From NCBI GenBank assembly GCA_965153355.1, contig OZ231126.1, positions 12,214,001 to 12,278,000 on the forward strand: DNA of 64,000 nt, written 5' to 3'. The notes under the pieces are model-generated. The model saw nothing but the letters and a program-made list of their open reading frames with translations. It was not told the origin of the DNA and searched no databases. The position numbers and the translations under genes are program-made. Positions 1 to 64,000 of this stretch are shown here, in pieces. This DNA comes from Flaccisagitta enflata (Eukaryota). Numbering within the stretch: the stretch's first letter is position 1; each line of letters starts with the position of its first letter.

Positions 1-322
1 AGAATCGACCGCTGCCTGCTTAAGAACGCGCGCGATAAGTTTTCTGCGCAACGTAAATTACAATTCACTCTTTATTTCTGTAATTGTAAAGATCAACTTT
101 GAAATTTCACTGTGACCAAACAAATTGGAGTTAACACCTAAGATTTAAGGTAACAGTACAGAATTTCCCCCTCTTTCTAGTAATGTTAATGAATTATCTG
201 TTAACCATTACATAATGCCGAAACAGCATGAAATAAAGCAGGGCGGCGCCGTCGATTCAGCGGTGGATTCAACGCAAATCTAATTGTACGGCGCGGCGGG
301 GAAGGATTATTTAAACCAAGAG

Positions 323-426
323 GAAGAAGAAGAAGCAGAAGAAGAAGAAGAAGAAGAAGAAGAAGAAGAAGAAGAAGAAGAAGAAGAAGAAGAAGAAGAA
401 GAAGAAGAAGAAGAAGAAGAAGAAGA
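323..426 (+). repeat. (GAA)n microsatellite, followed by degenerate GAC/GAT triplets to about 600
   Basis: Uninterrupted gaa run read directly. Confidence 0.97.
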
Positions 427-1287
427 ACTCAAAGACAACAATGATGACTAAGACGAAGACAATGACGAAGACGATGATGACAAAGACGTCAAAGACGACG
501 AAGACGACGAAGACGTTGATAACGATGACGACGAAGACGTTGATAACGACAAAGACGATGAACGATTCACGATGAACGATTCACGATGAACCGTGAGGAC
601 AAAGACGAAAAAGAAGAAAACAGGAAAAAAAGAGAAAGAAAGAAACAAGCGGAAAAAAATAGTGAAAGAGGGAGAAAAAAAGAGGAAACCTGGGGGAAAG
701 AAGAAAAAACTGGAAAACACAGCCGTATACACGGCGGCATTAGTCGCGGACGGGTGGGTGACGTGACCTTGATTCCTTGCAGAAAAAAAAACCTCAAACA
801 CAGCCCCTGCACACCCGCACGCGACTGGGGTAGCCGTGTATCCGGCCTTGTTTCTATGTGTGACGTCTAGTTTTGAAAGGTTTATCGGCAAACCAACTCA
901 AAATATTTCTCAGCGATGCGTTCATATGCTTTAGTATACATAACGCAACAAATCTGACAAGCAAGCCCGACCTGAATGCGGTATTGGATTCCTATATATT
1001 GCCTCCTCATGACATGAGCCCCACCTAAATTTCATGTAACCGTAATGTAACCTGAGCCATATTCATCAGTTCCTGCTCCGAACCAGCGTTTTCAGTCATT
1101 TTACAATTTTATGGTCCATTTCTAATATTTTGCAAATTGAAATGTCGAAAAGGTTATTGATTTCGCGCTAGATGAACTCTAGAATGCATCTGAAAACGCG
1201 CGGGGAAATGTTACCGTTTTTTTTTTTGCAAATTTCAACCAAATCTAAAAAAAGTATTATTATTGGCATGGAATAAATGAGAAACCA

Positions 1288-1985
1288 TTTTTGGGCAGCG
1301 GCCCCGAAGGGGCCGATGACCTATGCTTTCACACATAGGGGAAATTTCTCCTCCTCCTTCTTCTTTCTTCTTCTCCTTCTCCGTCCCCCCCCTTGAGGCC
1401 GAAATCCTAGTCTGGAGGCCCAATCCTAGTCTGGAGGCCCAAATCCTAGTCTTGAGACCCGAATTCTAGTCTTGAGACCCAAATCCTAGCCTCGAGGCCC
1501 AAATCCTAGCCTCGAGGCACAAATCCTAGCCTAGAGGCCCAAATCCTGGCCTCAAGGCCCAAATCCTAGCCTCAGGGCTAAAACCCCAGCCCCGAGGCTC
1601 ATATCCCAGCCTCAAGGCTCAAATCCCAGCCTCAAGTTTCAAATCCCAGCCTAAAGGCTTGAATCCCAGCCTCAAAGCTCAAATCCCAGTCTCAAGGCTT
1701 AAATCCCAGCCTCTGAGGATCAAATCCCAGCCTCTAGGCTCAAATTCCAGGCTCGAGGCTCAAATCCTAAGCTCCAGGCTCAAATCCCAGTCTCCAGGCT
1801 CAAATACCAGTCTCCAGGCTCAAATACCAGTCTCCAGGCCCTAATTCCAGCCTTGAAGTTCAAATAAAAACAGCATCGGTCATCGGCCCCTTCGGGGCTG
1901 CTGCCCCTCTAACCCCCTCACAACCACATGCACTCACCTAGGGGCAACGGGTACCGCTGACCATCTGACGCTTTTGCGACTATTA
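1288..1985 (+). mobile_element. Non-autonomous Helentron/DINE-1-like element, family F1, with internal 20-bp tandem array
   Basis: Starts in a T-run with GGGCAGCGGCCCCGAAGGGGCCGATGACC. Inverted copy GGTCATCGGCCCCTTCGGGGCTGCTGCCC at about 1878-1906. Array of GGCCCAAATCCTAGCCTCGA-like units at about 1395-1865. Tail GGGTACCGCTGACCATCT..CTTTTGCGACTATT is shared with copies near 57 kb and 58-60 kb. Superfamily inferred from architecture. Confidence 0.75.
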
Positions 1986-2269
1986 AAGAATGCAGAGGCA
2001 TTTCATATCTTGGCTCTCTAAGCAAAAGTTGAATTTCGGACAATTGGTATTTTTCCACATTTTATTGTCCCAAATGTGTCTGACATGAGTAGATTACCCT
2101 ACCAGAAATGTAAGTGGCATAGAATTCAAATTATCGGCCTCCACTATAGACATCAAAGGTAATCAAGTGCAGGAAAGCTAAAATTCACTCAAATTGACAT
2201 ATTTATCATCTCTTAGGAAAGGAAAACTGAATTTCGGACAAATGGTATTTTTCCACATTTTGGAAATAG

Positions 2270-2880
2270 AAAGATTATGTCAAAATTGTGGGATTTTACC
2301 GTCCATCCCATTCTAGACCAATTTTAACCCCAGTGAGAATCCAAATCTGCAGTCAAAAATGGTCTCAGGTCAATATTTCGATAGGCTACAGCTACATTTC
2401 TCAGGTCAAAAAACTATATAAGGTCAAATTTTCAAAATTGGAAATTTGTCAATCTGATTGCAGATTCAAAATCCTTGCAAAAAACTGTGTGAAGAAAGTG
2501 TCTTTCTTTTTTCAAAATTTTGATAAGAACATAGTCAAAATTAACATTATTTGTTAAAATTAAGCCGAATTTAGACAAAAGAGCAATTTTACGCTATTTT
2601 GGATGTTTAACGCTAATTTTGACTATGTTCCAATCAAAATTTCAAAAAAAGAAAGATACTTTCTTTAGTAGTTTTTTTCCAAGGATTATGAATCTGCAAT
2701 CAGATTGACAAATTTCCAATTTTGAAAATTTGACCTTATATAGTATTTTGACCTGAGAAATATAGCCGTAGCCTATCGAAATATTGACCTGAGACCATTT
2801 TGGACTGCAGATTTGGATTCCTTGGGTCAAAATTGGTCTAGCACAGGATGGACGGTATAATAACCCAATTTGGACATAAT
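2270..2880. mobile_element. Foldback / long inverted repeat (about 280-bp arms)
   Basis: ATCCAAATCTGCAGTCAAAAATGGTCTCAGGTCAATATTTCGATAGGCTAC at about 2339 is reverse-complemented at about 2768-2818. ORFs 2288(+) and 2642(-) translate near-identically. Core shared with 7411-7888. Confidence 0.8.
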
Positions 2881-3688
2881 CCTGAGATTTTTTACTATGG
2901 ACGTAAACTGTTCAGGGCGGATATTTTTTCCAATTGAAATCCGCTGAGTTGGTCACCTTAATCTAGACTTCAAATAAAATGAGCAATATAAACTCTGTTA
3001 TCCTGTAGAGATTGACTAGGCCCAACGATCTTCTTGACTTGTCTCTATAGATGAAGCTCTTCTACCGGCCCTATCATGGACTTTAAAAAATAACGTGAGA
3101 TTTCTTCAAAATTGTCATGATTTTGAACACCAGATATTTGTACGTTTCAGACAATTCTGAATCGAATGAGATCAAGTTTTTTATATCAAAAAAATTTACC
3201 ACTACCCCTGACCCCTAGCCTCTGGGGGCCCCTTAGAGACCCTATGGGTCCCATTAAGCTTCAGCAATAACCGTTTCGCATCTCCCAGATCCACAAGATT
3301 ATGAATCTGTCATTGGTTACATAATAATTAAAATCCTGAAAATTCAATTTTTTCACCTTAAAATGTGAGTCTGCCCCTGAGAATCACCAAAATGTCAATG
3401 AAACAAGAAAGCAGCAAGTTTAGAATTCTTAATAAATGAAAATGGAATTAAGCATGCAGTAAAAACTTATAAATCATATCCTGGCTAATTACTTTCGATG
3501 AGAATATGAAGCTTTCTAATATTTTTAAAGATTTTAAAGATTCTAAGCATAGCATTCTTCAGTTGTAAAAGATTTTAAGCCTATCGTTGTTGAATTTTTG
3601 AAGAAATGAAGGCTTCCAACGTTCTTAGTATGTTATTATATTTTTGAGGATTTTAAGCCTAACGTTCTTATGAACTTGGTTCTAATAA

Positions 3689-3947
3689 AACAAGCCCGAC
3701 CAGGCAACGATGCGTCCCGGCCGTGTCTCAGCGTGTATTGATCATGTTACATAAATGGAGAGACAGGTGGACGCGACGAACACGTTGGTTGGGTGATCAT
3801 TTGTTTCAGTATAGGATCTCACCGTGGCCAAAAACAGCTGAGAAACGCGGTTATTGCACTTGCGTAACGGACATACGGACGGATGGACGGATGGACAGAC
3901 GGACAGACCCGCTTATAGAGATGCGTTCCTGACGGACGCATCTAAAA
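3689..3947 (-). mobile_element. Short DINE-1/HINE-like element with (GTCC)n tract
   Basis: Terminal hairpin AGATGCGTTCCTGACGGACGCATCT next to an A/T-run, GGAC repeats, AACAAG at the other end. Confidence 0.65.
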
Positions 3948-4207
3948 AATGTCTTATGATGAAAACAAGGCTGACAACAAAGCATGAATGAAAGAGTGAG
4001 AGAGAGAGAGAAAGACAGAGAGAGAGCTGACAAAGCTAATTTCTCTTATATCTGTGCCTTTTCCCCTTAGAACTCATAAGCTTTTTCTGAAAATACCTTT
4101 TAATAACTGTCTCTCTTAGTTAGTTATTATTGACTTAAGTCCATAATTCATTGGAATAATTTTTTTTACATAAAATGTAGAAGACATGCGAAGACAAAAA
4201 AAATGTG

Positions 4208-5588
4208 TAACAAAACACTGATCCCCTCGTGTCAATACTGAAAAATCTGAACAGTATCTGGGTCCGCGACGGAAGGGGGTTAAAGATCACTAATTCCTTA
4301 AGATCGCTATGACCAAAAGATCGCCAACCCTGTAAGTTCGCCAAAACTATAAGTCTACATTTAGAGCCGCCATACAAAGTTTCATGCAAATCCGTTGAAA
4401 AATGACAAAGTTATGCTCATTTTTCACTTTTAGCCTAGTAGGGTGGTTGGGTGGTAGGCTGGTTTAGATAAATAGTGTGCGTATGTTGAGTTCTTCCATT
4501 TAGAGACTCCATACCAAGTTTCAACCAATTTGGTTGAAAAATGTCCAATTTATGTAAGTTTTTACTTTTAGGCCGGTAAGCTGGTTGGGTGGTAGGTTGG
4601 TTTGGCCGGTTAGCATGCTCAAACATAAATAAATCACATACATGTGTTGAGTCCTTCCATTTAGAGACTCCATACTAAATTTCAACCAAATTGGTTGAAA
4701 AACGCCAAAGATATGCACATTTATCACTTTTTGGTTGGTAGGCTGGTTGGGTGGTAGGCTGGTTTGACAGGATAAATAGTGCGCATATGTTGAGTTCTTC
4801 CATTTAGAGACCCCATACCAAGTTTCAACCAAATTAGTTGAAAAATGACAAAGCTAAGAAAGTTTTTCACTTTTGGGCCGGTTGGCTGGTTGGGTGGTAG
4901 GTCGGTTTGGCCGGTTAGCATGCTCAAATGCATATAAATCACATACACATGTTGAGTCCTTCCATTTAGAGACTCCATACCAAATTTCAACCAAATCGGT
5001 TGAAAAATGCCAAAGTTATGCATGTTTTTCACTTTTAGGCCGGTAGGCTGGTTGGGTGGTAAGCTGGTTTGACAGGATAAATAGTGCGCATATGTTGAGT
5101 TCTTCCATTTAGAGACCCCATACCAAGTTTCAACCAAATTATTTGAAAAATGCCAAAGTTATGCAAGTTTTTCACTTTTAGGCCGGTTGGCTGGTTGGGT
5201 GGTAGGTCGGTTTGGCCGGTTAGCATGCTCAAATGCATATAAATCACATACACATGTTGAGTCCTTCCATTTAGAGACTCCATACCAAATTTCAACCAAA
5301 TCGGTTGAAAAATGCCAAAGTTATGCACGTTTTTCACTTTTAGGGTGGTAGGCTGGTTGGGCCGGTTGGGTTGGTCGGATCGCAAAAATCGGATAGGATG
5401 TAAAGCGCCCTACCCTAGTACAACTTCCCACCAAATATCAACCAAATCGGTCAAAGCATTAAAAAGTTATCCATTTTTTAAAATCCGTGACGACGACGAC
5501 GACAACGACAACAACGACAACGACGACGACACCCACCCGCCTTGAATTATAGTCCGCGTCGGAATGATATTCCGTCGCGGACAAAAAG
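4208..5588 (-). mobile_element. Helentron-like element, family F2, with internal 144/162-bp satellite array
   Basis: GTCCGCGACGGAA at about 4262 is inverted to TTCCGTCGCGGAC at about 5570. Terminal hairpin GTCCGCGTCGGAATGATATTCCGTCGCGGAC, (GAC)n tract, tandem units about 4385-5365. Second copy at 13750 in opposite orientation. Confidence 0.8.
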
Positions 5589-5711
5589 TAAGTCAAGGCG
5601 CAAACAAAGGGTAATCAATCAAAGGGAAATCAATCAAAGGGTTTGGAGATGGGGAAGAAAATCTAAGGTTAGGGGAAAAAAAGAGAAAAAAAAATTAGGG
5701 AAATTAAAATT

Positions 5712-5960
5712 TGAATTAGCAGTACAAAATCATAACAGGTCGCCCAAGGGCAATATGTGGTCAGCAACATCTGTTGCCCTGCCTTGCATGATTGTGAATT
5801 GGATGAGAGGAAGCAGGGCCGCGGCCAAGAAGGGGATGAAGTCCAGTAGAACACAGGGGGACTTTCGTTTGTCCATTTTTCTGTCTGTCCATCCTTCCCC
5901 CCAGCCCCTCTCAGGCCTGAAATCTGCCTTCTCAGGCCTGAAATATGCCCTCTCAGGCTG
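5712..5960 (-). mobile_element. Partial F1-type element with 21-bp repeats
   Basis: Reverse-complemented F1-like tail, degenerate inverted-repeat motif and CTCTCAGGCCTGAAAT units like those at 59100-59335. Confidence 0.6.
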
Positions 5961-6205
5961 ATTAGTAAAACGCAATTTAACACTACTTAAATCTAAAAAA
6001 CACTGTTTTATTGCAATGTGGGGGAAAAATCAAAGATTTTGTAATACGTCGCAAGGATGAAAATCAAACACGGGGGGGGGGGGGGAATTACGCAAAAATC
6101 TAATATCCAAGAATCCAAGTTGTCTTAGTTAAAAATTGAAATCCAAGTAGTCTTTGTTAAATATTTGATTCTCTTCATGGATCTTCCTTCATAGGATCGC
6201 TGACT

Positions 6206-9621
<3,416 letters not shown>

Positions 9622-9908
9622 CTAGAAATATCTCGCATTTCGCTATGCAACGCCAGTGACGATAAACTAGGCCTTTAATAGCAGGGTGGATTTGTTGTTT
9701 CGCTTCCAGAGGTTAAGTTTCACAGTGAAATTTTACTACAGAACTATCGTCATTTCCTGGCCACCCCAGGGTTGTGCCACGCCACCCGCAGCATGCTTGT
9801 TTAATGTTTAACGTCATTTCAATTTAATCCATCGCTTGCCATCGCTTGCCAATTTTAACAAGTTCATCATCACTAGCCAGAAGAAAAGTGCGGAAAAAGT
9901 ACGGAGTT

Positions 9909-9975
<67 letters not shown>

Positions 9976-10387
9976 TCACAGTTGCTCTTAGATCATCTGA
10001 TTCTTGATCATCAAACGCAAACATCGACTTAGCGGTCAGAAATCCCCATTGCAAATAAAAAAAATATCTATAATTTTTAAGTATTTAGATATTTTTAAGT
10101 ATTAGGTAAATTTTGATCATAATCTATAAAAAACTTGTAAATTAATATTTTTTTAAAAAAATAATATATTTTTAATAAAAAAATTTTGGTTTTAATTTTA
10201 TTAACCTGAACTTATAAAAATAAACATCATATATTTATTTTCTAGTTTTTTTAGATTTTAGAAATAAAAATTTTTTTTAAATTTAGTTTTCTGGCAAAAG
10301 TCAAGGAGACAGCCGCACTTATGTAATTGTATCTTTAAGCATTTTTTCATTTAATGCCATTCTGACAATGAATTTTTAATGACATCT

Positions 10388-10842
10388 TTACCCCAAAACT
10401 CAACCCTACCCTTAAACTCAACCCTACCCCTAAACTCAACCCTACCACTAAACTCAACTCTATTCTTAAACCCAATTCTACCCCTAAACCAAATTCTACC
10501 CCTAAACCCAACTTTACCCCTTAACTCAACTTTACCCCTAAACCCAATTGTACCCCTAAACCCAACTGTACCCCTAAACCTAACTGTACCCCTAAACCCA
10601 ACTCTACCCCTAAAACCCAACTTTACCCCTAAAACCCAACTTTACCCGTAAACCCAACATTACCCTTAAACCCAACCCTACCCCTAAATTCATCTCTACC
10701 CCTAAACTCAACCTTACGTTTAAACCCAACCCTTACCTTAAAAAACCCTAGCCCCAAACCCAACCCTTAAACTTAACTCAACCCATAAACGCAACCCTAC
10801 CCCTAAACCTAACCCTACCCATAAACCCAACCTTACCCCTAT
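10388..10842 (+). repeat. 18-bp minisatellite CCCCTAAACCCAACTCTA-like, about 25 units
   Basis: Period visible as the repeating LPLNST/LPLNPT translation. Confidence 0.9.
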
Positions 10843-11230
10843 AAAAATTTCCTAACCAAAATAAAGCTATGTTTTTAATAATATTATTAAATTTTTCAAG
10901 ATTTCAAGCCTAACATTTTTATAAATTTGGTTCTTAAATAAAAAAAAGTGTAAAACCCGATTCCATTCTAACCAAATGTTCAACCTTGTTAACATTGATG
11001 ATTAAACTAAAGTTAGGAAGGTATAAACTTAGTGCTGCCGCCTTTTTCACGTAAAACATTTATCAAAACTTTTAAGGTTGCGATATTTGAAATAGGGGAG
11101 TTTGACCATAAGAACACTCAGCGGCAATTCTTTATGCACTTTTATTTCTCGTAAGAACCGGTAATGAGAAAACATCTAAGCTTAAAATACAAGAACGATA
11201 TAGTAATTCTACTGTTAGCTATTGCTACCT

Positions 11231-11413
11231 TATTAGTCGCGTGCTACGCGACTCTACACCCCACTTTGTTGGTCGGTCGGTCGGTCACACTTTACTTCTC
11301 TTTATGTTTTTTATTTTCTAACCATACTGCTCCTGCCCAAATGCTCTGGTGACCTCAAATATGGCCCCTGCCCATCCGCATGCGACTGGGGTAGCCGTAT
11401 ATCCAGCCTTGTT
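11231..11413 (+). mobile_element. Short DINE-1/HINE-like element
   Basis: TTAGTCGCGTGCTACGCGACT hairpin, GGTC repeats, end GTAGCCGTATATCCAGCCTTGTT. Many related copies in the window. Confidence 0.7.
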
Positions 11414-13102
11414 TAAAACATTTCTGAAAAAAACTAGGCAAAGTAGGCCAATGCGTGCGACGTGTGAATCGTCAAACAAATGCGTTACCTGACCTACAAA
11501 CTGACCAACCAACTGATAAAGCTTTTTATAAATGTGAGTTTCACAAATAATAGTGCTCATATCAGTCATGAGCTACGCGACTTTACCTCGCTTCGTCCGT
11601 CAGTCCGACAGTGTTAAACGTAAATCCAACGCGCTTTGAAAGACGGGGATTTTCTTGTATCAGAGGCTGCTTTCGATCAGGATCGATTGGACTTGCGTTT
11701 TTTTGCAGTTCGTGACATGATGAAACCGTCACAGAGCGTTCAATAAAACAGTACCGTAAACATAAAGAAAAATCAAAATATTTTCCGAAACCTAAAAAGT
11801 CAGAAAGCGTGGGACGTCTGCTACTCGTAAAAAAAAGAATGACGTCAATCCGTGAAGTTTAGCGGTCACAAGGGGCGCTTCTTACAGGTAGTTGAGTTTT
11901 GAACAAAAGGCGTTTTCGACTGAGGTTCAAAATCGCATTGCTCTTGCTCGGTCTCTACCTGGCCGGTGTTCGTTCTTTCTATTCCTTTCATTCAATCGTT
12001 TTTTTAGGGGCGAGTGAAATTTTCTACTCTGAGTGAATCATCAATTTCGTTCAATGCCTTTAAAGATGTTGTCGAGGGAAAATGAATAATTAAATGAATA
12101 ATTGAAATAGGGCTTTTTAGGTGCGACAAAGCACCTCTATGAGTTATAATTGGCTGTTTCCGTCGGTTGGTCGGTCGGGTAACGCTTTCGTTTGATGATC
12201 CACACGTCGCAACTTATTGGCCTACATGGCCTTGTTTCTAAATAAAAGACCATTCTGTTAAATAGGTGATAAGTTGCAAGTAACAAAACGTAACTGCACT
12301 TTGTACTGGGGTGCCCCGAAATAGTCTCAAGTTGTTTTTTGTCTTTTACCTGTAGATCAACTTAGAGCTGCGGTATTTCTTTTAATGGAGAACGCCATAC
12401 ATTATATGAGCTAAAGAACACGTTTTTTCATAGTACACTCGCTCTTTAACTCGTCTAACACATGCCTCGAGGCCCCAAATCCTGACTTTAAGCCCGAACA
12501 TCTGTTTATGAGACCTTATTTTCAGGAGGCACCCAAATCTCTGCGTTTCATAGGTTCATAACTTCATATGCAAAAAAAAAAAAACGAAATTTACTCGATG
12601 AAAAGTCATCAGCCAATTTTGGCCGTTGCTCAGAAATTGTGGGTAAAGAATTTCGAGGTGGAGTTGATTTTGAGGGTTTTTCTGATGTTGTGGTGGTTTT
12701 GGAATCATGTCGCCAAATGACTCACTTGTCCAAAAGTGAGTTCGCGACAAACAAACGAAAAACTTACCTTTTAATCTGTTCAAGATCAAGACGGAGGGAG
12801 ATAAAAATCAGTTGGCGACAAACAGAAGAAAAAATTTACCCAAAAACCTGACTTTTCCTTCTTTTCTTTTTTTTTGGGGGGGGGGGAATGGCGGAAGATA
12901 GAAAAGATAAAAACTCTTTTCTTCCGGAAGAAAATCATGCATCCTTCGAGAAAAAGGTGAAAGATATGAACGGAAAAGGCCGGAAAAAAAGGGGGGGGCT
13001 GCGACAGAGTCGAAGCACGAAAAAAGGCTGAAACGGAATTGCTTTCAATTCCTTGCCATTCTTTGCAATTTCAGTCTATCTGAAGTGCTTTTACTTGCCG
13101 CG

Positions 13103-13212
<110 letters not shown>

Positions 13213-13666
13213 CTCTCTCTCTTTTCTCTCTCTCTTTTCTCTCTCTCTCTTTTCTCTCTCTCGTGTCCTCGCATGTGAATTATCGTGGTCTATTTTTATG
13301 CTCTTCTGAGTTATAGCAGGTAATAACCAGAGTTGAACGCTTTCCATGATTTACGTTCTACCAAACATTGGTTGGTTTTGCTCTGGGAACAAGTTATGTC
13401 GGAACAGCGGATTTCTATTCCAGCTTTTCACCATGGTCGGTTGGTCGGTCGGCCGGTCAATTCATCCATCCTTCATGTATCAAAACCGCAAAGCCAGTAA
13501 AATATGAATCCTGCATTTGTGGACGTCATTGGCATTGCCCTCATGATCATGCCTATTTTGTGAATTCTCATAATGATATTATTTAAAATATGAAGATACT
13601 GACCAAGTGACTGTGGGCTGTCATTGTTAAGTTAATCTGTTTGCACATGTGGGAGTGTACTTAATA

Positions 13667-15803
13667 CAGTTGACCCCCGCTCTAACGGGCCCGCCATTAA
13701 CGGAATTTCGCTTATAACATGTGCAAATGCATGGTCTCTTCAAGTTTATTTTTTTTGTCCGCGACGGAATACCATTCCGACGCGGACTATAATTCGAGGC
13801 GGGTGGGTGTCGTCGTCGTCGTCGTTGTCGTTGTCCACACTTTTAAAAATGGGCTAACTTTTGAACGCCTTGACCGATTTGCTTCATATTTGGAGGGAAG
13901 TTGTATTAGGGTAAGCCGCTTTGCAGCCTATGCGTATGTGATAATCCGACCCACCCAACTGGCCCAACCAGCCTACCAGCCTAAAAGTGAAAAACGTGCA
14001 TAACTTCGGCATTTTTCTACTGATTTGGTTAAAATTTGGTATGTAGTCCCTAAATGGAAGAACTCAACATATGTATTTGAATTGTAAAGATTTAAGCATG
14101 CTAACCGGCCAAACAGGCCTACCACCCAACCAGCCTACTAGCCTAAAAGTGAAAAACGTGCATAACTTTAGCATTTTTCAACCAATTTGGTTAAAACTTG
14201 GTATGTAGTCTCTAAATCGAAGGACTCAACATATGTATTCTATTCGTAAAGATTTTAGCATGCTAACCAGCCAAACCAGCCTACCACCCAACCAGCCTAA
14301 AAGTGAAAAACGTGCATAACTTTGGCATTTTTCAATCGATTTGGTTAAAACTTGGTATGTAGTGTCAAAATGGAAGGACTCAACATATATATTTGATTTA
14401 TAAAGATTTTAGCATGCTAACTGACCAAACTGGCCTACCACTCAACCAGCCTACCAGCTTAATAGTGAAAACTGTGCATAACTTCGGCATTTTTCTACCG
14501 ATTTGGTTAAAATTTGGTATGTAGTCCTAAATGAAGAACTAACATGTATTTGAATTGTAAAGATTTTAGAATGCTAACCGCCAAACCGACCTACCACCTA
14601 CCACCACCAGCCTAAAAGTGAAAAACGTGCATAACTTTGGCATTTTCAACCGATTTGTTAAAACTTGGTATGTAGTCTCTAAATGGAAGGACTCAACATA
14701 TGTATTTGATTTGTAAAGATTATAGCATGCTAACGGCCAAGCAAACCGCCATTATACGCCGTTTGACAACGCCGTTTGACAACGCCGTTTGACAGTGCCG
14801 TTTAGCAGTGCCGTTTGACAATGCCGTTTGACAGCGCAGTTTAACAGCGACGTTTAGCAACGCTGTTTGACAACGCCGTTTGACAACGCGGTTTAACAGC
14901 GCCGTTTGACAACGTCATTTAACAGTGCCGTTTGACAACGCCGTTTGACAACGCCGCACAATAACGCCGTTTAACAGCGCCGTTTGACAACGCCGTTTGA
15001 CATTCCGTTACCGCGCCGCGCGAGCAGCGCCGTTGTCGCGCCAGTTATCGCCGTTGTTCGCGCCGTTTGACAACGCCGTTTGACAACGCCGTTAACCGCC
15101 GCGCGTTGACAACGCCGTTCCGTCGCGCGTTGCGCGCCGTTTGACGCGCCGTTGTGCTGGTTGCTCGCCGCCGTTTGTTTTCATGCATTGACAGCGCCCG
15201 TTTAACAGCGCCGTTTGTGCCGTTTGACATACGCCGTTTAACGCTCGCCCGTTTGACAATGCCGTTGACATACGCCGTTGTCAGCGCCCGTTTAACCGCG
15301 CCATTTGGCAAGCGCGTTGTTAACGCCGTTTGACAACGCCGTTTGACAACGCGCCGTTTGACCGCGCCGTTTAACTGCGCCGTTTGACAACGCCCGTTTG
15401 ACAACTCCGTTTATTCGCGCCGTTTGACAACGCCGTTTGACAACGCCGTTGACAATAGCCGTTGAACAACGCCGTTTGACAACGCCGTTTGACAAACGCC
15501 GTTCCGACGCGCCGTTTGTCGCTATTTGACTCGCGCCGTTTGACAACGCCCGTTTGACTTAACGCCGTTTGACAACGCGTTGACACCGTTGTCGCCTTGT
15601 TTGATAACGCCGTTTGACAACGCCGTTCGACAACGCCGTTTGACAACGACGTATGGCTACGCAGTCTGGACAACGCCGTATGACCCCAGTCGCGGACCCA
15701 TACTCTTTTAAGATTTTTATTTTTTTATGGCAATAACAAAAGTTCACTTAAAACAGAAAAAAATTGTTGGTCTCCAGAAATCCTTTAGGGCGGGGTTCAA
15801 CTG
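13667..15803. mobile_element. TA-flanked mariner-type MITE interrupted by an F2 element
   Basis: TA|CAGTTGACCCCCGCTCTAACGG ... TTAGGGCGGGGTTCAACTG|TA. Intact 178-bp relative at 22296-22473. Confidence 0.8.
13750..15725 (+). mobile_element. F2 Helentron-like element with a ~155-bp array (13945-14745) and a 13-bp array GCCGTTTGACAAC (14757-15680)
   Basis: T-run then GTCCGCGACGGAATACCATTCCGACGCGGAC hairpin; far end GTCGCGGACCCATACT matches the end of the 4208-5588 copy. Confidence 0.8.
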
Positions 15804-15951
15804 TATGTACAATGTGTTGTCAGGCACGGATGACCAAAGATGAACGAATGTTGACGAACTAATGACTATCTAACATTTCAACCGGTGTTATATATACCAT
15901 TTCGTGCACTCAACCAAAAAACGCCCTGACACTCGGGAGTGCAAGTGCCAG

Positions 15952-16012
<61 letters not shown>

Positions 16013-18623
16013 GAGATTGTCGAACTCGTCATGCATTATGCAAGTGTCGTTTAAACCGCGTCGGTGCAACAAACTATTTTATTCATGATGTCATTTCTGC
16101 GTTGGACAGGCTTTACCCTCCTCGGCCTGGCTGCAACCTTTTCTTTTATTCAGGCAAGGTTGTTTACACGTCTGCTTCAGTTTGTTTTTAGATTGCATGG
16201 AGAGAGAGAAAAAAAAAGAGTTAAGTAAAAGGGAAGCAAATCTAAAAAAAGGGGGGAGGGAAAACGAAACAAGCATGACTGTCAAACAAAAAATTGTTAG
16301 TTGCGAACATTATTTCACAGAATTTAAAAGATGTTTTCTTTTTTGTTTGTCCCATATGACTATAGCTACATCTATGTATTTTGATTGAAGAGTAAAAAAA
16401 AAGATGCCAACATTTCTATATTTCTGTTATTTAAACTCTGTTGGGCTTTTACCAAGTCTCACTCGAACGTGTTAGGAAACGACAACAACAATATCAAAGA
16501 CAATATAAACAAAGCTTCTCTACTTCTGCGCCTGAGTGGGGGCTTGAGTTTTGGTTTGGTGACCTTTGGAAGGCCTTTTTGGCGGGCAATAGAGATTCCA
16601 TCATAGCCTCTTTTTTTCCTTCCTGCTTTCTCTTTATTGCACAGTGCGATGAAAACACCCCCATGGAAGAAATTGAAAACAATATCCTATGAATTAATTT
16701 AGAATAAAAAATGACAATATTGTAGATGAATTTTAGATAACTAAAGACACTGAGTTTAAAATTTGCAATTTGTGTGAAACAGCTGTGTATTCAATAGCAG
16801 GAGGGGAAAATGGAGAAAGAAATGGAGGTCATTGTGGCTTCATTGGAAGTGAGTTTATGTATTGGTGGATATGGTCAAAATGGATGAATGTTTGAATTTT
16901 TTATACTCGGTGTTATATTTGACATTTCTTAAGTATGATAATGTCAGAATAGTTGTATATTTTGATCGGTGTTTGTAAATTTTTGTCACTTTGTTGTCAA
17001 TTAGAGGACGGCCATCTCACTGTGCCCTCGTGAATTCTCGTCATGCTTCGCCGGAAATAAGTGTTGCGCTCTCACCGCCTGTGGTTTATAGTCGACGTGC
17101 CGTCCTACGCCTCATCATCATACCACCCCACACACGCAACAGAGAGAGACACACACACACACACACACACACTCTCACACACAGACAGACAAATGAACAG
17201 TGACTGAGATGAAACACACGGATATACTACATGCACAAGTCCTGCATTTTATGTACATCGTGTGAGAAGCCAATAGAAGACTCCACTAAACGAATAAAGC
17301 TGAATACACGCCTACCCCAGTCGCGGGTAGGTGGGCGGGGGCCATGATGCTTGTCAAGTCATTGGGCAGGGGCAGTGACTTTCCATTAATGCCAAAAAAA
17401 AATAAGTGTATGAGTATATGAGATAGATGTACCGCTCGAGTGACAACGCAAGTTGTTGAGTCAGTTAGCGCGAGTCTGAAAAGGAAGACATAATGTTAAA
17501 GACGTCAGTGCTAGGGGTGGTTGATGGTGGATGAGCCGGTGAAATAAGATGAGAGATGAGATTATGAGGCGGAGTAGATGAAAACTTGCACGCACGCACG
17601 CACGCACAGATAGAAACACGCACGCGCGCTTGCAAACATTTAGTTGAAAGCGCGCGTGCACACTGGCACGCAGAGCGTGTAGAGATATATGATCACGTCA
17701 TCTTTCACTTCCGTCTTTTTACCCCCCCCTCCCTCCACTTCCTTCCCCCTGCCAACCTCCTCTTCTTCTACTCTCCTCACCCTTCCCCGGGCAATGATAC
17801 AACTTCGGTTGGTCATACGGTCGGTTGTGCTCGTTGCTTGGACATGAGTTTGTGCCATACTCTCGCTTTCCTTTAGGCGGATCTAACTGGGGTGGGTGAA
17901 TGCGTAGCAGAGAGAGAGGATTGAAGGGTTCTCAGTTTTTGCATGTTGGAAAAGAATTGTTGGTGTGGTTGTAAAGACAGATGTACGTGAGAGGACCTGT
18001 CATTGGAATACCGTAGATGGACAAAGAGTATCAAGTATGAAGCATTGGGTCTCTCCACAAGATTTTTCTTTAGTTGAATTAGTTTCAGAAAAAAAAGTTG
18101 TGTGAATTTAGCACTTGTGTTGAAAACCTTCGAAAGTTGATTGAGCTGCATTTATCTAAAGTAATAGACAATACTACTTGGTGCTTCAATTTTTTTTTTT
18201 AACTTATAGAAAAACTTATGATTTTTAACATTTTAGGGGTCACCCTGTATTAAGCCAAGCTAGGGTTTTCATCTGTTAATGTTGCGGGAAGATGAAAAGA
18301 CCTCTACTATTTTGAGTATGGACTGAGTTGGACTATTAGATTTGAGTAGTTCACAGAGAGGAGAGGGTAATGGGGGTGAGCATTTGGTAAAGGCAAGGTT
18401 GGAGATTGTGAGGGTGTATCTTTGTTGATGTGGTTATTATCGTTGTTGTTGTTGTTTGGTAGTGTTTTCATTCGTTGTCGCTGGTGGATTGTTGTTGTTG
18501 TGGTTTATTCTCCTGAGGCCAAACAACGTCATCTGAAAGCATAGCAGCCTTTCTCGATGCTGTTGTGCATTGTTGACACAGGAAATAATTGTCGGAACAC
18601 TAGTAGAGAGAGAGTGAGAGAGA

Positions 18624-18668
<45 letters not shown>

Positions 18669-18696
18669 TCACTTTGAATGGGAAAGTGCTGCAGAT

Positions 18697-18761
<65 letters not shown>

Positions 18762-19957
18762 CTTTTTTTATATCAGTATCTCTATCTCTCTCGCGCGCGC
18801 GGGCACTCGCTCGCTCGCGCCTTCGTTACTTTTTTTCCTGCCTCACTCTTTTTTTTTCTTAGCTTCTCTTCCTTCTCCCATAACTTGACACTGTACCGCC
18901 TCCTCCTCCCTTTGATACTTCTTTCGCTCTGCCTCCCTTGTCCGAACAAGTTGATTTCTAATTCTATCATCGCCGGTACAATTCTGAACACGCGCAATCG
19001 TCGTCGTCGTCACCGTCGTCGTTATCGTTGTCGTCGTCGTCGTCGTTCACGTTGCCGCATGTGACGAAGACGACGACGACAAAGACAAACGCCATCTATT
19101 GCCGTCTCGTCTTCTGCGCGCGCGCGTGCGTGTGTGTGTGTGCGTGTGTATCCCTCCCGGCCATCACGGCAGGAAATTGAATTGGGAATAGGGGAATAAA
19201 AGGTCCTTACCCTTTCAAGTCCCTTTGATAGTTTACTCGATGTGTTTACACTGGAAAAGAGGCCAGAAACACTTTTTCTCTCAATCACTTCCATCCACCA
19301 CAAGATATAGTCCTCCTCGCCGCTGTTGTGTGAGAGGAAGTAGTGAGACATCTTGATTAAAAAAAAAACAGCTTTTTTGTCCATATTATGTCATACAAGG
19401 TTGTATGGTTTTATGTCAATTGGCACGGAAGGGAATTCCGAGACGAACTTTTCCACAGCTGTTGGACCATCAGAGATAGACTCAAAACTAGCTCAGTCTT
19501 ATGTGTTTACTCGCGAAGTCAAGTTGGGGCAGACGGAATTACCCTAAACCAATCATGAGGGGAATGTCTGAATGTCTGATGTTAATGATTTCGAAGAAGG
19601 TTGTTAGATCTATATAGTTTGGAATCATGAAGAGACATGGAGACAGTAAACGGAAGTTTTAGGTCCTCTCTTATTGAGTCTGTTGTTGTTTGATACTAGG
19701 CGATGCTTGATACTGTCAAAATCACAATAATCATAAAACTAAAAATAGTTATATCGAATTTTTTTGTCATGGCAGCTTTGGTTTGATACTTGCCTCATCA
19801 TGAATTTCATTTTTATTCTTTTTCCATGTACGGTATTGGCCCTGTCCCTGGATTTCACCTGACTCAATCTGTGGATTTTATCTCTTCCGTCATACCGCTC
19901 ATCTGTGGACAACACCCTCTTCATTTCTCTCATCTCTGAATGCCCATCTCACTTCAG

Positions 19958-19963
19958 AATGGG
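19958..19963 (+). CDS. sowah: 6-nt microexon (Asn-Gly) of the SOWAH-like gene
   Basis: Pyrimidine tract ...catctcacttcag|AATGGG|gtaagt. Phase 0-0; yields NG-GYTALH with the next exon, matching the xNGGYTxLH ankyrin linker as I recall it from invertebrate SOWAH proteins. Confidence 0.7.
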
Positions 19964-20252
19964 GTAAGTGTATTTTAAATCGACCATAGCGACTAGCTTT
20001 GGTACATTGACCAGTCAACCATGATTCTTAGATCACTTATACCACTGCTTCGTCACGCACCACGAGTCCGTGGTGGTGCCTTATTATTACTACGCACATG
20101 GCCAGCTATTAACACCCCACACTACGGCACATGTTCAACACTCGTCGAATTGAGTGACATATGTATCAGTCTTTTTACTCTTTGGGGCCCCCTGGAACGA
20201 GGGTCTCTAAGAGCCTGTCAGTGGGTGTCCCATGAGCTGTGAGAGCGAGCGC

Positions 20253-20308
<56 letters not shown>

Positions 20309-20847
20309 GGGACAGCCATTGTGTGGATGCGGTTGAGTAGCGACCCTGAGGGAACGCAGAGGTCCTGTCCTCACATAATTCATCTCTTCTGATGCAATAA
20401 TGACGATTTCATGCGAAATCTTTGGATACCTTTGTTTCCCCCTGTCTTTTGACTCAGTTTAAAGCCTTTAGTGTTGTATGTCCTTGAAAAAATTAGCCTT
20501 GAGTTCCATAATAATATGCTTCGTCAATGATAGTATTTTCATGCGATTCTGAACATTGTTGTTTATGAATTTCAGTGAGTTACTGTTGAGAGAACATGAA
20601 ATTGTGATATGCGTGCATGTACTACACGGTTTCCTGCGCAAAATTGTTTTGTGAACAGACAAACTGGAAACCGAATTCTACCAAAATTCTTGGTTAGGAG
20701 GTGACTTAATAGTTGGTGCAAGTCTGGGTTAATAAAAAGAAGGCAAACCACCGCTGCCATTTGGTACTGCGTAACACAACTCCTGGGCAATACATCCTTT
20801 ACAGTATCCCTTTGACTCTTGTCATCCATCCAATTTTCACCCTTTTA

Positions 20848-20981
<134 letters not shown>

Positions 20982-21229
20982 GGTACATTTCATATGATGA
21001 ATAAGAAAGAGAATGGATGGAAAACGCTAAAGAGGATGTAGTTCTGTGATGGAAAAAGAGTTAGGAAACCGTTCATGTCAGACAACTCTTAGGAACCTTG
21101 TTACTGAGGCTCATACATTTTTAAGCAGGTTATCTCCAACCCATTTTCTGACTCGTTCACTTACTCTCATCTCTCTCTTTTTTTTCCATACTTTTTTCTC
21201 TTTTGTATGTCTGTCTCGCTTTCTGTCCG

Positions 21230-21439
21230 TTTTTAGGTCCCATGCAATGCGACTCCGTACGCCGTCGCTCTTGGTCCGTCGGTCGGTCCGTCGGTCAATA
21301 CCAGGGGTCGGTTGAAAAGTTGATGAAGCGCGTTTTGCGCGTAGCGTTGCCGTTTCTGCCAAAATTCCTTCCCGGCCTCCTTTATCAATGCCCCTACCCA
21401 TTTGTACCTGACCAAGGGTGCCGTGTATCCGGCCTTGTT
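21230..21439 (+). mobile_element. Short DINE-1/HINE-like element
   Basis: GTCCGTCGGTCGG tract and end GCCGTGTATCCGGCCTTGTT. Confidence 0.65.
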
Positions 21440-21445
21440 ACATAG

Positions 21446-21690
<245 letters not shown>

Positions 21691-22037
21691 CATTGGTGAG
21701 GAAGACTCGAAAATTGGGAGAATAAGTTTCAGGTGCTTTTTTAGCATGTGTGTGGGGGCTGGGATGTGGATTGGGTTTGGATGCCCCTGCCAACCCGTTC
21801 GCAACGATATTGTGACCCCGCGTCACTTGTTATGCCACTTTCTTGCGGTCCCAATGATTATCAAACGTGTTCGCTTCCAACGTTTTGTTACCATCACCCT
21901 TTTATAGAACCCGCTGGCTGGACGCTTCCCCTTTCCACTTGGAATGTTCATCTTCCAAAGATGTAAAGTTACCCCCGACCCACTTTTTCTCCGCCATTTT
22001 CCTCTCTGTCTCTATTTCTCTCTCTTTCTCCCTGTCT

Positions 22038-22140
<103 letters not shown>

Positions 22141-22295
22141 CTTTTTCTATTGCCCCTCTTCGTTTGAGAGGAGATGAGAGATGATCTCTATTCGTCTTCA
22201 TGGCCTCAATAGTTAGCCCCAAGGTTGGGCAAAGGTCACCCGGCTCAAATGAAAGACCAGGTGTAAAGATGTGATACGATATTGCTATATATTTA

Positions 22296-22473
22296 CAGTT
22301 GAACCCTGCTCTAACGGATTTCAGAGGACTAATAGTTTTTTTTCTATTTTACGCGGACTTCTGTTTTTGCCAACAAAGAAGATAAAAGAAATTAACTTGA
22401 AGAGACCATGAATTTGTATTTGTTAAAGGCGGAATTTCGTTGTTGGCGGGTCCGTTTGAGCGGCGTTCAACTG
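22296..22473. mobile_element. 178-bp mariner-type MITE, TA TSD
   Basis: TA|CAGTTGAACCCTGCTCTAACGGA ... TCCGTTTGAGCGGCGTTCAACTG|TA. Confidence 0.85.
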
Positions 22474-23385
22474 TAGTTTGAGTCGCGTGCAAGATCACAC
22501 GTTAGTATGTGATAAGGTTTGAGTCGCGTGCAAGTTTGGGTGTAATACCAGATACTCGCGTGCAAGAATTGTGGTACAGATGTACCCGACCGACCAACCG
22601 CTCGTCCCATGTTCGTATATCTATGCTTTGCCTCTCTTGGGCGCGATAACTTGAGAACAGTGAGATTGCATCATCTCCGTACAAAAGAGGACGCGTAATT
22701 GTCTACGTACTTGACTGAAGTTGCACGACGTAGACGCATCATCGTACCCCCTCCCCTGGCGGTACTTGCATTCCTGCTCCTGCCCAATACTTCGCAATCG
22801 TTGTTACCATGAGTATATCTAGTAGGATCCTAATTGTATCCCATGTGAAAAAAAAATCGTTCTGTCTCAGTTCTCTCCATACAAATTCTTACTCGTTCCC
22901 ATACTCAATTACTCTTGATAAATATATGATGTACTGAAAAGGGAGATTTGATTTCTTGAGATTTATGATCCTCTTTTTGCCATTTTCGTCGTCAACGTCG
23001 TCGTCATCGTCGTCGTCGTCGTCGTCATCTTCCCCCTCCGGCGTACCGGCCTCCGTTCCATTAATTTCTATTCTCCTTTTCTTACCCAAAGATGAGAGAG
23101 AGAGAGAGAGAGAGAAGCAGCCAAAGCGATCTTGTGAGTTCAGAGATGGGAAGACGAAATGATGTCCCGCTTGCAGTACTTGATGTCCGTCTAGTGAATA
23201 TGATATCATTACATCTGTCTAACAGCCGCGGCTACGCCTCGCCTTTTGCCGCTGCTGTTGTAGCTGCCACTGCGGCAGCTGCGTTATCTCGCGGGTGCAG
23301 TGGCTGAGGCCAAAGTGGCTCTTTTGGCGCGCGTAGTCGCTTTCGGCGTTACAGCATTAAATCTCATCCGGTCCAATGTTGTACC

Positions 23386-23438
<53 letters not shown>

Positions 23439-23626
23439 AATTGATGATAATAACGACGATGGCAGTGATGATGATGATGAAGATGATGAGGATGATAGTG
23501 ATGATTATGATGAGGATGATAGTGATGATTTGGGTGATGACAGTGATGATAAAGATGATGATAAAGATGATGACAAAGATGATGATGAAGATGGACATAA
23601 AGATGATAAAAATGATATAGATGATA

Positions 23627-24217
23627 ATTGGAAAAAAGTCGAATTACGTAATTCGACTTTTTGAAACGTAGGGGAGAAATAGTTTTCCATTTTCGGTTTG
23701 GGAAGTTGAGCAGTTTTGGACTGGGATGATACATTTTGATATTCATAGCTAGAAAATTTATTTTCTCTTTCAAATAAGTGAAACAAAAGTATGATCATTA
23801 GTTTTATATGAATTTTTGAATCTTTTTTTATTTTTAGCGTTTTTGCAAAATCGATAATCGATCTCGTTTTTGGTTCTATGTGAGAGAGAAGAATCAAGAT
23901 GTTACGCAAATGGACCCTAACTTTTATGACGCTAGCTTTGCATTTGCTCTGCAGAGGAAAAGAAAGAGATAGAACAAGTACCAGGGAAGTGACGATCGTC
24001 CCATGCGCTTAGCGCCATTAAAGAATGATGCAATATTGCATCAGCCGTGAATGATCTGATAATTTGAGATATTTCCAAGATTCTGTGCATTTTCATCGTT
24101 CTCAACTTTCGATGCGGACCAACGACCGACCACCAACCAGCACCAGACGGACGGACAAAGCCTCTTATAGAGATGCGTGGACGCATCTAAAAAAGAAGAA
24201 GAAAGAGAGAGCATACT

Positions 24218-24292
<75 letters not shown>

Positions 24293-24462
24293 CACACACA
24301 CACACATACAAAGGAAGACCAAGAGACACCAAGAGACATATTGAATGACAAAAACAGACAGGCAGTCAACCAGACATCAAAAGATGCACACAGAAAAACA
24401 TGCACTGAAAAAAATGACTCCCATTTACGACTTTTTTCCGGTCGGCGAGAGCCGCCTTTATT
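23627..24462 (+). mobile_element. F3 element copy 2, inserted in a (GAT)n tract, with a nested short element (about 23970-24192)
   Basis: GGAAAAAAGTCGAATTACGTAATTCGACTTTTTG start; CGACTTTTTTCC..GGCGAGAGCCGCCTTTATT end. GAT repeats continue on both sides. Confidence 0.8.
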
Positions 24463-24579
24463 GTAAAGAAAGTAAAGATGGTAATGATGATGAAATTGAT
24501 GATGATTGCGATTTTTATAAATCTCCTGTCTCACGGCAATCTTTTCTTACTCGTAGCTCTCCCTTTCGTTTATTTCCAG

Positions 24580-24652
24580 GGATATACGGCGCTCCATCTC
24601 GCGGCCATGCAAGGACATCACGAAATCATGAGCATCCTCGAAGACGTTTATG
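24580..24652 (+). CDS. sowah: Ankyrin-repeat exon of SOWAH/sosondowah-like protein
   Basis: tttatttccag|GGATAT...GTTTATG|gtaagt. Translates GYTALHLAAMQGHHEIMSILEDVY(G), a canonical ankyrin repeat. 73 nt, phase 0 to 1. Confidence 0.9.
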
Positions 24653-25202
24653 GTAAGTTAACAAAGAACAAGCCCAATCGGACAGCTATGCGTCCGATCT
24701 GTGTCTGAGTGTTTGACGGACGCATCTAAAAATTGTGCTCATCATTTGTGTACTTGTGAAATGATCAATAGTTATTACAGATGCACTACAATCTCAAGTA
24801 AATTTTTCCGCCATGTAACATCCAGTCAAGCCCCCAAAATTGGAAAATTTGATTGATGAGAGGTTTGAAACTTAATCAATGATGAGTTTATCACGTCGTA
24901 GATAACAACGTTTAGCCGCCTTTTTCAAACGAAAATATCAACTATACAACGTTTGTATTGAACTGATTGTCAAAAAAACAAAACTGAAGAGGTTCTTTTT
25001 GGCTTTATCTTTCTCAGGCTCTCTCTCCCTCTCTCATATTAAGGGGTTCAAACGTGGTCTGGGCTTTGGTTCGGTCTTGCTTCAAAGCCTCGCATTTGGC
25101 AGTTCTGTTGATGAATCGGTTAGGCTCACTTGGATCACCTAGAGACTATCTTTCTCTGTCCCTTTTCTTCATGTCTTTCTTTCTGTCTGTCTGCCTCTCC
25201 TC

Positions 25203-25313
<111 letters not shown>

Positions 25314-26005
25314 CCCAAGTGAGTTCTTCCTCCAGTTTTTCTGGACGCCACGAGAAGGTGAAGGATTTGCTCTAAATTTCAAATTTGCCGCCACTTTTAA
25401 AGTTGCTTTTTCTGCTCTTTTGAATTTCGGGGTTGAACATTGAACAGACGTGACTACTTGAGTCTCTTTGTCGATGTCTGCCCACCATTCTCCAATTGAG
25501 AAATGCCTTACATGTGGAAGTCATGATCACTGATGAATATGTGACGTGACGGTAATAAGAATGGAAAAGAAACATGAATTGCTCCTTCTTCCTCTTTTTA
25601 GATTTGTTGAATTTTTATCATTTCCCTGAGTCCTTTTTAGGGAACCCACCATCATTTTACAATCACCACCCCACACTTTTCGAGCCAAGCACAATGCTCT
25701 TACATTTTTCCGAAAAATCCGAACGAGCCAGCAAGTCGAGAGGAATTTTGGATTTACTCCCCACATTGAAAACAAAGCATGTGAACGCCCTTAAGTAAGA
25801 GGGTCTCTAATGTTAACAAATGTCAACTGAAGTCGCTCCCAAAGACCCACACGTGTGGTTTTCGATGTTCCTTTTTTCTAAAGCAAATATAGTTAAAATA
25901 TCCAACTCTACAGAAGAGAAGGTGTGTTCTGGCAAATCGATATTAAATCTATCACGATATCAGCCGCCTCTCGTTGTTACACATAGTTTTGAAAATAAAA
26001 GAAGA

Positions 26006-26231
26006 AACAAGGCCGGATACACGGCCGATAAGCAGTCGCTTGCGGGTGGGCAGGGGCAGTAATGCGAGGGGGCAGGAGCAGTATGTGACTGGGCTGGGGC
26101 CGTAATGTGGGTGGGCAGTGGCCGTGATGATCAAAAATCGCTCTTTCACCCATTCAGATTTTCGCGTTCCCTTCATTCATTCATTCATTCCTTCAAACCC
26201 TCTTATAGAGTCGCTTGGCAAGCGACTAAAA
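26006..26231 (-). mobile_element. Short DINE-1/HINE-like element
   Basis: AACAAGGCCGGATACACGG at one end, AGTCGCTTGGCAAGCGACT hairpin plus A-run at the other. Confidence 0.7.
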
Positions 26232-26803
26232 AGATCCATTTTTACACAAACATGGATTTCTGTAATCCAAATTTTCTGTCGTATCGCGTTGATATGGTTT
26301 TATCAAATATACCACCCAAGATTGAATGAAAAAGATTTTGAGTGGATTTCAAACATATGCCACATTTATGCGTCTCTTAACTCGTATGTCTCTATCTTGT
26401 TCTCCTTTCCCTTTATTTTTCATGTCTCTATCTTTGTCTCATTTGCCTTGATTTTTCCCGTCTCTGTCTTTGTCTCGTTTGTCTTTATTTCTTACGTCTC
26501 TCTCTTCTCCTCATATTTTCGCGTCTCATGTCCGTTGTTGACGACCCCTTTTAGATGTCGACATCGTGAGTCTGAAGGAATATCCAAAGAATATCAAATA
26601 TAACAAGATTGACGAGCACAAAATGTACTCGCCCATTCAAACGAGATTACACGATTGGACGTTTGGTTGCGTAGGCACAGCTTTTAGGAATGTCAGTTTA
26701 TATGAGGTCGTGTCCGTTTGTTAGTTCCTTTCTCTGATTCTCTCTCTGCCAGTCTATCAAGTTAAGATGATCAACAGACAGCGTGTTGACCACCTATTTT
26801 GCT

Positions 26804-26838
<35 letters not shown>

Positions 26839-26985
26839 AAAAGCGCCGTGGTACACGTTCACAAACATTTTGTCAACAAACATTTTGTCGACAAATAAAT
26901 TTAGTACAACTGATGTTAATACATTGTAATAGAACGACGGCGTTTGGCAGCTGAACTGCCGACTGAAATGTCAAGTGGCGTATTG

Positions 26986-27431
26986 TTGGAAAAAAGTCGA
27001 ATTACGTAATTCGACTTTTTGAAACGTAGGGGAAAAATTGGGTTTTCGTTTTGATTGAGAAAGTTGAGCCGTTTTAGGCTTGGGTGATACGTTTTTATAT
27101 TCTGCATATTAGAAAGATTATTTTCCTCTTTCAAGTGGCGCAACCAAAAGTCTCCAGGATCATTAGTATTAGCGCTATGAATTTTTTAATCTTTTTTTAT
27201 TTTTTCGCATTTTGCAAAAATCGAGATTTTTCCTTGATCTTATTTTTCGCCCTATGTAACATGTGAGAAAAGTCAAGATGTTACACAAATTGACTCAAAA
27301 TTTTATGACGCTAGCTTTTAGATTTTCTCTGTGAAAGAAAAGAAAGAAGAGAATAGAAGGGAAAGAAAGAAAGACAGAGACAAACACTCCCCCAAACACA
27401 TTCTGTATACAAATTCACAGAGAGAGAGAAA

Positions 27432-27463
<32 letters not shown>

Positions 27464-27498
27464 AAGAACACACAGACACACACACACTTGCCTTCAGT

Positions 27499-27548
<50 letters not shown>

Positions 27549-27711
27549 AAAGACCAAGGAAGACCAAGAAAGAGAAGCAGCGAGACAGATTGAATGACAA
27601 AAACAGGCAGACAGTCAACCAAACATCATGAGATGCACACAGAAAAAGATGCATTGAAAAAAAAGACTCCCACTCACGACTTTTTTCCGATCGGCGAGAG
27701 CCGCCTTTATT
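26986..27711 (+). mobile_element. F3 element copy 3
   Basis: Same termini as 23627-24462, with internal GA and CA tracts. Confidence 0.8.
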
Positions 27712-27985
27712 GTAATGCAGTTTTGACAAGAGATGCTGTAGTGGTCGATCTTGCTGCTGCTTCCAATATTCCCACCCACCAAAATAGAAGCGAGGAACAG
27801 ACTTTTGACACTGTCACTTTGTCAGTACCTCAACAATGTCATTGACTATAATGACGGTTGTGATATGGTTTGAGAACTGCCACCTTTGAGGAAATATAAA
27901 AAGGTTTCTTTCATGAGGCTTTGGAGTTCTTTGGAGTTCTTTGGAGTTCTTTGTTGGTTGCAAATGAAATGAAGTAAATACAAAC

Positions 27986-28098
<113 letters not shown>

Positions 28099-28738
28099 AC
28101 TCTCTCTCTCTCTCCCTTCCTCCCTCCAAACGGCTCTCAATTTTACCTACAGAATCATTGAATGTATATATTGATGTAATTGACTTAATATTATCCGTAT
28201 CCGTATTAGTTCGATTGTCGTTGTTTTGAAAATGTCATTCTTGTGAATTTTTCTTTCGGTCTTCTTAGAATCGTATCCATTTTGACTGTGTTCTTTGAAA
28301 CACTCGAAAATTGTTTGATGTTGATTTAGATTTCCTTCATAATGGATCGATCGTAGAAATCTAACGAAGTCCTTGAAATGGCTAGTTGAAGAGATCAAAG
28401 AACTTCTTTCGATAAAGAAACATTTGCGCTCACAAGTGTAATATTACCCGCGCCGTACCAATATCATGACTAGCGCAAAACGGAATAAAACTAAGCCTAG
28501 GGTGCCTGTATTGCAGCACATTCCAGTCATTCCTTGCTCGTTAACTCTGTAAGATGGTCTATCCACTGATCCGATGTCCGTTTGTCAGTTCGCGATATTA
28601 CTCATAACCAATTTTAATGTCAGTCCGGCATAATTTCATGTTTATGTTTAAGGTGTCAACATGAGACGTGCACGTTTATGCATGCACGCACATACAAGCA
28701 TGGTATTACTATGTATGCACGCGCACACAAGCATGGTA

Positions 28739-29499
28739 CACCGTCTTTAAATCGAAATGGCAAATAGTAAACCTTTGTAGCTCCAAAATTACTAGCCCAA
28801 AAGCCTTCAAATTTTCAGTGAATGTTAGTAACAACTGACCATTTTTTCATGCCAAAACTCAGATTCTATAACTGAATAGGTTGGGGGTCATTAAAGCATT
28901 GAAAAAGCTATCAATTTTATGGAAAAAGACAATTTGTCCCAGCTATACTTGGAAGAATCTTTTTTCTTTTAATGCTTTTTACCTGATTAAGCGAGCTTGA
29001 ACCCTGGAGTTGGTCTTAAATGAAGAGTTACAAATCATGAATATAAGTTCTGCTTGAAAATTTCATTATTTTATCGTATTCATGAAGATTTGAATGATTT
29101 TCAAATGATTGACAGTCTGGATTGTAGCAATGATTGCCAAAAACCAATGATAACTTCAATCTATATCCAACTTTTTTCAATTTTTTAGGTAATGTGTAAT
29201 CTCTGAAAAATTTCCTATCATTTGAGACCAACCCCGGAGTTCTAGCTCAATTTTTTTGACATCTGTACATTGATAAAGACAAGTCTTTTCAAATAAATCA
29301 AGAAAAAAAATTTGGCTCTGAAAATTGGGCATATTTTGTTTGTTTTACTGACCCCAATCTATTCAGTATTAAAATCCGAGTTTGGACATGACAAAATGGT
29401 CAGTTGTTACCAACATTCACTGAAAATTTGAAGGCTTTCAGGCAAGTAGTTTTGGAGCTACAAAGGTTTACTATTTGCCATTTCGATTTAAAGACGGTG
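28739..29499. mobile_element. MITE with long TIRs (about 150 bp or more), TA TSD
   Basis: TA|CACCGTCTTTAAATCGAAATGGCAAATAGTAAACCTTTGTAGCTCCAAAA and its exact reverse complement ending GACGGTG|TA. Confidence 0.9.
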
Positions 29500-29741
29500 T
29501 ATTACTACATGCGCATTTTTCAAACAGAAATCAGAATGCAGAAAATCAAAATTTCAAATGTGTTCAGTCGTTCCCACTCATTTTTCTTTTCTTTTTTTAT
29601 GCTAAGCTTGAAAACAATACTGCATTCATGAAATAGTGGCATTTATACATTTGTTAAAGCCACCCCTATAAAATTTCTCAAGGCAACTTTTAATTTTAAA
29701 GGCCAGGGTGGTTCATGATCGTCCAAAGTTCTTTCGTATTT

Positions 29742-29935
29742 CACAAGGCCGGATACACGGCTACCCATGTCGCTTGCGGGTGGGCAGGGGCAGTGACCAA
29801 CTAGGCAGTTGGGCGGTCGCTGTAACCCTAAAGCCGCCCGTAAACGCCGATGGACGGACCAACCAAGGAACCAACCGACGGACCGACCGACAGACAGACA
29901 GAGCGGGTTGTAGAGTAGCGTGCACGTGACTAAAA
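29742..29935 (-). mobile_element. Short DINE-1/HINE-like element
   Basis: ACAAGGCCGGATACACGGCTACC end, GACC/GACA repeats, imperfect terminal hairpin plus A-run. Confidence 0.7.
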
Positions 29936-30770
29936 ACTTTTCATCGTTTTTGTTCTGTTCTGGTTTTTTAGCGTGAAGAGGGTAACAAATAGCTACGAAC
30001 ATATATTTGCATCATCCGTCTCATCCATGGGCTTAAATTGGGCTTATGAGTCGGAATGAGATCTGACGCGTCTTTATCAATTAGTCAAAAAACGGAGTCC
30101 GACGTATCTCAGAGACTGCGAGTCTGACCAACATATCAGCGTGTGTCATTGTGACTTTTTTTCATGACTCACAACAATCGCCCTCAAGGCTCTTTTTCTC
30201 ACTGAAACGCAAAAAGGAAAAAAATGCATCTGACAAAAAGATGGGCAAGAATTGTTTTGGGACAGATGAAAGGCAAAAACTAAAAATAAAAAAGGGGGGG
30301 AGGGTTAATGAAAAAAAGAATTGATTTGACAAGATGGTCTTTCACTCTGATATTTCAAGTGCGACCATGAACTAAAGCAATATGCAACAATGTGATCCTC
30401 AAAAGGTGCTGTATGGCTTATGGGCAGCGGTGTCTTTGTCCTGCTTTGTAGGATTTTTTTTTTAAATTTCATCAATTTTTGTGAGCCTGGCAATTATGCG
30501 TTGATAAAACATAAATTTTTGAATTTCAATTTAAGCTAGTTTAACCTCATGGGATGGTGGAATGAAAAATGTTCAAAATTGAATAAAAACAGGTTTTTGA
30601 GATTTGAAAAAAATTTATACTATAATAGCTGCAAATTGAATGATACATGCGCTATCTAGGCTGCTTGCAAAAAAATGGGAATTTTTAACCAAAAATCGGT
30701 TAGTCGCCTGTCAGTTTCTATCTCGTCGTCCTGTGTTGAGTGACTGACTAGAGTAAAAGTTTGTGGGCGC

Positions 30771-30813
<43 letters not shown>

Positions 30814-31107
30814 AGAATGATTTTTAGAAAATGGCGGCGAAAAATTTTGTTTTTCTTTGATGTTGCGATCGGTTGAAGCGCTTGTTCGTTGTTGTCCGAC
30901 AAAATGTAGAATATAACTCTCTCGTCCATTTCAGAGATCCGAAAGCTTGTCAAAACTTTTTCTGGCTGATGTCGACAGGAAAGAGAGAGAGAGGGAAACG
31001 CCAAAGTCAAAAAATTGTTATGTTCAGTTTGATTTTGGAGTGATTGCTGGGTAATTGATCTTGATATATATCAGAGAGGAAGGCGAATTTTCTGTTGGAT
31101 GGTTGGT

Positions 31108-31171
<64 letters not shown>

Positions 31172-31491
31172 ATAATAGACGCAGATAAGTTTGTTGTTGA
31201 CTTGTGTATTTTTTTCGAAAAGAATGTGGATGTACAATTTGTGAGATCAGTTGCAATATCAAAGAAAAATCAAGCCACCACTCACCGGGATGAGGGGACT
31301 GAATGTTGAACCTTGAAAAGACGGCAGAATTTGGTGTTATCATTTTCATTCAAGGATACATTGAAAATTCAATGTTTTTTGAATGGTCAATGGACATGGT
31401 GGAAACTTTCCACGTTCGCGATGCGCATGTTATTTCGCCTCATCATTTTTATTTACTTTTTATCAAAAACCTTGCCTTTTGAAATGACAGT

Positions 31492-31683
<192 letters not shown>

Positions 31684-31686
31684 CAG

Positions 31687-32156
31687 GCGCCAATTCCAAC
31701 CTTCGCGATCACGGCGGAAAAAGGCCGAAGCAATACTTGAAGAACTCGACGGTTCAAATTCTGTTCAACGGTCAATCTTCCGGTCACATCACCGCCGCCG
31801 CCCAAGGCTTCGCACAACGTAGGAATTCCGCCATTGAGGCTGGTTTCGGGGGTAGTAGTGGCGGTATCGGGGGTGGTGGGGCTGGGGGTGGTGGTAAAGG
31901 TGGCGGGTTGAGTCTACATACGGGTCTTTTATCCCCCGGCGGGGTATCGCGAGGGAGCATCTCCTCGCCCACCAAGCAAATGATTTCCTCCCCCATTTCG
32001 ATGCCGTTTCATTCTGGCGGTCTGTCTGCCACTTCCTTCTCTCCATTGCCCACTTTGACCGAGACAGGCGCCTCCAGTATGGCCAAGTCAGGCGCCAGCA
32101 GCTTGGGCAAGTCAGGCGCCAATCTGGCCAAAACCACGCAGATCACTTATGTCTGA
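31687..32156 (+). CDS. sowah: Terminal coding exon of SOWAH-like protein (end of ankyrin domain plus Gly/Ser-rich tail)
   Basis: tttcag|GC completes Gly in phase 1. Translation (G)ANSNLRDHGGKRPKQYLKN resembles the SOWAH motif RDxSGKKxxQYL and runs in frame into ORF 31737-32156, ending TQITYV*. Confidence 0.85.
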
Positions 32157-34215
32157 CCAATGTCGGACAAATGTCTGACGAATGTCGAACTTGTGCCTGA
32201 CAAATGTCAAACAAATGTCGGACAAAAAAACAGACATAAGCGCTTCTTGACACAGTCGCAGGAAAAACTATACCGCTCAAGTTTACGTTTAAGTATTTTA
32301 TGCCATTTCTAAACTCCATTGGATCGCGTCACATTAAAATGCACAATGCACTGTTATTGACACAAACTTGGGGCGTGGTATGCCATCAAAACTACGCGGG
32401 TTAGGGAGATCATTTGTAGTTTGTAGCCCGATCAAACTGAACTGATATCTTGCTCAGGGCTGTCAATTGATAACAAGTGCGATCTAGTTATACTAATACT
32501 CATGATTTTCTCAACTGACCTACGTTGTTCTACTGCTATGATCTACACCTGATCTGCACCGACTATTTCGATCTTCCACTGATTGAATGCAACTTTTTTG
32601 TTGATTATGAGAGTTGAATCAAATTGGGACATATCATTATCAAAATGATTCTAAAGCTAAGTTCATTTTGAGCAACTGACCAACTGACAGTACAAATTTC
32701 AATATTTCTGTCATCTGAAAGATGGCCTTTCTGAAAGGGAATTGGACAGAAAATATCTTTCGAAATTTAAAAACTTTTCAGGGTTTATTGTGGAATTTTG
32801 AAACCAAGTTATTTCCTCTGTTGGATATTGGTATGAATTCATTTGAACTCATATAGAAAACAGAATATGGATTCTTAGAATAGTCATGATGGTGAGGGGA
32901 TTTTGAAATTGGTTTGTATGATGTTGCACTACCCTATTATTGGGGCAAACCAACACCGGAAACTGATTAGCAGCCATGCAACAGCATCGACTATTTAACT
33001 GCCTTCCTGGGATGTGTGATTTCTGGCCATAGAGTTAGATGATTCAGATTTGTTGAGTGACGGTGTGTTGTTTTGGGTTTGACTAAAAAAAACAAAGACC
33101 CGTCTGAATATTCTGCTTTTTGAGGAGGATATTACTCCTCTAAAAAAGTACTCACTGCTGCTAAGAGGAACATTTCTTCAAGAGACATGGAAGACAAGAG
33201 AATGGAACTTATGCGCAAAAACCGCCCCACTCTCCCTCCCCTCCAGCCCACTTAAATGCCTACATTGATATTTTTTTTCCAAGAATGTATCTGGGCTTGT
33301 CTTACTCAAATTTGTTAAACCTCAACCAGGTTATTTATACAAAATGATGCTTCATTTTGTGACAAATTGTTTTCATTCATTTGTTTTGATAACTTTCCAC
33401 CTGCTGCTATGGCCCATTTAATGATTGGTGAATGGACTCAATATCTTTTCAATCTGTACCCGTCCCATGCCCATATACCAACACTATCGCTTTTCCTCAA
33501 GCTGTCAATCACAATGCATAATCTCCTTCATCTTTTCCTTTTTTCCCCTTCCAAATCATTGTATCCATTTTTCATGCTTGGTACTAACTAAAAAATCAGG
33601 TAAGCGGCAAGCTTTGCTTGGAAGGCAAGACTCGCAGCTTCCGTCTTTAGATCTTGCATTGCCACCAGGTGATTTCCAGAGGGGGGCTGCAGACAATGAT
33701 TGCGATTGCTCCCCTCAAAATTTGAATACCAATAACATTCAAGTCAAATATACTGAATATGCCTTTGATCTATTGTAGATATGTCATACATGTTAGGATT
33801 TCTGTTGCTCTTGAGTTATTTACAAATATTTCGGCTCTTGAGTTAAAGAAAAAGTTTTCTTAAGTTGTATAATTTTTTTTTTAAATCTTTTTGTTTTTTT
33901 CAAGCAGCTTCCTTTAAAGCATTACAAGAAAGGTGTTAAAGTAATTGTGTTCTATGAATGCACGCATGATTGTTTAGATTTTAGCCGCATCTTTGCGCTT
34001 TTTCTAGTTTTCTGATAAAAGTATTCTGTCGATATGTTTGATTATTCTGTTTCATCAATTTGGTTTATTTTTTGTTTGCTTTGTTTATAATGTTCACATG
34101 TGTTACATTGTCCTTTTATTTCTATGTACGAATTTAAAGTTTTCTTTTTGTCAATTTTGCATGATGCCATGTCATTCTCTTTTTCTTCAAAATAAATTGT
34201 TTTTGGTTAAGCCAG
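32157..34215 (+). other. Probable 3' UTR of the SOWAH-like gene, AATAAA at 34191-34196
   Basis: About 2 kb free of the TEs and microsatellites seen elsewhere, increasingly T-rich, ending at a canonical poly(A) signal. Confidence 0.45.
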
Positions 34216-35596
34216 TATTCACATTAATATATTCTTTTCAAACTGTTAGGTTTTAGTTGAAACAGGTAAAACAAATCAGCCATTCATGATGAGACAGTCA
34301 GGTGTGTCAAATACGGGTGATGACTGAATTTGAGACCATAATGCTGACGCAAGATGGGGCTGTTGATTTGAAAACGATTGCCGTTTTCCTTTTTCCAAAA
34401 TTCAATCAGCAACCATTTTTTTTTTTGCAATCGAAATCTAATGCAATGTCTGCGCTCTCGTTCGCCAAAAAACAAATCTATTAACCAAAAAAATTATTTT
34501 ACTATTTTATTTAAGTTAATACGATTAACCCAGACACTTTTTTGTGACGCTCTAAAGAGGAAAGCAGAATTTGAAGGTAATTTGAATGCCCCACTATACA
34601 AGGCAAAGGATGAAAAGTCGATAACGTGATTACAACGATATACAAATGAGGGGCAAAACAGGGCTTTTGGAAAAAACGGAAGATGACCGAAATTTGAAAA
34701 AAGAAAAACAGTGAAGGCATTTAAATGAGTAACCCCATGATGCCCTAGCGTTATACTCTCAGGGATTAATGTTTTGCATATTGACACACCCGAATGAGAC
34801 AGTCTCCCATAAATCCACAGAATGAGAAAACATTAAGGGAGTACGAGAATAGGTCACCGAATAGGTCACCGAAACAAAATGAGCTTGCTACCTTTTTTTT
34901 GGCTCAGTAGACTCAAAATATATGGGTTTGTACCAATTTGGGGGCTGTGGCTTGACAAAAACCCCGCGGAAGGCCCAAAAAACAAACACGACCCTATTTT
35001 TGAAATTTTTAGAGCGTTTTTGAGTGAAAATATTAGTTTTTAAGTGAAAATATTAAACTTACTTAAGTTTTCATGTACCATTTCATGCATCAAAATGCAT
35101 AGACTCTACATTTCCTCATTTATGATAAGTAGCTTCTTTGCCCTTGAAAAGAATTGGTCAATATCATACAAATACAGTATGATTCTTGAGCGTTTCAAGT
35201 AGTACTGTTTTTCTAGCCTGAATTGATTTGATCACAACCTCACCAATTGAAAGAAGATATAAGAAAAGTTCAGATATTTTTGTCAGTACATGTATATCTG
35301 TAATCATCAACCATTATTCAGAAATTGAAATTGCATAAAACAATGAATGTGATACCAAACACAACTAAGTAAGAATCTTGAATAAAAAATCCAATGATCA
35401 AGCAGACAATTTGGATGAGCAAAAATAAGAAGTATGAGTTTTAGTCGGTGTGATTGTCAAAAAATTGCACCTATGTGGAAATGCTATGTGAAAGAAATCA
35501 TGGGGAAGATCAGTGAGTAGAGCGTGGGAGACAGGAGGAGGGACATAAATAGAATGACCATTTCATACGCCAGGTTTTTTTTAATGCAACATGACT

Positions 35597-37994
35597 CTGG
35601 GCCGGATCAAACAAATGACTGGTCACCCACAATGATTTGGAAACTCATAAGCTCTCTCTGTGTGTGTAGGGGCCTCGCGCTTTAGAGCCTCGCCTGAGAA
35701 GAAGGAGAAAGGATGAAAAAAAGGAAGAAGAGAAAAGAAAGGAAGAAGAAGAAAAAGAAGAAAAGAAAGAGAAAGAAGAAAAAGAAGAAGAAGAAGAAAG
35801 AAAAGAAGAAGAAGAAGAAGAGAAGAAGAAGAAGAAGAAAGAAAGAAAGAAAGAAGAAGAGATTTTCTTCAAAAGCCTTGAGCTATTTAAAGAACATGAG
35901 CTTATGGAAGAAGTAAAGGTGGAAAACATGAGGAAAAAGTTTGGACCTTTGAAGGCAAGAAAAAAATCTCATATAAGGATATATGTATTGAAACAAAAAA
36001 GTCAATAAGCTTTTTAGCAATTTCTGGTAGGATGGTTGCAATGATATTTGAGTACCATATGCTTATGCAACAGTTACTTTGCTCATGTGTCACAGAATCA
36101 AAAAGTTTTTTTGCACACCATTTGCTTGTGCAAGGGTTCCTTGAAGATGCTCGACCATCAACTTAGATACTACCCGAATTTAAAAAAACGCAAGTTTCTT
36201 ATAGAAGTGATTGAATGAGGCTACTTTTTCCGTCTGAGAAGCATTTTGCGAGCTGGTTTAGTTTATTTGAGTTTCCATGCATCACATCCAAGACTTCTAG
36301 CCTTCAGAATCGAGCTGATGCGGAGAAATCACCATGCAAAAGTAACATTTACTTTAAAAATTTTTGCCTTTTATTTTCAGTTAAGAGTCCTTGATGATTT
36401 TGAAGGTTTTATTGTAATCAATCATATTCGGTGTTTCATTTTTCATCACAGACATCGGGTAACCCAAATATAAGAACTACGAAAGCAGACAGCATGGGTA
36501 AAACAATTCCTGATTCCTCCTAGTGGTGCAATTACTCCATCACCTTCACCCCAAAATGATCTTTTTTTTCCTCAGACTGCGTTTTATATTTTGGACCCTA
36601 GCACCTGCTTTTGAGTATAACTTCTAACGAATCAAGCTACAGATTTGGGACTGCGCTCAAAAGAAAGCCCTGGAAAAAAGCTTCAACTTGGTCACTGATA
36701 AATCATGTCTTAAGTGAGCCAAAGGCCCAAAAATGAGCTATAGAAAAACTTGCGTTTTTTTAAATTCCGGTAGTAGAATAATTGTCAACAAATTTCTTAT
36801 CAATTGCTAGAGTATGATTTTTTACAAATAAAACAAAAGATGACAACATGAATCATAAACAAATCGACATAATCAAATTCTGAAAAAAATGCTTGGAAGA
36901 GTAGGTTTTAGCATTAATTCATGCCAAATTTCAGCATTTGGTCTCAAGTAGTTTAGCCTCAATTGCTTTTTTAATCATCCAAAATCACTTTTTTTAACTA
37001 TGCCAAAAAAAAAAAAAAAAGAAGCGAACTACTTGTTTGTCAGTGTTTAACATCCAAGCTATGAGAAAAACATAGCAAAGTTCATGACCATTTTGAAGCT
37101 CTGCGAAAGATCTTTCAAATGAGACCTTGCTGGATGTCCTAGCTCTATCCGTTTAGAAATAGCATTAGGATGAAGACAGGTAGTCAAGAATTTGGAAATT
37201 CACTACATGATTTTCATGGGTTATCTCTATTCTAACATAGAAATCAAACACATAGAGTTAGAACACATTGAGAAGCTAAACTACTTGAGACCAAATTGTG
37301 ACAGTGCATGTTATCCGGGAGTTTGAACGCAATTTAGGATTTTTAGTCGCATTTTATATGACCCTAAAAGCCACTTTATGATCAGTTGGTCCATTGGTTC
37401 CCCAATTCCCCTCTCTCTGTCTATCACAATTAACTTTAGAAAACGTTTTCTCATCTGTACAATTACTGACTAAATGGAGACCACTTATTCAAGAATTTTA
37501 CAAATTCCAGTCTGTCTGTCTGTCTGTCTGTCTGTCCCATCTTTTGTAAAGATGCCAATACATGCGATTTAGGTCCAATGACCTTGTCATAGTCATAGCT
37601 GGCTCTAAACTCTAGATAAGCACAACATCACAAAAACTTAATTTCTAAAAAAAAAATCCTATGAATGAAAACACCACATTTTGCTTAATAAAAAATCTTA
37701 GAATTTTACATAAATCTTTCTTTTTAGATTTGAGCCTTAGAGGACTGGTTAGGGGTCTCAGGGGGGGGACAGCGTATACGGGTATGTGCAGACAAAGTTA
37801 AGGATATTACTCCTGTGTTCTGTAGAAAACTGGCCCTTTGGGGCTGCTGCCAATAAAGCAATAGCCAGTAGAGAAAAGTTTGTTTTCATATTGGATATGT
37901 TTTAGTGAAGGGGGGGGGGGGCGGCTTGGCCCAAGTGGAGGGGGCCTCGCTCCCCAGATAGCCCAGGGCCTCGCAAATGGTTGATCCGGCCCAG
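35597..37994. mobile_element. hAT-type non-autonomous element nested in the Kolobok-like element
   Basis: 14-bp TIR CTGGGCCGGATCAA / TTGATCCGGCCCAG; perfect 8-bp TSD ACATGACT (35589-35596, 37995-38002). Confidence 0.88.
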
Positions 37995-38166
37995 ACATGA
38001 CTACAAATGATTGTTCACCCACAATGATTTTGAAACTCATAAGCTCTCTCTGTGTGTGTAGATGGCACTTTTAACCATTATTCTGCCCCATCTGAGCCAA
38101 TCAGTTGTCTCCACATGGACTGAATGATCTCACAGTTGAGAAGGGCAAAAACCAAATCTTTTCTTT

Positions 38167-39680
38167 TTACAAGGTTACTAAAGGCCTGATTTCAAGTATG
38201 TGTCTCCTTTCAAAGTCATCCAAAACTTCATCATTGGGATAGATCTTATATGTTTTTCCTTTATCATCCTTTGCTCTTGTTTTCAGAGCAGTGAGAGCTT
38301 GCACACAAATGCTATCTTGTTGCTGATTGTAAGATTGCACAGAACCAAGGTTCCAGCCATCTTCTTGTAATGTGACAACAAATTCTTCTTCCTGCAATGG
38401 CCAATTGAAGTCTTTTAGAGGCTCCTCCACAGGTACCCTAGACCTCTTGGCTTGCTTATTGGCAGACTGAGTACCTACTGACTCAGAAGCCACATAGACA
38501 TCTTCTACAGTAATGACCTCTTGGTCAGATGGGTCAACTGTGTGCAAAGCCCATGGAATTTTCTATTACATCTGTTTGGCTGTGATATTGCTTTGTTTGA
38601 AATAAACAAAGTCATTGGGCATTTCTGAAAACAAAGCCTTTTTCAACTTAACTTCTCTGCTCAGAATAGCCAACTGATCTGCCTCACTCAGCTTTTAGAT
38701 TCTGTCATAGCACTTTTTAGTACATAAAGAAATCAGTAAATTTTTGGCCAACTCTCTTCCCAGCTTGTCTGCTTCACTGTCTGTCAAGGCCAACTTTGCT
38801 TTCATGATCTCTTTCTGAGACTTTGAAAAACCTGCTTCAATTTGATGAACTTCTTTCTGTTTGGCCTTGAGCTCCTTGTCCTTCAACATGTTGACTCCCT
38901 CATTACCAAAGGCAAGATCTAAACTTCTTTTTAGCACAAGTCTGTCACTGATAGCTTGGAAAGCAGAACCTCACTTGCTACTTAGCTGTTGAAAAAAATC
39001 TCCAAAATAATTTTCTCCAGCTTTGTTGTCCACAGGGATGGTCGTAAGCTGTTCTTCAGTGAAGATTTCTGACAGAGGCTTTAAGTGTGTATCTCCCTGC
39101 TTTCTTTGCTGAGTATTCCAGATACCATGTACTTGAAAAACTATGTGATTATAGAAATCATCAACTTTGGAATAATGCTGCTCTTAAACGAATAAAGCTA
39201 CACTTCCCAGATTGGTCCTATTTTAAAGATTTAAAGATGGGCTTTGAAATGGGAGCAATCTGGAGCCTATAGCTTTACTCGTTTAGGAGCAATACTCTTC
39301 CAAAGTTGATGCTAATCTTAAAACTGCTGCGTTTCTTTCGGCGAAGATAGTATTCTGGAGCAAATTCATACTGAATTTCTCGTTGCCGTGACAGAGTTGC
39401 AGCAAGCTGTTTCATCAAGACTTGCATCGCGATTCATGACATCGTACTGCTCAAGATGTACAAAAAAAATCCATCATTCTTGTTTGTACTGTTTAAAATC
39501 CATCCTCAAGAGCTGGAAGAGCATGCCTTTCAACTTAGCTGAATTTCAAACCTGGGATTGGTTCCATCATTTGTTTGTACAAATTTTGAAGGATACTTCG
39601 AAGAGCCAAATGAGTTGGTCTAGGTTGCTGATCCAACAGAATGCAAAGAAGTGGCTCCATCAAATGATAGCCAATTAGAA
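38167..39680 (-). pseudogene. C-terminal remnant of a probable transposase with stops and frameshifts
   Basis: Collinear fragments LIGYHLMEPLLCILLDQ.., ..LAATLSRQREIQYEF.., EQLTTIPVDNKAGENYFGDFFQQLSSK*GSAFQAISDRLVLKRS.., WPLQEEEFVVTLQEDGWNLG.. lie inside the TIRs. Confidence 0.65.
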
Positions 39681-40186
39681 CCTCTACAGTCCATTCATCT
39701 ACAGTCCATTCATAATAAGATAAGAGATGGGACAGTGATAGTGGAGAAAAGTGAGAGGGGAGAAAAGTAAGAGAGGAGAGAAAAAAGTGAAACAGAAAAA
39801 GGCAGACAGAGTCACAGAAAGAATTTTAAGCATAATAACATTGTTATGTGTTTAAAAGATCCATTTTTTGCGAAAAAATGATTTTTTTTTGTCCAATTCT
39901 TTGACTAGCAGGGTCCTTTCACTATTTCAGGCACACTTTCTAGTTTTAAAGTTGAAATATAGCTTAGGAATTAGATTAAAACACTTTTTTGCCAAAAATA
40001 GCAAGCAAAAACGCTTGAAATCATAGAAAAATCTATTTTTTAAGCGATCCGAGGGGTTTTTCTCAACCAATGGAGCTGAAAAAAGTTTTTAACATCTTAT
40101 CTAAGCCCTACTCACATGTTAATCTGGTAGCAAGAGTGATATTTTGAAAAAAGTGATTTTCTGCTGAATCTCGTACTCCCCTAAAT

Positions 40187-40785
40187 TTAAGCTAAATATT
40201 TTAGATTTTTTTTTAAGTTGCGTGCTACAGTGTAGCACTGCTACACGACTCAACAGTCAACACCCTGCTTTGTCCATCCATTGGTTGGTTTGTCCGTCTC
40301 ATACTACTTTATTATGTTTTTGTAATCTTTGGCCTCGCTGCTCCAGCCCAAATGTATGTACTCAAATACGGCCACTGCGAACCTGCACTCGACTGGGGTA
40401 GCTGTGTATCCAGCCTTGTTCTTTGAGCCCATTCAATTTTTAGTTGGCTTTATTCATCAGTTGCTCTGTACATTAGTGAACTCAACGTTGAACTGGTCAC
40501 ACTGGTTGACTCAGATTTTCTAACTTTTGAGCGCTTGATATGAATTTCAGCTACAGCTGATTTCTCTTTAGTCGCGTGCTATGGGACTCCATGACCCGCT
40601 ATGTCTGTCCGTTGGTTGGTCGGCATTGCTTTTTTTTTTTACGTTTTACGTCATTTCAAGTCATTTTACATTTTGTCTTTTAGTCTTGACGACCGCACGC
40701 GACTTAGAGATGTTGGCCTTGTTTTGTGGTAAAAGGCTTAATTCTGAGATTTGTGAGATTGATGGGGCCAGAATTCAGTTAACTA
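40187..40785 (+). repeat. Local duplication copy 1 (together with 34799-34836)
   Basis: Highly similar to 43733-44339; ORFs 40329 and 43858 translate almost identically. Confidence 0.9.
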
Positions 40786-43698
40786 CAGTACCGGAATCAA
40801 AGAACTGGTGATACGGAGGGAAGCCATATCTCTCCAATTACAAGGATATGAGATCTGAAATGTTTCTGTGGTGTGCACCTATAGTACCCCCACCCCCCAT
40901 AAGGGTTTGGAGCTGTTCCGGGCATTTTTTGTTTTTGGTTGTCAAAAATTTTTTATTTCTTAAAATCACTTTTGTAGGCCAAAAAATTTGCTTTAAAATT
41001 TCATTTTTATGTTACATGTAGTCAATACCCAGAGCTACGAATTTCATTTTTTGAAAAATATTTTTGGCTAATTTTTAAGGGAATGGCACTAAAAAAACCA
41101 AAATTTAAAAAAAAAATGAAAAATCGCTATATTTTCTAAAATAATTGGTTTAGCATAATAATTTTTGGCATGGAAGTAGTCCTGAGAACCCTTTATGTGT
41201 ATGCGAAATTCAACTCCCATACTTGAATTTTAAAGGAGTTATGGGATTTTGAAATTTTGCTAATTTTTGGTAAAAAACATTTTTTCTTATGAAATTTTTT
41301 TTGTGAACCATTTTTCATGAAATTTCATAGACAAACAAAGTAATTGATATTTTTTTGCTTCCAAAAAAAATTTGGGCACTGCGACCCCTTAAAAAAATTC
41401 TTTCTCTCTCAAAAATTGCTAAAATTGGCTATTTTTCTAGGTTAAATTAAAACTGTTCCTGCTATCCGATCAACTTCATTTTTGGAGGGATTATCAACCT
41501 ACATCTGCAGTAACTATGTTTCAAATTTCAAGTAAATTGGATAATTCATTCCGGAAATATTCAAGTTCAAAGTGGAAGGAAAGAAGCAGGCTAAAGAATT
41601 ACTGTTTCTGTAGTAGCACACACAGTAAGTCTTGGGTGACAGTTAGCTACAAATGTCTCAAAAAGGTAACGTTTAATCGATATAAATAAAGTCACTCCAA
41701 AATTGTTGCAAATAGGTGTTGAATATGTCCCCGCAGCATAACCAACCAAAATCTTTGGATTTCACAATCTCTAATAAATAGGCACCAAAAAAACTGCAAA
41801 AAATGCCCTTTTTGCATTTTTGCTTACATTTTTGGGGGTGCTGCTTTAGCATATTAGCAACATCCCCATCCAGTGCCACATGGCACAAGTAGTCCGCGAC
41901 CCAGGACCAGATGTCCCAAGATTTATTCATTTCGGTCGCGCTTTAAGCGCAACAATTTTGGTTTAAAATGGCAAAAAATGCGATTTTTTTAATTTTTGGG
42001 GTGTAATGCATATTAAATGACATCCCCATCCCCAAATTTTTGTGGCATAGTAGTCCATGATAAAACAGATGTGAAATTTATTCATTTCCGTCACGCTTTA
42101 AGCATAAAAATTTTGGTTTAAAATGGCAAAAAATGCAATTTTTAAAGCTGTTTTTGGGGTGAAATGCATATTATACGACATCCCCATCTCCAAACTTTTT
42201 GTGGCATAGTAGTCCATAATAGGACAAATGTCCCCCAAAAAATGTATTCATTTCCGTCACGCTTTAAGCACAAAAATTTTGGTCTAAAATGGCATAAAAT
42301 GCGATTTTTGAATTTTTTAAAGCTGTTTTTGGGGTGTAATGCATATTAAACAACATTCCATCCCCAAACTTTTTGTGGCATAGTAGTCCATGATAGGACA
42401 GATGTCCCCCCAAAAAATTATTCATTTCCGTCACGCTTTAAGCACAAAAGATTTGGGGATGGGGATGTCGTTTAATATGCATTCACCCCAAAAACAGCTT
42501 AAATAATTTAAAAAATCGCAATTTTTGACATTTTTAACCAAAATTTTTGTGCTTAAAGCGTGGCGGAGAATAAATTTTGGGGGACATCTCTCCTATCATG
42601 GACTACTATGCTACAAAGACTTGGGAGATGAGGATGTCGTTTAATATACATAACACTCTAAAAACAGCTTAAATAAATTCAAAAAATCATATTTTTTGTC
42701 ATTTTAAAACCAAATTTTCATGCACAACTCGTGACGGAAATGAATAAATTTTTTGGGGGATATCTGTCTCTATGAACTATATGCAAAGTTAGGGATGGAT
42801 ATCGTTAATATGCATTACACCAAAACATCTTAAAAAATTTAAAAGAAATCCCTTTTTCCATTTTAAACTAATTTTGTGCTTAAAACATGACAGAACTGAA
42901 TAAATTTTTAAGAGGACATCCGTCTTATCATGAACTCTTATATACAAAAGTTTAGAGATGGGGATAATAGTTTAATATACGTACACCAAAACTAGCTTAA
43001 ATAATTCAAAAATCACTACATTTTTGCCATTTAATAAATTTTTATTGGCAAGCATGTGAAATGAATAAATTTTGGGGGGGGACATCTGTCTTATCATGGA
43101 CTATTGCCATGGGGATAGGGATAATCGTTGTGTAAATTTTTATAAAACAGCAAAAATTAAAAATGTGATTTTGTAATTTTAATAAAAATTTTTGTATTTA
43201 AAGCGTGACTGAAATGAATAAATTTTGGGAGGACATCTGTCCTATCATGGACTACTATGCCACAAAAAATTTGGATTGGGATGTCATTTAATATGCGTTA
43301 CACCCTAAAAATGTGGCAAAAAATGCCAAAAAAAGGCATTTTTTGCAGTTTTTTTTTTTTGCCTATTTTTCTAGGGTGTGAGAAATCAAAATTTTGGTTG
43401 AGGTTATCTTTCTCAAGGGTTATATTCAACACTATTTGTAATTTAGGTGACGACTATATCGGTCAGCGATTACCTTTAAGGCGTTGTAAGCTAACCGTCA
43501 ATGAGACTTGCTCATTAAAATACTGCAGAAGGCAATATTTTAACTCGCCTTTACTGAACATATCTCGGAACGAAGATATCCGATTTACTGGTGAAGCATA
43601 GTGCACTGCGAATGGATTGATAATCACTCAAAAAATATGTTGATCGGATAACAGGGAGCAGTTTTATTCAACCTGAAAAGGTAACCAGTACAACAGTT
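40786..43698. mobile_element. One-ended TA-flanked DNA element with a large foldback (about 41435-43680) and ~155-177-bp tandem units
   Basis: Starts TA|CAGTACCGGAATC exactly at the duplication breakpoint. Units containing CATCCCCATC and TTATTCATTTCCGTCACGC flip orientation at about 42450. Arm at 41440-41490 mirrors 43615-43675. Confidence 0.65.
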
Positions 43699-44339
43699 AC
43701 AGTCTCCCCTGAATCCACAGAATGAGGAAACATTAAGGTAAATATTTTAGATTTTTTTTTAGTTGCGTGCCACACGACTCAACAGTCAACATCCCGCTTT
43801 GTCCATCCATTGGTTGGTTGGTCTGTCTCATAATACTTTATTATGTTTTTGTAATCTTTGGCCTCGCTGCTCCAGCCCAAATGTATGTTCTCAAATACGG
43901 CCCCTGCGCACCCGCACTCGACTGGGGTAGCTGTGTATCCAGCCTTGTTCTTTGAGCCCATTCGATTTTTAGTTGGCTTTGTTCATCAGTTGGTCTGTAC
44001 ATTAGTAAACTCAACGTTGAACTGGTTACACTGGTTGACTCAGATTTTCTAACTTTTGAGCGCTTGATATGAATTTCAGCTACAGCTGATTTCTCTTTAG
44101 TCGCATGCTATGCGACCCCATGACCCGCTATGTCTGTCAGTCGGTGTGTCCATCTTTTCATTGGTCGGTTGGCATTGCTTTTTTTTTTCGCCATTTTACA
44201 TCATTTCAAGTCTTTTTTTCATTTTGTCTTTCAGTCTTGATGACCGCACGCGACTTAGAGATGTTGGCCTTGTTTTTTGGTAATAGGAGGCATAATTCTG
44301 AGATTTGTGAGATTGATGGGGCCAGAATCCAGTTAACTA
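43699..44339 (+). repeat. Local duplication copy 2 (empty-site version)
   Basis: CAGTCTCCC..CATTAAGGTAAATATTTTAG joins sequences that are separated by 5.3 kb in copy 1. Confidence 0.9.
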
Positions 44340-45448
44340 CGCAAATGGCTGAGTCACTTTTTTTGAGGGACTGTATGAGTCAAATACAGCGGAACAAACT
44401 ACACTGTGTAATGGTAACAATACCTCTTTTCCCCAATAATCTTTTTTGCACTCTAATTTGCTTACAACTTGGAAACAAAAAAAATCATCTCTCAAAAGGA
44501 AAAACTCTTGGAGATGTGGTGATGCGGCAAAATTCAATTCAAACCGGCGAAATTCGATATTCTTGCATGGATCCTTTTCAATTCCTAAAATGATGATTAC
44601 TGATTTTATTGTCGAAAGATTCTCTTTGATGGAATACTATATTTTTGCATAGATCTTTTTACCTGCAAACAGATGTATAAACAGATGTATAAACAGAAAA
44701 ATGATCATAAAAGGCTACAATTTGTCGACAGATCTTTGATAAATCTTTATGTATTTGAGTGGGTTTCTTTTTTTTGTCAGTATTCTTTGTTTTTTTTTCT
44801 AGTTATGAAGCATCTTCCAGGACATTCAGAGGATTTTTTTTTAAAGTAACTTTCACCAAAAAAAAACTAGGATAAATACCACCTCGCTTGATGCTGTTTT
44901 TTCTACTTCTCAAAACTGTCTAAAGCTATGTAGGAAATATTCTAATAGTTAGTCTTTTAGATAGATCGCTTATGCCTTCAGAATGATAATTGCTCTTTTC
45001 TATCCCTCTTCCTCTATTTTGAAAAGGCAGTTGTCAGTAACATTCCATGTTAATGGATAAGACACGGTTTTTTTAACAGATTTTCACTGCCACAGCTAAT
45101 TTTTCACTCCCTAGATAAATCGATCAGACACTTTAAATGAGCCACCTAGAAGTTGTGGATGTGTATTTTTGTTGAGAATTTGCATGGATATCTCATAGGG
45201 ATGACTTATTCAGAGTAAAAAGCAATAATATGTGGGTAAAAATGCAACTTTTTATAAAGAAAATTCTCTTTTATCACTAGACAAGCCCCACGAAAAATTC
45301 TTAATTTGCATAAAAAATATTAAAATGACTAAATCAAAAAACTGAAAACATGGCCCTTGTCTAAAGAGGTTTAAGAAGGGAGCCATGTTCTTCAAAATGC
45401 AAAATGCAAAAAAGCAGATTAAAAATTTTTCGCGAAACATCTTCACAA

Positions 45449-45604
45449 TTTTTAGTTGCGGACACGCAACTCTATAAGAGGCTTTGTCCGTCCGTTGGTC
45501 GGTTGGTTGGTCGGTCCGTGGTGATCAAGTTGAAAAGTGGGAAAACGCGCATTTCTGCCCCTGCCCAGCCGTCCGCAACTGATGGCCGTGTATCCGGCCT
45601 TGTT
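45449..45604 (+). mobile_element. Short DINE-1/HINE-like element
   Basis: TTTTAGTTGCGGACACGCAACT hairpin, (GTCC/GGTC)n, end GCCGTGTATCCGGCCTTGTT. Close relatives at 57990-58126(-) and 60669-60822. Confidence 0.8.
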
Positions 45605-47489
45605 ATCACTCAATTTTCAGTAAATCGTTTTCCTATTCCCTATCTTTTTCTCAGTATGTTGTTTATAAAACGTAACCCCGCAACGAATCTGGGTTGAAAG
45701 AGCGCGGTGATGTGATTACCACTCAGAATCAGCAGAGAAAAGCAATACTGTGAGGGGAAGTCCATGAAGTAGCGCTAAAATATGGCTGACAAAATTATCG
45801 CGCGATCGCGCCGAGTATGTCATAACTATTATTTTACTCTCCCCTGCACCTAACCTATGACTTTGCAGACACATACTATTCTGACCTTTCTCTCAATGCT
45901 TTGACTATCACCAAAATCACCTTGAAATATGAGAATTTGCCATCTTGTACTTTGCCTGGTTATTTTTTTTTAATTAGGCCCATGTTTCACTTCGCACTGT
46001 TTGCTGTCATTAAGTATCACTTTCACTGCTTATCCACACACGACTACACCTACCCACTTGAAAAAAAATGCATTAACTTTGAAGCGGTGCTGTTTCTAAA
46101 CGTTCAAAGCAACAACAACAAGATTGGTCCCATTTTAATGATAGTTCTAACTCATTAGCATGCGACCACTGTTTAATCTCATCTATTTCCCCCAACATTT
46201 ATTGCTCTGTGATAGACCACTCACTCACTTTCACTGTCTCTCAGTTGACCTTTGTGTCAGGACAGCTTTACAGGAAAAAATAGGGAAAGAGAAAAGTAAA
46301 GAACGCTGTCTCACAATAGCACCAAATTATATGTGTAGGCAATGAACGGATTGTCACAAAGTAGAAAGGAAAGAAAAAACAGAAAATAACAGAAAGCAAT
46401 TTAAAGCAAGTAAAAGGAAAAATTGGTACTGGAGGAATAAAAAAAAGAGGGATAGCAAAGAAAACAGAAAAGATGGGGAAAACAACTTTGAATGATAAGA
46501 GAGAGAGTGAAAAATAAAGGATAGATGAAACCTCATCTTTCTTGAGAGCCTTCCTTTTTTCCCTCCTCAACAAGCTTTGGCCGTCTTTTTTCGGCATGTG
46601 GTGGTTCTGTGATATGTTTTTGTTTATCTATCTGCAAACAGGCCCGCGTTATCTTATTGGATAAGGAAAATTTGAATGGGTTCATAAATCTAATTTGGCT
46701 CTTGAAAGCGGAGATTGAGTCTGAGTCGGTCTCCCATCCGATTTTCCACTTTTCAGATTTCCCTTTCCTTCATCTTTTGGGCAGCGGGCAAATCTGCGAG
46801 GTAAACCTAGATTGGTATGATTCCTTAAGTAATTATGTTGATTGATTTCTATGTTTTTTCTGATATTATGATATCATGATACAATATGACGTATGTCTAC
46901 CACCAAACCAGTAAAAAAAAGATTTCAACATTTTCACTGGAATTGTGGTAGACATTTGTCATGATGTAAGAAAAAACATTGAAAAAATAGTTTTTTGTGC
47001 TCTTTCCAATGATGCAATTCGCATCTTGCTACAATGCTCAGGAGGGGAGATATATAGGTTTCTTATGTTGCATTCCAAAAAAATCATACTGTAACTAAGT
47101 TGATTGATTTGTTGGTCCAACTGTTTGTCCATATGTTGGTCATTTCATTACATTTAACTTATTTTGTCATTATGGTTTCATGTAAGCAGTTTTTGATATA
47201 TTATTGATGGTTGTATCACTGCTCCTATTCATGTAAGCTTTGACATGGTTTTACCAGAACTACTTCAAACAGGTCTTATCCTTTTGTAAGAACAAAAATA
47301 AAAGTTTGCCAATTGGGCTATCCATAGAACTGAACAACACTTTCTTTTATTGATATCGGAATATATTGAGAACAAAGGGAGCGGCTTAGCACTGGATTTC
47401 TTCTCTCCATTATTCTGTTACTTCTCTTTTACTTTTGCCGTCATTTCTCTCATTGTCCGTCCTTTTTTCTATCTTTGTCTGTCTGTATG

Positions 47490-47580
<91 letters not shown>

Positions 47581-47691
47581 TTTTCGTCCGCCTGAAAAGT
47601 TGCTTCCTGTTATCACAAGGCAAAGGAAATTCTGTAATATTGGAAGGTTTCATTATTTCATTGTTTTCTTCCTTTAATCCTGTGCTTCTCC

Positions 47692-47796
<105 letters not shown>

Positions 47797-48132
47797 CTTT
47801 CCCTTGTCTTTTGCTGTCAAACAAAGAAACATCTGCTCCAAAACAGGATCTGCTTTCTCAAAACTTCCTTTGATCATTCATGCGTTGCTCAATAATTGTC
47901 CATGGTGTTTAATATCACTTTCTCTGTGACATGAAATGACTTTTTAACCTCTCCACCTTCTTCCTTTTGCCATTCTTCTTATCTTTCTCTGACAAAAGAC
48001 TAAAAGAGCAGTCTCTAAAGTCTCTGACTGTCTTCTTTATTTCTTTCTGTATCTCTGTCTGTCTTTGTCTGTCCATCTCCTTGTCTGTTTGTCCATCTCT
48101 TTTTTGTCCGTCTCTTTGTCTGTCCATCTCTT

Positions 48133-48221
<89 letters not shown>

Positions 48222-48365
48222 GTTTAGGTTAAGGATTTTCTCCTTGGTTTTCCTCCATTTCGAAACTTGATTAGTCTTGGATCACCTCTCTATTAGTTTA
48301 TCCAATGAATCAATTATGGCGACGGAAGCAAACTTAAGCAGCCAACTGATGGACCCACAGGCTTT

Positions 48366-48710
48366 ATGATGTTGACAGTGATACTGATCGCTGTATTCTA
48401 CCCACACGCACTCAGCATTGAACAAAAACGCCTTTGTAAGGTGTGTATTACTTGGTAGGGTTGAAAAGACAAGGGAGAGTAATAGACATTGAAGGGATGG
48501 TAAGCAACTTGGAAGAGGCAGGAAAGCGTAGAATTAGGGGGGCCATCATTGGGTGCTTTCATTTTGGGGTGAGAGGATGCATCTTATCCGATTAGGCGTC
48601 TCAATGAGGTTTCGAGATTCAGCTTCAAAGAGGAATTTTTCAGAGGTTCATAGTTTAATCGTGTTACGAAGTTGCCTTGCAATCATACCCACTTTGAACA
48701 TGATCGCTTG

Positions 48711-48796
<86 letters not shown>

Positions 48797-49018
48797 GAGA
48801 GAGAGAGAGAGATTAGAATGACAGGTTGACAGCAGGAAGCATTGATGATGCTTGTGGTGTTACACATTTTAAGCTGACGTTGCTGCTTTGTTTGCCTTGG
48901 CGCATATTTTTATCCATTCTCATTCTCCGCTCTGTAGGTCTTAGTAGTTGGTGGGTTCATCTGTACAATGCAAGACAATGGTTTGACTGATTTGAATGTT
49001 GCACTCAACAACGCATGA
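48366..49018 (+). CDS. Weak candidate two-exon small secreted peptide (48366-48440, 48938-49018)
   Basis: MMLTVILIAVFYPHALS-IEQKRLCK|gtgtgt ... ccattctcattctccgctctgtag|VLVVGGFIC..NNA*. Signal-peptide-like N-terminus only. Confidence 0.2.
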
Positions 49019-49066
49019 TTCTTGTATGAAGAATCTGATTTATTGTGTGTATGTGTGTTTGTGTGA

Positions 49067-49384
<318 letters not shown>

Positions 49385-49990
49385 GGCGTTCCTTTGACCC
49401 ATCCAAATTGAAGTGAATCTGATGATGACCGATAATCCTAAGAGGCCTTCAAGTTCATCTCTGCCAACTTTCGATATTCATCCTCCTTCCCCCTCAAGAC
49501 CCTTGTCAATGCTTGCTCCCTTTTAGGCACCCCTTGCTCCTCTTGCCATCTTTCATCAGTTCTGAGCGGTATGAGGGTTCAGCAGCAACCCATTTTAGAG
49601 GCCTTTATGGACCCCCTCCCCCTCTGCCTAACCCGTTTATAGGTGGAGACATGCAACTCTATAAGAGGCTCTGTCCGTCAGTCCGTTGGTCCGTCCATTG
49701 GCCTGTCAAAAAGTCAAAAAGTGGAGATACGCACGTTTTAGTAATTTTGGTCATTTTTTTTTGTATGTTAGATATATGTGGGGGCTGGGGTGTAAATAGA
49801 CCTGATAGGGGCTGGACGCCCCTGCCCAGCCGTCTGCAATGATATTGTGACCCCGCATTACTTGTTGACCACAAAGCAATGCACAACACACCACTGACCC
49901 TTTCCAGAGCTTACCTCCTGATGTACTCAAGACCCACTTCACCCATGCTCTAACCCCCTCCTGTCCACATTCTTTTCAGAAAACCACTTA

Positions 49991-50072
<82 letters not shown>

Positions 50073-51782
50073 CTCTCTCTTTCTTTCTCTCTCTCTGTCA
50101 GTAGTTGGGCTGTCATTTCTCCGATCAGGCATTGTGTGATCTTCTCTTCTGCTCCAGTCCTAGGCGCCTGGTCAAGAGGCTAATCAAGGGGATAGTATCC
50201 TAATCTCTTGTGCCCTTCTCAACTTACGACCTAATTTATCCAATATCGACTGTAAATCCCCAATTTCGACAAGAAGGCGGTCACTTTCATGTTTACATGC
50301 TCTCTTTACCAATGCCCATCACTCCCTACACCCCAAATAAACCGAATTCATGTTTGTATGCCCTCCCCAATGCTTATTCCTCCAACCACCCAACAACACT
50401 CCCTTACCTTACTCGACCTTGACATGCTTCCCCGATCTCAATGATAGGTGGAACAATATCCCTGACCATACCCAAACTGAAATTAATGGAAGAGGGCCTT
50501 TTGAACCCTCACTGACTATTTCATAATATTAATAATACGCCCACCACTTCAAGTTTTCCAAGAAACAGAATCTGAATCTCTAAATGCACCCCAGTCTCTC
50601 GACATTCCGCCTATTGTGTAGTGAAACCTTTAATGCATGTTCTCTTTTTAACCCCCCAAATTCTCAAAAAATCCAGCCGTTGCCGCGCTGATGTGTTCCA
50701 ACCTAATTATGCAGTGGCCCTTGCATCATTGCTATGTATCCGTGCCCGCACGCGACCTGGGCAGTTGTGTGCTTGAGTTTGGATCCGCCTATCATCTAGT
50801 CCTATTTGCCTAAACACCGAGCAGTACCCATCGACGTTGCCTTCTTATCATAGGCGGCCACTCCTTTCGTTGCTTGTCTGTCTATATCATACGAATCATG
50901 GGCGATTTAAGGGGCGAAACCAAATCCTAATCATCTGATATCATCTTCAACCTGTTCATTTGTCTGTTCATATTGTTCTCCAGTGGATCACATTTCTTTG
51001 TTTGGTCAGTCTTGGTAATTCGGGAATGATAACTTTTCCTCGATTGTGACTATTTGCTAAAAATACCGCTATTTGATACATGAAAAGAGTGAGTTTTGTT
51101 ATTTCTTATGATGAACTCCAGATCCATCCTATCGTGTTTCATTGGAGGTCAATAGGATTTATATGACATTTTTGTGCCTATTTCTTCTCAATTTGTTTCA
51201 TTTGATCGATCATTCTGTTTGTTAGCGTTTGATAAATATATTTGCTTTTCGTTGTTGTTTTCAGTTGCGGACACGCAACTCTAAAAGATGGTTTGACCGT
51301 CAGTCGATCCATCTGTCGGTCCATCCGTAGGTCCATCCATCCGGCAGCACAAGTCGAAAAGCGGAAATGATATGACTGCATGACATATACCCCCCCCCCG
51401 CCCTCCTCTCTTCAAATTCCTTTCTGGTCGTGCACCCGTTTCTCTGCTTTAAAAGCCCTATCAATTTAGCACCCTTATCCCCCCTTTTCTTCTAACCCAT
51501 TCCCAGTACTATGACACCCATATATCACCTTTTCTTCGAGCACTTTCCCAGTGTAGCACCCTTATATCCCTAATCCCCCGTATCTTAAAGGAAACTGGAT
51601 TTCGTTTTTTGAGAACTGGCCTGATTCTAGAAATGATTGATGGCCTAGTTGACTGTCAGAACATGATTGAAACATTCGTTCTCTTCGAAGCTCATACATC
51701 ACTCTCTTTTCTATCTCTATCCGCTTCTCTCTCTATCTCTTTCTCTTTCTATCTCTCTCTCTCTTTCTCTTTCTCTTTCTCT

Positions 51783-51823
<41 letters not shown>

Positions 51824-51878
51824 TCTTTCTCTCTTTTTCTCTCTCTTTCTCCCTCTCTTTCTCTTTTTCTCTCTTTCA

Positions 51879-51997
<119 letters not shown>

Positions 51998-52481
51998 CCT
52001 CCTCTCCCGTAACAGCTCTTCTTTTCGCGGGTTGGGCGATTTTTCCTTTCGCTCGTTTTAAGAGATAGAATTAAGCATTTCCAAGGCGCAAAGTTTGGTC
52101 GGTCCATCCGTCCGAATGTCGTTTGTCATTATGGGTACAAGTTGCGTCTTCAATTTCATGCATCGGTTCCCCTGCTCCTGCGCATTTATTAGTGTGGCCC
52201 TCTCCATCTATACCTCTGCCTGCCGATATGCCTCTACTGAGTCCTAATAATGATTAAGAAGAACCAAAATTTTTTTTGGAAACAAATGCATTTGTATATA
52301 GAATCTTTGATCTATTCGTGAAATGGTAAAATGAGAAAATAAACAGTGCATAAAAACCAATTATCTGTTCTGTCATTGTGTGTCGTCGTTCCGTCATTTT
52401 CCTGTCATCATGTCAACAGCGGCGTGTACACATGTTAAACTATTCTTTTTCATATCATCATTCCAATTTCATTTACGTTTA

Positions 52482-52935
52482 TCACGCTGATTTCAATTGA
52501 CAAACGAATCCTTGTCTCATGCCGCACGAATCGTTCCTCATTTCCATCACGTTTTTACCCCAATTTCTGGCTTTCCTGATTTCCACGCAATCGTACTTCT
52601 GAATGCGGGGATTGGTGACCGTTGGGAAACTCCTCATCCATTTGGGGTGCGTGGCTGGTAGATCGTTTCCGCTGTTCCATTCGTAGTCGTTCTTCATGTC
52701 CGATCCTCGAAGTTTCGCGCCCACGTAATAGGAGTTTGAACCCTCTCTCCTTGGCGGCTACGTCGAACCACGTTGGAGACAGATCCCGGGCCAGAAACCC
52801 GCCGCGGTCTTTACATTCCCGCTTCTCCCCGTCGTAGGTTTGATATTCTTTCAGACTCGATATCAGATACTTTTCGCCGCCAAACGTGAATTCCGTCCAT
52901 TTCAACCTCTCGATCTCTTTGACGGAATTTACCAA
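52482..52935 (-). pseudogene. C-type lectin-like domain exon with a 1-nt frameshift near 52737
   Basis: Acceptor caattccccacag|TTG. LVNSVKEIERLKWTEF..KYLIS..TYDGEKRECKDRGGFLA..ERGF / NSYYVGAK..YEWNSG..KW..P..DCV..RNDSCGMRQGFVCQ*: C-xxx-GG-x-LA, WIGL-like YVGA and terminal C..FVCQ motifs are split across two frames. Confidence 0.85.
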
Positions 52936-53106
52936 CTGTGGGGAATTGTAGAATCCAAATGCTATGAATATTGATAATTGGCAATTAATGCGTTGAATCG
53001 GAATTGTGGCAAGTATGCTACGTCGTGGCGTACAGAACATGAAAATTTCACTCCTGATTTTTTAATGAAAAACAATACAATAATCAAATTTAGAGTCTCT
53101 TCTCAC

Positions 53107-53112
53107 CACTAT
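53107..53112 (-). pseudogene. Stranded 3' end of lectin exon 1 (ATA GTG) with donor gtgaga
   Basis: Lies directly after the LINE tail; gives a 171-nt phase-0 intron to the lectin acceptor. Confidence 0.6.
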
Positions 53113-55725
53113 GAGTAGAGTAGAGTAGAGTAGAGATGTAGCGCCCCTAGACAGACCACACGGGTCCGATGGTGGGGGCCTCGTTGCTTGATTTATTTGC
53201 GCGATGGCGGATTCGTTCCTTCTAGAGATTCCTTTCCGTCGTCGTCTCTTCGCCTCCGCGCTGTCGAGTTTGATGAGACGCCCATTTATCGTAGGCGTTC
53301 TTGAAAGCATTTACGCTTTCCTTTTCTTTGACCCAGTCTGGAATTTCATTCCACTCCTTCGTTATCCGGACGCTGTAAAAGTTCTTCCTCGTCTCGAGCC
53401 GTGCTGTTTCCCCTTTCATCACATATTTGCGTCTTTTTTCTCCTTCCTCCGTTATCGTTGTGTTGCTCCTTGTCGGCCTCGCATCCTCCGACTCGAATGA
53501 GAACCATTTCTCCACTTGAACCCGGTTGAAGCCTTTAATTGTTTTGAAGGCTTCAATGACGTCTCCTCTTTCGCGTCTTTTCTCTAATGTAGTCAGACCA
53601 GCGTCTTTCAGCTTGTCTTCGTATGTGTCTCCTTTCACGTCGGAAAGCATTCGAACGAGCCTTTCTTGCACCTTCTCCAACTGTTTTTTGTCTTTCTCCA
53701 GCCACGGGCTCCATGCTGAGAACGCATATTCCAATTTCGGCCGAACAAACGTTTTGTAAAGTGGAACGAGGTAATCTTTTTTCCGGAAGTGGAATGCGCG
53801 TTGTATCTGTCCTAATGCAAAGTTGGCAGATCTCGCCGCTGATGTGCACTGCTTTCCCGGCTTCAGCTTTGCTTCAACAAAGACCCCCAGGTCTTTCTCG
53901 TCATTCGTCTCACTCAGCTCTTTTCCATGCATATAATATTTCCGTCGTGGGTTGTTGTGACCAACATGGATGATTTTGCATTTTTCCGCGTTGAATGACA
54001 TCTTCCACCTGTCCGCCCATTCAACCAAATTGGCGATGATTTTTTGCATCTTATCTCCGTCTTCCTCCTTTTCAATTGTCGTCGCCACTTTGGTGTCATC
54101 CGCAAACATTTGGATCAAAGCATCCTAAACCACTTTTCTGATATCATCAATAAAGATATCAAATAACGTTCCACCAAGGACAGAACCTTGGACCACACTG
54201 CTGAGCACGTCCACCCAGTCAGAGAACTGATCCTCCACTCTGACTCGTTGCCGCCTTCCACTCAACCAGTTTTTTAGCCATGCCAGTAGCTTGCCGCCAA
54301 TTCCAATATTTTTTAACTTCTCGATCAGTTTTTTATGACAGACCTTGTCAAAAGCCTTTGAAAAGTCTAAATAGACTATATCAAAGGCTTTTCCTTCATC
54401 CATCCATTTAGTTGTGACGTCCAAGAATTCAATCAGATTAGTCTGCGTCGATCTTCCCGTTCAAAAACCATGTTGTGCATCTGAGAGATGCCCGTTTTTT
54501 TCCGCATAGTTCATTAGAGCATCCTTAACTATGCGTTCCATCAATTTTCCTGCTATCACAGTCAGGCTTACTGGGCGATAGTTCGCCGGGTCAGCTTTGC
54601 TCCCTTTTTTGTATATCGGAGTGACCTCCGCATCTCTCCATTCGTCCGGGATGACTCCATCGTCCATCGATTGCCGGAAAAGACAAGCAAAAGGAACCGT
54701 AATTTCTTCCTTTAGCTCCTTAATCACTCTTGCCGAGACTTCGTCCGGTCCGCTAGCCGATTGTTCGTTCAACTTGTCAATTGCTGCTCCAATCACCTGA
54801 GGTGTGATGCATATGTCCTCCAAACGCGTCTCAATACTTGGTTCAGTTTCATCGGAATCCCCATCGCTTTTTGTGAATACTGAGGCGTATTGGTTGTTCA
54901 GCATCTGAGCTTGTTCATGAGGATCTGTCACCGCCACTCCACTAGCATTTTTCAATGGACCAATTTTTCCTCTCAACTTTTTTGCGCTGTTAATATATGC
55001 GTAGAAGGATTTGGGATTCGTCTTTCGGCATTTCATGATTTTTCTTTCTAATGCATTTTTTTTATTTTTGATCTTTTTTTTCACCTCTTTGACCGTTTTT
55101 TTATATTCCTCTTTGTCTGTTGCTCGTCCTGATTGCTTCATCTTTTTCCATGCATCTTTCTTCTTCTGGATACTTTTCTTCACTTCGTTGTCCATCCAAA
55201 GTGGCTCTTCAAGTCTTCTCATTCTTTTCATTGGAATGCATTTTGACATGAGATCTTTTATATAACCGCTTAGCATGATCCAATTTTCATTCACGGACTT
55301 CCCTCTCATCGATCCTTTCCAATCCATGTTTTTCACTGCATCTCGCATTTCTTGGAATTTTGCCTTTCTGTAGTCTGGAAGCGCCCGCTGAGTCGGTCCT
55401 TTGGGTCTATTTACACAAAGTTTGAAAGCTACGATGTCGTGGTCGCTTTTTCCTAGGCGCCCTTCCGTTGTCACCTCCGTAACCAAGTTTTCCTGATCAC
55501 ACAGTATCAGGTCCAAGATGTTGCCGCTTTTGTATGTGGCTTCCATGACATGCTGCTCCATAAACATCTCTGATGTGGCTTCGTAGAAGTTTCGGCCCTT
55601 TGATCCTGATGTTCCCATAAGCCAGTCTATGTCTGGAAAATTCAAGTCCCCGATTAAGACATTTTGTCCCTGCATTTCTCGTATCCACTTGCAGAGATCT
55701 TCGTCGTTTGATCTCGCCGAATTTG
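53113..55725 (-). mobile_element. 5'-truncated CR1-type non-LTR retrotransposon (partial APE endonuclease + reverse transcriptase)
   Basis: IGDLNFPDIDW, GNILDLIL, SDHD (endonuclease); NYRPVSLT, QHGF, YLDFSKAFDKV, VQGSVLG, FADDTK (RT). One continuous frame broken only by TGA at 54461-54463 and TAG at 54125-54127. 3' tail (CTCTA)n at 53113-53135. Confidence 0.95.
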
Positions 55726-55800
55726 AATTCTTTTCTGGGAGCCAAAAGTTGAAGCAACCAACGCGAAGGCGGTGAGAACGGCGTGGCCAAGTTGCATCAT
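55726..55800 (-). pseudogene. Signal-peptide exon 1 (5' part) of the C-type lectin gene
   Basis: caaaATG context; MMQLGHAVLTAFALVASTFG-SQKRI has a hydrophobic core and small residues at -3/-1, and stops where LINE similarity begins. Confidence 0.7.
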
Positions 55801-56053
55801 TTTGCGGTAGTTGTCCCCTAAATCTCACGGTTTGCCCCCCAGCACGTGCACAAAAATCCTGTTCAAAGATGAATTTTTGGGTTTGATTTGAATCATGATG
55901 ATGATGATGATGATAAAGTTTGGAATGATGATGATAAAGATTGGAATGATGATGATGAAGATTGTAATGATGATGACCACTTGAGTGACAGCAGCAGTTA
56001 CGCGCAATTACCTTTCTGGCTGAATGGTTTTTTTAAAATTTTCCAATCTCGTA

Positions 56054-56627
56054 CAGTAGATGTCGTCTAGACTTGAAAATACGGGGGAATTCATTAAAGG
56101 CAGACAGATAAACTTAAGAGACTGATATTTGGAATATAAACTAATAAAAGGATGCTATGTTGCTCATGGGTGTTGGTTGCTATGGAAACACATTTCCATG
56201 TATTCACGCTAGAGTATCAATATTTTGAGAATTTTTTTGAGGGAATATTGTTTAAAATAAAATTTGCTAAAATTTTCCCACAGTATGTTCTGTAAGAATA
56301 TCGCTCGTTTGGCGGTTGCTAGGGAGCATCACAGGGCTGTCACACATAGTCACGCTCCCTAGCAACCGCCAAACGATCGATATTCTTACAGAACATACTG
56401 TGGGAAAGTTGTAGCAAATCTTATTTTAAACAATGTTCCCTCAAAAAAATTCTCAAAATATTGATACTTTAGTGTAAATACATGGCAATGTGTTTCCATG
56501 GCAACCAACACCCATGGGCAACAAAGCATCCTTTTATTAGTTTATATTCCAAATATCAGTCTCTCAAGTTTAAATATTTTCTTGTAACGAATTCCCCCGT
56601 ATTTCCAAGTCTAGACGACATCTACTG
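56054..56627. mobile_element. 574-bp near-complete hairpin MITE, TA TSD
   Basis: TA|CAGTAGATGTCGTCTAGACTTG ... CAAGTCTAGACGACATCTACTG|TA; arms pair to a short loop near 56340. Confidence 0.92.
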
Positions 56628-56984
56628 TAACTGTTATCACTTACTGGATGGGTAAAGGATCAATGTAAGCTCTTGTTTGTTTACTAAATAGAAACTCGGA
56701 GGGAGTTCGTAGGTAGATTAGCCATGCTTATTATGGAAACAGTAATCGATTGATCCACACTAACTCCCATCTGTTGTACCGTCAGGAACACAAGTATGAG
56801 GGATGAATGAAATGATGATTTGTGACTTGACGAAAGAAAGTCTGAAAATAGGAATGACTACTAATAACAAGGCCGGATACACGGCTATCCTAGTTGTGTG
56901 CGGGTGGGCAGGAGCAGGAGAAGGTCACCAGAGCATTTGGGCAGGAGCAGTAGGGTCAAAAAGCTCGAAAACGCCGAAAAATTA

Positions 56985-57310
56985 AATAGTCGCAAAAGCG
57001 TTAGATATTCAGCGGTACCCGTGCCCTGCTCTAGTAGGTTGTGCTTGAAGTTGAAGGGGAAGCAGGGCAGCGACCCCAAAGGGGTCGATGACCTATGCCT
57101 TCTCACATATGGGGAATTTTCTCCTCCTCCTCCGTCCGTCTGTCCATCCGTCCATCTGTCTGTCTGTCCCTCCGTCCATCCGTACCTCCCCCCTGCACTT
57201 CGAGGCCCTAATTCTAGTCCCAAGACCCAAATCCCAGTCTCGTGGCCCAAATCCTAACCAAAAGGCCCAAATCCTAGCCTGGGGACCGAAATCCTAGCCT
57301 GGGGACCGAC
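56985..57310 (-). mobile_element. Partial F1 element within a short HINE-like element
   Basis: Reverse-complemented F1 tail AATAGTCGCAAAAGCG..CAGCGGTACCCG, then GGGCAGCGACCCCAAAGGGGTCGATGACC and 20-bp units. Confidence 0.65.
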
Positions 57311-57766
57311 CGACCGACCAACCAACCGACATAGTGACTAAAAATGTGACAGGTGACTGATAAAAATCAAAAGGATTTAATCCTTACCTCCCCCTCCTTT
57401 CTGGGCCAATATGTTATAGTTGAGAGAGATGAGAGATTAAGTAACAAAAAGAACAATCTTGTTTTGAAAATTTCATGTTGTACCAATAGACAGATGGATT
57501 AACAAACATACTCGTTTAAAGAGACGCAGAAATGCGTCTGCAAAGTGTGGCGAGTGACGAATCATTGTAAGCGCAATGGGTGACCAGATTAAGTCAATCA
57601 CCTCTCACATTGTTGACTAAAACGAGATTAAGAAAACCAAGGCCGGATATACGGCCATTGGGCGGGTCAGTAACAACGAACTTTGGAAATGCCAGTCAGA
57701 CATACGGCCAAAGTGTGTTCAAAAACAATATATAAGCACATGTGAAAGGAAAAAGGGGTAACACCA

Positions 57767-57888
57767 TATCATTTACAGTCGTGCCATACCCCTTATTTAC
57801 ATTATAATGAATAGGGAGAAGGAAGAGGAAGAGGAAGCCCCTATTCTTTACTATGGGAAAGGTAGGGTTGGCACGACTGTAAATGATA
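57767..57888. repeat. Small inverted repeat / mini-MITE
   Basis: TATCATTTACAGTCGTGCCA ... TGGCACGACTGTAAATGATA. Confidence 0.8.
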
Positions 57889-58832
57889 AAGTCTCATAAA
57901 CTTTTCCTTTTAGTTATTAGGTTGATTTGTGATTGCGCATGGTCTGGTGATATGTCCAATTGGCATTTCCAAAGTTGGTTGATACCGACCCCCCAACGGC
58001 CATCAGTTGCGGATGGGTGGGCAGGGGCGGATATGCCCGTTTTCCCACTTTTTTACTAGTTCTGACGGACCAACAGACCAACAGACAGACAAAGCCTCTT
58101 ATAGAGTTGCATGTCCGCAACTAAAAAGTTGTTGACAAGCTGCAAAGTGTGGTAGAGGATGAAGTCCGAGGGATGCAGCAGCACGTCCAATTAAGCGTAG
58201 ATTTAATTGGATTGAGTTTGGGGCTTCCTCTATGTCGGCTGGAGCCCTTATTTTCGTGATTAAAAGCCAGAATCGGAAAGATCTAGGTAGTGCTTGCTAA
58301 TATGATATTCAAGATTTACACATGCTTTGAACCTAAGTTGAAACTTTCTAATTATGGACGATAGAACAAACAGGTGGACGAGAAAATAATTTGTGCCTTA
58401 CAGTAATGGTTATCTTTTTACCCACCCCCTCCCCCTTCTTGGAAGCTTTCACACAGGGGAAATTTCTTCTCCTTCACATACCCCCCCCCCCCCGCCTTCA
58501 AGCCCCTAACCCAACCTCGAGGCCCAAATCACAGTCTAAAAGCCCATTGTCCAACATCCAGGTTCAAATTTCAGCCTCAACTCAGGGCCCAAATTCTAGC
58601 TTCCAGGCCCAAATCCTAGCTTCCAGGCCCAAATCCTAGCTTCCAGGCCCAAATCCTAGCCTCCAGGCCCAAATCCTAGCCTCCACGCCCAAATCCCAGC
58701 CTCCAGCCTAAATTCCAGCTGCGAGGCTATAATTCCAGCCTCAAATTCCAAATTCCAGCGTTGGGGGCCCAACCCCTAACTCAAAGCCCCCCAGTTCCAA
58801 CCTTGAGGCCCCTTTATCAGCCCAGGCTCAAG

Positions 58833-59591
58833 CAGGGGCGTATGGGAGCAAAAGTTTTAGGGGTAGCCACCCCCAGTTTGTGTCCCAACAAATCTTATGA
58901 CCTGATGAAAATAATTTACCTAATTTTTATGTATCTTTAAAAAAAAAAATAATTAATATATATTTGAATTAAGACAATGAAAAAACATTGCCTTTTTTGG
59001 GCAGCGGCCCCAAAGGGCCGATGTCCTGTAGGACACAGGGGTGAACCGTTACGTCCGTCTGACATTACGTACGTACGTACGTACGTCGCCCCCCTCCGAA
59101 GCTTCTCAAGCCTCTCAGGCCTCATATCTGGCCTCTCAGGCCTCAAATCTGGCCTCTCAGGCCTCAAATCTGGCCTCTCAGGCCTCAAATCCAGCCTCTC
59201 AGGCCTCAAATACAGCCTCTCAGGCCTCAAATACAGCCTCTCTAGCCTCAAATCCAGCCTCTTGGGCCTCAAATCCAGCCTCTTGGGCCTCAAATCCAGC
59301 CTCTTGGGCCCCAGATCCAGCCTCTCAGACCTCAAATTCTCATTGAATAATATGTCAGACAGACGTAACGGTTCACCCCTGTGTCCTACAGGACATCGGC
59401 CCTTTGGGGCCGCTGCCCTGCTCTCACTCCACTTCCTCAGCTAATCACTCCAAGCAGGGCATCGGGTGCGATCCTTGGATGACTTGTTTTCTTTTACTCT
59501 CTCTTTCTCTTTCTTTCTCTCTTCCTTTATATTTTGTGTCCCAACAGGGGTAGCCATGGCTACCCCGGCGACCCCTTCTAATACGCCCCTG
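58833..59591. mobile_element. hAT-type MITE containing an F1-type element (58992-59487, 21-bp array)
   Basis: TIR CAGGGGCGTA / TACGCCCCTG; perfect 8-bp TSD GGCTCAAG. Confidence 0.88.
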
Positions 59592-59748
59592 GGCTCAAGT
59601 ACCAGCCTGGTGACCCAAATTTCATCCCTGAGGCCCTTATTCAAGCCTCCAGGCCCCAATTCTAGCATAGATCATTGGCCCCTTTGGGGCGGCTGTCCCT
59701 CTAACCACTTCACACCCACATACACTCAGCGGCAACGGGTACCGCTGA

Positions 59749-60125
59749 CCGGGGCCAGCAGAGAAACTTCGGCCCCCTATACAATCCAAAAATCCGGGCC
59801 CCCTAGTTTTGGCGCGACTGCCGGCAAAAATGATAGCACATCAATTATTTTTCAGTCTCTATACAATCTATTTGGAGAAGAAAATCCAAGTGTTGAACTG
59901 AATACTTTTATCTGTAATAAAAATGAAAAAAAAAGTTTTGTTATTTTGAAAAGAGTTTGCATTGATTTACATTGGGGCCAAAATTTTTTTTTCTTTTTTT
60001 TTCTTTTTTCCCTTTTCCCTTTTCTTTCCTTTTCATTTCTATGACAATTAAAGGGCCCTCCGGGCCCCCCTGAGGCCCGGGCCCCTATAATTTGTATAGG
60101 GTGTATAGGCCTCTTCAGGCCCCTG
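59749..60125. mobile_element. hAT-type MITE
   Basis: CCGGGGCC / GGCCCCTG ends; TSD ACCGCTGA / TCCGCTGA (7 of 8); subterminal GGGCCC motifs. Confidence 0.75.
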
Positions 60126-60172
60126 TCCGCTGACCATCTAAAGCTTTTGCGACTATTTTCCGATCTTCTATC

Positions 60173-60671
60173 CTTTTTGGGCAGCGGCCCCAAAGGGCCG
60201 ATGTCCTGTAGGACACAGGGGTGAACCATTACGTACATCTGTCCGTCTGTCTGTCCCCCCCCAAAGTTTCTCGAGCCTCCAATTCCAATCAAATAACATG
60301 GGAAATTGACAAAATGCATAACTCCCATTGAATAACATGGAAAATTTATAAAAAAACATAAAAATTGCATGTTTCCCATTGAATAACATGAAAAAATGGA
60401 TGAAAACAAGGAAAAGATTAGAAATTCCCATTGAATAACATGGCAAATTGACGAGAAGTTTAAAAATGCAAAATCCCCATTGAATAGCATGGGAAACTGC
60501 TACTAAGGCCTCAAATATGCCCTCTCAGGACGTATGGAACTTCACCCCTGTGTCCTACAGGACATCGGCCCTTTGGGGCCGCTGCCCTGCTCTCACTCCA
60601 CTTCTTCAGCTTATCACGCCAAGCAGGGCATCGGGTACCGCTGACCATGTGCGATCCTTGGATGACTTGTT
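60173..60671 (+). mobile_element. F1-type element with a ~40-55-bp CCCATTGAATAACATGG array
   Basis: Same inverted repeats and tail as 58992-59487 but a different internal repeat (60290-60500). Confidence 0.78.
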
Positions 60672-60906
60672 AGCTATGGACACGCAACTCTATAAGAGGC
60701 TTTGTCCGTCCGTCCGTCTGTCCGTCCGTCCGTCCGTAACCATCGAGTCGAAAAGTGGGAAAACGCGCATTTCCGCCCCTGCCCATCCGTCCGCAACTGG
60801 TGGCCGTGTATCCGGCCTTGTTTCAGTCAAAGAAAAAAAATTCTTTTAACTCGCGATCGTCGCGCGTTAGCCGAAGCTTGTTGAAGGGGTGATTGATGAT
60901 CATTTT

Positions 60907-60994
<88 letters not shown>

Positions 60995-61074
60995 TTTTTT
61001 TTTTTTCATTCTTTCTTTCCCTCAAAACTCTCCCTTTCTCTTTCCTGTCATTTTTGTCTGTCACTCTGTCTCTT

Positions 61075-61173
<99 letters not shown>

Positions 61174-61497
61174 CTCTCGCTCTCGCCCTCTTCTCGATCC
61201 CCATCCCCATCCCCCATCCCCCCTCTTCTGATGATGAGCCATTTTCTCCTCATCTGTCACTTCAATTCACGTTTAATTCACTTTGATTGAGGTTGACCAT
61301 CGTTTTTTTCAGATGGACATCGGATCATAACAAAAAGCCTTTTTCCTCCGTCATATTTGCCTTTTTAAAAAAACACAACTTATGAGCGAATGATAATATG
61401 CATCAATTTGTTACTTTTAAAATCACTTCCCACGAGATGCTGATTTCGAATCTAAGTGTCTGACCTACAACGATTGACTTTCTACGTTACAGATTTA

Positions 61498-62478
61498 CAG
61501 GGTTTTTCACGCCAACATGCCGATTACAAAACGACGTTTCTCCGCCCCATGATATGATAATTGATTTCTGAAAAACGTTCCTCACAGCTCTTGAGCTCCG
61601 ATTTTGTAATCTGAAATTGTGATGGTCTGATTCTAAGTAGTTTACCCGTCATAGATGAGTAAATAAATCCTTAGAATTAGGATAAGTGCCAATAGGTTAC
61701 CACTTTGAGATTTCAAGCATTGCTTCATGCTCAGGCTATGTCAAAACTATGAAGCATAAAGAAATCTAAATTCCAAATTGATTAAAATTGGTTATCTTTG
61801 GTAAAAGAAAGTCAGCTGGAAAAATTCCGTGCAGTTTTGTTGCATTCCTCCTTTGATCTTAAACTGCTCAAAGATCTTTTTCCCAATGTTGCAGCTTCAC
61901 TTTGCGATCTTTCTCCTGTTGGTACTTTTATTGCTCCAGGAGTAATCTGGTTGGTCCGTCCGTTCATTGGTAAAGCCTACTGTTAGTTCTCTTACGTAAT
62001 TTTGATAATCGTCAGTATTCTGAGCATCTTCACCTCGGTCAGGTTTTGGAAGTTGATGATTGAATGGCGCTCCTCATGATGTCATGGGCCCATCTCACTA
62101 TCGAGAAACATCAATTATGGAGGTACACTGCTTCTGAATTTTTTGAGTCACAGACCCCGAATTGGTCGTATCTTAAAGAGCAAAGACAGCTCTTTAAAAT
62201 GGGACCAATCTGAGGTCTGTAACTTTATTCGTTTAGAAGCAGTGCTCCACTAAAGTTGATACTTGTTTCACAGAGTTTTTCTCAAATGGTAATGGAAAAA
62301 TCGAGTTCTTTTAAAAAGATTTCTCATGGGTGAATGTCTTGGAAACTAACCATAAACAAAGTCAACAGACAAAATCGGAGCTCACGAGCTGCACAAAGCT
62401 TTTTTCAGAATTCCATTCTCATAGCTAGCAGCTGAGAAATGTCGTTTTATAATCGGCGTGTTGGCGTGAAAAACCCTG
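61498..62478. mobile_element. TA-flanked non-autonomous DNA transposon
   Basis: TA|CAGGGTTTTTCACGCCAACATGCCGATTACAAAACGAC ... GTCGTTTTATAATCGGCGTGTTGGCGTGAAAAACCCTG|TA. Confidence 0.88.
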
Positions 62479-62594
62479 TAGATGAAGTGACGAAAACTTA
62501 GGTCTGTTTTGATTTTTTTACCTTGTTTTATAGTATTGTTGTTACATTAAAATTTATATTTAAAAAATGAATATCCGGCTTAGAACTTTTGCAG

Positions 62595-62690
62595 TAGCGG
62601 AATGAGCGGAGGGGCGGGGCTTCGCGTCGAGCCGTAAGGCACTACGTGAACGGTAACGCACTTCAGTTTATGACGCACTGAAATTTAAGT
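62595..62690 (+). promoter_or_regulatory. Possible promoter (GC box GGGGCGGGG and TCAGT initiator-like motif)
   Basis: Short CpG-rich patch in AT-rich surroundings; motifs only, no downstream CDS found. Confidence 0.2.
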
Positions 62691-62904
62691 AAGAGGAATT
62701 TACCCAGAGAACTAAGTTACCATTCATGTTACTATTTTTACTTAGGTCAATGCTTGTGTTTATTTCTTTATACTTTGAATTGTAAACTTACATGAGGAAA
62801 CTCATCTGTCACCGGCAAAGGACAAAAATACAAAAAGATTGAAAAATATTCAATTCTGATGAGACTAAAAAGCGAGTAAGATAGTGACAATTATTTCAGT
62901 AACT

Positions 62905-63053
62905 GCTCACTGAAAATTTTAAATTTGCATTAAGAATCCAAATATCATTAAAATAAGAACATAGCGCCCTCAGTTGATCTTTTAGGAATCGCGCTATGTT
63001 ATTGTTTTCTTGATATTTTGATTTTCTATGCAAATTTAAAATTTTCAATGAGC
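62905..63053. repeat. Imperfect ~150-bp palindrome
   Basis: TGAAAATTTTAAATTTGCAT..AACATAGCGC / GCGCTATGTT..ATGCAAATTTAAAATTTTCA. Confidence 0.75.
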
Positions 63054-63705
63054 CATAGTCCCTTGACAAAATGTGTTTTTTGTTGAATTTGGCATATTTT
63101 TTCAGCTGTAAAATAAAGGATTGAAATTTAAAACTGGCATATGCAAGTCAATTCATGCAAAATATGGTTGTTGGTAGTTTTATTAAAAATATCAAAACAA
63201 AAATTTTCATTAAATTTCATTTTATAAATTTCATAACTTATCTAGCTCGGGTAGCAAATTCTATGGTAATTTTCAGTGCGTCTTATGGACAGGAAAGAAA
63301 AAAATATTTTTAAAAAAATAAGAAGATTGCTTTTCGCACTTTGTTATCTCCGTTTGACGAATGACTGCGAGAATTGTTTAACACTTTCCGAGATCATTTA
63401 TTTTCCAGTTACGAGACGCAAAATGAATCGGCAACTCTTCAGCTTTTTTTCATTCTCAACCCCGCAGTCTTGAGACGACGAGGCGGGGGGGGGGGGGGAA
63501 TTTCTTGCTCTTAAAGTGGCAATGTCTTTGCGTGGCAGACTATGTCACGCAAGGTCTTACATTGACTGACTCCCTTCGCGTTACAGACATTGTCACAAAA
63601 AGTCTTGCAATGACGCTCCCCTAGCGCGGCAGGTTCTTGCCCACACATTCGGTGTGCTGCAAACGTTATGGCTGTAGGCCATGGCTGCTTGCGACAAAAC
63701 CCTTA

Positions 63706-63760
63706 CAAAGTTACTCATGTCAACAAAGTTACTCATGTCAACAAAGTTACTCATGTCAAC
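63706..63760 (+). repeat. Three copies of 18-bp CAAAGTTACTCATGTCAA
   Basis: Direct reading. Confidence 0.9.
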
Positions 63761-64000
63761 ACACGTAACACATTTCGGCCAAATGGAAGAATCCCTCGCG
63801 ATAGTGTCACAGTGCGACTGTCCGTCACGCAAGCAGCGTGCTGCAAAAGATTGGGCGGGACTTAACAATGGATGTGACAAATGATTCTACAGTCCACACG
63901 GCCTTGCATGCACCACCTGACAGTGCGTGCAACCGTACAATTTCGCGCGCCAACGCGAGTTTAATAACGCTCAGCGTTTTCTCTTGACGACGTAATTTTC

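Follow-up and report, generated by a model that had tools for sequence, protein, structure and literature searches.

The SOWAH-like gene of Flaccisagitta enflata raises the question of whether six letters, AATGGG, set between two very long introns, are a genuine coding exon and, if they are, whether this exon is a constant part of the mRNA or a switch. The window analysed here is a stretch of 64,000 nt of contig OZ231126.1 (forward strand, 12,214,001-12,278,000), and all coordinates refer to positions within it. The gene lies on the + strand. Just its last two or three exons are carried by the window, the N-terminal SOWAH winged-helix part being outside. The features of this 3' part are as follows, the six letters being entered as a probable microexon.

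19776-19955, + strand: AG-free zone of 180 nt, 69% C+T, ahead of the acceptor
19859-19863 and 19929-19933, + strand: candidate branch points CTGAC and CTCAT, by match to the consensus only
19956-19957, + strand: AG of the microexon 3' splice site, with cacttcag preceding AATGGG
19958-19963, + strand: 6-nt probable microexon AATGGG, Asn-Gly, phase 0 to 0 (from the sequence, a transcript contig and the homologous protein P0002)
19964-19969, + strand: microexon 5' splice site GTAAGT, identical to the donor hexamer that follows the 73-nt exon
19964-24579, + strand: intron of 4,616 nt from the microexon to the ankyrin exon, with many (CT)n/(AG)n arrays
24580-24652, + strand: 73-nt exon encoding GYTALHLAAMQGHHEIMSILEDVY plus one G, the start of ankyrin repeat 2, phase 0 to 1
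24653-31686, + strand: intron of 7,034 nt, the final 190 nt of which are a (TC)92 array that forms the pyrimidine tract for the terminal exon
31687-32156, + strand: terminal coding exon, (G)ANSNLRDHGGKRPKQYLKNSTVQ...KTTQITYV, with a TGA stop at 32154-32156

Downstream of the microexon the gene model is confirmed. The 73-nt exon is bounded by ttccag before 24580 and by gtaagt after 24652, while the terminal exon begins after the (TC)92 array and atttcag. The junction between 24652 and 31687 is backed by the ends of contigs from three metatranscriptomes (X1, X2 and X3), which read the first letters of the terminal exon. P0002, a 573-residue protein from a public transcript assembly that was found by a search with the terminal exon, contains ankyrin repeats and is the closest full-length relative. 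In a tblastn comparison with the window, residues 435-459 of P0002 match 24580-24654 (76% identity, E 3.8e-8) and residues 459-573 match 31686-32153 (52% identity, E 1.7e-34); residues 1-434 have no match anywhere in the 64 kb. Ankyrin repeat 1 and the rest of the 5' part of the gene are therefore encoded upstream of the window, more than 24.5 kb away from the 73-nt exon.

The name SOWAH-like is fair for this gene, since the search with P0002 returned proteins named SOWAHA, SOWAHB or SOWAHC by NCBI from Priapulus, Hymenoptera, an oyster and vertebrates. Like the SOWAHA/B/C proteins of Priapulus, Orussus, Ceratosolen and vertebrates, its product has two ankyrin repeats followed by a tail of the RDxSGKKxxQYL type, in the fuller form (G/K)A(D/N)xxxRD(Y/H)(S/G)GKKxxQYL, and where the repeats meet it has the x-G-GYT(A/P)LH junction of the named SOWAH proteins. 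The window encodes repeat 2 and the tail, and repeat 1 is seen only in the end of a transcript (...GADVNAKS) and in P0002. The N-terminus of P0002 aligns with the N-termini of named SOWAH proteins; the SOWAHA-C winged helix-turn-helix family, PF25877, is in the precomputed Pfam list for P0002 and not in our own hmmscan. Among the matches listed for P0002 in a search of protein representatives (at least 150), two of the three shortest (P0141 and P0153, the third being P0137) are SOWAH-like, and the other matches listed are long proteins with at least eight matched stretches, that is, with many ankyrin repeats. The C-terminal tail NSTVQxLFNGQSSGHIxAAAQGFAQR ... KTTQITYV is common only to P0002, P0003 and P0004. 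The last two, both homologues of the terminal exon, are open reading frames in which intron-like sequence is continued by the terminal exon of relatives, and they are uninformative on the junction before the 73-nt exon.

The surroundings of these exons are very dense in simple repeats. Tandem Repeats Finder reports 35 rows from 12000 to 32600, the majority being (TC)n/(AG)n arrays that reach 184 nt; a 162-nt unit is repeated 4.9 times at 13963-14740 and a 13-nt minisatellite 72.9 times at 14756-15684. At the acceptor of the terminal exon, the pyrimidine tract is a perfect microsatellite, (TC)92 (31495-31686), and 194 AG-free letters precede the AG. A dispersed element is present in three copies, at 24345-24470 and 27594-27720 on the + strand and at 6358-6576 on the - strand, and its read-through open reading frame starts with MTKT(D/G)RQST.H..MHTE. 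The first of these copies lies just 5' of the 73-nt exon, and a contig of X2 matches the element at 24474-24507 with three differences. Elsewhere, the remains of a non-LTR retrotransposon occupy 53222-56032 of the - strand (Exo_endo_phos_2, E 1e-7; RVT_1, E 1e-10 and 2e-6), with the reading frames split across three stop-to-stop frames, and are adjoined by a weak C-type lectin reading frame at 52482-52757 of the same strand (PF00059, E 5.8e-4, 21.0 bits against a cut-off of 22.6). Three adjacent open reading frames of 131, 91 and 70 residues at 38167-39183, also on the - strand, are of complex composition and have no Pfam match at E ≤0.01.

At the site itself the + strand reads ccctcttcatttctctcatctctgaaTGCccatctcacttcag/AATGGG/gtaagt, where the slashes mark the proposed exon boundaries. 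The enclosed piece, 6 nt long, is well within the 30 nt allowed to a microexon, is a multiple of three and has canonical splice signals on both sides (cacttcag/ and /gtaagt). Read as two codons, AAT GGG is in phase with GGA TAT ACG, the phase 0 start of the 73-nt exon. A longer coding exon that ends in AATGGG is ruled out, since an in-frame TGA lies at 19937-19939, seven codons 5' of AAT GGG. A CU-rich stretch, ccctcttcatttctctcatctctga, extends over about 19913-19939, and is followed by a TGC at 19941-19943, at positions -17 to -15, or 15-17 nt ahead of the microexon. Pyrimidines make up 70% of the 20 nt immediately 5' of it. The AG-free zone contains TCTC five times and CTCT four times, with UCUC/CUCU at 19917-19937 and 19947. 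Only 20 of the 3,383 AG-to-AG gaps in the window reach 180 nt and, by their coordinates, most of them coincide with simple repeats, whereas the zone before the microexon is itself non-repetitive, complex sequence. A pyrimidine-rich zone of this kind, free of AG over 180 nt, is the hallmark of a 3' splice site that is in use and whose branch point is distant.

The residues that these six letters would encode are found in the relatives. P0002 reads GVDVNSKS-NG-GYTALHLAAMQGH, with Asn-Gly at the position of the microexon. In an alignment of 30 SOWAH proteins, two residues stand in the microexon columns in 29, the first being Ser, Asn or His in 25 of the 30 and the second Gly in 25. Since the two residues are present in nearly the whole family, inclusion looks like the default. 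The sole gap occurs in a jellyfish gene model, P0205 (residues about 120-140), which reads ...DVNLKS-GYTALH and is exactly two residues short; judged by its sequence, this gap may reflect either a 6-nt exon missed in annotation or a real deletion. Its first repeat, with DFFTTALHW, likewise seems to be short by two residues. Two isoforms of the ant Odontomachus, X7 (P0192) and X6 (P0227), diverge right after ...SVNETTNG, which shows an intron at NG/GYT in Hymenoptera too, without implying that Asn-Gly is a separate exon there. Metagenome contigs contain no match to a degenerate GYTALHLAAMQGH pattern, and an alignment-based search of them for related loci gave 226 pattern matches, none of which was upheld by tblastn.

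Transcripts were aligned to 24470-25190, a stretch chosen to be free of long simple repeats, with the surroundings of the microexon and the terminal exon lying outside it. The 73-nt exon is covered by contigs of the three marine metatranscriptomes X1, X2 and X3 (three runs from two studies). Its 5' edge is crossed by one contig, X2 record 3 (178 nt, depth 10.3), which aligns to 24579-24653. Since it differs from the window at two of 75 letters, this contig may stem from another population or a sister species. Before 24579 it has an unaligned end of 34 letters, of which the final 30 are CGGCGCTGATGTCAACGCCAAATCGAATGG. With the aligned G the contig reads GGC GCT GAT GTC AAC GCC AAA TCG AAT GGG / GGA TAT, which translates as G A D V N A K S N G / G Y T. 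Thus, in the only mRNA-derived contig that crosses the junction (one of one), AATGGG stands immediately 5' of GGATATACG, and its Asn-Gly codons are spelled AAT GGG as in the genomic hexamer, one of eight possible spellings. The 21 letters before AATGGG in the contig have no match in the window, even with three mismatches allowed. The joins from mRNA to genome, that is, from the upstream exon to 19958 and from 19963 to 24580, are spanned by no contig, no partly spliced read was seen and the 6-nt piece is unalignable, so that support for these joins is statistical. None of the 12.2 million raw polyA reads of X5 was placed on 24470-25190, and this set has no bearing on the junction. A contig of X3 (record 5, 266 nt, no differences) begins exactly at 24580, the first base of the 73-nt exon. 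Its start could reflect a branching of the assembly graph, between two upstream forms or between spliced and unspliced molecules, or could be due to chance.

Taken as a whole, AATGGG at 19958-19963 is very likely a genuine 6-nt internal coding exon that is included by default. The AATGGG of the mRNA would originate from these six positions rather than from the end of the upstream exon. The upstream exon, beyond the window, would end in ...GCC AAA TCG (A K S), that is, ...GGCGCTGATGTCAACGCCAAATCG, and would be joined to the acceptor at 19957/19958; the microexon would in turn be joined through its GTAAGT donor at 19963/19964 to GGA TAT ACG at 24580. In partly spliced molecules the join between the microexon and the 73-nt exon would read ...ctcacttcagAATGGG/GGATATACG. 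On this model the microexon supplies the Asn-Gly, and its inclusion would be the default form of the mRNA.

The same transcript would arise if Asn-Gly were encoded at the 3' end of the upstream exon, which would then end ...TCGAATGGG (...GCCAAATCGAATGGG) before its GT and be spliced straight to 24580, leaving the intronic cag/AATGGG/gtaagt as an unused look-alike. Room for such an arrangement is given by the position of the upstream exon outside the window, with no read or contig that ties genomic 19963 to 24580, and the divergence of the Odontomachus isoforms shows an intron at NG/GYT, not Asn-Gly as a separate exon. The looser pattern AGAATGGGGT, taken alone, is also not rare: its expectation for the whole window is 0.21, and 16 of 100 shuffled versions contain a match. 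However, an unused look-alike needs several coincidences together. Between positions 1 and 24579 of the + strand there is one AG-N6-GTRAGT site, and this lone strong site (one of one) would have to agree with the mRNA at all six positions. Among the 56 sites of the weaker form AG-N6-GT in the same stretch, one codes for Asn-Gly, and this is again AATGGG; hexamers for Asn-Gly have a frequency of about 0.0013-0.002 per random position, or about once in 500-750. For AG-AAYGGN-GTRAGT the expectation is 0.01 per whole window on both strands, with a match in one of 100 shuffles. The look-alike would also have to sit behind the 180-nt AG-free pyrimidine-rich zone. An upstream origin of Asn-Gly is thus improbable. 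No other in-frame microexon candidate of 3, 9 or 15 nt with a strong donor was found; two 12-nt candidates with strong donors, at 4320 and 11522, have unrelated coding.

The initial annotation had chosen the site purely on its splice signals, with no relative in view, and the Asn-Gly of P0002 agrees with that choice independently. Its description of a CU-rich tract, the TGC and CAG/AATGGG/GTAAGT placed 4.6 kb before the GYTALH exon and in phase with it is correct on the sequence in every part. The genuine 6-nt coding exon in a SOWAH-like gene that it proposed is very probably real, as seen from the Asn-Gly of P0002, the AATGGG of the contig and the lone AG-N6-GTRAGT site; the AATGGG that it expected ahead of GGATATACG in transcripts was found in X2 record 3. 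It was also right that a microexon of this size is invisible to tracks of open reading frames, and the ankyrin inter-repeat loop to which it assigned the two residues is where the P0002 alignment, the Pfam Ank match and an AlphaFold model all place them.

The Pfam Ank profile matches residues 402-432 of P0002 to its positions 2-32 of 33, so that N433 takes position 33 of repeat 1 and G434 position 1 of repeat 2. In the AlphaFold model of P0002, based on a 30-sequence alignment and with a pLDDT of 93-98 over about 361-480, residues 433-434 belong to the loop 423-437, which connects helix 415-422 to helix 438-444. Asn-Gly is thus predicted to occupy the end of the loop between the repeats, immediately ahead of the first helix in repeat 2. 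The GYTALH motifs of the two repeats are 33 residues apart. With Asn-Gly, the canonical 33-residue spacing of the repeats would be kept, while without it the loop would be shorter and the spacing 31 residues.

This difference of two residues is the basis for regarding the microexon as a switch, a reading that refines the microexon explanation and is compatible with it. The exon would be alternatively spliced: neurons would include it by means of an eMIC-type Srrm activator bound to the UGC near the 3' splice site, it would be skipped elsewhere, and the protein would alternate between 33- and 31-residue spacing. The long AG exclusion zone, the UGC near the 3' splice site and the UCUC-rich tract, all three of which are present here, match the cis features of eMIC exons given in the available text of PMC8797185, and 283 of the 411 exon-microexon-exon microexons of Drosophila (68.9%) are alternatively spliced according to the text of PMC8042270. 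The start of the X3 contig exactly at 24580 could likewise point to a branching assembly graph at this junction. However, about one 30-nt stretch in three would contain a UGC by chance. AATGGG has a strong donor, GTAAGT, and long introns on either side (>19.9 kb and 4.6 kb), and differs in this from fly eMIC exons, for which the same text of PMC8797185 describes weak 5' splice sites and short flanking introns as fly-specific features. No skipped form was seen among the contigs; the one contig that crosses the junction (one of one) includes the exon, and it derives from bulk community RNA, not from nervous tissue. The presence of the two residues in 29 of 30 family members also argues against a switch, as do the seven annotated Priapulus isoforms, none of which has a two-residue indel at the microexon position. 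Regulated skipping is therefore possible but unlikely, and the default inclusion of a constant exon is the preferred reading.

 The toggle between forms with and without Asn-Gly under SRRM3/4 that the initial annotation proposed is not supported, with no skipped form seen and the residues constant across the family, and the Asn-Gly indel for which it suggested comparing SOWAH isoforms is absent from the seven of Priapulus. Of the eMIC-type signals, the long AG-free zone and the UCUC-rich tract fit; the UGC that it named is weak evidence on its own. A combined proposal would make the exon ancient (at least as old as the arthropod ancestor and perhaps as old as the cnidarian-bilaterian one), hidden in many annotated SOWAH genes, with the two-residue gap of P0205 as a possible case, and switchable through a UGC-binding factor of the eMIC type. 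This combination is unlikely; if it were true, regulated skipping would shorten the finger between the repeats from 33 to 31 residues and so retune the neuronal binding of the protein.

Recursive splice sites and recursive exons of long introns are a further comparison. The F. enflata site resembles them in its near-adjacent strong acceptor and GTAAGT donor, deep inside an interval of >24 kb that separates two exons, an arrangement that would allow the long intron to be removed in two steps. It differs from them in that the six bases of AATGGG would remain in the mRNA and be translated. A closer comparison is with the ultra-short coding microexons of at most 15 nt, constitutive or alternative, that are missed by annotation, as reported in the accessible portions of PMC8042270 for animals and of PMC8831610 for plants. 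Of the exon-microexon-exon microexons of Drosophila, 128 of 411 (31.1%) are constitutive in the first of these accounts. Like the members of this class described there, AATGGG is a frame-preserving exon of a few bases with canonical AG/GT boundaries, encodes conserved residues of a domain and is missed by ordinary aligners and by views of open reading frames. Unlike the ultra-short microexons surveyed in those portions, it belongs to a SOWAH-like gene and has a very long intron on each side (>19.9 kb and 4.6 kb). No literature that links "sowah" with "microexon" was found in a search of main texts, supplementary tables being outside that search.

The neural microexons governed by the eMIC domain of SRRM3/4 and Srrm234 form the second class to be compared. 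As set out in the text available from PMC8797185 (Torres-Mendez et al. 2022), eMIC exons of flies and mammals have a long AG exclusion zone, a UGC near the 3' splice site and UCUC polypyrimidine tracts, and in flies they combine weak 5' splice sites with short introns on either side. AATGGG shares with the class so described its length, the preservation of frame, the UGC, the UCUC-rich tract and the AG exclusion zone. It departs from it in that its residues are constant across the SOWAH family and are not an optional insert, and from the fly exons of that account in its strong donor and long introns. Overall, AATGGG adds one case to the well-described class of ultra-short microexons.

The case is an example of a coding exon that views of open reading frames or ordinary gene finders would miss. 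A protein predicted without the microexon would lose two conserved loop residues and would have a non-canonical ankyrin spacing. In this large, repeat-rich genome and in those of its relatives, gaps of two residues in conserved domains may therefore be missed microexons and not deletions. To our knowledge, little is known of the biology of SOWAH proteins; should the microexon prove to be regulated, it would help to show which surface of the SOWAH protein is important.
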